A DNA stretch of 64,000 nt from Octopus vulgaris (taxonomy: Eukaryota): the NCBI GenBank assembly GCA_951406725.2, contig OX597814.1, positions 76,446,001 through 76,510,000 of the forward strand, in the 5' to 3' direction. Below are positions 1 through 64,000 of this stretch, piece after piece. The notes under the pieces were generated by a model. It was not told the origin of the DNA, searched no databases, and worked only from the letters and a program-made list of their open reading frames with translations. Each line of letters starts with the position of its first letter. The stretch's first letter is position 1. A program made the position numbers and the translations under genes.

Positions 1-141
1 GTAAGATATAGAGGTCTGATATTCTTTTGTCACTTGACCTCTCCTTCTGCTTTGTGTCTTTTCTCCATGCTTATGGTACTCTAGCTAACTGCTTATTGTC
101 TTCCATAATAGATGTATCATAGTTTCAAGATATTGAGAATC

Positions 142-377
142 TTGCAGTTCTATATTTAAGAGATGAGGAATTATGTACATTATTTACAATTGACAGATAT
201 CTGTCCTCATCTTGTTAACACAATGTTTCGGCTGATATATCCTCCAGCCTTCAGGTGTCTTGGGGGAAAATTTCCCCAAGACACCTGATGAATTCTGGAG
301 GGTATATCAGCCAAAATGTTGTGTTAACAATAAACAAGATGAGGACAAATATCCGTCAATTGTAGATAATGTAAATA
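142..377. mobile_element. Fold-back Penelope-like (PLE)-derived element with degenerate hammerhead ribozyme in each arm; 10-bp TSD
   Basis: Arms ~169-266 and ~274-380 are reverse complements. Right arm reads GACAC-CTGATGA...CAGCC-AAAATGTT-GTGTT; the left arm on minus reads GACAC-CTGA-AGGCTG...CAGCC-GAAACATT-GTGTT. ATTGAGAATC is repeated at 132-141 and 378-387. Confidence 0.7.
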
Positions 378-426
378 ATTGAGAATCCTATCAAAGTGAG
401 CTTAGTATGAATATTGAATAAAAAAC

Positions 427-2468
427 ATCATCATCATCATCATCGTTTAACGTCCGTTCTCCATGCTAGCATGGGTTGGACGGTTCGACCGGCAATCTGG
501 GAAGCCAGAAGGCTGCACCAGGCTCCAGTCTTATCTGGCAATGTTTCTACAGCTTGATGCCCTTCCTAACGCCAACCACTCCGTGAGTGTAGTGGGTGCT
601 TTTTACGTGCCATCTGCACAGGTGCCAGGCGAGGCTGGCAACGGCCACGGTCGGATTGGTGCATTTTACGTGCCACCGGCACGGAAGCCAGTCGAGGCGG
701 CGCTGGCATTGGCCACGATTTGGATAGTGCTTTTTACGTACCACCAGTCCAGGGGTCCTGGCATCTGCCGGGTGCCAGTCATAGGATTGGTTCAATTTCG
801 ATTCCGATTCCAATTTCACTTGCCCCAACAGGTCTTCGCAAGCAAGGGGGGTTGGCATGGGTGCCTGTTGTTGGATGAGGTTCGATATCGACTTCGCTTG
901 CCTCAACAGGTCTTTGTGTGTCCAAGAGAAGAAAGGCATGCATAAGTGGGCTGGACTCACTTGTCCTGCCTGGTCCTCTCACGCACACCATATTTCCAAA
1001 GGTCTCGGTCGCTGGTCATTTCCTCAGTGAGGCCTAAAGTTCGAAGGTCGTGCTTCACCACCTCGTCCCAGGTTTTCCTGGGTCTACCTCTTCCACGGGT
1101 TCCCTCAACTGCTAGGGATTGGCACTTTTTCACACACCTATCTTCATCCATTCTCGCCACATGACCATACCAGCGCAATCGTCTCTCTTGCACACCACAA
1201 CTGATGCTTCTTAGGTCCAACATTTCTCTCAAGGTACTAAAGCTCTGTCGAGTATGCACACTGACATTACACATCCATCAGAGCATACTGGCTTCATTCC
1301 TCGCGAGCTTACGCATGTCCTCAGCAGTCACGGCCCATGTTTCACTGCCATGTAGCATGGCTGTTCATACACATGCATCATACAGTCTGCCTTTTACTCT
1401 GAGCGAGAGGCCTTTAGTCACCAGCAGAGGTAAGAGTTCCCTAAACTTTGCCCAGGCTATTCTTACTCTAGCAGTTACACTTTCAGCGCACCCACCCCAA
1501 CTACTGACTTGGTCCCCTAGATAACGGAAGCTATCAACTACTTATAGTTTTTCCCCCTGGAAAGTGACGGAAGTTGTTTTCTGCAGATTTTCAGAGTTTA
1601 TTGCTCCTGAGCATCTGCCACATACAAAAACTATCTTCCCAGTTAGCCTTCCTTTGACATTGCTGCACCTCTTATGTATCCATAGCTTACACTGGGTACA
1701 TCTTATAGAGTTTCTACCTACACCTTTTCTACATATCGAGCAGGGCCATCTTTCTGAAGACATTTGTGGTTTGTCTACCTTCCTACTTATTAGTACTTTG
1801 GTTTTAGCTAGGTTGACTCTAAGGCCCCTCGATTCTAATCCCTCCTTCCACACCTGGAACTTCTCCTCCAGTTCTGATAGTGATTCAGCAATTAGAGCAA
1901 GGTCGTCAGCATAGAGGAGCTCCCAGGGGCAACCTATCTTGAATTCCTCCGTAATTGCCTGGAGGACTATGATAAATAGGAGGGGGCTGAGTACTGAACC
2001 CTGGTGGACCCCAACCTCTACTTTGAATTCTTCTGTGTACATGTTGCCAACCCTAACCTTACTTACGGCATCCCTGTACATGGCTTGCACAGCCCTCACC
2101 AGCCATTCATCTATTCCTAGTTTCCTCATTGACCACCAGATAAGGGATCGGGGGAACCTGTCAAAGGCTTTCTCCATGTCAACGAAAGCCAGGTACAGGG
2201 GCTTATCTTTGGCTAGGTATTTCTCCTGCAGCTGTCTCACCAGAAATATGGCATCAGTGGTGCTTTTCCCTGGCATGAAACCAAACTGCATCTCATCCAA
2301 GTTGACTCTCTCCCTAATCAGTTGGGCTATGACCCTCTCTGTAACCTTCATTACCTGATCCAACAGCTTGATACCTCTGTAATTATTTGTATCTAGAGCG
2401 TCTCCTTTACTTTTGTAGCAGTTGACTAGTATGCTGCTACACCAGTCATTGTGTATGACTCCATTGTG
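427..2468 (-). mobile_element. 5'-truncated RTE-clade LINE (reverse transcriptase with inserted PHD-like finger, 3' UTR, (GAT)n tail); pseudogenised
   Basis: ORF 1542-2507 has RT motifs (NYRGIKLL, QFGFMPGKSTTDAIF, FVDMEKAFD, GVHQGSVLSPLLF, LLYADDLAL). Same-frame ORF 957-1274 has the RTE C-terminus RRLRWYGHVARM...RGRGRPRKTW. In-frame stops lie between the two; (CAT)n at 427-444. Confidence 0.93.
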
Positions 2469-3921
2469 TATTGAATAAAAATTGAATAAAATTTGAATAA
2501 AAAACAATAGAAAAAGGAAATTCTGGGAAATTATTATTTAATTTCTTAAAATTATAGAAGATAGAAAACACATTGATATCTTTGCTTGCTTATGTTTTAT
2601 TGCTCTAACTGATGTGTTATGGTCAAATCACTCCAATTTTGTTATTAATCACATTACTCCTAGAAAGTTGTCCAGTTCAAGATATGCATCTAGATTGGTT
2701 TTTCAAAAATGCCTCTACTTTGGCAATCATACTATAACAGGGATTCTTTTTCAATCAGATTTCAAATCTTAAACTATATAGAATGGTTGTGTCTCATTTA
2801 TCCCAAGATCAAATCTGATTAAAAGATTTATGATCAAAGACATTTCACTGGTGATCACCCTATGTTTTTGGAGTACGTCTAAGTCTGTATTATCTAATAT
2901 ATCTTTTCTTTGTTTAAGATGGTAGGGTATGATTTATTTCCTGTAGCTTCAGTGGCCTCATAGAAGCACCTTTAATGGTCTATGTGTTTGCATATATTGT
3001 GAGTGGGTGTTTGATGTATCATTACTAAATTCAAAATAAACATGTAGCTTGAACTAGCAAGAAATTTGGAAAACTTGTGCTCAGAATGTAAACCTATTGA
3101 CCTTCAGCCACCAACCAGTCCCATATTTTATTATTAGACATCCTACTAGTCTTCTACAAGTCTCATATCATTACCTGATTCATCTCCTATTGAACCTTAA
3201 ATTGACATAGGGCAACTATGACCATGCATAGTTGTTCCAGTTAGATTTTATCCTTAAAAAAAATAACTTGGTGAAGAAAAACATTTCATCATTTTTTGTT
3301 TTTGTTTTTTTCCTCCTAGAAAATGTTGTTCATATGGTCAGACTCAACAGATCATGAATATCAAGTGACCTTTATATCTGATTCCACAATCATTGATAAG
3401 ATGGTTTTGGTTGCCCCCCCACCACCACCACCACCAAATGGCACTTAATCAAGCATCCAAATGCAACTTTTACCTCATTTTAATTGCTAACATTAAATGT
3501 TATCAACTCAAAGTATTTTACAAGCTATTCAGATATATTATCTGAGCAACTAGCTTTCTATATTTGCCTTTACATAATATCTTTATAACTGTACAAAATT
3601 TGATATAATGTCAATTATTATTATTTTTGGCTTTTTTATTGCGATTGTGTTTTTGACCTGCTGCATCAAAACTGTAGGCTATATATCTTAAATAACAGTT
3701 TTATTCTTTCAGTATGGATATAGTCACAAATAAACTCAACATTATTTTCATGTCTGTTTTTGTCAAATCATTACATCATTTAACTATCAAATTCTTCTTT
3801 CTTTCATCCAAGCCAGCAAATGTTTCCTGTTGTTTTTTTATGATTATAATTTTTACACTTGAGAATTTTATATATTATTTATTTATTATTGTCATCATAG
3901 AATTTCTAATTTATATAAGTA

Positions 3922-4333
3922 CTAACAGCTAAGCCCGGTTTCACCCGGTCTGTTTAGATGATGTGGCTGTGATCGTTTTTGGTTAGGCATAATTTATAAC
4001 AGTGTTTCTCAACCCTATCATTTCGGGTCCCCTGTTTCAATTGGAGCCTCCAGCTGTATGAAAATTTCCTGACTCCTCAACCTCTGTCAGAAAACAGCTT
4101 CAGGAATTCTGAAGAACGAATTTGTATGTAGTCTCGGGAAATTCCATTAGAACGTTTTAATCGATTTTCTCGATAACTATGGGGGCTAGGAACAAAATAC
4201 AAACCGCATTCCAATCTATGCACCCGTCTCCACATGTGTGCCATTTTTCATGCGAATCCACCCAGCTGTTTGGTTGTGAACCTCAAGACAAGAAAGAATA
4301 CAACGATCACCCATGTCCAATTTATATTATAGA
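3922..4333 (-). mobile_element. Non-autonomous Helitron-like element
   Basis: On minus: starts TCTATAAT, ends with CCGG-hairpin then TTAG (CTRR-like), inserted at A^T; same architecture as the other Helitrons in the window. Confidence 0.55.
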
Positions 4334-4667
4334 TTAATGGTAATAAAACTAAAAAGTCTACTTATCATCATCATCATTGTTTTAACATCCACTTTTCCAT
4401 GCTTGCATGGGTCAGATGGAATTTTGTTAAGGCAAATTTTCTATGATTGTATGCCCTTCCTGTCGCCATCAGGCAGTTGTTTCCAAATAAGGTAATATTT
4501 CCCTGTGATATGACACATTTTCATGAAAGATTGGAAATGAAGGACAGTGCTTGCATGATGGAGACATTTGTTTACAATTATCATGCCATGTCAAGACAAG
4601 GAGAGTGTAACACATGCTACCTGTATATATACAGTATATGTCTGTGTGTGTGTGTGTGTATAAATAT

Positions 4668-5290
4668 AATATGCTCCGCTGGATGTGCAATGTATGTGTA
4701 CGCATGCTACAGAGTGTTAGTATATTGAGAGAGAAGTTAAGCATAAGAGGAATTAGATGCAGTGTGCAAGATAGAAGACTGTTCTGGTTTGGTCATGTGA
4801 TGCAGATGGATGCTGACAGTTCTATAAAGAAGTGCCATTAACTCAAAGTGGATGTAACTTGTGGAACAAGGAGACCCAGAACGACATAGGATGAAGTACT
4901 GAAGGATGACCTCAAAATGCTGAACCTTTCAGATAAGATAACAAAGGATCAAATTACCTAGTACCTTGCTGTCATCAAAAAGACCCATCCTCTGCAGCAG
5001 AGGTGTGAAGGCTGCATCCCTGATGAAGAGGATTAGCCTGCAAGAGTCTTGTGCTGGTGCCTTGTAAAAAGCACTCATGCTGGTGCCATGTAGAAGCACT
5101 CATGCCAATGGCACATTAAAGCATGCAGCACACATGGTAAAGTGGTTAGCATTAGGAAGGGCATCCAGCCATAGAAACCAAGCCAAATCAGAGTGGAACT
5201 TTGTGCAGCTTACCAGCTCTGGTCAAACCATCCAAGCCATGCCAGCATAGAAAATGGATGTTAAAGGATGATGATAATGATGATGATATG
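4668..5290 (+). mobile_element. RTE LINE 3' fragment (diverged)
   Basis: MLRWMCNV...VQDRRLFWFGHVMQMD in ORF 4614-4841, followed by the RTE 3' UTR and GATGATGAT tail similar to 427-960. Confidence 0.8.
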
Positions 5291-5689
5291 TGGCCAGCTC
5301 CTGTCAAATTGTCTATCCCGTGGTAGCATGGAGAACAAATGTTAATTGATGATGTTTTGGTATGATTTTACCTACTCAGTAATAGGTGGCACCACAGTTA
5401 TTCAAAGCTCAACAGGAACTGCTGTTCTTATAGAGAAAAATTGCAAGCAGAACATTTGCTAATATGTGTAGAGGCTTACTGAGCTGAAATTAATTTAATA
5501 TAATCAAATGAAGCTGTCAAGATCAAAATAAGTGGTACATTTTTAACACATTCCCGTACATTAGAATGTGAATGGGATTCACTGCAACATTTTGTGTCAG
5601 AGAACCAAATTTCTCTTTATACTGTCTGTGTAAAAACAGATGAAGCTCCAAACAACTTCATCAGAATACCAGGCATGTTGTTTCAGCAT

Positions 5690-6020
5690 GATTCACCTCC
5701 TGGCACTCTACAAGCATAGAAGTGCTGCTAGGCAGGACTATCTGAGATGCATGCAGAGCAACAAAGCTGTTCTGCATGAACTTGTACAGTGCTTGAGTAT
5801 TGCCTACTTATGGAGTTATGTCAAAAGGCTGTTAATCATGTGTAGGACAAATTCGACTATCAGCTGAATTCACTGTGAGGACCTTTGACAAGGCAGGGCA
5901 GGTGGTATTCCTCTGTCTAGCAGTTTTGGCGAAAGAGGTTGTGTGGTAGACAAGGTTGAAAAGATTGAAGAAAGATACTTTTCTCTTTAGCCAAGCTCTC
6001 ATCACCTTGGAAAGAAAGAG
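5690..6020 (+). mobile_element. L1/Tx1-like ORF2 C-terminal zinc-binding fragment
   Basis: YLRCMQSNKAVLHELVQCLSIAYLWSYVKRLL resembles the CxxC..ET..H.L..C....LW motif. A frameshifted FLCLAVLAKEVVW*TR follows, typical of the L1/Tx1 C-terminus. Confidence 0.5.
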
Positions 6021-7414
6021 GGAACTTTTGTTTTCATAGCTCTAATGTATTATAACACTCTTTCACTTGAACATGCATTGCTTAATTGCTGGTTATATTT
6101 CAGTGTTTTTCTAAGCAGAATAGAATACCTCCAAGAACTTTTTGGAGAAATTATATTATTATATAACAATCATTTAATTTTAATTAAAATTTTATATAAC
6201 AGTGCCAATCAATTATTGTACTTTTTTTGTCACTGCTCTCATGGATTTCTATGATTCTCTGTCACCATCCAATTCCATTATTATGAATTTGAATTGAAAG
6301 CTTGAGTCATAGTGAATCTTTCAGTACCTGAGTACACAACCATGGACACACCCCTATGAATGTGTTGCAGTTACTCTCTTGATAGAGCTTGGTGATCCTA
6401 ATCATTGATCTTCTAAGGATTCCTCTTCTCAGCATCAGTATAAGAAGCACCATTGGCTCAGTTGAGCTCTATCTCTTCACAATCTGCCAAGCTGCAGTTC
6501 CATGATCTCACTGTATCCTTAGCAGGGTGGATGTATGGGTGCTATGCCTCGCCAAATGGCAGCCAGTAACTGTGCAAGGCAAAGTTGTCAGTCTGTGAGG
6601 TATTTTCAAAATACCAACATACCAATCCATTAATATACAACTGAACTCAATGATAATGATTTATTAATGATTATCAGTTAGCAAAATGTATCTTGCACAG
6701 ACTTTTTTGTAGTAAGCATCAAGACACGCACTGTTTTCTATTTAGTAGATATTTATTAGGTAGGTGACTAAATTTTCTCTTTGGAGAAATAAAACTAATT
6801 CGTAAAATGATTCAGTATTTGACTTTTTGTAATTGTTTTATTTCCTGCAAAGTTCAAATGAGAACCATGATGAAATAATGCTCTAACATTTGGAGCAGTG
6901 ATGCTGCTACGCATACAAACATCTCTGTCTATTCTGTGATGACTACATTGGCTTCTACTCTTGTTAATTAAGTACCTTCATCCAGGGTCACCTGATATAC
7001 CATCCTTTCCTCCTCTATTATGTCTTCTTTCCTAGGTTTTCTATTAACCACTTCACCTAATCCTTCCTAGAATATCAACTTACTGGCATTCTATATCTTC
7101 TTATGTTCTTCCTGCTGACATTGAAATTTTCATGCTAAGCAAACCATACAACTTGAGTTGAAGAAACAGGAAAATAAAAGAATTATATCCTGTAATCAAC
7201 AGGCACATTTGTCCAATTCCAGATAAAATCAAAATCATCATTGTCCTCATTGTGACTTCAAAGCAAAATCCATCCCAGAACTCAAATTGCATTCATACAT
7301 CCTTGCAAATAAAAGCTTTGCAGTTTCTTTTATTTTTAAACCTTCTTTTTTATAATCTTTTCCTTCAAACACACATGCATCAAAATTGACATGAGTGATT
7401 ATATCATCATCATC

Positions 7415-7459
<45 letters not shown>

Positions 7460-7479
7460 TATTATTATTATTATTATTC

Positions 7480-7855
7480 AGTAGCTTTATTTTTATAGCG
7501 TGCTTTCACTTCACTACCGAGCGCAGCTCTGTGTGCCTTGGGTATGTGCTGTGATTTGTTGTGATGCTCTGATGGTTATTGTATGGAAAGTGTTCTGCGT
7601 AGGATGTGTGCAGTGCCTAGTAGTGCAATTTTCTGTATGTTATATGTGTTTGTAAGTCCTGGTGTTTTTGTTATGTATTTGTCTGAATATTTTTTTATCA
7701 AGCCTAATGCACCTACTATGATAGGAATTGTTTCTGTTTTCAGATTCCACATTCTAGTTACCTCTATTTCCAGGTCTTTGTATTTTGAGAGTTTCTCCAT
7801 TTCTTTTAGAGACACGTTGTCATCAGCCAGTATTGATACATCAATTAGAAAGCAT
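7480..7855 (-). mobile_element. R4/Dong-like RLE non-LTR retrotransposon, 3' end, embedded in (TTA)n
   Basis: ORF 7576-7815: KLSKYKDLEIEVTRMW...IPIIVGALG...IQKIALLGTAHILRR, a restriction-like endonuclease C-terminus. (TTA)n tracts flank both sides (7417-7478, 7855-7914). Confidence 0.85.
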
Positions 7856-7879
7856 TATTATTATTATTATTATTATTAC

Positions 7880-7913
<34 letters not shown>

Positions 7914-7915
<2 letters not shown>

Positions 7916-8107
7916 GGTGGCAAGCGGGCAGGATCATTAGCACACCAGGTCAAATGCTTAGCGGTATTTTGTCTGCCGCTATGTTCTGAGTTCAAATTCC
8001 ACTGAGCTCAACTTTGACTTTCATCCTTTCAGGGTCGATAAATTAAGTACCAGTTGGACACTGGGATTGATGTAATCGACTGCCCTTGTGGCAAAATTTG
8101 AAACCAT
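7914..8107 (+). mobile_element. tRNA-derived SINE family A with (TTA)n tail (other copies ~9013-9210+, 17565-17716+, 43117-43328+, 48735-48948-, 50170-50600-, 52178-52392-, 53562-53775-, 59805-59998-)
   Basis: Recurrent ~200-bp unit with A-box-like TGGCAGAATCGTTAG and B-box-like GAGTTCAAATTC, then CTTTCATCCTTTC.GGGTCGATAAA.TAAGTACCAG. Confidence 0.8.
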
Positions 8108-8181
8108 TATTATTATTATTTTAAAAGGTTTAGCATAACTCCTCACAAAGATAAATAGACAATAGAAGAGTGTGATGCAAT

Positions 8182-8985
8182 TGCAATAGATATTTTATTG
8201 GTTTGAACAATATTGACAGAATGACATCATCAGTCTTCAATTTTCAAGTTTACAACTGGCAAAAGGAAAAAAAAAAAAAAGAAGAATATTTAATCAAACA
8301 GTTTTGTGTAAATATGATGAAATTTCCCTGTCATTTTGTTCATCCCTTCAGGGTATGATGTTAATAATTCACAAACATATTTCTCCTCATGCATTTTGAG
8401 GACTGAAAGTGTACATGTGGGACAGAGATAACCATTTGGTGTACACAGCAGAATGCGCCAAACACAACTTGATTTATGTTGGTTGTACAACAGAACAACT
8501 AAACAAAAGATTCAATGGACACAGATAGGATGTCAAGCACAATAACAGTAGTTCGACAGAACTTGCTGAACATTTTACATTAAATGGCTGGAATTGTGAA
8601 AAAGACTTGAAAGTACATATTCTCAGAAAATATTCTGAATCTGCTACACTTTCAGTCCTCAAAATGCATGAGGAGAAATATGTTTATTAACATCACTCCC
8701 CAGAGGGGTGAACAAAATGACAGGAGAATTTCATCACATTTACACAAAACTATTTGATTGAATTTTCTTTTTCTTTTCTCCCACACCTTTTTTCTTTCTT
8801 TTTCTTTTTGCCAGTTGTAAACTTGAAAATTGAAGACTGATGAGGTTATTCTGTCAAGGTTGGAACACAGTTTGCCCCATTCAAATTTTTAAATTTAAAT
8901 TTCTATGTATCACTTTTCATTTTGAACTTGACAAAGACAGGCAAGCTGTTGCAATATTGTTCAAACCAATAAAATATCTTTTGCA
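8182..8985 (+). mobile_element. Penelope-like element remnant: GIY-YIG endonuclease fragment flanked by inverted pseudo-LTRs
   Basis: 8433-8640 translates HLVYTAECAKHNLIYVGCTTEQLNKRFNGHR*D...ELAEHF (VIY...YIG..R...H pattern). C-terminal EEKYVCELLTSYPEGMN is present in the inverted arm. Arms 8182-8413 and 8645-8985; CTGATGA at 8837-8843. Confidence 0.85.
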
Positions 8986-9309
8986 TTCATATTATTTATT
9001 ATGACTATTATTAAGGCAGCAAGGTAGCAGAATCGTTAGCGTGCCAGACGAAATGCTTAGCGGTATTTCACACTTCACTACATTCTAAGTTCAAATTACC
9101 TTTCGTCCTTTCAGGGTCAATAAAATAAGTACCAGTTGAACACTGGTGTCAATGTAATCAACTCATCCCCTCCCCCAAATTGCTGCCATTGTGACAAAAA
9201 TTTTAAACCATTATTATTATTATTATTATTCACATACACTCAACAGATTAGACTGTTGGAAAAGAAAAGCATCCTAATATTGGGCTACAACAAGTAGCTT
9301 TACATACCA

Positions 9310-12300
9310 AGAACCCTTCTATTGGATTACAGCAAGTTTCTGTTCTCTTTATCTACTACTACCAAATCAGGCCTTCTAGCTTCTATTACTCTGTCAGTCT
9401 GAATGTTAAAGTCTCACATCTTGTATTTCTTACCTTCTAATACTTTACTAGGTTCATGTTCAGTATGTTCAAATCATAGCTTTCTACATAACTCCCTGTG
9501 GATTGCTCTCCCTAGATTGTCATGTCTTTTCTTGTATTCTTTCTGTGCCAGCATGCTACATTCACTTACAAAATGAGTAATGCTTTCCTCTTTTGATTCG
9601 GGTTTTTCTCTATCGTGGCTTTTAGCCAATTAGTCCTTAATGCTTGATCTTGTGCAGCAACTAACAAACTTTCTGTCTCCCTCTTCAGCTTTCCTTTCTG
9701 CAGCCATAACCATGTCTTACTACTACTACTACTACTTGCTGAAACTATCTTTTTGAATCTATCATGTTACATCTCCTGTCAGTCAGATAATTTCTGGGTT
9801 TTTTTCTTCAGATTTTTAAGTTTGTTTGGTGTTTTGGTTTCCCTATGTCTTGCTGTGACACTAGTAACTTTTAATAAACTCTTCACTGTTACCTACATAG
9901 GAGTCTATATCTACTCTAGCTAACTCCGTGCAGTCTTCTACTGATATTAACCCTCTTTCACCTTCCTTTCTAGGTAGATATAATCTTGCTACTCCTGACC
10001 TTGGGTGGAGTTTTCCATTCATATTGAATTCCTTCCTAGTTCTTCTGTCTAGCTTTGCTAATTCAGTTTTTGTCCAATCTACAAAAGCTGTTGAGTTATG
10101 ATATTGCTCAAGTATTTACAGCCTTCACTAGAATCAGACCATTTAGCTTTGACTTCATTACCCTTCTTACCCTTCTGATGTACTCCTTCTCAATTTTCGG
10201 TTTTCTTTCTGAAGTTAGTACTCTGTCAGATTCTAATGCTCCTAGATACTTATAACTCTCTCCTCTTTACAATGATTTTATTGTCTGGCCATCTGGTAAT
10301 TGGATGCCTTCGATGTTGACTACCTGTTCCCTTCTCATGACTAATATTGCACTCTTATCTATGCCAAATTCCATGCCTGTATCCTTCCTGAAGAGTTTTA
10401 CAGTCTGTATTAGGGAATCTCTCTTTTTCATTCTTACTAAAAAGCTGCAGATCATCCATGTTGAGCAAATGGTTAATTTTTCCCTTACTATTTCTGAACT
10501 GACACCCTGCATTGCCTTCCTTAATACTAAACTGAGGCTATCAAACATAAGACAAATATTAAAGGAGACAACTCCTCTAGGAAAACTCCTCTTTTGATAT
10601 TAACTTTCCCTAAGAGTGTGTCACCTGAGTATAGATCTACTTTCCATTTCTTCATGTTGCAGCTAATTAATTCTCTTATGTTGTCTACTATACTGAATAT
10701 ACTAAAACATTCACTTATCCATGCTCTTGTTAGATTTTTCTTTTTACTTCATTTAGAACTGCTTTATCTATATATAATAGATCTTGCGTTCCTCTAGCCT
10801 CCTGCAACCTTTCTGTTCTTCTGCTAGTAAACTCTGATTGTCAAGTTGCTCATAAATGCTTTCTGTTAACAGCTTCCACACTAATGGTAAGCAAGTGATT
10901 GGTTTATAGTTGCTAGCTGTATTACCCTTGCTCTTATCCTCCATAATGAGTATTGACCTCCCTCTAGTCATCCAATTTGGTATTATTCCTCCATTAAGGC
11001 AATCCTGAAGTTGTTCCCTCAGCCTCCCATGTAAACTACTGAATTCCTTTAGCCAGTACCCTTGAACTAATACTGGTCCTAGGCCCTTCCAATTCGGGAT
11101 TTTCCTAACACTTTACTCATTAATGCACTAGTTAATCTTAGATCTGGTTGCTTCTCACTCACTACTTCTTTCCTTATGTTCTCTATCCATACTGCATCTA
11201 CATTATGATTGACTGGTTTATCACAAATATTACTCCAGAACTTTCTAGCTTCCTCTGCATTAGGTTTCTCATTTTCAGTACTTTGTTTTCCACTATTTAT
11301 TTGGTCATAAAATCTCTGGTCTGTCTCAAATAATCTATTCTGTTAATACTAATCTATTCTTTTCTGATATCTGGGGAGCTTGCTTGCTACTGCTATGATA
11401 TGCTGTTTCAACTCTTCTATTATTGTCCCAAATCCTTTCTCTTTCACTAAGTATCTTTCCTTGAGGCAAGATTTGCATCTTGTGGCTCCTAACTTGTTTG
11501 TTTTCCAGGCTTCTATTCTACTCAGATCTTGTATTAAGGCTTCACTTTATTTTGTAGTCTTCTTTTTCACATTTGCTCTTTTTTAATATTTTCCTGTGAG
11601 CTATCTGATCTTCTGGTGATTACTCCCCCTCTTGCATAGATCAGTAAGTTAGTTTCTTCTATATCTTTAGTATCTGTCCTACTTATAACAGAATCTACTT
11701 TCCTAGTAATTTATTGTAGCTTCCTTCTGTTGCTTCCTTCGATGCCTTTTAATGCTGGCAATCTTTTTATTTCTTTACTCATTACTTCCTGCTACTCATC
11801 TAAAATCTTCTGACCTTCTTTACTTAAATCACTTAATTCATTGGTGCCAGTTGGCACTTCCTTATTGGTAGCACAATTATTATTTTTTCTTTTAAATTCT
11901 TCTGTGGTTTGAGCTATATCTCTTATGTTATTGTTTGTCTTTCTTTTCCAGTTCTCTTGTGATCTCTTCTACCTCCAATTCTGTCATCCACTTTCTTCTA
12001 ATAGCATTAACTTGATCAACTACTCTCTGCTCTGTTACTTTAAACATTCCCTTCTCTACCCAAAGTGTTAACATCCATTTTCTATAGCCCCTTCTTCTAG
12101 GTTCACTTTCTAAGCACTGTATTACTATCCTGTTTTCTTCACTGGTCCACTTCCTCCTCCTTACTCTATTATTTGCTTATGCTGTATTAGGATGACAGCT
12201 GTGGTCAGTCTGTATCTTTACTGATCCACTGTCAAGTGAAAGGCCTTCCTTTAAAGGTCCAGCTTCATTTTCGCTGTTACAACCAGAGTTCTTCGGAAAC

Positions 12301-12340
12301 TCCTGTCTCTCATAAACTGAGGTAAGGTAACGTTCATCAC
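9310..12340 (-). mobile_element. Long degenerate R4/Dong-like RLE retrotransposon
   Basis: Minus-strand fragments: RRKWTSEENR...GYRK...TEQRVVDQ (N-terminal), SNYKPITCLPLVWKLLT...EEQKGCRR (RT), GMEFGIDK, AAQDQALRTNW. Many frameshifts and stops. Confidence 0.85.
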
Positions 12341-12840
12341 CATCGTCATTATCACTATTATTTTTCAGCATATGAAAGTTTCAAGCAACTTTTTATTGCA
12401 TCATTTGTTGCACCTTTGGGCTAGTGGGGTGGTGTGTGCTGCATTTTTGGGATATTGTATTATATCAGTATGTTTTATTATGGGGTTTTGTTTGAGTTTT
12501 CTGTTGTATTAGTTTTTATATTGTGTTGTTTATGTAGCACTGGTTGTGTTCTGTTGGGTATCAACCTTCTATGGCACATGTTGTGGGTTTTGTTCATTTT
12601 GTTTGGTATTTACAGTATGAGTTTATTCCTGTATGTTTTTGAAGGGGTGTTGCATAGTAGTATGTGTTTGTGTAACTCCTAAATCAACTATTTTATAGTA
12701 TCTTTTGCTTGTTTATTATTATTATTATTATCATCATCATCATCATCATCATCATTATTATTATTATTATTAATATTATTATGATTATTATTTGTTTAGG
12801 TTTTTCAAAGGAATGTAGTTTTATACTTGGATATTCAGCC

Positions 12841-12944
12841 ATGGAGGATTCATATGCTTCAGAAATTGAAAGAAAAGAGCTTCTACAAAAAAAGCACTAT
12901 TTCTTTCTTAATGAATTACAACAAATGGCTAGAGAGTTACCGAG
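12841..12944 (+). CDS. DGCR6: DGCR6 / gonadal protein gdl homolog, coding exon 1
   Basis: GCCATGG start context; MEDSYASEIERKELLQKKHYFFLNELQQMARELP; donor AG|GTAAGA at 12945 (phase 2); likely acceptor TTTAG at 12799 for a 5' UTR portion. Confidence 0.88.
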
Positions 12945-14638
12945 GTAAGAATCAGTAAAATTCCAAATAAACTTATGACTTGTTTTGGGTAATAATTTAA
13001 ACAAAAAGATAGTGCAAAAATTAGCTTTGAAAATCATTTTTGTTTTTCATTCTTAATCTGATAACTTATTCTGTTGGTCTGATTTGCTGAGCTATCAAGT
13101 TACAGGGACGTAAACAAACCAACATTGGTTGTCAAGCAGTGGTAGGGGAAAAATACAAGGACACACTCACACACACAACATGGCTTCTTTCAGTTTCCAG
13201 CTACTAAATCCACTCACAAGGCCTTGGCTGGCTCGGGGCTGTAGTAGAAAACTCTTGTCCAAAGTGCCATGCAGTGGAACTGAACCTGAGACCATATGGC
13301 TCAGAAGCAGACTTCTTATCACACAGCCACACTTGAAATCTAATCTCACCCAGATGAGATATTTTTTTAATTGATGAATTAAAGAAAAAATAATCCAATG
13401 AATTACATATCTTTTTCAAAAGAAAAACTTGGGTTTGTTGTGTCTGTAGAGGGTCATTAGGCCAATATTAATAACATGCACTAGTTCAGTTCCACTCCTT
13501 TATTATAAATCAATTGGTTAAATATCTATCTAACTAATCAATTGTTTGTTTAATTTGTTGGTTAAACTGTCAATCATTTGTTTTCTTTTTTATTTGTCAA
13601 AGTTCTTTCAACAAATTCCCATAAAGAATCTTGCAAACCAAATACAAAAATTTGGATTTGTGTTTCATTAAAATACTTGTAAAGAACAAAGAGAATAGAG
13701 CTTGATAAATGTCTTTGAATAAATCTGTTTGTATTTTGAGGCTTTAAAAATAATCATTTTCAGTCTCAAGTGAAATTGTGAATTTTAATAGCTTTATCCA
13801 AATTGATTTTTAATCTGAATTTCAGTCTCTTCCAAATTAATTTTCTGAAGGATTCACTGATATTTTCATCATCTTTATGCACCATCTATTAATTGTTAAG
13901 CATTTTCAGTGTGTAAACATTTTATGGAGAAAGCAGTTATAGTTTCTGTTCTTTAATTATTTTACTGGTTTCAATCATTAGACAGCAGCCATGCATCACT
14001 GCTATAAATTGGATTACATGCCCACCACCACCCACCTAGTACTTTGTCTAGCTCTTATTTTATCAATCCTTAGCAAATTGTGCACTTTTGCAAGCATTAA
14101 AGTCAAGTCTCTGGTATGAGAATAACACACACACACGCATACACACACACTTTTCTGAGGCTTTGAAAAGTGTCATGGGTGCTGCCCTTCCACATTTGAC
14201 TAAGAATGTAAAATAAAAATCAAATGCCCAATACCCCCACTGGCTCTGCACCCTCCTCCACCACTATATGTATATATATATATCCCCTCTATCCACCTTT
14301 TCTCCACCTGAGGCAGCCATGTTTCCCCTCTAATACAAAATTCCTTTTTTCTATCCCTCAGTACTACTCTCCACACCATATGAGGGACCTCTTATCTTGT
14401 GACTTCACTGCTGCTAATGCTATATAAAAAGCACCCAGTACAGACTGTAAAGTGGTAGTTGGCATGAGAAAGGGCATCTAGTCATAGGAATCATGCCAAA
14501 GCAGGCAGTGGGGACTGATGCAGTCTTCTGATTTGCTGACTTGCCAGTTCCTGTAGAACCATCCATGTCAACATGGAAGATGGATGTTCAATGATGACAA
14601 CAGTAACAATGATTAATATATATATATATATATATATA

Positions 14639-15457
14639 CTAGCATTAAAGACCCGTCGTTGCCGGGTCATAGTGCTAGTGCATGTATATATGTGTACATA
14701 TTACATGTACATCTATATATATATACATCTACACATAAAATACAAAATACAAAGTTATATCTTGTTATATCTCTAGTGATAACAATACTCAAAATATATA
14801 ACAGACTGGAATTGTAGGCCTGTCTCTTGTAATTTCGATCAATTGTATCTTGTCCTCCCTCTTGTATAGAAGTGTGGCTACAATCCACCCTACCTCTACT
14901 TCGGGGGTGGGGGGGCATGTGTTAAAATCTTCTTTTTTCTCTACATTGTATACTTTATAGACAATAGTCTTTTCTTTAATTTAATTTTTTATTATCCATC
15001 TGGACTATTCCATTTCTGCACGCTAATTTTATTTTTAATTTATTCCCATTCATGTGAAACCACTTATTCAAGTTCAGATCATTGATGCAGTTTTATACCA
15101 ATTTAACTTTTGTTATGTTACGATTATATTATACTTTAGTTTGATTTTAATTATTACTTACTACATATAATTCAATTGTTATTATTATTTTTATTGTTAA
15201 AGTGAAAGTATCTGACATAAAATAGAGAAACGTTTTTGTTTCACTTTTAACATGTAATACTGAAATAGTGGAGAAGATATGATATTGCTATGGGCTCGCC
15301 CTAGGCAAAAAGTTCAAAATTTTTTTTGCCGACAACACTCCCCAGACCCTAAGTAAGGCATGTGTAAAGTTTGAATGAAATTGGTTCTCAAGTTTTAGGG
15401 AAACACACAGACAGACAGACACACACGCACACATTCTCAGTTTTATATATATAAAGA
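14639..15457 (-). mobile_element. Non-autonomous Helitron
   Basis: On minus: 5' TCTTTATATATATAAAACTGAG; 3' hairpin GACCCG-GCAACGA-CGGGTC then TTTAATG-CTAG; inserted at A^T within (TA)n. Confidence 0.75.
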
Positions 15458-15467
15458 TATATATATA

Positions 15468-16470
15468 TCATCATCATCATCATTTAATGTCCGCTTTCCA
15501 TGCTAGCATGGGTTGGATGATTTGACTGAGGATTGGTGAACCAGATGGCTGCACCAGGCCCCAATCTGATCTGGCAGAGTTTCTGCAGCTGGATGCCCTT
15601 CCTAAAGCCAACCACTCTGAGAGTGTAGTGGGTGCTTTTATGTGCAACCGGTGCGAGGGCCAGTCAGGTGGTACTGGCAATGGCCACGCTCAAATGGTGT
15701 TTTTTAGATGCCACCTGCACAGGAGCCAGTCCAGCGGCACTGGCAACAACCTCGCTCGAATGTTTTTCACGTGCCACCAGCACAAGTGCCAGTAAGGTGA
15801 CGCTGCTAACGATCATGCTCGAATGGTGCTTTTTATGTGCTACTGGCATGGAAGCCAGTTTGCTGCCCTGGCAACAATCATGCTCAGATGGTGCTCTTAG
15901 CGCTCCACTAGCACGGATGCCACTCATCGAATTTGATTTCGATTTCAATTTCACTTGCCTCAGCAGGTCTTCGCAAGCAGAGTTTAGTGTCCAATTAAGG
16001 AAAGGTACGCATAAGTGGGCTGGTTACACTCTTGGCATAGGCCATGAGGTTATGGTCTCACTTGGTTTGCCAGGCCTTTTCAAGCACAACATATTTCCAA
16101 AGGTCCCGGTCACTAGTCATTGCCTTGGGGAGGCCTAATGTTGGGAGGACATGCTTCACCACCTCATCCCAGGTCTTCCTGGATCTACCTCTTCCACAGG
16201 TTCCCTCAACCGCTAGGGCGTGGCACTTTTTCACACAGCTATCCTCATCCATTCTTGCCACATGACCATACCTGCACAGTTGTCTCTCTTGCACACCACA
16301 TATGATGCTTCTTAGGTCCAACCTTTCTCTCAAGGCACTAACACTCTGTTGAGTATGCACACTGACATTACACATCCATTGGAGCATACTGGCTTCATTC
16401 CTTGTGAGCTTACGTATGCCCTCAGCAGTCAAGGCCCATGTTTCACTGCCATGTAGCATGGCTGTTCATA
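15468..16470 (-). mobile_element. RTE LINE 3' portion (same family as 427-2468)
   Basis: ORF 16058-16459 MLHGSETWALT...YGHVARMDED...GRGRSRKTWDEVV; 3' UTR and (CAT)n tail. Confidence 0.9.
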
Positions 16471-16715
16471 TATATATATATAGGTATGTTGATGCAAACA
16501 GGAAAGATAGAACTCAAATATATGAGCATATGTATATTTTTTATTAATATTTAGCAGGAGTAATAGAGTGACTCAAGGTCTGAAAGTACCAATGCATGAA
16601 ACTCTCTGACTTTGAGTCATTCTGTTACTTCTGCTTAATATCAATTTACACATAAGCAAATTTTATGTTGGTTAACGTCACGAACATATTTTAACTAACC
16701 CAAATTGTGTGTGTG

Positions 16716-16795
<80 letters not shown>

Positions 16796-18048
16796 CATAT
16801 TACTTGTTTCAATCATTGAACTGCAACCATGCTGGAGCAGTGCATGGAAGAGTTTAGTTGATCAAATTGACTGCAATAATTATTTTAAATTTGACACTCA
16901 TTCTATTGGTTTCTTTTTGTCAAACCATTAACTTATGGGGAGCATACACAAAGCAACATTAGTTGTCAAACACTGAGAAACAAACAAGACAGGCTATCAT
17001 ATTCATTCACATATTCATTCTCCTTCACTCATGGTTTGATTGACCCAAGACTATGTCAGGAGACATTTACCCCCCTCCCCTCCCACTATGGTAGAATCAA
17101 ACCCAGAATCATGTGATTTCTAAAGGTACATCTTAACTACGTTCTCACACTTGGGGCCCATGTACATTTTATTTTGTTTTTTGCATTTTTAGACGTGGTG
17201 ATCGAGATAGAAATAGGTAGAATAAAATATGTAAAGAAAATAAATAAGTAGGTTAGTTGAAAGGATAGCAGGATAGTTAAAATGTAATGGTTGTTGACCC
17301 TGAATGATTTAGACAAAATTAACTTCAGCAGCACTTAACTGACAGGCTTGGTTGAGTAATATGAGACCAAATATTTAATCCCCCTCTCAACATTTCCTGG
17401 GTACAAACTTAATGAAGTGGATTTGTTTTTTATACATTTGTGTATTATTTATCATTCTTTTTTTTTTGTGTCATTTAGTTGATACTACTGTTACATTTGT
17501 ATAGGAGGTGTTTATATTCACAGAGACAGTATTAACACCGAGAGGTAATATTTATCCCAACTTTAAGGTAGCGAGCTGGCAAAATCATTAGCCAGCCCGG
17601 CAAAATGCTTAGTGGCATTTTGTCCGTCTTTACATTCTGAATTCAAATTCTGCTGAGGACGACTTTGCCTTTCATTGTTTCTGAACTTAGTGTCCTTGTG
17701 CCAAAATTTTAAACCAAAATTTATCCCCATTTAAATGTGGCTGTTCTGTTAGAACAAACCATACTGCGGTAGATACCTTGAGAGAAACTCTCATATTGGC
17801 TTTTGTGTTTTTTTTCATAGGTTTTATTTCTTTCATGTCTCTGTAAACTACTTCGGTGAATTATTTGAAATTGATTGCAGTTTATTTGGTTATATTTCAT
17901 ATTTGTTGCTGTTCTAACTATTCTAAAATGCGGAGATGGTCATGACTGGAATGTTTTCATCGTAGCTCTAAAGATCAGTAATTTCTGGGTTTTTTAATGG
18001 ATCACTTTTAATTGTTTTTATATTTACTTTTGCTTTACATATATTTTA

Positions 18049-19302
18049 TTGGGTTAGCAAGAAAGTAACTTCCTTTTTCACAAATAGATAGAGTTACGAT
18101 GTTTTTGAATGACTTTTGTCAATGTTATGATTTTTTCCTTTTGACATTTGATAGCCATTGCTTTTAGCTTACCTTAGAAACAAATTGCATGTAATTTTGT
18201 TTACAGCTGTTAATTCAGTGTCAATTTTAACAAAAGCGAACATTTTCCCTGTATTTTACTTTTTTATTTCTGTAAAAGCAAGACAACTGCTGAGGCCACA
18301 AAGAAATATGTGAAGTTTACGGTGTTGACTGCTTAACAGAACGCATATGTCAGAAATGGTTTAAAAAATTCCATTCTGGAGATTATTCACTCAAAGACAA
18401 CCCATGTTCTGGTTGACCTACTGAAGTTGATGATGACCGAATCAAAGCGATCATTGAATCTGATTGTCATGTAACTGTGCGAGAGGTTTCAGAGAGGTTA
18501 AATGCATCATGCACAACAATTGAAAATCATTTAAAATGATATTTGGATTCCACATAAATTGAAAGAAATTCACTTAACACAACAAATTAATATTTGTGAT
18601 ATGCATCTCAAATGCAATGAAATTTACTTTTTTATAAAACAAATCATCACTGGTGATAGAAAATGGGTTGTCTACAGTAATATCAATTGAAAACAATCAT
18701 GGTCCAAGAGTAATGAACCATCACAAACCACACCTAAAGCTGAATTGCATGAAAAAAAAAGGTGATGCTGTCCATTTGGTGGAATTACAAAGGTGTTGTG
18801 TATTTTGAGCTGCTTCCAAGCAACCAAATGATCAATTCAGATCTTTACTGTCAGCAACTAATGAAACTGGAGGAAACAATCAAAGAAAAATGGCGAGAAT
18901 TGGCAAATCATAAAGAAATTATGTTTTACCATGACGACACTAGACCACACATGACTTTGCTAACTCGTGAAAAATTATTGGAGGCTTTGTTGGGAAGTGA
19001 TGTCATGTCCACCCTATAGCCCTTACCCTGCACCATCAGATTACTATTTATTTTGCAGTTTGCAAAATTCTTTGAATGGTAAAACTCTCAATAATGATGA
19101 TTACTTGAAATTGCACTGCTTCAGTTTTTGGCTGATAAGGGCCAGAAGTTCTATGAGCATGGAATCATGAAATTGCCAGAAAGATGGCAAAAGGTCATTG
19201 AACAAAATGGAAAATATATAATTGATTAAAGTTCATTCTTTGTATGAAAAAAATGACTTTATTTCACACTAAAAAACTGAAATTACTTTCTTGCCAACTC
19301 AA
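18049..19302 (+). mobile_element. Full-length degenerate mariner (DD34D) transposon
   Basis: TIRs TTGGGTTAGCAAGAAAGTAA / TTACTTTCTTGCCAACTCAA with TA flanks; transposase remnants ITGDRKW, MLSIWWNYKGVVYFELL, HDDTRPH, PPYSPYPAPSDYYLF. Confidence 0.92.
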
Positions 19303-19312
19303 TATATCTTAA

Positions 19313-19532
19313 TCCTTTAGCACTCATATTACTCAGTCAAGTGTAACACTTATTTTCTAATATTGTTTTAAATTAATCATGCATTATCTCATAGCTTTGA
19401 GATTTCAATGATATTAATGTGTATTTTTAGAATGACATTGTTGGGTAGGTGTGAGAAGCCACATCTGGCCTTTATGAAGATAAGACAGATAGAATATTTA
19501 GGCCAGATATGGCTGGTTTAAATGCTAAAAGG
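19313..19532. mobile_element. TTAA-flanked piggyBac-type MITE (also 20972-21521, ~44185-44790, 48419-48637)
   Basis: TTAA-(C/T)CCTTTAGCA...TGCTAAA(A/G)GG-TTAA termini with shared internal sequence. The 20972 and 44185 copies carry nested SINEs. Confidence 0.75.
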
Positions 19533-19822
19533 TTAAATATGAAAACATCCCCTCTTATCATCACCCCTCATTTCCCTCACTGGTAATACTTATGTAAAGA
19601 AAAACAAAGTGTGGTGCAAGAGACTATCTAAAAGCAATCAGCTACTCAATTACCCACATCTACAGTAAATTTGTAAGATATTTAAGAAATGTCTGAGGCT
19701 AGCTGAGAACATCTCAGTGAGCTTCTTGTAGGTCACATGCCACTTTTTGCCAATCTTTGGCCTACTCCATTTGTGCTGCCCAAATCTAAAGAACACTATA
19801 ATTAAGTTAGCATTGGCTTGAC

Positions 19823-20250
19823 ATATTTAATGCAGGGAGCTTAAAAGAAAAAAGAGAAGCAAACTGAGATTGAGAGGGGAAAATAAAACAATGTTAGTCA
19901 ATGTTTGATATTATTTTTAATGTGACATCTCAAGACATGTTTTAGTCTTATTCTGATGTCATCAGTGAAGAATAGACTTCACTATACTTGGAAGAATTAC
20001 TTAGTAAATTACAAGATTACAACTGATTGGTGTAGAAGAATAGAGTAGTTTAGAGAATAAATCATTCTGAGATTCAACTTTGCATAAAATCAATTCTTTA
20101 GTGTTAATATATTTAATGCAAGGAGCATTAAAAAGCTAATTAAAAATAAATTTGATATTTGAGAGAAAAAAGAATTAATATTGTGTATTAAGAGCAGGGA
20201 CAATTGTGGATGAGTCTTAGTCTTATTCTGACCTCATCAGGGTAGCATAC
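19823..20250 (-). repeat. Degenerate tandem dimer (~280-bp unit) with a hammerhead-like core in each unit
   Basis: ATATTTAATGCA at 19823 and 20109. Minus strand reads CTGATGA-CATC-AGAATAA-GACT-AAAAC-ATGTC (~19934-19965) and CTGATGA-GGTC-AGAATAA-GACT-AAGAC (~20213-20240). Confidence 0.5.
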
Positions 20251-21173
20251 TTGTGAATGTATCATTATCTTTTATTTGTTCAAAAAATTTGGACAGCAGC
20301 CATGCTGGGGCACTACGTTGAAGGGTTTAGTCAAACAATTTGACTCAAGTATTTATTTTTTTAAGCTTTGTACTTATTCTCTCAATATCTTGCCAAACTG
20401 TTAAGTTATGGGGGATGTAAACAAACCCACACCTTTGCTGGACAGTGATGGGGGACAAACATAAGAACACACACATAAATATGTATATACATCAGGCTTC
20501 TTACAGTTTCCATCTGTCACATCCATTCATAAGGCTTTGGTTGGCCCAGAACTAATAGTTGAAAACATTTGCTCAAGGTTCTTACAGTAGGAATAGTTTC
20601 TTGATTGAACTAGACACTGGAATACTGGCTCATGCATTGTAGTTTCAACTGCCTCTGATTCAGAATAGGAGAGTTAATTATGCATTGCCTCAGTGAATAA
20701 ATGATAGACTTTTCTCATCAAGATATTTGCAATATACTAGTAACCTATCCTGGAGAAGATTATCTTTCAGCCATTTAAAGGTATGAAAAACTGCAGTTGA
20801 CTGTTCATGCTTTTTCTGAAATGTTCACTACTCATGGAATTCCATTGTTGTCCATATTTTATCTTCTACATTGAATCTGTAATAACTAAAATCAAACAAG
20901 TGCACTAACCTCTTCACAAATTAACAAATGAATAAAAAGTGAACATTTATTTTCCTTGTTACTATCTTCAACCTTTTAGCATTTCAACTGGCCATATCCA
21001 GCCCAATTATTCTACCTGCCATATGTTAAAACCAACCACATCATCTGAACACTCACATTATCCTGCAATATCCTTCTAAAAATAAACAGTCACGTCATCC
21101 ACATTTCAAACCTATGAAATAATGCTTGATTAAATTCAGAACAATGTGAATAAATAAGCATTACATTTGACAG

Positions 21174-21500
21174 CGTGAAGGTGTGTGGCTTAGTGGTTAG
21201 GGGATTCGACTCATGATCACAAAGTTGTGAGTTTCAATTCCCAGCGATGCATTGTGTCCTTGAGCAAGATACTTTATTTCATGCTGCTCTAGTCCACTCA
21301 GCTGGCGAAATTGAGTAGTTCCTGTATGTCAAAGAACCAGCTTTGTCACACTCAGTGTCATGCTGAATCTCTCTGAGAACTACATTAAGAGTACATGTGC
21401 CTGTGGAGTGCTCAACTACATACACGTTAATATCATGAGCAGGCTGTTCCGTTGATCAGATGAACTGGAACCGTCATCGTCGTAATCGACGGAGTGCCAG
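21174..21500 (+). mobile_element. tRNA-derived SINE family C (related copies ~40165-40480+, ~42745-43045-)
   Basis: TGGCTTAGTGGTTAG A-box, GTTTCAATTCC B-box-like, GTGTCCTTGAGCAAGA core; nested in a TTAA MITE. Confidence 0.75.
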
Positions 21501-22069
21501 AATAATCTGAATGCCAAAGGGTTAATAACTCTTGTTGCTCTTTCCATTGTTACCACTGTGACTTCTAAATTCTTCTTGTTTCCTTTCCAACAGTATTATC
21601 ACTTTGTGAAGTTTTTTGACTTCATCTTGAATTTTGTGCACAGTACACTTTACTTATTCATGCTATTCCCTCAATCCACACTTTGCTTCTTGTTTTTAGA
21701 TTTGATTTTTCATATTGTTTATAAATAACTTTTGCTTTCATTTATCTTTTGGTGGCAATTGTTTATTTTCCCTAATTCCTTTTTTTACTCTTAGGCTGTC
21801 TAATAGTGATTTTGTCAGTTTTAGTTCTTGTCTGTCATTCTGTATAAGTTGTTCTTTTACTACTGTATAATAATTGTTCATGTAACCCTATGTCAATTTT
21901 ACTCAAAGTGAGAACTGAACCAACTATGATTGTGATTTATTTTATGTTATGTAACTTATTGGTTATAGATTTGCCTGTATGTTTATTAAAAAAAACCTTT
22001 TAAGTAAATGAAAAGTATATATATGAATAAATTGTTTAATCTTATTGCATTCTGCTCCACGCTTTTCAG

Positions 22070-22230
22070 CAAATACCAACAGCGAGTACCATATGATTTG
22101 CTGTCTGGCCTTGCTCATGCTTTGTTAGATGGTACGGTCTTTGAAATTGTCCAAGGCTTATCTGAAGTACAGCATTTGGAAGAGAAGAGTTTATTTAATC
22201 AGCGAGTGAAACAGACAAATGATCATAAAG
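22070..22230 (+). CDS. DGCR6: DGCR6 homolog, coding exon 2
   Basis: Acceptor TTTTCAG at 22069; (S)[45 protein letters not shown] matches the DGCR6 family [14 protein letters not shown] motif; donor G|GTACTG at 22231 (phase 1). Confidence 0.95.
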
Positions 22231-23611
22231 GTACTGTAGCTAATTGTTCTTGTTTTGCATTTTTCTGTGTACCCTTCCACTGTGATCTGGTTCTGTGATA
22301 GCAGATCTTTTCAGCTTAGGATGTTGAAATTTAATTTCTTTAATAATCCTGTTATTGGAATTTCATATGTACACATGTATTTCAGTTTTATGTAAATATT
22401 TGGTAGATTTTTTCCCAAAGTCATCTAAAAACCCAAAACTTGTCACAGCTGACTATCACTGATCTGGTGTTACCCTTTTCATTTGAAAGTTGTTGGAACA
22501 CTGTACCAGATTGTAAAAAATAGGGAGTTTCCACATATGTTGTTCTTTTGCTAAATTTTTATGCTCCTCTATATCAAGGGAAAATTCAATCTGATTCATG
22601 AACCCTGTTTTCATCCCTCTCTGAAAAAATTGAACTGTTATTAGTCCTTGTTATGCCACAACAATAATCCAGATATTCTGCATTCAGTGAGACACAGGCA
22701 GAGAAACTAAGCATGTGTTATTTCTTGCCTACACAATCAGCTGCAATGTCAGGAGTTTGTATCTGTATCCATGTCAAGACATTTAATCTTTTTTGACTAA
22801 GTCCTCATAACTCTAAATTATGTACTGCAAAGTGGCATAATTCATTGTTGTAATTAGTAACATTTTTATAACCATGATTAATTGGCTTGCAATTTTAAAT
22901 TCAGTTCCCTCTGTGATGAAATTAATTCTGTTCAGAATTATTTACCCTTTATCTGCTGAGTTTTAGTGGAGCTAGGTACCATCCTATGGATCCATGTAGT
23001 TCAAAAAAATTATTTTAAGGTGAAAAGTCAGATTGAAGTTGAAGTTTATTATTTCTCTAATGTAGATTCTCTGTTTCTGTTCAGCTGTTAATTAAAATAA
23101 TGACCAAGGAAAATTAGCAGGGATGACATTTCCATGGAAAATAATTAGTCACAATTATAACAAGCAAAGAAACTTCAATTAATCATGACTGTAAGAAGCA
23201 GGAGCAACAACTTTGTATATCAAAAATTCAAATGGGTTGACTGAATGAAAATGTCAGTTAATTGGAAATAGTTATGTAGTGAGGTAAAAAAAAAATGTAA
23301 ATCTGATCATTTCCATATATTTTGATGGCTTTGAACATAGTTTGATCCTATTAGACCTCCTCAATGAGGCACAGTCTTTACTGTGACTGGCTGATCTGTA
23401 AAATAAATTGCAATATCTATACACAGTAATGCAAAATCATAGCTTAATGACAGAGAAACTAACAAGGGATGTAGGTAGATTTTAGGTCTATTGATTCAGT
23501 TTTTTTCTCAATGTTTTTTACTTTAAAGTTATAAATTGGAAGAAGAAAAAAACCCCAATTTTTTGCCAAATAACCACATGCACTATATACTTGTTCTTCA
23601 CTTCAGGTTTA

Positions 23612-24209
23612 TTATTACCTCTACCTTAGCAAAGGCAGAGGTATTGTTTTTAGTTGTGTTTGTTGGTTTGTCCATGGACAAGATATCTAAAGAACCGCTG
23701 GATGGATTCGGATAAAACTTTCAGGGATATTTGGTCTCGTGACTGGCATGAACTGTTTAGATTTGTGGATCAATCTGATACCGGACAAAGATTCTGGATT
23801 ATTTGTTATATTTACTTTACATAAGTATGATTACAATCTTACTTTCAAGTCTTTCTCAATTATCTCCCTTTAGGCTGTAACTATATTGAATGGTGAATTT
23901 GATAATTTTGGCTTGTATTAGATAAGAATAAACTATTTATTACTGTTAATAAATTTTCTACAGCCACCATCACATTCCATAACTACCATTGGGATCAATC
24001 AGGTACTTAACAAGGATTTTGGATTATTTTTCCGTTATTTTTTTTTACTTCATTTTTGAGAGTAGTTGGGTTCATTTTTAGTATTCTCATTTGTGAGAGT
24101 AGTTGAGTTTATTTCAGATATTCTCATTTAAAAAATCATCTCTGTCTAATTGTTGAGAGGATGTTGGTGTTGCCTTGGTGGAGGTTTGTGCTCTCTGGGT
24201 GCCCTTGTT
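23612..24209 (+). mobile_element. Helentron-associated non-autonomous element (DINE-1/HINE-like); second copy 41169-41909 on minus
   Basis: Sub-terminal inverted repeats TTATTACCTCT(G/A)CC..AGGCAGAGGT and CCTTGGTGGAGGT, a 3' short hairpin (GCGCTCTCTGAGTGC in the 41 kb copy), T-rich flanks. Confidence 0.65.
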
Positions 24210-25034
24210 ATTCTTATTTTAGTGTCCTTTGTCTGAAATCTTTTGTCACGCATCCTGTAATCTCTTCAGCAACTCCCCAAATATAACAATATCTGTTTCA
24301 ATATATATCTTCACATCAGGAATCTTGCAAAACAAATACATAAACATAATTGCCTATTCATTTTTCACTAATTGTACATTTGTATAACAGTATTGTGAAT
24401 ATCATGTTTTTCAATAAGCTCAAAATTTAGTGTTGCTTTTCTAATACCTTAGATTCTATTTTTTAAATCTTCAGAGCCCTTGGATACCTCTTGTGATGCA
24501 CTAGTGCATGCCATTTGAAAGCCACTAGTTGACTGAAATTTTCTTTTTCACTGTATTGTGTTACTACTTTATTAAATACTAATTGTGCCATGAATATCAT
24601 TTGTATGAAGCAAGAAGTCCTGTTGTTGTCTCCGACCATATTATATTACTTGGGTTTTGATATACCCTAGTTAGTTGGTGACCCCTTGACCCTGTGTAAA
24701 TTTCTATTGCATCAAATAATTTGTACCTATCCACACATATACACAGATGATGTGATGGAAAAGCTGCAGTAGACAAACAGTGGGATAAAATGTCAAAGCA
24801 AGACTGGTAGGATTTGAACTTGGTCATTAATCAACAAAATTAATTACAGTTCAGCATTTGTGCCATCTTTACAGAGCTGGTAATAATGCCCAATATAATA
24901 GTAATATTAATCATTTCAAATTTTTGCACAAGGCCAGTAAGTTTAGAAGATTTGTTGCTTGATTATATATTTTATGATTTCAATTTGCATATTTTCCAAT
25001 AACTAAGAATTAAAGTTAAAGAAAGTTTCATATA

Positions 25035-25745
25035 CAGGGTGCGGTGAATAAATTGTCGTCTAAACTACTCAAAAATGAAAATAATACTGACATCTCATTT
25101 TAACAGATATATTCACCAAATTACATAAAAATATCTTGAAATACTAAAGAGTAAATTCATTCAATAAAGTCACTATTGGCTTCAACCATGGCTTCCAGAC
25201 GACTTGATAATCTTCTGCAACTCTTCTGGAGAATCTTCCGCAACTCTCCTTGTTTAAGTTGGTGAATGCTGCCATAATCCTTGCCTTCAGTTCATCTTTG
25301 GTGTTACAAAGTGTTTTCTTGGTCTCTCGCTCAATTGTGCCCCACACATAATAATCAAGGGGGTTGCAGTCTGAAGAGTTAGGTGGCCAGATGTTAGGGG
25401 TGATGTGGTTGCAGAAATTGTCTGACAGCCATGTGTGGCATGGTGCAGAGTCCTGTTGCCAGACATAGGGCCTTCCACCCTCTTGACCCAGGGCAGCACT
25501 ACTTCCTCCAGGCACTTGATGTAGGCCTCCCTGTGTTGAGTCACAAATGATCACTTCATACATCATGATGTTGACTAGATGTTTGATTTTTATCACTCTT
25601 GGTACATGTTTTGGGGACACTGCAAGCCAACGGTTGTTCTGTGTGTTCACCATCTGATCCAGGCAGACATTTTTCTTGTCTGAGGAAAACCAAAGCATGT
25701 TTGGTTGGAGGGGATGCTTGTGTTTGTTCAAAAGATTCATAATGT
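25035..25745 (-). mobile_element. Tc1/mariner-superfamily (DD37D maT-like) transposase fragment with one TIR
   Basis: ORF 25144-25740: FSSDKKN...NTQNNRW...WQQDSAPCHT...WPPNSSDCNPLDYYVWG; TA-CAGGGTG terminus at 25033-25041. Confidence 0.85.
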
Positions 25746-26689
25746 GGTCTTATTGAATATATTGGTATAAAACCAACATTTAAACTAAGCAAGCAGGACA
25801 AAAACTTCTGTTGAAAAGCATTTGGTTTGCACTGTAACATTTATAACAACTTTTGATTTTGATGTTCATGTTTGACCTTTTGACAATCTCTGGAGTGAGA
25901 TATAACTAATCTGGGATGCTGGCCATCTAGATGTTATTCATAATGTTCAGACAACTAATTACCTGCTTTTGAGCCAAGTTAATCAAGTCTGTTTGATTTA
26001 GCAGCGACTGGAGGAGTACATACACTCCAAGTATGCATTTACATTTTATCTTGCATCCTGTAGGAAGTTTTTATCCTTTTTGTGAACCTTATGAAGGAGA
26101 TGACAAAGGACTGAAATATATGATGCATTGCTGTACTCGAGAAGACCTACCCATCACAACAGAATTGAGATCCTAAAACTAAGGTGCCACATAAAAGCCA
26201 TTGGTATTGGTGCTGGTGCCATTTAAAAAGCACTGGTGATGGTGCCTGTAGAGTGTGTTGGTGTTTGGAAGGGCATCCAGCCATAGAAGCCAAGCAAAAA
26301 CATTATAGAACCTGGTGTGGACCCTGATCTTGCCAGTTCCTGTCAGCCATCCAACCCATGCCAGCATGGAAAACAGACAGATGTTGTTGATGATGATAAT
26401 GATTGTATGACAAGTGTTCATTTACCAGCATTCTATACTGAAACACCTTATCAAGTGAATTGACTGAAGAAAATTATTTTGAATTTAGTTAATGTTTTCT
26501 GAAGTGATGTACAAAGTGGAGAGAAAAGCAAAATTATCACCAGTGCCAGCATGAAAAACGATAACTAATAATAAATATTTGTTTTCCTTTCTTAATCTTA
26601 AATTAAAATTTCTGTTTATGGTATTACATTTTATTATTTGTAATATTTAATTTACTGAAGAACCTCTGCTTTTGTTTACATTTCCTTAG

Positions 26690-26796
26690 CCCAGAAGCAT
26701 GAAATGACAAAAAAACATAAGGAGTTGCTTCAAGCCTGTGAAAACAAACCTCACAATTTACCTCTGGTGCAAGCTCAAGTGGATCGTGAACGAGAG
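26690..26796 (+). CDS. DGCR6: DGCR6 homolog, coding exon 3 (not in the ORF track)
   Basis: Acceptor TTTCCTTAG at 26689; (A)QKHEMTKKHKELLQACENKPHNLPLVQAQVDRERE, comparable to vertebrate QACRPHNLPVLQAAQQRELE; donor GAG|GTAAAT at 26797 (phase 0). Confidence 0.92.
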
Positions 26797-27158
26797 GTAA
26801 ATCAGTTACTTCCCTCTCTATTATTGATTAGCTATTAGTTATTTCATTATCTCAATGTCACTGGTTGCACTTCATATTATAAACCAGAAAAGAAATTACA
26901 AGATATCTGGTGCCACTTTTATATGCAGTCTACCTGGCCATTTACATTTTATCATGCAATCTAACCCTCACCTTAATCATAAGCTAGATAAGGTCATTTC
27001 ATAGTGTAGACTGAAGTAGCATGAAATATCTATGCCCTTTTGTAACTCTATTACGTATGTCTGAGAGAGTGGTGTGTTGACAGAACCTTTAGAATATCAG
27101 ACAAATTACTTCACTGTATCTAATTTAAGCTCTTTTATGTTCTGAATTCAGATATATA

Positions 27159-27200
<42 letters not shown>

Positions 27201-27273
27201 AAAAAAAAATCAGGGTGAATACTTGATAACTGTAAGCACCTGTATATGCCAGTTAGTGGTGTAGGTGATAGGG

Positions 27274-27728
27274 TATATTTATCAAAAGAAAAACAGGATG
27301 CAAAGGATTTAGCGGTACATATGTTTCTGGCTTTATTGGACAGTTTATATCAATGCATAATTGATGTAACATATATGTCAATAGCCTTCTTCAGCCGCGT
27401 ACAATTACCACACCAAAGACATGTATTACATTATAGCAGGTTTGAGAAGAAGTTTGGGAAAAAGATGAGTTTCGTTGGGAATGCAAATCCTCATAGTCGT
27501 ATATGGCAAAGCGAGACACCAAAACAAAACGTCCATCGAAACTCGTCTTTTTCCCAAACTTCTTCTCAAACCTGCTATAATGTAGTACATGTCTTTGGTG
27601 TGGTAATTGTACGCGGCTGAAGAAGGCTATTGACATACATGTTACATCAATTATGCATTGATATAAACTGTCCAATAAAGCCAGAAACATATGTACCGCT
27701 AAATCCTTTGCATCCTGTTTTTCTTTTG

Positions 27729-27737
<9 letters not shown>
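27274..27737. mobile_element. Near-perfect ~205-bp inverted repeat (probable PLE pseudo-LTR pair) in DGCR6 intron 3
   Basis: 27274-27478 vs 27533-27737 are reverse complements with about 4 mismatches seen. This explains the twin ORFs 27246+ and 27391-. Flanked by (TA)n. Confidence 0.85.
27613..27699 (+). ncRNA. Type I hammerhead ribozyme candidate (mirror copy on minus in the left arm)
   Basis: Stem I GCGG(27613-16)/CCGC(27696-99); core CTGAAGA 27617-23; long stem II GGCTATTG..CAATAAAGCC; GAAA 27684-87; palindromic stem III ACATATGT; GUA triplet 27693-95. Confidence 0.72.
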
Positions 27738-27776
<39 letters not shown>

Positions 27777-27918
27777 TCATCATCATCATCATTTAACGTC
27801 CGCTTTCTATGCTAGCATGGGTTGGACGATTTAACTGAGGTCTGGCAAACCAGACTCCAATCTGATCTGGCAGAGTTTCTACAGCTGGATGCCCTTCCTA
27901 ACGCCAACCACTCCGAGA

Positions 27919-27966
<48 letters not shown>

Positions 27967-29042
27967 TCGTCATTTAATGTTTGCCTTCCATGCTAACATG
28001 CGTGGGACGGTTTCACAAGAGCCAGCCAGGCAGAAGCCTGCACCAGACTTCTGTGACTGTTTTGGCAGGATTTTTACAGCTAGATGCCTTTCCTAACACC
28101 AACCACTCAGCAGTGAGGACTTTGTGCTTTTTTGAAAATTTGCACTTAATCTTAAAATTTCTAAATCTGTGACAGCAACTAAAAAGATCTCTATCTCTTT
28201 CTTTTTTCACTTTTCTCATGGTAAACTTTCCCCCTCTCTATGCATTTTTAACATACTCTCTCCTACTCTTTATAAAAGTATATTGTTCACATTGAGTGTG
28301 TGTGTTTGTCAGTGTGCATGCATGCATGTCTGCAAAGAATTTCATTAGAGCGATAGAATGTTTTTAAAAAGGTATGTAAATGATAATTTATTTTAATAGC
28401 ATACTTTTCTGTTATTAAATGTTTTTCCTTACCACACACACACACACACACACAACCACACACACTTGATGTTGGATGGAGAAATTGAAAAATTAAATTA
28501 TTTAAAAATTAAATTGCAATGGACCACTCCATCATCATTCCAAAAGATGTGTTTATGGGGAGAAAAATATTGAAAAACATTATCACAGAGTGACAAAGAA
28601 ATGAGTAATGGAGCAGGTGGTCGTGGGATGTGCTAGAAACAACAGCTAAATCCCCCTTAAATCAAACAACTTTTCGTTTGAAAACTATTCAGAAATTGTA
28701 AACACAAACAAATTGCAAATTCAGACTGTCTGTATTTTGAAAATATGATTTCAAAATAAATTTGGAAAAAGCCAAAATTTTAGGATTTATGGAGGGGTGG
28801 AATTAATGAAAATATTAAAAAGGCTTTCGTTATTGCTTTTAAATTAAGTTTCATTTTCTGTTTGAAAATGAAGGAAGTGGGGATTGTGATTTGATTGCCA
28901 TTTCCAAAATTTTTTCTTTTTTTTAAACCTTCAAGTTTTCTCCCATTGTTTTTAAGTGCATATCTATCTATGTAAATATGTGTATATATGTGTAGCTCTA
29001 CATATATATATACACACACATACACATATGTATATATGCGTT

Positions 29043-29077
<35 letters not shown>

Positions 29078-29643
29078 CATTAAAAAAAAACAATTACATT
29101 TTCGCAACATATATAATTACATTTGTCCATATGTTTAATCAAATTGCCTTTAATATGGCCTTATTAGATTACAGTTAATGCAATGTGGCCTTCACACTTA
29201 CAAAATAATAATAATAATAATAATTTCTCAACACTAGTGTAGACCAGCAAATGTGACCAGCTTTGGTATGTTGTTTCCTTCATTGTCTTACATGTCTGTT
29301 GTTTTCATTGTTTAATTGTTTAGCCCCAGGTCAACACTGGTCAAGCAAATCTATGATGAATCATTCTGTCTTCTTCCTACATACAAGGAACCCAAGACCC
29401 ATGTTGTCTAAATTGTATTTTTTTTTAAAGACAATAGGATGTGATTCCAGAGAAATTTGGTTGCTATTTCTAGCAGGGTATTAGTGTGTGGTGGTACAAT
29501 GAAGGTAAAAAAGCTGTTTTTAGTCGGAGCATGATAGTTGCTGTTCTTCTTGGCAGTGTTGATTTTAATCCCAACAAAGTAAAACAAGATACAGTAATGT
29601 GAGTTTTATTTTTCAGTTCACTTTTGTATGGTGAGCTGAAATT

Positions 29644-29676
<33 letters not shown>

Positions 29677-29849
29677 ATATTTTGTTTAGACATAGTGATA
29701 CTAATAACCTGCTGTTTGCATTTTATGGTAGAAACAGCTGTGAGCTAATGAAGTTCATTCCATAATTCTTTATTCCCTTCTCATTTATTTTATTTCTACT
29801 ATATATATAAATGATGTAGCGCTCATGCCACTACATCATTTGTACATTG

Positions 29850-30235
29850 TAGAGCCTCTACCACCAGCATTGCCTAAACAACCTTAACATTAGATTCAGA
29901 ATTCATCAAAGGCCGAGGCCACATGCCCATACACCCTCAACACAATTCAGGCTCACAATGCATAAATTTACTGCAACAATTTCTTTTCTTCAACAGGCCC
30001 TACTCTATTTAACATTATCCCAAAACAAATCAAAGAAGAAAAAGATCCCATTGTCTTCAAGGGATACCAGATGAGCCACCTATACCTGGATACATCTCAG
30101 TCATCAACTCCCTGCTTGAATAGGCCATAATGCCACAAAATTTTACTTTAAAATGACTTGATAGATTCTATCAGGTGGTGCTGTTAAGTTAGACTTGCCC
30201 TGGGCCAACCTCTGGCTGAAACATATCTAAGTTAT
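29850..30235 (+). mobile_element. CR1/L2-group LINE 3' fragment
   Basis: Translates to NFFSSTGPTLFNIIPKQIKEEKDPIVFK...IPDEPPIPGY...NSLLE, typical of CR1-like ORF2 C-termini. Confidence 0.55.
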
Positions 30236-31794
30236 GTAAGTTGTACACACACATACACACACACGCACGCGTGCACGTGGTAGGCTGCTTTCAGTTTCCA
30301 TCTACTAAATCCATTTACAAGGTTAGATGTTTCGATTGTCTTGTTTACAATTTAATTCTCAATTCATACTGGAAGTCGATACCAATCCATTCAATTATAT
30401 TGTAGTAATACAACGAATTATATTACCGTTCCTAACAGATCAAATTTTTTAAATAGATTTTGTAGCTTGTTGATTTGATATGACTAATGGGTCACCTGTT
30501 AATTTGCGTTAAAACGGCTTCATTGCAGTGTAACCTAAACATAATTGTGTGACACCATCCGCATGATGAATAGTTGACAAGTGGATAGCAGGACCAACCG
30601 GTTGGCAGGTGGGGGAAAGAAAAACAGAAAAGGAAAAAAAAATTAGTTGATAAATATATTTGATATTTTTTCTTTGCGAAACGATGGGAGATAACTCTGG
30701 CCTTAGGTATCTTGCTGTGGTAGAAGTAAATGAATCTGTAAACGTGCAGAAATATCTATTTGCTGGCATAGAAAATTGAATTGTCTCCCGTTACAGCATT
30801 TAGTACTGCCATATCGCAAAGACTCGACTAATTGTAACTGAAGACAGCAAGGATGCCTATGCGTGGAGTTTCAACATGCTAAAAATAGAAACTAGGTTCC
30901 TTCAAAACAAAAAAATTCAACAAAAGAGAAACACAATGAACAGTGTAATTCTAGATATACTATACAAGAAGAGGCTAAATTGTCTTTGATCATAGGTCAC
31001 TCAATTAGGTTAAACAACCAATTGTAGCACTCCACTAATTACACTTCGTATGCTCTGTCTTCTTCCACAGACCGTCGTTGTGTGGTAAGAAGTTTGCTTC
31101 CCAACCTCATGGTCCTGAGTTCATTCCCACTGCGTGGCACCTTGGACAAATGTCTTCTACTATAGCCTTGGGCCAACAAAAGATTTGTGAGTGAATTTGG
31201 TAGACAAACTGAAAGAAATCCTTCGTGTGTATGTGTGTGTGATCATCATCATCATCATTTAATGTCTGCCTTCCATGCTGGCATAGGTGGGACAGTTTCA
31301 CAAGAGCCGACCAGGCAGAAGCCTGCACCAGACCTCTGTGACTGTTTTTACAGCTGGATGCCCTTCCAAACACCAACCACTTTACAATCTGGACTGGGTG
31401 CTTTTAAGTGGCACCTGCACTGACAGGATCACCAAGTACTTGCAAAACAAAAGAAACAAAAAATTTCAAGTTGGGAGGAGGTGATGGTGGAGGCATTGAA
31501 GGAGGTGATCTTGTGTTGAATGATGAAATGGTCATGTGTGTGTATATTTATGTGTGCATCTTTGTGTCTGTGTTTGTCCCCCATCTTCGTTTGACAATCA
31601 GTGTTGGTATGTTTACATTCCGGCAACTTAATGGTTCGACAAAAGAGACCAAGAGAGTAAGGACTAGGCTTACAAAGAATAAATCCTGGGCTTCATTTTT
31701 TCAACTAAAAAAAAATCCTTTAAGGTGATGTTGCAGCATGGCTGCAGTCAAATGACTGGAACAAGTAAAAGGAATATATATATATATATATATG

Positions 31795-32180
31795 AAGTGG
31801 GTGTGTGGCTTGCTTACCAACCACATAGTTCCGGGTTCATTCCCACTGTGTGGCACCTTGGGCAAGTGTCTTCTACTATAGCTTTGGGCCGACCAAAGCC
31901 TTGTGAGTGGATTTGGTAGACAGAAACTGAAAGAAGCCTGTCATATATATGTATGTGTGTGTATATGTTTGTGTGTCTGTGTTTCTCCCCCCAACATTGC
32001 TTGACAACCGATGGTGGTGTGTTTATGTCCCTGTAACTTAGCAATTCGGCAAAAGAGACTGATAGAATAAGTACTACGCTTACAAAGTATAAGTCCTGGG
32101 GTCGATTTGCTTGACTAAAGGCGGTGCTCCAGCATGGCTGCAGTCAAATGACTGAAACAAGTAAAAGAGAGTAAAAGATA
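31795..32180 (+). mobile_element. tRNA-derived SINE family B (others ~13060-13335-, 16800-17130-, 20270-20590-, 31075-31770+ split by an RTE tail, 40500-40917+, 44285-44670-, 47050-47275+, 53105-53480+, 62680-62895+)
   Basis: Recurrent unit GGTTC(A)NTCCCACTG.GTGGCACCTTGGGCAAGTGTCTTCTACTATAGC...(TG)n...CAGCATGGCTGCAGTCAAATGACTGAAACAAGTAAAAG. Confidence 0.8.
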
Positions 32181-32190
32181 TATATGTATA

Positions 32191-33344
32191 ATAGTGGGAT
32201 AGGCCAGTTTATGGGGTTACCCCAGGTTCTTGCCTTACAGTGTATCTTCAGACCCCCAGACACTGAGACATCTTTAAAATATGAAGAGGGTAAAGCCTCA
32301 TTTTTTAAGGGTAAAATCCTAGGTGATTATCTCCCTTCGCCATTGTCCATCAATCTTCGGCAACAACAGCAGAACTGGCAGTGGTGATAGCACTAGCACT
32401 ACCACATCGTCCACCAGCACCAGCAGCCCTGACTCCATCAACAATAACAGCAACACCGGTGGCAGTGCCAGCAGCAGCAGTGACAACAGCAACGATGACT
32501 GCCCCATAGGCAACACCTGCAGGGACGATAATATAACTGGTACCAACACCACTCCCAGCGATGCCAACACCAACAGCAGCAGCGACAACACCACAAGCAG
32601 CATCAGTGGCAATGGTAGCTGCAACAGCACCAACAACAGCAGCAGGCACAAAGACAGTAGCAAGAGGTGCAGTGGCAACGGTAGCAGCAACAACAGCAGC
32701 ACCTACAACAGCAACAAGCACAACAACATCATGCACCCACGAAAGTATGTGGAGTGCACTGGGAACTCTCTCAAACAGCATATTTCCAATCATCTATCCA
32801 CCTTCAGAGCCTCAGAAAAGAATGTAACATCGCTGGCCAGCCATATCTGGTAATTATGAGATTAAGAGATTGCATGAAAAATACTCGAGAACCCAGGCCC
32901 CTACATCAATGGGACTAAATGATGCACATTATGCATTACCAAACGCTTGAGGATCCTTAAAGACTCGCTTGTACCAGGATGCATCCTGAACTCTTGGATG
33001 GAGATTTTCAGACCATGCTTGCATTTTAAAATATTCCTGTTGGCCTTTTGGAATCCACATGGCGGCACTACAGCCAGAAACCAATAGCAAAGGCTGAAGT
33101 AAGACAATCATTTACTTCTGTGGTGCTTTAGTGACCACAAGATGGCAGCATGGCCAAAGATCAATGGACAATGGCGAAGGGAGATAATCACCTAGGATTT
33201 TACCTTTAGAAACGAGGCTTTACCCCCTCTGTATTTTAAAGAGGTCTCAGGCCAGCAGTGTTTGGGGTCTGAAGATACACCATAAGGCTAAATCCTTTAT
33301 GAGCGAAACCCAGGGTAACCCCATAAACCGACCTACCCCACTAT
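32191..33344 (+). mobile_element. Penelope-like element remnant: GIY-YIG C-terminal half between inverted pseudo-LTRs, in DGCR6 intron 3
   Basis: 32740-33060 reads KYVECTGNSLKQHISNHLSTF...TSLASHIW*L...KILENPGPY...CTLCITK...ILNSWMEIFRPCLHFKIFLL, matching the PLE pattern YIG.T..FK.R...H..SF...T.LS.HIW...PY...C.LC..EK...LN.R.E...C.H..KFLL. Arms 32191-32361 and 33153-33344. Confidence 0.85.
33263..33323 (+). ncRNA. Type I hammerhead ribozyme candidate
   Basis: Stem I TGGGGT(33263-68)/ACCCCA(33318-23); core CTGAAGA 33269-75; stem II CATAAGG/CCTTTATG; GAAA 33305-08; stem III ACC-CAG-GGT; GUA triplet 33315-17. Confidence 0.7.
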
Positions 33345-34093
33345 AGTATTAACTGCTCTACATCTTAGAGTGTGCTTCTCCTCCAGGTTTATGTATTTTT
33401 ACAAATTATCCTATATATATATACATATTACTACTTGTGTTTAAAACAAAAATATAATTTTCTTACCTAATCATAAGGCCTCAATTTTATAGATTAGTGA
33501 AAAATTAAGACAGCTTGATGTATATACCTTTCTAAGAAGTATCATTGATATAAGAAATGTAAATATAACTTGTGACTCTGTAATGAAGAATTTACATTTA
33601 CATAGTTCTGTTTTCACTTTCACTGCACAACTCCTATCAAATGTTTTCCACCATGCCCTTAAGTTGATCCAAGTCCTCTGAGTGGAACTGAGTACACAAA
33701 AATTGCAGTGAATCCTGTTGGACTATACCTGATCTAAAACTAATCCATTTTGCAGTTTAATACCAACACCTGGGTTTTGGCTATTGTTTAGTTTCAGGTC
33801 AGCCTTGATTAAGGAAACCTATGATCAAAGGCATTTCAACCATGGCTATTCATTATATTTTTATATCAGGGACTTCATTGAACTTCTTTTTATAAATTAT
33901 AGGATATGGTTATTAAGGAGGTTTGGTTGTTATTTTTAGCAGAATCCACATTATTCAAACATTCAGACTTTGTCCCCTTTCTGAAATAATATAATATGCT
34001 ATTTCCTACTGCAGCAGTTCTTCCTCCTGTTTCTCCCTCCTGTGTTGGAGGTCATGCAGAAACTTTTTTTATTAGTTATGTATCTCTTTTCAG

Positions 34094-34303
34094 ATTATGA
34101 ATAAAAGAATTGAAGAAGAGTCCAAGAAAAAAGATATAAAGACAATTATGGAACTAGATCAGAAAGTAATGGACCAGCAAGTTACTCTGGAAAAAGCTGG
34201 TGTTCCAGGCTTCTATGTAACCAACAATCCTGCTGAAATTCGCCTACAAATCTACCTCTTAGAATTTATTGTGAGACTTCGAAACACTGAGTTACCAACA
34301 TGA
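34094..34303 (+). CDS. DGCR6: DGCR6 homolog, last coding exon
   Basis: Acceptor CTCTTTTCAG at 34093; IMNKRIEEE...[41 protein letters not shown]...TGA. The spliced CDS is 104+161+107+210=582 nt = 193 aa + stop. Confidence 0.95.
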
Positions 34304-34332
34304 ATGTTAGATTGCTAGAACATTAATTAAGG

Positions 34333-34338
34333 AATAAA
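34333..34338 (+). promoter_or_regulatory. Candidate polyadenylation signal of DGCR6
   Basis: AATAAA 30 nt after the stop codon; the hexamer is common in AT-rich DNA, so this is weak. Confidence 0.3.
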
Positions 34339-35289
34339 ATTTACTTGGTAGAAGTGCTAAATAAGAGGAAATAATTATTCAGTAGAAAGAATCATCTAAT
34401 CTCAAATTTATTTTGCCAAACTCTGCAACTGGAAAAATGTATTCTCATCATTTCTTGGTTTTCTACCAAGGCTTATTTAAAAAATACTTTCAAAACTGGA
34501 TGCTGTAACAACTTCCACGTGTTTACTATTTGATATTTTTCTTTAACTTCAAATAGTAGCTCAAAACAATGTTTGGTTAGATTTATCATTAGAAAATTCT
34601 TGTTCACTAAATTTTTGTTTTTTTTTCAAATTTCATCATCATATCATTAAAACACATTAAAAACATATTTTCATTTAAAATTATTTATCTGTATTTTTTG
34701 AAAATCACATGTAGAAGCTAACTTCTAGAGTAAAGTAACTTCCCTTGCTTTTTCTAGATTTTGTGACAGTACATGAGTCCAACAATACAAGCAAATGAAA
34801 TACTCTTTATTATTGAAATGTCCCTTTTCTTAGAACAGTGAACTGCTGTGTTATGTTTATAGCTAGGTGGACTTGTTCATTAAGAGACACTTGATATTCA
34901 GTTTTGAATTGATTTTTTTATTTATCTTATCTACTGCAGCCTTCCTATATATCATCATTTAATGTTCTCCTTCCATGTTGGTATGGGCTGAGTGGTTTGA
35001 TAAGAGCTGGCGAGTCAGAAGACTGCACCAATATATTGTTTGCTTTGACATGGTTTCTGTGGCTGGATGCCCTTCCTAATGCTAACCACTTTAGTGTATT
35101 TCTTGCTTGTTATGTGATATTTACTAAGTAATTTGCAAGACAAGACCCCCTCAACTGAGGTGAGAGTAGTATCGAAGGTGGAGACTTTGTGCCAGATGAT
35201 GAGAGATTTGAGTATCAATGGAGTATGTATGGTTCGACCAAACCATCAGATGCTGTTATATTCCACTGGTCACTATGCATTTCCCATTC

Positions 35290-35760
35290 TGTCTTGATTG
35301 CACCATTCTTTTCCATCTTGACCCAAACTGACTAAATTGTTTTCCCATCGCCATGGAGGTCTTCTAAAAGGCCTTTTCTGATCTCTTGAATACCACTAGG
35401 CAATTGCACAGGTCTACCTGTTGTCTGTGAACCTTGCAACATGTCCAGCCCAGTGGAACCTGCGTTTTTGGTACTCTGCGATCACATTGTTCACTCTTCT
35501 CTGTTCTCAAATTATCTTGTTTCGAATGCACTTTCTTAATTATGTTCCTAGCATGGATCTTTCCATAGCCCTTTGCATCATAGCCAATCGATATTTTGTC
35601 TCCTTTGTAGTAGACCACATCTCACTAGCACATAAGAACACAAGTAAGATGGTGCTTTTGAGGAGTCTGGTATGTATAGCATTGTTTAATTTTGTTTGGT
35701 GTACACATTCTTTATTGAGTTAAATGTCTTCCATCCTGCTCTTATTTTCGTTGAGATTTC
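35290..35760 (-). mobile_element. Old RTE-like LINE 3' coding fragment
   Basis: Minus strand encodes FHWAGHVARFTDNR.T...W, a typical RTE C-terminus; heavily degraded. Upstream sequence to ~36900 may belong to the same element. Confidence 0.55.
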
Positions 35761-37081
35761 AGCATCGGTATCTTGATGTATATTTACTGTGTGCCCTAAG
35801 TGTGATTTTGAACATCTGGTGGGCAATATGTAGTATCAAGATGTCTTATGTGTACAATTTGAGTGCCATATACTGGATTTGAATATGACAGCAGGACCTG
35901 GGGTGTGAGGTCCTTGTGGATGTATTCTGCAACTCCACTCTCTTCTGTCCATTCATATTACAACATATTTTGGTATGTGTACTTTTGCATCCCCTACATC
36001 AGCTCTATCTAAGATGCATTTCCTCAAGTGCTTGATTGTATGCAGCAAGGTCTCTCAGGAAAGATATTTTTGTTTTGTAGTTGAGGTGCACCAAACCTTC
36101 AATGTTTCAAAGAAATATTGGTGTGATGCCTGTGTTGCTGTCAGTGGTAGCCATCCTTTATCTGCCAACTATGGTAGCCTCAAATAGTAATGGCAGTGGT
36201 TCCAAGTTTGTTCTTGATGTAGCCAGGTCAGCTGCTGCATAATTTTTTATGCCATGCACAAAAAAAAATTTTGTTCAGCTGCTGTTCTTTTCACATCTGG
36301 ATGAGGCTTGCTGTTTGGAGGTGTATACACTATGTCTGCATATCATCTTCTAAGAACCAACAATGTGAAATTTTTGTCCTTGTTCTCCTCTTGGAAAGGA
36401 GTTCTGTTTTTTGCCCATACAGTTTTGGCAAGACTTCTGATATGCAAAATGCCAATAGCTTCTTGCAGGTAAAATCTGCATACATTTCCACTTCTGCTTT
36501 TGTACCTCCTATTCCTTTTGCCCACATTGTTGGAGATTTTTCTGCTTTGCTCCAGAGTTTTTTTTTTTGTTTTACTCCTTGCTCATTGTTGTTTCTGGGA
36601 GTTTCTGTTTTGTCATTAATAAGTTTTTGCTTTCTTCCTTTTTCAAGCCTCTCATCTCTTTGACTGTCTACAGTGGTGAGGGCAGGACAGTATCAGTGTT
36701 TCCTTTGGCATTGTTCTTTCGATGGTCCACTGGGCCCAGGAGACTTTTCTTTTCCTTTTCACTTTCTCCATCCTTCTTATTAGTCTTGCTGTGATCATTT
36801 CCCAGAATGGCATCCAGGGTGTTGATGTGTGGTCTAATGGGAGCAGAGAAACAAAAAAATTCAAGTTTCTTCTACTCTATCTGGGCCATGGTTCTAGTGA
36901 AACCATTACACTTTAGTGCTGTCACAATGATGTTGTTTGGGGGATCTCTCTCTCTGCAATTTTCTCATAGAAATAATTGCAGTTCCTTGATTCTCCAATT
37001 TTGTGACATCTTTGCTGTATATATATAGAGAGAGTGAAAGAGGAAAGGAGACAGTGAGAAAAGGGATTGTATAAGTATGTA

Positions 37082-38268
37082 TCAGGTCATCCCATAAGTT
37101 CTGTCTGAATTTTGAATAAAGAAAACAAGTGATCAAATGTTATATGTAATTGAAATTTAATTATCAATGTACTTTCCCTGATTATCTATGACTTCCTTCC
37201 ATCTATTTACAAGCTTTTTAATCCCATCAATATAAAACTCTTTTGGTTTCACAGCGCAGAACTCTGAAATGTCAGTTTCGACCTCCTCCTGGCTTGCGAA
37301 GTTATGTCCCCCAAAATGATTCTGTAAACTATGAAACAAATGGTAGTCTGAAGGAGCAAGGACGGGAGAATAAGGTGGATGTGGAATTTTTTTTCCCAAC
37401 CAAGCTTTTCGATCTTCTGTGATGTGATCTTTGCAGTGTGGGGTCATGCATTGTCCTGATTAAACATCACTCCTTTTCGATTCACTAAAGCGGGTCTTTT
37501 TTTTTCAAAGCTTGGTTCAAATGCTCTAATTGCTAACAGTAAACTTGAGTATTGATTGTTGCATTAGGTGGTAACAATTCAAAGTGAATTACTCATTTTC
37601 AATCCCATGAAGTTCCCTTCTCGGTTGTGGTTGAGCCTTTTCCCTTTTACCAAGCCACTGTTTATGACGTTTAACATTTCGATAGAAGATCCATTTTTCG
37701 TTACCAGTCACAAGTCTATCCAAAAAGGGTGAAATGAGTTAGTGAGAATGGAGAGAAGAGCAAATGTCAACTCGGGATTTGTGGTTGCTTTTGGACAATT
37801 CATGAGGCACCCATTTTCCAAGTATAGGAACCTTTCCAAGTTATTGAAGATGATGATGAACAGTTGTATGGTTTGAACTAAGCTTTATTGCCAATTCTTC
37901 AACTGATAATGCAAGATTTTCTTGTTCAATCTTCCTCTTCAGGGCTGAAATCTTCACTTCTGAATTTTGCAAACCATTTTTTACAAGTTCTTTCATTCAG
38001 GTATTCTTTCCCATAAACTGAGTGTATGTTTTGAGTCACTTTGGCTGCAGAGTTTTCATTTTTGTACATTTTTGTGCCTTAAATGTTCTTTGGATACTTC
38101 CATATTAGAAAGGGTTTTAATCAAAGAAATTTTAATTCTATTATTCTGTAAAATAATATTTAATTAGTTAAAATGTACACAAATACATAGAAATATTTTT
38201 TTATTCCATTAGACATTCTAAAATACTATTAAATTTCATTCAATTTTTAAAAAGGTAAAATCGGACAG
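37082..38268 (-). mobile_element. Degenerate mariner transposon
   Basis: ORF 37157-37447 PHPPYSPVLAPSDYHLF...GIKKLVNRWKEVIDNQGKY; upstream LVTGNEKWIFY and WVPHEL motifs; TA-TCAGGTCATCCCATAAG TIR, other end partial. Confidence 0.88.
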
Positions 38269-41200
38269 TATATCTACACAAATATAAAATTTGTAGGAAG
38301 AGAAACTTGTATATATGTGTGTATGCATATATATGTGTGTGTGTATACAAAAGTGCATTTGTATGCATATGCTTACACACATGCACTCATATACATATAG
38401 GGTGAGAGAGAGAGAGAGAGAGATCAGTATAACCTATATAGAGAGAGATGAAAATCAATCTAGCATCAGATATGTGATAATTAAAATAGAATTATCAGTA
38501 GGAAAAGAGATGCTAATAAACTTTTGTTCTCTTATCTTGTGACTGGCTAGATTAAAACAAGACAAAATAAGATGAAATACTCCACTCTTGAATACTTACC
38601 AGACTTCAGTGGTGTTTATGTTTGTGAATTTTAATTGAAAAACTTAAAGAAACTTGATTCCAGAAATTCTATTTTATATTTGAGCAATCTACAAAGTTAC
38701 ATTGGTTCATACAAGTTGGAATCAGATAAATGAGAAATGTAAGGTCAATGCAGTTAACATCTTTTTCTTTTTTCAAGTTGTATATACTCAAAACATGTGG
38801 TGGGTTAATCTTGATATTTTTGATATCAGAAAATTCCTTATAACTGCATAATTTTTTTAATTTCTGTATGCTTTGAAGAGAGGAGAAAGTGGAACGGCAA
38901 AATTTGCTTTGAAAGTATGTACATGTATATGAAATGGACATATGATTGAGTGAAGGTGTGTGTTGTCATGTATATGTTTTTTTTTGCATGTATGTGTAAG
39001 TAGCACTCTCTGTCTCTTACACATATACATATTTCATATACATGTACATAAATACATATGCATACATCTCTTTTGTATGTATGTATGCGTGTACATGTGG
39101 GAGAGAGAGTGAGTGACTGTATTTCCTCATAAGATCTAGAAAAGTGGATGTCTTTTGGTTGTGGCTTATTTTAATACAATATTTATGTGTACATTTTCAT
39201 AAATGTTTGTCTGAGTAGTATTCTATGCATGTGTGAAACATTAGAAGTAAATCGAAATATTGCCTGAAAATGACCTCAAAATTGTGCAACCCAACCTCGT
39301 TTCCCAGTTTATTTTAGTAGTAATAGAATTGTTAAGCCAAAAACTGATTATTTGGTAGTTTTCATACATACATATATTGATAATAAGTAGCTTTCTCCAT
39401 TATAGTACAAATGTGACTAATTCAGAGAAACATTACTTTCATTATTCACACATCATCACTCACATAATGTAACACTTTGTAATTTTGGTTCAAATTGAAA
39501 GTGTGAAACTATTTTCACTTTCTAATGAAACTTTGTCGTTGTAGAACAGTGTCTTTCAAATAACTATAGCTGGTTGTTGAGATAACACAGAAAGCATGTA
39601 AATGAAAATAAAGTCTATTTGGTAGTCAAAATATTACTGAATCTTTTGATACCCCATACGTCAAAATTGGTAACACAGTTTTCAAATGCATAAGGAACAT
39701 ACGTGTGTGCGCACACACACACACAAACTCTTTTGTATATATATATATATATATATATATATGCATGTATACATGTGTGTGTAAGTGAAATCACAGTTGT
39801 GGTCATTGTCAGTGTCACATAATTGGCACCCATGCCAATGGCATGTAAAAAGCACTATTCAAGTGCTGGGCCTCACAGAAGCAATGACAGATGACCAAAA
39901 CCTTTGGCAATACGCTGTGCTTGAGAAGAAGACCCATCAAGCCAAGTGAAATCATTGTCATGGCAGACACTGGTTGTATGTAAAAGCACCCACTACACTC
40001 TTGGAGTGGTTGGTGTTAGCAAGGGCATCCAGCTGTAGAAACCATGCCAAATCAGACTGCAGTATGGTGCAGCCCCTCAGCTTACCAGCCCTGGTCAAGC
40101 CATTCAACACATGCCGACATGGACAACGGACATTAAATAATGACGATGATGTGTATATATGGGTGTGTGTGTGTGGTTAGAGCATCAGGCTCACAATCAT
40201 GAGATAGTGAGTTCGATTCCTGGACTGGGCTGTGTATTGTGTTCTTGAGCAAGACACTATTTCACATTGCTCCAGTTCACTCAGCGGTAGAAATGAATTG
40301 CAACATCACTGGTAACAAGCTGTATGAGCCTTTGCCTATCCCTTGGAAAACATTAGTGGCGTGGAGTGGGGAAGCTGGCATTCATGGGTGACTGCTGGTC
40401 TTCCATAAACAACCTTGCCCAGGCCTCAGAGGGTAACTTTCTAGGCAATCACATAATCATTCATGACTGAAGGGGGTCTTATATAACATATATATATATA
40501 GGCACAGGCATGTTTGTGTGTTAAGAAAATTGCTTCTCAACCACATGGTTCTGGGTTCAGTCCCACTGTGTGACATTTTGGGCGATTGTTTTCTACTATA
40601 GCTTCAGGCTGGCCCAAGCCTTGTGAGTGGGTTTGGTAGATGGAAACTGAAAGAGGCCTGTTGCATGTATCTATATATATATATATTTACATAAATATGT
40701 TTATGTGTTTGTGTCTGTCTTTTTCCTCCCCACAATTGATTGACAACCAATGTTGGTGTGTTTATGTCCCTGTAATTTAGCAGTTTTGCAAAAAAGACTG
40801 ATAGAATAAGTATTAGGCTTACAAAAAGTAAGTCCTGAGATCAATTTCTTCAGTTAAAAACCTCTTTGAGGCAGTGCTCCAGCATGGCTGCAGTCAAATG
40901 ACTGAAACAAGTAAAAATATATGTATGTATGTATGTATACATATATATGTGTTTGTGTATTTGTTTTGCAAGATTCTTGATGTGAAATTTTATGTTGAAA
41001 CAGATATTGTTTTATTTGGGAGTGGTCCTATTTTGCCAATTAAATACATGCACTATATATTTGGTCTTTATTTCAGCTTTGTTGTTATTTTAATTTCTTT
41101 GTCTAGAGTCACTGAAGAGGTCACAGGATGTGACAAAAGAGCTTTGACAAAGAAACTAAAATAATGATAACAAGAGCACTCAGAGAGCGCAAACCTCCAC

Positions 41201-41951
41201 CAAAGCAACACCAACAGCCTCTCAACGATTAGCCGGAGATGATTTTTAAAATGAGAATATCTGAAATATACTACTGTTCTCACAAACAAAGAATACTAAA
41301 AATGAACCTGACCACTCTCAAATGGAACAATAATCCAAATATATATATATATATATTGAGTGAGACGTGAAAGGAGAGGAGATAAAATACTCATACAGTG
41401 AAGGAGAAGTAGTGAGAGTAATATCCATGACTGAGAGGGAGTGAGAGAAAGTAATGACAATGAGAAAGATGAAACAAAGTGGCAAAGAGAGCTTCATGAA
41501 TGAGAAAGGGAGAGATGATATATGAATAACAAAGGAAGGAGCAAAAAATCCAATAAACGGCATTTGAAGTGTTAGTATATGTGTGTGTAAAAGAGAGGTA
41601 TGTGTGTGTGTGTACAATGGAAATGGGATGGTAATGTTAAACATTGAAAATGTGTGTGCATGTACAAGAGAACTATGTGAAACTTTACATATACATGTGA
41701 AGTTTAAAAAATTGGAAAATTAATCCAGAATCCTTGTCTGGTACTGGAATGATCCCAAAATCTAATTAGACCATGCAGTCACAATGCCAAACATCCCTGA
41801 AAGTTTCATCCAAATTCATCAAGCAGTTCTTGAGATATCTTGTCCACAGACAAACAAACAGACACAACTGAAAACAATACCTCTGCCGTCGCTAAGGCAG
41901 AAGTAATAAAGCTGAGGTGAAGACCAAATATATTGTGTGTGTGTGTGTATA

Positions 41952-42465
41952 TCTATATATATAAAACTGTAGTTGTGTGAGTGTCTGTCCCCTTCGATTT
42001 AGATTCCTAACTACTCCCACATTTTGCGGTGCAGTTTAACCAAATTCGGGTATCTTATAGCCGTGATTCATATCGAGCCCGTCTGGGTATTAGCGCACGT
42101 CTACGATGAGTCTACGATTTTAAAAATAATTTAACATCAATTTTTATTCCATTTTAATGCATATTTTTTCGTGTGTCGATGGCGGTGGAGTTGGCGTCCA
42201 CGCTCACATCTGCACCTGTGTTGCTTCTCCCCCTTCTTCCCTCCCTCGTGAAGCTGTGGGGAAGGGAGTGTAAGGAAATCAACGTCGTAAAGCGTTGTCA
42301 AGGAGACCAGCGTTCTTTTAGAACAACGACTTCATGGCTTGAAGACACCAAAACAGAAATGGCTAAGAAAGCCCGAATTGGCATCTATAACGGAAGTAAC
42401 TCTCTAAAAATGCTTATATAGTTATTTCCCTTACAAACCCGAGCAACTCCGGGCGATACTGCTAG
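41952..42465 (+). mobile_element. Complete non-autonomous Helitron
   Basis: A^TCTATATATATAAAA start; 3' hairpin CCCG-AGCAACTC-CGGG then CGATACTG-CTAG^T; same family as the 60-64 kb copies. Confidence 0.85.
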
Positions 42466-45355
42466 TATATATATATATATACACACGCACACACACGTGT
42501 GTATGTATGGAGGTTGATCTGAGAGTGTAGCTTCTAGAATAAGAACAGGTTAGGTGAAGTTTAGAGAGCTGCTACTTTTGTTAGTAACAAAGGGCCTTAC
42601 CCTAAGAGTGAATGATTGTATGATGCCTGTGTGCAAACAGCCATGATGCATAGCAGTGAAGCGTAGGCTGTGACTGCAGAGGACATGTGAAAGCTTGCTG
42701 AAATGAAGCTAGTATGTTCTGTTGGATGTACAAGGTCAGTATGCACATATGACTATGAGATTGCACCTAGGAAGTCCAAGCAAAGTTGTTTTATGGAAGA
42801 CCAGAAGTTGCCCATGCATACCAGCCTCCCCTTTCCATGCCACTAATATTAACCAAGAGAAAAGCAAAGGCCAATACAGCTTGGTACCAGTGACACCGCA
42901 ACTCATTTCTACAGATGAGTGAACTGGAGCAACATGAAATAAAATGTCTTGCTCAAGAACACAAACACACAGCCCAGTCTGGGAATTGAACTCACTACCT
43001 CATGATTGTGAACTTGATGTAACCACTGAGTCATGTGCCTTCTCGTTCCAAAATTATACAGATGAAAATAAACAATGAAACTTTATATGACATGCTATTA
43101 ATACTGGATTAACTATAAGGCAGTGAACTGGCAGAATCATTAGCATGCTGGGTGAAATGCTTAATGACATTTCATCCATCTTACTATGAGTTCAAATTCC
43201 ACCAAGGTTGACTTTACTTTTCGGCCTTTCAGGATCAATAAAATAAGTACCAGTTGAGCACTGGGGTCAATATAATCAACTTACCCCTTCCTCAAAATTG
43301 CTGGCCTTGTGTCACATTTTGAAATCAATATTGGATTACCTCTTGACTCAAGGGGGTTTTTTTTCAAATATAAAGGAAAATAAGCAAACAATAGAGTTTA
43401 TTTCCTTCTTCGTTGAGACTAAGAGTTGGGACATCAATTGTTTAACTCAAAGTAGATTGATCAGCCCTGTAATCAAAAGCATTTCAGCCATAATAATCAC
43501 CTGAACAAGAAATTATATAGTGAGAAACAAAAACAAAAGAAAAGCTTTTGAAGTCATGAGAAAGATTAAGTTGATCACTAGAAAGATAATGTGTAACAGA
43601 AAATTCCATACTGACAGAAAGTGAATCAGCATCCTAGAAATAATGACTTAAAAAAAAAAGAAAAGAACATATTGGAGAAAGCACTGTAGAATAAACTATA
43701 TCTGCAGAGATTTCATGGTTAGAATGCTTTTGAACTTAGATTTCCTCTACCAGATCTGGGGCTAAACAACATTTGATATAAAGTACAGCTCCATAATTGT
43801 CAAGCTTTCTCACTACAGTTTCTCTCCATACATGCAATACACATCTATTACTCTTGTTCTCTTTGTCAGTATTGAAGCAAAAAACAAATATGGAACTTTT
43901 TTTTTAATCAATTGCAAACTTCTGGTAAATCTTGCAACTTTTCTAAAGAAGTAAAAATCATGCCTGGCTCTTGTTTTCAGTCTTCTGTGAAAAACATGCC
44001 TTGGCATGGTAAAATATTACCGTATTTGGAAACAGGTTAGAGTTGGGGGCAGGAAGTCTTCATTCTAGAAAATCTGCCTCAACACATTCCATTTGACCCA
44101 TGCAAGCATGGACAATTGGACATTATATGACGAGGAATACATTTGAGTTGATTCTGTCTATTGGCTCACAGAAGAATTTAACTTTAAACCTTTAGATTCC
44201 TTTGTCAAATGCATTGCTTATTTATTCACATTCTTTTGAATTAATCACACATTATTTTGTAGCTTCAAGATTTCACCAATGTCTTATCTTTTACTTGTTT
44301 CAGTCATTTGACTGTGACCATTCTGGGGCACTGCCTCAAAGGGTTATTTAATCAAACAAATTGACTCCAGTACTCATCTTTTTTTAAGCCTAGTACTTAT
44401 TCTATTGGTATTTTTTGCTGCATTGCTAAATTACAGGGACATAAACACACCAACACCAGTTGTCAAGCGATGGTGGGGGACAAATAGATGCAAACACAAA
44501 CACACATATGACAGGCTTCTTTCAGTTTTCATCTATCAAATTCACTCACAATGCTATGGTCAGCTTGAGACTATAGTAGAAGACACTTGCCCAGGGTGCC
44601 ATGCAGTGAGAGTGAACCTGGAACCATGTGGTTAGAAAGCTAGCTTCTTACCGCATAACCATACCTGTGCCTGCAGTGTGTTTGTATATTTTTAGAATGA
44701 CATTGTAGGTTAGGTGTGAGAAGTTGGATCTGGTCAGTTTTAACATAAAACAAGTAGAATATATGACTGGATTAAATGCTAAAAAGTTAAACTTATTACT
44801 GCAAGTTAGTGAAACCTTCATCAATTATACAATGTTCTCACTGCTTATCTTTGTGATATGCATCTATCCTGATGTACCTTAACATTCTGAGTCATCGCTA
44901 ATATAAATGTTTACACATTGGTCACTGGACAGTGTTAACGATAAGAAAAATGCTATTGACCTTTAGGCTGGTAGTCTGACAACCTACTAACTTGTCAATC
45001 TGTAAATCTCTTCTTTCACATGAAGTTGCAGGTAGGGATAGTAAACAAAAGTCTCTGTGAAAAAGGACATTTACATCAAACTAATTACCTGCTGATGTAA
45101 ATGAACTTGTCTAAACATAGAAAAAGCAGGAAAGAGAAAAATGATGATGTAAATAGAAGTTATTAAAATGTTATTTTTAATTAATTCTCTTTGTAATAAA
45201 GAATGATTAAATAATCTTTTAATGTTTCAACACAAGGAAATAAATAAAGATATTGCAGGTATTAACTAATTCATAAAATAACTAATTTCAAAGTGATAAT
45301 TATAAGGGAAGATAAATGTTTGTTAAAAGACACCAGTAACTCATGAGGCTACATA

Positions 45356-46667
45356 TAAGATACATTCCAGAAGTTTTAAAACTTTTTAGGAGAGGCAGTC
45401 ATAACTGTCCTAGATGATTGTAATTTTAGTCTATCATTACTATACATCTAATAAGCTAACCTGTCAACACTTTCATTCCAGATTGAAGGAAATGGCCACC
45501 ACAGTACTTTGAACACTCCCTGTTAAACACTGCTTGTAACTGCTGACTAGTTTTCAGAATGCAGTTTGAACATAAAGACAATTCAAAGGCTTACTGTGCA
45601 GTAAAGTTTTGTGTTAAACTGGGCAAAAATGCTACAGAATCTTGTCAAATGCTCCAGACTGCTTATGGATTAACTTGTATGAGTCGAGCATCTGCTCTTT
45701 ACTGGCACAAGAGGTTCAAGGATGGTAGAGAGGAGATGAGAGATGATGAGAAGGGAGGGACTTCAAAATATCAGAGCTGCTTGAGAAAATTCACAATTTT
45801 CTGAATGAATACATTTGGGTGTTTATAAAGACAGTAAGCATACAGTTGGACTTGGTGTGGCAAATATACACAGAATTATTCTTGAAGATCTGAATGCGCA
45901 TAAAATTTGTGCAGTTTGTTCCCCGAGTGCTTGGTAATAAACAGAAGGAAAGACATGTTGGTGACTGCAGAGAAATAGTTAAGCTCACTACCACCAATCC
46001 AAGAGTACTTGAGTTTCTGCTGATTTGTAACAAAAGGTGGATCTATTGTTATGATCCAGAGAGACAGAGTACCTAATGGAAGTATCTTGGCTTCTCCTAG
46101 ATTCAAGAAGGCCAAACAAAGCAAGTTCACCAGGAAGTTCATGATGAGCTCCTTTTTTGACTGCCAAGCCATCATCTGCATCCACTGGGTTCTCTCATGC
46201 CAAATAGTCAACAAAGAGTACTTTGTGGATGTTTTGAGGGTGATCAAGAAGAGATTTCATCACAAAAGGCCAGAGCTCTTCCATCAGATTGGTGGCATCT
46301 TCACCAGGACAATGCACCAGTACACAATTCCATCCTGGTAACCAACTACTAGGCAGAGATGGGCATCAAAACTGTCCCTCACCCTCCCTACAGTCAAGAC
46401 CTTGCCCCCTGTAACTTTTATTTGTTCTCCAAGATGGAGAACCTCGGGGGTTTTGAAGACATTGAGAAGATGAAGGCAGCTGTGACAAGGGCCCTGGACA
46501 CCTTCACTTTGAAGGACTTCATGAGGATTTCACAAAGTAGCTGGAGTACTACAATGAATGCGTTGAAGTCAGTGGGTCCTACTCTGAAAGGGATTAGAGT
46601 TTGTATGTCTTTGAAATTAATAAATGCCTCTTCTGAAAAAATCTTTACATTTCTGGAATGCACCTCA
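45356..46667 (+). mobile_element. Full-length degenerate mariner transposon
   Basis: TIR-like ends AAGATACATTCCAGAA / TTCTGGAATGCACCTCA; AVKFCVKLGKNATE (HTH), FVPRVL, WIYCYDPE, HQDNAP, PHPPYSQDLAPCNFYLF. Confidence 0.9.
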
Positions 46668-46966
46668 TATATTTGGTTTCACACCACTCTGTGAAGGAGA
46701 AGGAAATTCCCTTCTTTTGGATTAGATGGTTGTTTTATCAAAAGTAACATTTCTGTTGGTTTTACCTGGCAGGAGAATAAACTTAGAAAGAACAATTATG
46801 TAGAACATTTGAATTCAAAACTCTTGAGTCTATATCCAATACTTTAAATATTTATCCATGAAACCAATTATGGTTAATTAAAGAACTCAGACAAGAGCAA
46901 ATTGTTTAACAAATTCACTGAGTTATCATGAGATCCTAATTTCAGTTCCAATGTTTGATATATTAG

Positions 46967-47044
<78 letters not shown>

Positions 47045-47351
47045 TTATATCTGTGAGTGTGTCTTTGTGTTTGTCCCCCACCATCCCTTGACAACAGATG
47101 TTGGTGTGCTTATGTCCCTGTAGCATAACAATTTGGCAAAAGTGACCATTAGAATGAGTACTAGGCTTATAAAGAATAAAACCTGGGTCAATTTCTTCAG
47201 CTAAAATCCTTTAAGGTGGTGCTCCAGCATGGTGGCAGTCAAATAACTGAAACAAGTAAAAGAATAAAAGAAAAGAATATATATATATAGGTTTTATTCT
47301 TTATGACCCTAGTACTCATTCTAATGGTCACTTTTGCCAAATTGTTACGCT

Positions 47352-47534
47352 GGAGCTGGCCAGATTGGAGCAATCTCAAGTATAGTCAGCCGAAATTGTG
47401 ATGATAATCTGGTACTTGACTGAGGAAAGAAACTTTGAATAACCCGTCCTTATTTTCTTTGTATCATCTATCTGAATGTTTTGTTGTCCCATTTTTGTAT
47501 CACCTAGCTGTCCGGATGTTCTTGTTCCATTTTG

Positions 47535-47581
<47 letters not shown>

Positions 47582-48125
47582 TAAATTAGAGACAAAATCT
47601 TTTCTTGCCCCCTCCTTAATTCTTCTGTCCTTCTACTTCTACTTCTCTCTCTTCTCTTCCCATGTGATCAGCATTCAGCCAAGCCTGTTCTTTCTTTCTT
47701 GGTCTGGCTGTTGTCCATACAACATCAATATTCCCTGCCATAAGGCTTCATTTCCACACACGCCAGCTTAATTTAATTCATCCTTAGTCAAAATACACCT
47801 GTTGTTATGTCCTGTTATTATTTTTATTGTATTTGTGTAACATTGTCCGTTTTTTCCATCCTTGTTTTTGTATACATTCGCTGCTTTCTTCCAAGGAATC
47901 TAATGCTCTTAGCTTAGTTTTTCCTTGGGGCTGGCCAGATTGAAGCAATCTCAAATATAATCAGCTGAAATTGCAAAGATAATCTGGTACTTGACTGAGG
48001 AAAGAAAACTTTGAATAACCCGTCCTTGTTTTCTTTGTATCGTCTATCTGGATGTTTTGTTGTCCCATTTTTGTATCACCTAACTGCCCAGATGTTTTGC
48101 ATTCTTGTCCCATTTTTGTATTTTA
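47352..48125 (+). repeat. ~195-bp direct repeats (47352-47543, 47927-48125), each ending in (TA)n; possibly PLE pseudo-LTRs
   Basis: Shared GCTGGCCAGATTG.AGCAATCTC...CAGC(C/T)GAAATTG...GAATAACCCGTCCTT...TTTTGTATTTTATAT. Confidence 0.6.
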
Positions 48126-50136
48126 TATATATATATATATATATATTGATCAGATCTTTTTCAAGACACAATGCAAGAAGATATCTCAATGCAGATATAA
48201 ATAGGTATAAAGGACGAAGAGTACAACATTTTTAAAAACAGTGTGCTAGCCTTTGCTTGATACTTAAATACATGCATCACATATATTAGTTCTATAAGGT
48301 CTCCTGAACCTTCTGACTACTGGCCTGAAAATGCATTACCAAACATAACAATAATTTATTTACCTCTTTTGATATTTTGTTGCATTTCTTATTGATATTC
48401 TTCAATTATCCAAGTTAACCCTTCAGCATTTAAACAGCCTTATCTGGCCCAAATATTCTACTTGTTTTATGTTCAAACCAGCTAGATCTAGCCTCTCAAA
48501 CTTACTCTACAATGTTATTCTAAAAATAAACAATTACATCATCTTAATCTTGAAGCTTTGAGATAGTGCATGATTAATTGAAAATAAAGTGAATGAATAA
48601 GTATTGCATTTGAAAGAATTATCTGAATGTTAAAGGGTTAAAGAAGATTCACATGTTTTGATGATTACTGCCACATTATTTTACTTATTATTTCATAATA
48701 CAACAACTGAGTACATATAATTCCGTTATACTGGGTTCAAATTTTGGCAGAAGGCCAGCAGATTTGGTGGGAGAGGTAAGTCAATGACATTGACCCCACT
48801 ACTCAACTTGTACTTATTTTATCAACCCCAAAAGGATAAAAGGCAAAGTCAACCTTGGAGGAATTTGAACTCAGAACGTGAAGCCAGATGAAATGTTGTT
48901 AAGTATTTCACCTGGCATGCTAATGATTCTGCCAGATCACTGCCTTATAATTCAATTATATTGAACCCAATTCATTTTTGCTGACATGCTTTTGACTTAT
49001 TGCATCTTGTAAAGCTTTTGAATTCCTTTCAATATTCTTCAGTTACTCAAGCTTAACTTGATTCATATATCCTAACAATCACTTCTACATACCCAGAATT
49101 AATGAAAGCATTTACATTTAAAAAAAACAACTTAATTAGGTCAATCACAATTAGTGTCCATTTACCTCTTGAATTTAAAATTAACTTTTTATAAAATTTA
49201 AATGAAGATTTGTATTGAGAAGTCATATCATCACTATAGACAAGTGATTAGAATGTCAGGGAAGAATAGCAAGATGGATTCTTCAAGCTGAGCCAACCAG
49301 CAGCAAACCCATGGATAGACTGAAAATGAGATGATTGAATATCAATAGTCTCAGTTGGTTATGCTTGGAAATCCAGTTGCAAAGTGATAGAACCCTATGG
49401 AAGAGTGCCTGAGGACTCTTCCCCCACAACCCTTCCAGAGAAAATGGATGGATTTATTTATTGAAGAGATGTATTATACAACTAAAAAAAATAGATGAAA
49501 TTACTCCGGAATCTAGACTTTAAGCTATAATTCATTGAAATTATAAAAATAACTTACATGCATTTGCTCTTGAAACTGGTTGATTGTAAGCATGAACTAC
49601 TGACTACTGTCAATTTAGATACCTGTGGAAAGAGAAATATCTAGAACCATTTTATTCATATTCAGTTTTATGCCACATTTCACCAAGCTTTTACATAAAA
49701 TAAGAATATCTTAGTTCAATGTTTTATTATATCAGCAAATACATACAAAATGTAGCTGCACCCAAACTCTAATGAAAGAAATCTTTTGACAAGTAGAGCT
49801 TGCATTAATTTTATATGAAGCATAATGAGTTAGAATTTGAATAGGTGTAGAACATTTTTGCTATAACTTTGAGCAAAGCACATAGCTCTGCAAGCACAAA
49901 CTTACAAAGATAAACAGAGAAACAAACACATCTAAAAAACAAAATAGGTTGTACTGGGACAAAAAAAAAAAAACCAGAACAAACATAAATGACCTGGAGC
50001 ATACCTTAAAGTTTTCAATTTCAAACTATTTCTTGATCTAAATTTACTTTTAGTTGATCCATTAGTTTAAGTTTTCTATTATTTTCACACTCTAGGACTT
50101 TTGTATAATAGCATTACTATGACACATGCCATTGGA

Positions 50137-50169
<33 letters not shown>

Positions 50170-50624
50170 CCTTTCTACTATAGGTACAAGGCCTGAAATT
50201 TGGGGGAGGGGACTAGTCAATTACATTGACCCCAATGTTTCACTGGTTCATAATTTATCCACTCCGAAATGATGAAAGACAAAGTTGACCTCCAAAATGA
50301 TGAAAGGCAAAGTCGACTTTGGCAGGTATTTTAACTCAGAACGTAGCGGCAGACAAAATACCTATTTCTATTTCTTTACTACCCACAAGGGGCTAAACAC
50401 AGAGAGGGCAAACAAGGACAGACAAACAGATTAAGTCAATTATATCAACCCCAGTGTGTAACTGGTACTTATTTAATCGACTCCGAAAGGATGAAAGGCA
50501 AAGTCGACCTTGACAGAATTTGAACTCAGAACGTAGCGGCAGACAAAATACTGCTAAGCATTTTGCCTGGCTTACTAACTACTCTGCCAGCTCGCCACCT
50601 TAATAATAATAATAATTATAATAA

Positions 50625-52107
50625 TTTAGTTAAGTATTAAGAAAAAAATTGGCAGGGTATCAGTTTAGAAATAGTAAAGGAAAAATTAATCATTTTCTCT
50701 ACATAGATGATCTGAAGTTTTTTTTAGTAAGAATAAAAAAGAGATAGATTCTTCAAAACTCTTCAACAAAGATATAGGTATGGAATTTGGCATAGATAAG
50801 AGTGAAATATTAGTCATAAAAAAGGGACAGGTAGTCAGAAGTGAAGGCATTCAATTACAGATGGCCAGACATTAAAATCACTGAAAGAAGGAGAAAGTTA
50901 TAAGTATCTAGGAGTATTAGAATCTGACAGAGTACTAACTATAGAAATGAAAAGGAAAATTAAGAAGGAGTACATCAGAAGGGTGAGGAAGCTAATGAAG
51001 TCAAAGCTAAATGATCTGAATCTAGTAAATTCTTGAGCAGTATTATTACTCAGATATTCAGCAGCTTTTGTAGATTGGACAAAATATGAATTAGTAAATC
51101 TAGATAGAAGAATTAGGAAGGAATTTAATATAAATGGTGAACTTCATCCTAAAGCAGGTATATCAAGATTGTATTTACCTAGAAAGGAATGTGGTAGAGA
51201 TTTAATATTAATAGAAGATTGTGTGGAGTTAGCTAGAGTAGATATAACCTCCCATGTAGGTAACACTGAGGAAATTTTATTGAGAGCTGCAAGTGTAACA
51301 GTGAGAGACAGGGAAACCAAAAACTAGACAAAAGAAGCAAGATAACCTAACTGGAAAGAGAAGGCTTTGGTAAATGCATGGTAAATTTCCAAAGATAGTT
51401 GGAGGAAATAGTAATAGTGAGACATGATTGTCGCTGCAGAAAAGAAGGCTGAAAAGGGAGATGGAAAGTGTGTTAGTGGCAGCTCAAGATCAGGCATTGA
51501 GGACTAATTGGTTAAAAGCCAAGGCAGATAAAATAACAGCTAGATTCTCAGTGTAGGTTATGTAAATCAAAGTAGGGAATTGTTGCTCATTTAGTTACTG
51601 AATGTAGTAAACTGGCACAGAAAGAATACAAGAAAAGACTTGACAACCTAGTGAGAAAAATCCTCTAGGAGCTATGTAGAAAGCTAGAATTTCACCATAC
51701 TGATAAATGGTGTGAACACGAACTTTGTAAAGTGCTAGTAAGTAAGAAATATAGGATGTGGATTTTAACATTCACTCTTGACAGAGTAATAGAAGCTAGA
51801 AGGCTTAATTTAGTAGTAGACAAAGAGAACAGAAAGTGCCAGTCAATTGACTTTTCAATCTCAAATGATGGGAAAGTTAATATTTGAAGTATAGAAAAAA
51901 TAGCAAAGTATCAGAATCTAGCCATTGAGTGGAAAGTGCAGGTAAAAATGTATCCTTGTAGTTATAGGTGCATTAGGAACAATTCCTAAAGATTTAAACA
52001 GATGGATAGAAAAATAGGCATAAAACCTAGTTTGATACATCTCCAGAAAACAGTAATATTAGGAATAGCTAGGATACTTAGGAAGGTTCTTAGCATCTAA
52101 GGTTACT

Positions 52108-52110
<3 letters not shown>
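50625..52110 (+). mobile_element. R4/Dong-like retrotransposon 3' half (same family as 9310-12340), between (TAA)n tracts
   Basis: KINHFLYIDDLK, GMEFGIDK, YKYLGVLE, AAQDQALRTNW, CRLC, VIGALGTIP, LQKTVILG; long (TAA)n from 52110. Confidence 0.87.
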
Positions 52111-52178
<68 letters not shown>

Positions 52179-53513
52179 CCTTTCTACCATACGCAAAAGG
52201 ACTGGAATTTTGGAGGAGGGTGATAGTCAATTACACCAACCCCAGTACTTGACTGGTTCTTAATTTATTGACCCCAAAAGGATGAAAGACAAAGTCAACC
52301 TCAGCGGAATTTGAATTCAGAATGTTGCACCAGACAAAATACCTCTAAACATTTTGCCTGATGTGCTAACACTTCTACTACCTCACTGTCTTAATAAGAA
52401 CAACAATAATAATAATTAATAATAATTACAGCAACAATAATAATGGTCTCAACTTTTGGCACAAGGCCAGCAATTTTGGAGGAGGAATTAAATCAGTTAC
52501 AATGATCCTAGTGCTCATCATCATCATCATCATTGTCGTCATCATAATTTAATGCCTGTTTTCCATACTGGCATGAGTTGGACAGTTTTACAGGGGCTCA
52601 CAAGGCCAGGAGTCACATCAGGTTCCATTATCTGTTTTGGCATGGTTTCTCCATGCCCTTCATAACACACACCACTTTACAGAGTGCACTGAGTGCTTTT
52701 TACATTGCATTAGCACTGACAGGCTCACCAAGTACCTTACAAGACAAAAACTCCCCAACAGGGAGTGGGGAATAGTATCGACAGGGTGTGGCTTTGTACC
52801 AGTCAAGAGATTAAAGTTATAGGGGGTGAGAAATAGATATCCTGTTATAGATTGGTTACATTGGAAAGGAAAAGAGAGTGAGTTAGAGAGAAAGATAAAG
52901 AGAGTGATAGTGAGAAAGATAAGGGTGAAGACTAGTTGGGACATGTTCTTGAGTGACATTGGGGTGGAGGGGGAGAATGGAGAATGGGTGAAGTGATATG
53001 AAAGTTTGGAATGGGCGAGGGGGGCAACTCCAAAATGATGAAAGGCAAAGTTGACTTCAGCAGAAGGTGAACTAAGAACATAAAGATGAACAAAGTATCA
53101 CTATAGGCCCAGGCGTGGCTGTGTGGTAAGAAGCTTGCTTCCCAACCACATGGTTCCAGGTTCACTCCCACTTCATGGCACCTTAGGCAAGTGTCTTCTA
53201 TTATAGCCACAGGCCAACCAAAGCCTTGTGAGTGGATTTGGTAGACAGAAATTGAAAGAGGCCCATCATGTGTGTGTTTCTGTCTGTGCTTGTTCACCCA
53301 TCACTGCTTGACAATCGGTGTTGGTGTGTTTACATCTCTGTTCAGCGAAAGAACCTATAGAATAAGTACTAGGCTTAAAAAATAAGTTTCGGATCAATCT
53401 GTTCGACTGGGGCCTTTCAGTACAGTACTCCAGGATGGCTGCAGTTAAATGATTGAAACAAATTAAAGAGTAAAAGAGTAAGTACTATGCCTGCCTTGTT
53501 AATGATTGTTGCC

Positions 53514-53564
<51 letters not shown>

Positions 53565-53959
53565 GTTTCAAATTTTAGCACAAGGCCAACAATTTTGGGG
53601 GAAAGGTTAAGTCGATTACATTGATGCCAGTGTTCAGCTGGTACTTATTTATCGACCCTGAAAGGAGGAAAGGCAAAGATGATCCTAGCAGCATTTGAAT
53701 TCAGAATGTAAAGTTGGAAGACATGCTGCTAAGTATTTTTTCTAACACAGTATCAATTCTGCCAGCTCACCACTTTAACAACAACAATAATAATAATAAT
53801 TTCTTTTATTGTTCACAAAAGTCCAAGACATGGAGGACAATATTAAAGGACAAAATACAACACACAAAACAAATCGAGTTTACATCAATTGAGCGGAGAC
53901 ACTACAACATTAAAGGATATAATGAAGGATATATAAAGAGAAGTTAGAGAAATTAATTA

Positions 53960-55860
53960 TTAGACTGGGTGCAGTGTTTTTGAGGTTATTCACCTTGGTG
54001 TCCACAAATTTTTGGGATCTAGTGATTATGTCTGTAGTTTCACCCACTCTCCCTCTTTTTCTTTTTTGAGGGTTGCTCGATGGTCACCCACTTGGATGTT
54101 TTTGCCTTATCTGAGGGCCCTTCACTTATCTGAGAAGACTATAGGATTTCTGTTTGCCTTTTTTTTCTATCTGCTCCTATGTTTGCCATAGTTGCAGCTG
54201 CTTTCCTCTTTGGGACTGCAATGGATTTGGCATTGGAAATAGTGGTGCAGAAAGCTTTTAGGTGATTGGTTTTGCCACAAATATAATATCTGGGTTTCCT
54301 ACCCTCCACAACCACCCACATCTGCTCACACTCTCTGAATTCAAAAAAAAAAAGGAATAACATGAACTTCTGGAGCAAGCAAAACTTGGAACTCCATTGA
54401 CACTCCTGTTCTGTTTTGCTGAGCACTTGTTTTCATGCTTATTATTTCCCTGTGCTCCTCTAGCATGGCCATTACTCTCACCTGGTCCCTATAAGGAGGT
54501 ACATTTGAGACCCTGGCCTTAGTCACATAATGTCCCATGAAAAAAGAGAGCATCAGGAACTGATCAGAGGAGCAGGTCATTGTAGCTATCTTGTGTGCTT
54601 CTACTTTGTTGCTGCTGATAGCTATCACAGTCCTATATTGCCTTCCTTGGCAGCTATAAACTATGGACAGCCATACTTCTTCCAGATATATTTATATTTC
54701 AGCTGAGGAAGGGAATTGTGGCTTTCTTTCCGTGCAATTAATCATCATCATCATTTGATGTTTGTTTTCCATGCTAGCATGTGTTGGATGGTTAAACTGG
54801 ACTAGTAAGGCCAGGGGTCACACCATTGTCTGTTCTAGCATGTTTTCTACAGCTTGAAGCCTTTCCTAATGTCAATTACTCCACAGTGTACTTGCTGCTT
54901 TTCATGTGGCATCAACACCCGTGCTTTTAATGTGGAATCAGCCTGAATGCTTTTTATGTAACACCAGCACTGTTATCAGTTCTGCTATGGTGGATGGGTC
55001 ATCTTGAATACAACATGTCACATATCTTGGTCCTTTGTCATTTCCTTCATAGGATTCAGTGTCTTGAGATCAGCCTTCAATACTTTGTCTCATGTCTTCC
55101 TGGGTCTCCTTCTTCAATAAGTTCCATCTTTTTTAGGTGCAAATCGTTTCCTCTTCTAAGGGAGCCATGACGCTGGGTCAACTAATAATCTTTCTGATAT
55201 TTTTTAATGACCCCTGCTTTCCCTTGCAAGGAATGGGGATTCACTTATTTGTAATATTTGCAAAGGAAATGTTTCCTTCGAGTGTGTTTTATTATTACTA
55301 TCTTGGTAAAAAGCTTTACTCTTGTCTTCCTTGTTGATGCTGTTGTAGCAGTCAGCACTATTGTTGTTACTGCTGCTGATGGTTAAACTATTATAGTTGT
55401 TCTTGTTGCTGGTTTCATTACTATTATTATTGTTGGTTTTGTTACTTAGTTTATTACTGTTGTTATTAGAGTTATCACAAGTTATGCTGGTGTTAGTGTT
55501 TTTTTTGCTGTTGATGTTGTTGTTGGTGATGGTGTTGATGGTGGTGTTATTGTTCACATGTTTTGTGTTAATATCAGGAGAGTGGCATAGTTGACGACTA
55601 CAACTAAGGTTGTTTGAGCACATGGAAGCTAATGCATTTTCTCCTACGACCATCCCTCTATTTAAACTTATGCTGGCTATCTTGTAAAAATATTGGTTGA
55701 AAATACATATTGAAAATGTTTTCAGAACAGGCAGAAGGCTTGTTTCATGGCTGAAATGACATAAGACATTTCCAGAGGACACCTGGATACATCTGCAAAA
55801 CCACAGTTACAATTTGAGCAACTGAGAAAGGCAAGAGAAAAGCAAAATTAGAGAAATTTC
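53960..55860 (-). mobile_element. L1/Tx1-like ORF1 (gag-like) remnant with an Asn-rich segment, interrupted by an RTE 3' fragment (~54740-55130)
   Basis: VTKARVSNVPP and VVVEGRKPRYYICGKTNHLKAFC (degenerate CCHC knuckle) in ORFs 54341-54628 and 54139-54426. Confidence 0.5.
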
Positions 55861-56331
55861 AGCAGTGATGATTCATGCTTGGATTCCATGTGTGCTGCCT
55901 ACCACAGATTTGCTTGTCAAATGCTTGACCATAACCAGTTGAGCATGTCCCTTAGTAGCTGATGATATGTGTATCTCTGATTATGAGCAGGAGTGGTGAA
56001 GGAACATCAAAGCCGTCTGTTGAGAGAAATTCTTTGTGGTTCAAATAATTCACCTCTGGAAACATGAGTGTTTCATTCATCATCCTTAAACAAACCTTAT
56101 TTAGGGACCTTTTGAGTGAGATGAGCTACTCTATCTGAAGAAAATTCTAACTGGGTCCCACTTGCAAAGTCATGTACTGTTTATCTTGATATGAGATCAC
56201 CATATTCACATATGGTTGTGATGCATATGCTTGGTGTAACCCTTATCAGACGGGTAGTCATGATGGGTATATTGGGTTTTGTAAATTTGTGCCCCAGTGT
56301 CACTTTGATGGCATGCATTGCTCTCTCACTC

Positions 56332-56374
<43 letters not shown>

Positions 56375-56375
<1 letters not shown>

Positions 56376-58523
56376 TGCATGATTAGCTGTGCAACTCAAC
56401 ACCTTGTTAAATGCCAACCACGTAACACCAGAGTGGTTGGCATTGGGTAGGACAGTGCTGTGCTTGAAAAACATTGAAAAAGGCAATATGGTAGACAATT
56501 ACAGGCCGATATCCTGTTTGCCGCTTATGTGGAAATTATTAGCTGGAATACTTGCAGAGTCAATGTACGAACATCTGGAAAAAAATGGAGTGCTGCCACA
56601 TGAGTAGAAGGTTGCAAGTGTAAGTGCAGAGGTACCAAAGATCAACTCCTGATAGACAAAACTGTACTTAGAGACTGCAAGAGGAGGAAAAGTAACTTAG
56701 CCATGTCATGGATCAACTATCGTAAGGTGTATGATATGATCCCACATTCTTGGATTATGGAATGTATGAACCTATTTGGTATTGTATCAAATGTTGAGCG
56801 ATTGCTTGGAAAAAGTATGGCAAATTGGAGGACGGACCTGACAGCATGTGGAAGAAGTTTAGGGACAGTAGAAATCAGAAGGGGTATTGTCCAAGGGGAC
56901 TGCCTGTCCCCACTGATCTTTGTACTGTGCTTGATACCACTAACACTGATTCTGTGGAAAACAAAAGCTGGGTATGTATTCAAAAGCAGCCAACAAAAAG
57001 TCAACCATTTGTTATTCATGGATGACCTCAAACTTTATGGTAAAGATGAATCCCAAGTCAGTTCCCTCGTTGATACGGAGTATATTTTCAGTGCTGATAT
57101 CAGAATGGAGTTTGGACTGAGAAAGTGTGGTATATTAGTCTTGAAGAGAGGCAAAATCAAATGTATGCACTAACTAATAATACAATCAGGAAAGGTTATG
57201 AAGCAGATAGAAGAGATGGGCTATAAGTAGTTGGGGATTTTGGAAATGGATAAATTGATGGAGAAGAAAATGACAGAAAAATTTAAGGTGGAATACTTGC
57301 ACAGACTGAGACCTACCCTTAAGTCGAAATTAAATAGACAGAATAAGATTGAAGCTATCAACACCAGGGTGGTTTCACTCCTTAGATATGGAGCAGGGGT
57401 AATCGCCTGGACAGTAGATGAAGTAAACAGCTTAGACAGAAGGATAAGGAAGTTGCTAACTAGAAATGGGATACTCCACCCAAAAAGTGACACAGACAGA
57501 CTGTATGTACCAAGAAAAAGAGGAAGAAGAGGACTTATTGGATGCAAACACAGCATTAGAGCAGAAGAAAACAACATAGCACGGTATGTAAAAAATGCCA
57601 CAGAACTGCTATTATTAGAATTAAGAAGGTCAGGCTTGTATAGGATGAAAGATTGCAAAGATAAAGTACTATACAAGCAATTGAAAACGAATGAAACTGA
57701 AAATAGGTAGAAAAAGAAAAGAATGCATGGACAATTTCATAGAGATGATGAAGATAAGACAGACAGGGAAAAAAGATGGCTGTGGATGACTAAAAGTGAT
57801 TTAAAACTGGAAGCAGAGGCTCTAATTTGTGTTGCCTAAGAGCAAGCACTAAGAACAAATTACATAAAATACAGAATAGACAGCACATCAGAAAGTGATA
57901 AGTGCAGAATTTGTGGACAAAATGGTGAAAGCGTATGGCATACAACCAGTCAATGTATGCCACTAGCCCAGAAGGAATATAAGTGATGCCACGACAATAT
58001 AACATGGCTTGTCCATTGGACACTTTGCAACAAGTATGGACTTGACAGAGCAAAATATTGGTATGGCCATAAACCCGAAGGCATCATCGAAAATAATAAT
58101 GTGGGATTTTATGATTCAGCGTGACCATGAGATAGAGAACAGGAAGCTAGACATAGTCTTAATTGAGAAAGAAAGCAAACTATGCTGAACCATTGATATA
58201 GCATGCCCAGCTGACAACAAGGTATGCGATAGAAAAGTCAATAGATATGACAGGATAGCTTGGGAGGTTAAGCAGTTGTGGTCAATGAAAAAGGTGGTAG
58301 TAGTAGCAATAATTGTCGGAGCCCTGGGAACAGAGAATAAAAATCTTAAGAAGTACATGGAACAAATAGGGGCTGCAATAAGGGTGGAGCACTTACAGAA
58401 AACAGCACTGCAGAAAACAATACTCTTGAAGGTGCTTGAAAAATAAGGGGTGTTACCTTAGTTCACTGGTAGTGAACAGCTGACACCATAGTACATCTCT
58501 TATGTTAGAAGCTGTGCAAAGGC

Positions 58524-58525
<2 letters not shown>
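56375..58525 (+). mobile_element. R4/Dong-like retrotransposon (RT through RLE), 5'-truncated
   Basis: [83 protein letters not shown]; flanked by (TAA)n. Confidence 0.92.
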
Positions 58526-58567
<42 letters not shown>

Positions 58568-58568
<1 letters not shown>

Positions 58569-58990
58569 CTGTCAAGATCTACCCAAAACTGAGCAAATAT
58601 AAAGACCATGAAATAGAAATCAACAAAATGTGGAACCTGAAGACTAAAACAATACCTGTTGTCATAGGTACCCTAGGAATGATAGCAAAAGGTGCTGATT
58701 GCTACCTGACTCAGATACCAGGAAACCCCAAAATGGCAGAAATTCAAAAGATAGTGCTCATGGGAACTGCTCATATCCTATGCAAAATACTTTCTATGTA
58801 ACCTCAAGTTTTAAAAGAAACATAATTTTCTTATGGTTTTTTAAACATTCACTAGTACAACACAAAGTACAAAACCAAATATGTGGCACCCTAGGCATAA
58901 CACCAACATCAACTTCCAACTTGTTGTCTCTTAAGGTCTCTGAGTGAGACTTGGAGCCAACTTATATAAATGTAAAGCAAAAGTTAAACA
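58568..58990 (+). mobile_element. R4/Dong-like 3' end (second family)
   Basis: KLSKYKDHEIEINKMWNLKTKTIPVVIGTLG...IQKIVLMGTAHIL, related to 7576-7815; preceded by (TAA)n, followed by (CAA)n(TAA)n. Confidence 0.8.
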
Positions 58991-59024
58991 TATAACAACA
59001 ACAACAACAACAACAACAATAATA

Positions 59025-59780
59025 ATAGAGATAGAAACAGAAGCACTTATAAGTGCAGCACAAGAGCAAGCATTGAGGATAAACTATGTGAAGTGCAGAA
59101 TTGATAAACAACTGAGAGTGATAAATGCAGAATGTGTGGTGTGAGGGGTGGAACAGTGAGGCACATTGTTTGTGAATGCCTGAAATTGGCACAATGTAAA
59201 TATGAAAGATATGACAATGTGGCAAGAATGATCCATTGAGAGCTCTGTGGAAATCATGGTCTAGAAAGATTAAAGGCATGGTATGACCAAATCCCAGAAG
59301 GAGTTACTGAGGATGAAGATTACAAAATCCTGTGGGATGCAATGATCCTGTATGATCATCAGCCTAGTCATCAGAAGCCTGACATTGTTGTGGTAAACAA
59401 AAAAGAAACAACTTGCAGAGTAAGTGACATAGCATGTCCCAGTGACAACAGGATCAAAGAGAAAGAAGAAAACTGAACAACTATGACAATCAGAAGTGGG
59501 AAAAGGGCAGGTTGTGAACAATGAAGAAAGTGGACGTGGTAACAGTAGTGATTGGTGGGCTTGGAAGTATCACCACTCAGCTACCAGCATGGCTCTAAAA
59601 GATCGGTACAAATGTAAAGATAGAACACCTACAAAAATCATCATTGCATGGAACTGCAAGAGTTCTCTGCAGGGTTCTTGAAGCTTGGCCAGTAAACAAA
59701 TGTCACCTTAGTCTGCTGACTGTGGGCTGCTGATACTTTCCGTCATACCTAGCAAAACAAGCTGAAAGCTTTCATGAAAT
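59025..59780 (+). mobile_element. R4/Dong-like 3' part (third copy in the tandem cluster)
   Basis: ETEALISAAQEQALRINY, CRMCG..HIVCEC, KILWD, KPDIVV, DIACP; (TAA)n tail at ~59779. Confidence 0.82.
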
Positions 59781-60437
59781 AATAATAATAATAATAATAA
59801 TAATCCTTTCTACTATAGGTACAAATCCTGAACTTTATGGGGAGTGGGATGGTCGATTACATCAACCCCTCGACTCTAAAAGAATGAAAAGCAAATTTGA
59901 CCTTGGTGGAATTTGAACTCAGAATATAGTGGCAGAAGAAATACTGCTATAGTGGCAGAAGAAATATTAGCCCGGTGTACTAATGATTCTGCCAGCTTTA
60001 TCATTATTATTATTATTATTATCATTATAATAATAATAATGATAATAATTACAATTAAAATAATAATAATCTTACACATAATAAAATGGAATGTGTGTCC
60101 TGTTGGTCATGCTAGAGGAAAAGAAAAGTAAGACAACAAAAGAATTGGAAGTGGGTGACAGTCAGACACTGAAAGGCAGGTGAGCAGCATTGAAAGGTTT
60201 TGCTTTGAAGATGCTGATATCTTAATAAATATAAAACTGCAAATTTTTATCCTAAATTGTATTTACTTCATCAGTTTCATGTACGTGCTCACTCACACAC
60301 ACACAGACATGAACATGCACACAGACACACATACACACACACAAACATATATATGAAATTAAATATTAAACACTTTTGTTTTCAAAATATCATTCACGTA
60401 ACATATATAAATGTTAACAATAATATATATATATATA

Positions 60438-62171
60438 CTAGTAGTATCGCCCGGCGTTGCTCGGGTTTGTAAGGGAAATAACTATATAAGCATTTTTAGA
60501 GAGTTATAGCCAAAAATTAGCAAAAAATGCATTAAAGATTGAAAAAAAATCAAGGTAAATTTTTTTTTAAATCGTTGACACATCGTAGATATTTTTAGAG
60601 AGTTACTTCCCTTATATAAAAGCGAAAAAAATGCATTAAAATGGAAAAATATGATGGTAAATTTTTTTTAAATCGTAGACTCATCGTAGACGTGCGCTAA
60701 TACCCAGAAGGGCTCGATATGAATCACGACTATAAGATACCCGCTTTTGGTTAAACTGCACCGCAAAATGTGGGAGTAGTTACGAATCTAAATCGAAGGG
60801 GACAGACACACAACTTCACTCTTATATAAAGATGCTTTTTTTTTTCAGTGATAGAGTTAGATTTATGAAGGTCTTCAGTAGAAAATCCTTCGAATTCTGA
60901 CTCGCTGCTTGATATAATGAAATTCGTATCCATTTTTTGTCAGAATTACAAATTTTGAAAACACAATAGGAACAAATTTCGGAAAAAAATCTCCCATAAT
61001 TCACGGAATTAAAATTACACTTCGATTTTTGTACAAAACTGTATTTGAAGTGTTTACGAAGTATAATACGTGTTTTCACGAATGTACTAAAGAGATTTAC
61101 TCTGATATTCTCATTTAAATATGAATAGGTAAATTCGGGCGGTTTGGTAACGAAAGGGTTTATATAAGTGTCGTCTGTTTATACATAAACACTGTTATTT
61201 AAATATGAATAGGTAAATTCGGGCGGTTTGGTAATGAAAGGGTTTATATAAGTGTCGTCTGTTTATACATAAACACTGTTATTTAAATATGAATAGGTAA
61301 ATTCGGGCGGTTTGGTAATGAAAGGGTTTATATAAGTGTCGTCTGTTTATACATAAACACTGTTTCATACTTTCAGTTTAGTCTTCCTCAAATCACTCTG
61401 TCGCTAATTTACTCTCTTCCAAGAACATTTTCACTCACTCTTATCTGTTAGCTTCCATACATTTTACTCATGTATCTATCAGCGTGATAGAGAGAAACAA
61501 ATATTACATCTAGTTTCACTTTATTCGTTGCCCACTGTGTGTGTGCGTTTGCGTGTGGTGTAAACCAGACTAAGAAAAGCATTTGACACACACACCAGAA
61601 TGTGAGTTTTCTGTAAATTTTGCTTAATTGGAGTTTAAATTTTAAAAACTGGACCTGGCATGACGCGATGCATTCTACTCTTTAAAATGCTAGGTAAATT
61701 GTAATTGAAGAAATCCTATATTGTAGATTTGTATAACTCCCAAAGGGAGGCAGATGAAATCTGCCTTTTATAATAAGACTAGCAGTATCGCCCGGCGTTG
61801 CTCGGTTTGTAAGGGAAATAATTATATAAGCATTTTTAGAGATGTAAAGTATAATAGCCATCTCAATATGGCTAACCACAAAGGGGGAGGGGTGTTACTG
61901 TAGCTTTTTACGTTCTGAGATTTAATAATAAATTTTAGAGAGTTACTTCCCTTATATATGTCAAAAATGGATTAAAAATGGGAAAAATTTGATGGTAATT
62001 TTTTTTAAATCGTAGACTCATCGTAGACGCGCGCTAATACCCAGACGGTCTCGATATGAATCACGACTATAAGATACCCGGTTTTGGTTAAACTGCACCG
62101 CAAAATGTGGGAGTAGTTAGGAATCTAAATCGTAGGAGACAGACACACAACCTCACTTTTATATATAAAGA
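60438..62171 (-). mobile_element. Composite/tandem Helitron array (units 60438-60832, 60833-61778, 61779-62171)
   Basis: 3' ends (hairpin + CTAG) at 60438 and 61779; TC 5' ends at 60832, 61778 and 62171; direct CTAG|TC junction at 61779/61778. Confidence 0.82.
61113..61364. repeat. 3 x 84-bp tandem repeat inside a Helitron
   Basis: Units start at 61113, 61197 and 61281 (ATTTAAATATGAATAGGTAAATTCGGGCGG...AAACACTGTT); nearly identical. Confidence 0.92.
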
Positions 62172-62335
62172 TTTCCTCTATTTACATAATATTGAGGTCT
62201 CTTTCTTTCTTTTGTTATCTTACTGTTTTTACCAATATACATATATATATATATATATAAATATATATATAGTTACAGAGATGTACTTGCATAGCAAGTG
62301 ACTTGATCTGAGATCGTGTGCTGGAACGAAAACAG

Positions 62336-62594
62336 TTGCAGCGTTGAAGGTGTTTATAAGCCATTTAAGAAACACACAAAAACCGTTAGATTCACTTCAA
62401 CATTTAAATTAAATTTGTCAAAATATTTTCGTCGCTTTGAGACTGCGACCTGTTAGCACGATATTTTTGTCAGTGAACAGGTCGCGGTCTCAAAGCGACG
62501 AAAATATTTTGGCAAATTAAATTTAAATGTTGAAGTGAATGTAACGGTTTTTGTGTGTTTCTTAAATGGCTTACAAACACCTTCCACGCTGCAA
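62336..62594. mobile_element. ~119-bp inverted repeat (probable PLE pseudo-LTR pair) flanked by (TA)n
   Basis: 62336-62454 vs 62476-62594 are reverse complements with few mismatches and a ~21-nt spacer. Confidence 0.8.
62466..62516 (+). ncRNA. Type I hammerhead ribozyme candidate with variant G3:C8 core
   Basis: Stem I TTTGTCA/TG(G/A)CAAA; core GTGAACA 62473-79; extra G; stem II GTCGC/GCGAC; GAAA 62500-03; palindromic AAAATATTTT stem III. Confidence 0.55.
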
Positions 62595-63314
62595 TATATA
62601 TATACACATATATATATATATATATGTATGTATGTATGTATGTGTGTATATGTGTATGCATGTATGTGTGTGTGTGTGCGTGTCTGTGCTTGTGATTGTC
62701 CTCCACCACTGCTTGACAACGAATGTTGGTTTGTTTACATCCCTGTCACCTAGTGGTTTGACAAAGGAAACAGATAGAATAAGTACAATGCTTACAAAAA
62801 TAAAACTGGAGTTGATTCATTAAACTACAATTCTTCAAGGCATTGCCCCATCATGGCCACAGAGCAATGGCTGGAAAAAGCAGAAGAATAAAAGAATTGA
62901 GGGGGACCTCTACATGGTAGCTAGACCTGGTAGAAATAGCAGCCAAATTTCCCCAAAATCACACCTTACTGTCTTATCTATGTATATATGTATGTATGAG
63001 CCTATGAGGGAGACCCCTACATGGCAGCTAGACATGGTAGAAATAGCAGCCAAATCTCCCTCAAATCACATCTTACTGTCTTATCTTTCTGCTACTTGGA
63101 TATAGGTGTTATATTCGTCTAAAAAAACTTTCCTGTCACACACTCACGCACACGCACACACACACACACACACGCACCGTCACACACACACACACGCGCA
63201 CACACACACACACGCACGTTAGCTTACAATTTTATTTATATATTTGCGTGTGTATGTGTGGAAAGAGGAAGTGGGAGGCAGAGTGAAAGAATCACTCACC
63301 ACAGTAAGTGAATT

Positions 63315-63578
63315 AGTTTCATTTTATTCGTTGCCCACTGTGTGTGTGCGTTTGCGTGTGGTGTAAACCAGACTAAGAAAAGCATTTGATACACACACCA
63401 GAATGTGAGTTTTCTGTAAATTTTGCTTAATTGGAGTTTAAATTTTAAAAACTGGACCTGGCATGACGCGATGCATTGTACTCTTAAAAATGCCAGGTAA
63501 ATTGTAATTGAAGAAATCCTATATTGTAGATTTGTATAACTCCCAAAGGGAGGCAGATAAAATCTGCCTTTTATAATA

Positions 63579-63642
<64 letters not shown>

Positions 63643-63990
63643 TATTATAAAAGGCAGATTTTATTGTAGATTTGTATAACTCCCAAAGGGAGGCAGATAA
63701 AATCTGCCTTTTATAATAAGACTAGCAGTATCGCCCGGCGTTGCTCGGCTTTGTAAGGGAAATAACTATATAAGCATTTTTAGAGAGTTATAGCCAAAAA
63801 GTAGCAAAAAAATGCATTAAAAATTGAAAAAAAATTAAGGTAAATTTTTCTTTAAATCGTTGACACATCGTAGATATTTTTAGAGAGTTACTTCCCTTAT
63901 ATAAAAGCGAAAAAAATGCATTAAAATGGAAAAATATGATGGTAATTTTTTTTTAAATCGTAGACGCGCTAATACCCAGAAGGGCTCGTT
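63315..63990 (-). mobile_element. Second Helitron cluster: duplicated 5' ends around (TA)n and a head-to-tail junction
   Basis: 63315-63581 duplicates 61511-61778; (TA)n 63580-63640; inverted 5' end 63640-63664; ...ATAATAAGA|CTAGCAG junction at 63721/63722. Confidence 0.8.
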
Positions 63991-64000
63991 TGTTATTCTG

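Follow-up and report, generated by a model that had tools for sequence, protein, structure and literature searches.

Penelope-like elements (PLEs) have been described as leaving insertions that comprise an inverted, 5'-truncated copy with a tail at one end, that favor (TA)n and that carry a hammerhead in the pLTR, such that a layout of inverted copy plus single tail is already published for these elements (PMC8557442). The hammerheads of metazoan PLEs are of type I, with a 4-bp stem I, a larger-than-usual stem II, a highly conserved G10.1-C11.1 pair and a stem III that is short, palindromic and of a form fit for dimers, a type reported to act in dimeric form and with low activity; in Schistosoma mansoni, pairs of such motifs lie 100-700 bp apart on opposite strands (PMC4209133). 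In vitro, a PLE protein was found to cut and extend both strands, starting at two sites, one on each side of the tail, while the hammerhead of the Anolis PLE cut only in the presence of the protein and was dispensable for insertion (PMC11167929). Here, a locus in the genome of Octopus vulgaris is compared with these systems.

The window considered (i.e., the whole stretch of DNA analyzed, 64,000 nt of contig OX597814.1) contains DGCR6 on the + strand, with coding exons at 12841-12944, 22069-22230, 26691-26796, and 34094-34293. Pfam PF07324 matched window positions 22038-22238 and 34091-34291, corresponding to exons 2 and 4, while exons 1 and 3 were placed by inspection of the translation and splice sites, with exon 1 having been located by means of a motif. 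The last DGCR6 intron (26797-34093) contains an inverted repeat (27274-27478/27533-27737), the arms of which are 205 nt long, 98% complementary and separated by a spacer of 54 nt. A preliminary description had spoken of a hairpin of some 205 bp, with arms differing at about four positions, that begins approximately 480 nt past DGCR6 exon 3. Indeed, four mismatches were counted (27536/27475, 27545/27466, 27585/27426, and 27638/27373) and the left arm begins 477 nt after exon 3. As the mismatch at 27536/27475 falls in the inversion junction, the true arms are 201 bp long and present three differences. The double-stranded RNA of about 200 bp that had also been proposed for the pre-mRNA follows from the sequence, with a hairpin duplex of this length being predicted at a folding energy of -356 kcal/mol. 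The left boundary given earlier, 27274, is correct for the arm repeat, whereas the element itself reaches about 70 nt further left (to approximately 27200), in the left copy only. Likewise, the age previously assigned, "very young," stands in relative terms only, with the counts of rare variants being 2 (in 205 nt) and 3 (in 334 nt), as compared to a median of 2.1% across 64 copies. The features of the locus are as follows:

26691-26796, + strand: third coding exon of DGCR6 (AG/GT borders, in-frame translation, position between the two Pfam PF07324 matches).
27152-27196, no strand: (TA)n microsatellite bordering the target on its left (from sequence).
27200-27536, - strand: main copy, the 5'-truncated 3' end (pLTR) of a PLE, finishing at the long 3' end (comparison with other loci).
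27200-27273, - strand: PLE "tail" of about 70 nt between the short and long 3' ends, in the left arm only (comparison of copy ends at 28 loci).
27312-27398, - strand: type I hammerhead motif within the main copy and antisense to DGCR6, with cleavage predicted after 27316 (from sequence).
27479-27532, - strand: 54-nt hairpin loop, ordinary family sequence found upstream of the hammerhead and present once (orientation of genome matches).
27533-27536, no strand: head-to-head inversion junction with CCA microhomology (from sequence).
27537-27737, + strand: inverted second copy, more 5'-truncated and finishing at the short 3' end (inverted-repeat and copy-end comparison).
27613-27699, + strand: sense-strand type I hammerhead motif, with cleavage predicted after 27695 (sequence and fold).
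27733-27774, no strand: (TA)n microsatellite bordering the target on its right (from sequence).
34094-34293, + strand: last coding exon of DGCR6 (Pfam PF07324, translation), the insertion sitting in the 7.3-kb intron before this exon.

We are highly confident that the locus is the 5'-truncated end of a PLE lying head-to-head with a shorter mirror copy within a (TA)n tract. As the element's own hammerhead is predicted to stay locked in the hairpin, it is likely inert with regard to DGCR6. Ordinary transposon debris, rather than a DGCR6 switch, is thus the most likely description of the locus.

The insertion belongs to a dispersed family. A search of the genome with 27479-27730 as query returned 1079 candidates, with the 40 that were scored yielding 85 matches; the long matches among these copies were mostly 95-98% identical. 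Query bases 1-58 matched other copies in an orientation opposite to that of bases 55-252. Since the spacer elsewhere runs opposite to the right arm, the natural unit is a minus-strand copy extending leftwards from 27536, with the right arm corresponding to an inverted second copy. The main copy (27200-27536) shares 94-98% identity with the full unit at other loci (here given L numbers) and, at L067, L104, L105, and L108, the unit joins GIY-YIG/RT coding sequence without a break. A 26-mer taken from the hammerhead has 214 exact matches in the genome (control: 0). Among the 100 of these 214 matches that were listed and counted by eye, 22 make up 11 head-to-head pairs within 3.1 kb, the DGCR6-intron locus included, while no same-strand tandem pair within 1 kb was seen. 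The same 100 matches include at least one tail-to-tail pair of family hammerheads (C4:11277839-11278124), the reverse of the usual layout. The position of the junction varies between head-to-head pairs at other loci; at L002 and L003, it lies within about 20 nt of that in the DGCR6 intron, a proximity suggestive of a favored site of joining close to the CCA microhomology.

Copy ends were next surveyed at 28 distinct best-scoring loci (two duplicates having been dropped from 30). The 42 ends so obtained fell largely at two sites about 70 nt apart, with 18 being long, 17 short, and 7 other; L028 was scored as a long end with an internal deletion. Copies in both orientations were present at 13 of the 28 loci, a proportion that derives from top-scoring loci, where pairs may be over-represented, while 15 presented a single orientation within the fetched flank. 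In all 13 paired loci, the long end, and hence the tail, was found on exactly one arm, with the other arm finishing at the short end (10 loci) or stopping earlier (3 loci). Most copies in the survey have TA-rich 3' flanks, and at the DGCR6-intron locus (TA)n is found on both sides.

Upstream of the unit at L067, L064, and L068, some 3 kb of low-complexity sequence intervenes before the C-terminus of a GIY-YIG-type ORF is reached, with L067 being continuous from this C-terminus to the unit. When the C-terminal peptide of the ORF (the endonuclease peptide) served as query, 18,664 genome candidates were returned, of which 150 were scored. At L108, the unit (92.5% identity over 334 nt) is preceded by coding pieces that match residues 128-842 of P0001 (84% over residues 128-472), and an inverted truncated copy abuts the 5' break, as is also the case at L105 and L106. 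P0001 is an intact 842-residue ORF from a sister family, the unit of which is 76-80% alike to that of the DGCR6-intron subfamily. The protein contains the motifs FDIASYY, MGSSDS, YRDD, VIY..YIG, and C..C..C.H, with CNCRCASECPLQGAC appearing before the GIY-YIG motif; such a cysteine linker does not separate Neptune from Nematis. Unit-like sequence flanks the 842-residue ORF on both sides at L109 and L111 and, in the intact L111 copy, a related tail is found ahead of the ORF start. As Pfam recognized neither RT nor GIY-YIG in P0001 or the L068 fragment, and as a PDB search with the PLE protein found nothing useful, the assignment of these domains rests on the motifs and on the Atlas neighbors of P0001, which have GIY-YIG and RVT_1. 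No intact ORF was found among the fetched copies of the exact DGCR6-intron subfamily and the DGCR6-intron locus contains no coding part, the features of endonuclease-bearing (EN+) PLEs being those of the family. The sister family is young, with several intact 842-residue frames (e.g., L109, C4:50170174; L110, C31:2487334; L111, C11:64240160), and, judging from these frames, was probably active recently. A 664-residue ORF in L063 and an ORF beside L027 were set aside as belonging to other PLE families inserted alongside. Indeed, PLEs from different families were seen to have inserted right next to, or within, one another at (TA)n tracts in L027:1776-1860, L063, and L062.

With the inverted-pLTR insertions of EN-bearing PLEs of the C-terminal-EN clades Neptune and Nematis, the family shares the inverted copy, the single tail, the (TA)n target, and the pLTR hammerhead, as well as, judging from the motifs of P0001, an RT followed by a cysteine linker and then GIY-YIG with CCHH. 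By contrast, the tail is about 70 nt long, rather than the 30-40 nt given for published PLEs, and the subfamily differs from Neptune and Nematis in the ~3 kb of low-complexity 3' sequence that separates the ORF from the hammerhead (PMC8557442). The family also resembles Poseidon PAc of Anolis carolinensis in having a two-end tail (in PAc, two internal RT start sites), in an AT-rich target, in the presumed cutting and extension of both strands, and in a pLTR hammerhead located immediately ahead of, or overlapping, the ORF start. Unlike P0001, however, the Poseidon clade is reported to be without the cysteine linker, and the insertion mechanism, shown in vitro for PAc, is inferred for the DGCR6-intron element (PMC11167929). 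Finally, animal non-LTR retrozymes share the type I hammerhead and a PLE ancestry with the family, yet are non-coding and arranged head-to-tail in tandem, whereas the DGCR6-intron element is head-to-head and comes from a coding family (bioRxiv 10.64898/2026.07.22.740005).

In terms of mechanism, the element's protein would have introduced nicks into the two strands of a (TA)n tract, with two cDNAs then being primed from the element's RNA, one per start site. Synthesis of both cDNAs would have ended prematurely, at lengths of about 335 and 200 nt, and their 5' ends would have been joined head-to-head through the CCA microhomology. Upon transcription of DGCR6, the arms would zip into the 201-bp duplex, which, as with other young repeats, would probably undergo editing by ADAR before being discarded together with the intron.

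The hammerhead motif on the + strand is composed of GCGG (27613-16), CTGAAGA (27617-23), a 60-nt stem II, GAAA (27684-87), CATATG, TA, and CCGC (27696-99). Stem I comprises 4 bp, stem II opens with A27624.A27683 (A10.1.A11.1), and cleavage is predicted after 27695, at the GUA site. Stem III comprises 2 bp and a 4-nt loop, is palindromic (ACAUAUGU) and is missing from the centroid fold; as a perfect 8-nt palindrome, it would pair in a dimer at -7.0 kcal/mol. The intact core that had been ascribed to the sense strand was recovered segment by segment, with its cleavage being a prediction. The minus strand contains the same hammerhead (27398-27312). The minimum-energy structure of the isolated 87-nt motif is a hammerhead, one no more stable than shuffled sequences (z 0.10). 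No match to the Rfam hammerhead models at gathering score was obtained in the 64-kb window, and the eight weak Rfam matches returned, hairpin-like in shape and far below gathering scores, included no hammerhead.

The preliminary description had drawn attention to the unusual length of stem II and to its A.A mismatch. Both are present, but neither is peculiar to the DGCR6 intron, since both were encountered throughout the family. An intact core was found in 67 of the 78 distinct copies that cover the motif. In these 67 cores, the stem II region measures 60 nt in 48 copies, 51 nt in 7, 61-66 nt in 11, and 36 nt in 1; a region of 51-66 nt contrasts with the 7-8 bp of metazoan PLE hammerheads (PMC4209133). 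Similarly, instead of the conserved G10.1-C11.1 pair, which is absent from the DGCR6-intron locus, the 67 cores present A.A (51), A.C (12), A.G (2), or G-C (2) at these positions (PMC4209133). The 5' A of the family may correspond to the extra nucleotide after position 9 in the numbering of that report, leaving an extra base before G12 (PMC4209133). Across 64 copies, the minor-allele fraction was 0.008 in the 14 core columns, as compared to 0.026-0.041 elsewhere, and this low variation suggests selection on the hammerhead core in an active lineage. As for stem II, 87% of cells were paired in 11 copies and three pairs had changed on both sides, covariation that was not above that of shuffled alignments (85/500). 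A long stem II is likewise seen in further PLE-type motifs of the fetched DNA, including several by L027, L062, and L063 of 54-60 nt and with a G-C closing pair. When L085:122-217 and L112:9644-9780 were compared with L109, L060, and the window, positions 10.1/11.1 proved to be G-C in those relatives that diverge most, A.C in the intermediate families as well as the sister family, and A.A in the DGCR6-intron subfamily. It is tentatively proposed, as a possibility we consider on balance doubtful, that this PLE lineage has a working hammerhead variant that lost G10.1-C11.1, the catalytic core of which is under selection and which would cut as a dimer or together with the element's protein. No account of this PLE family or of the A.A variant appeared among the papers listed for octopus hammerheads and for the 10.1/11.1 pair.

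Elsewhere in the window, additional repeats were noted. The same DGCR6 intron holds an older PLE remnant of another family (32191-33344), with inverted arms that are 76% alike, a broken GIY-YIG trace (32746-33054; E 1e-4 against P0001), a sense-strand hammerhead motif (33263-33323) with a 6-bp stem I, U.C at 10.1/11.1 and a near-palindromic stem III, and an antisense partner, the core of which is damaged. A third inverted pair (8213-8857), also older and 81% alike, surrounds a weak GIY-YIG-like trace (E 0.62) and contains decayed CTGATGA motifs in both arms. With three such PLE structures in the window, structures of this sort are to be seen as background in this genome. A 1.2-kb dispersed repeat of 76% likeness is also present at 9337-10533 and 50628-51835, in opposite orientations.

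Of the other explanations considered, one in which the hairpin exerts a passive and modest effect in cis on DGCR6, be it through double-stranded RNA, editing, retention of the last intron, or slower splicing, yet without ribozyme action, fares best, although we deem it unlikely. A near-perfect duplex of 201 bp does lie 477 nt from a splice donor, and young repeats are the main targets of editing in metazoans (PMC9989829), such that editing of the hairpin by ADAR is plausible. However, both splice sites lie outside the duplex, the 7.3-kb intron already contains an older inverted PLE remnant, and nothing sets the DGCR6-intron copy apart from its family.

The preliminary description had gone further, proposing a self-cleaving site that editing would unmask, namely that ADAR would open the hairpin, the hammerhead would cut after 27695 and the output of DGCR6 would be lowered or altered. 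On the sense strand, no part of the catalytic core is missing, the minimum-energy fold of the isolated 87-nt motif is a hammerhead, and the site lies inside a DGCR6 intron. Still, when the region 27203-27740 was folded, the best structure had an energy of -376 kcal/mol, as compared to -250 kcal/mol with the hammerhead formed, a cost of 126 kcal/mol in a calculation that considers equilibrium thermodynamics without proteins. When 10, 20, 30, 50, or 70% of the non-core adenosines were rendered unpairable (six draws per level, a treatment harsher than real I.U pairs), minimal costs of 101, 80, 66, 58, and 37 kcal/mol, respectively, were obtained, and the cost was higher still when A was read as G. 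Moreover, the chance of all five core adenosines remaining unedited is 0.33 at 20% editing, 0.17 at 30%, and 0.03 at 50%. Because the gap in folding energy stays at 37 kcal/mol or more, even with 70% of non-core adenosines unpairable, and because the core adenosines would rarely all escape, unmasking by editing is not supported. Even in the right arm alone, the hammerhead fold costs 8.4 kcal/mol. Furthermore, transcription reaches the antisense arm first, and by the time the hammerhead emerges, 76 nt of the right arm would already be able to pair. The G10.1-C11.1 pair is absent and stem III is only 2 bp long; one PLE hammerhead that was tested was inactive as a monomer (PMC4209133), and another was inactive without its protein (PMC11167929). 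No copy finishes at the cleavage site followed by TA, as compared to 2 and 0 copies at control sites, with L021 finishing before the cleavage site. Nor was a hyperediting signature seen in the 64 genomic copies of at least 85% identity, where rare variants comprised 44 A>G and 63 T>C, as compared to 62 G>A and 60 C>T, with the DGCR6-intron locus contributing a single A>G. In L066:1635-1968, T>C on the sense strand of the element accounts for 6 of 8 rare variants, the highest value for a single copy, which is at most a weak hint and not hyperediting. An editing-gated ribozyme acting on DGCR6 is considered highly improbable.

Perfect palindromes beside microsatellites are a known assembly hazard, as would apply were the locus a fold-back chimera. 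Yet, the arms differ at three places, each private to one arm, they finish at two different family-typical 3' ends, their flanks lack mirror symmetry, and the same asymmetric layout recurs, with different junctions, at 12 other fetched loci. Among the contigs listed (24 of 40 pieces, three other samples), none bridges the junction at 27536/27537, which is no proof of absence, and flank contigs from other samples extend no further than the (TA)n tract; a further sample, possibly of RNA, contributed no contig to the junction stretch. An assembly artefact is given very little credence.

Lastly, a short non-coding unit with a type I hammerhead and long inverted arms might bring to mind a non-LTR retrozyme or, with the arms as terminal inverted repeats, a MITE or foldback DNA transposon, but these can scarcely be entertained. 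No same-strand tandem pair within 1 kb was seen among the 100 matches listed, copies are variably 5'-truncated and reach kilobases into RT/GIY-YIG sequence, the arms finish at different sites, and 15 of 28 loci have one orientation only within the fetched flank. The coding link largely refutes such readings.

A host switch at DGCR6 would matter if true, yet the evidence points away from one. The points left to be made are modest ones. The A.A/A.C hammerhead offers an inexpensive way of testing to what extent the fold can do without its closing pair. The strict rule of one tail per pair (13/13) fits a two-primer model of PLE insertion. Finally, with at least 11 pairs among the 100 matches listed for a single subfamily, PLE insertions routinely place near-perfect hairpins of 200 bp in introns of this genome, and such intronic hairpins are likely to represent a steady supply of ADAR substrates.
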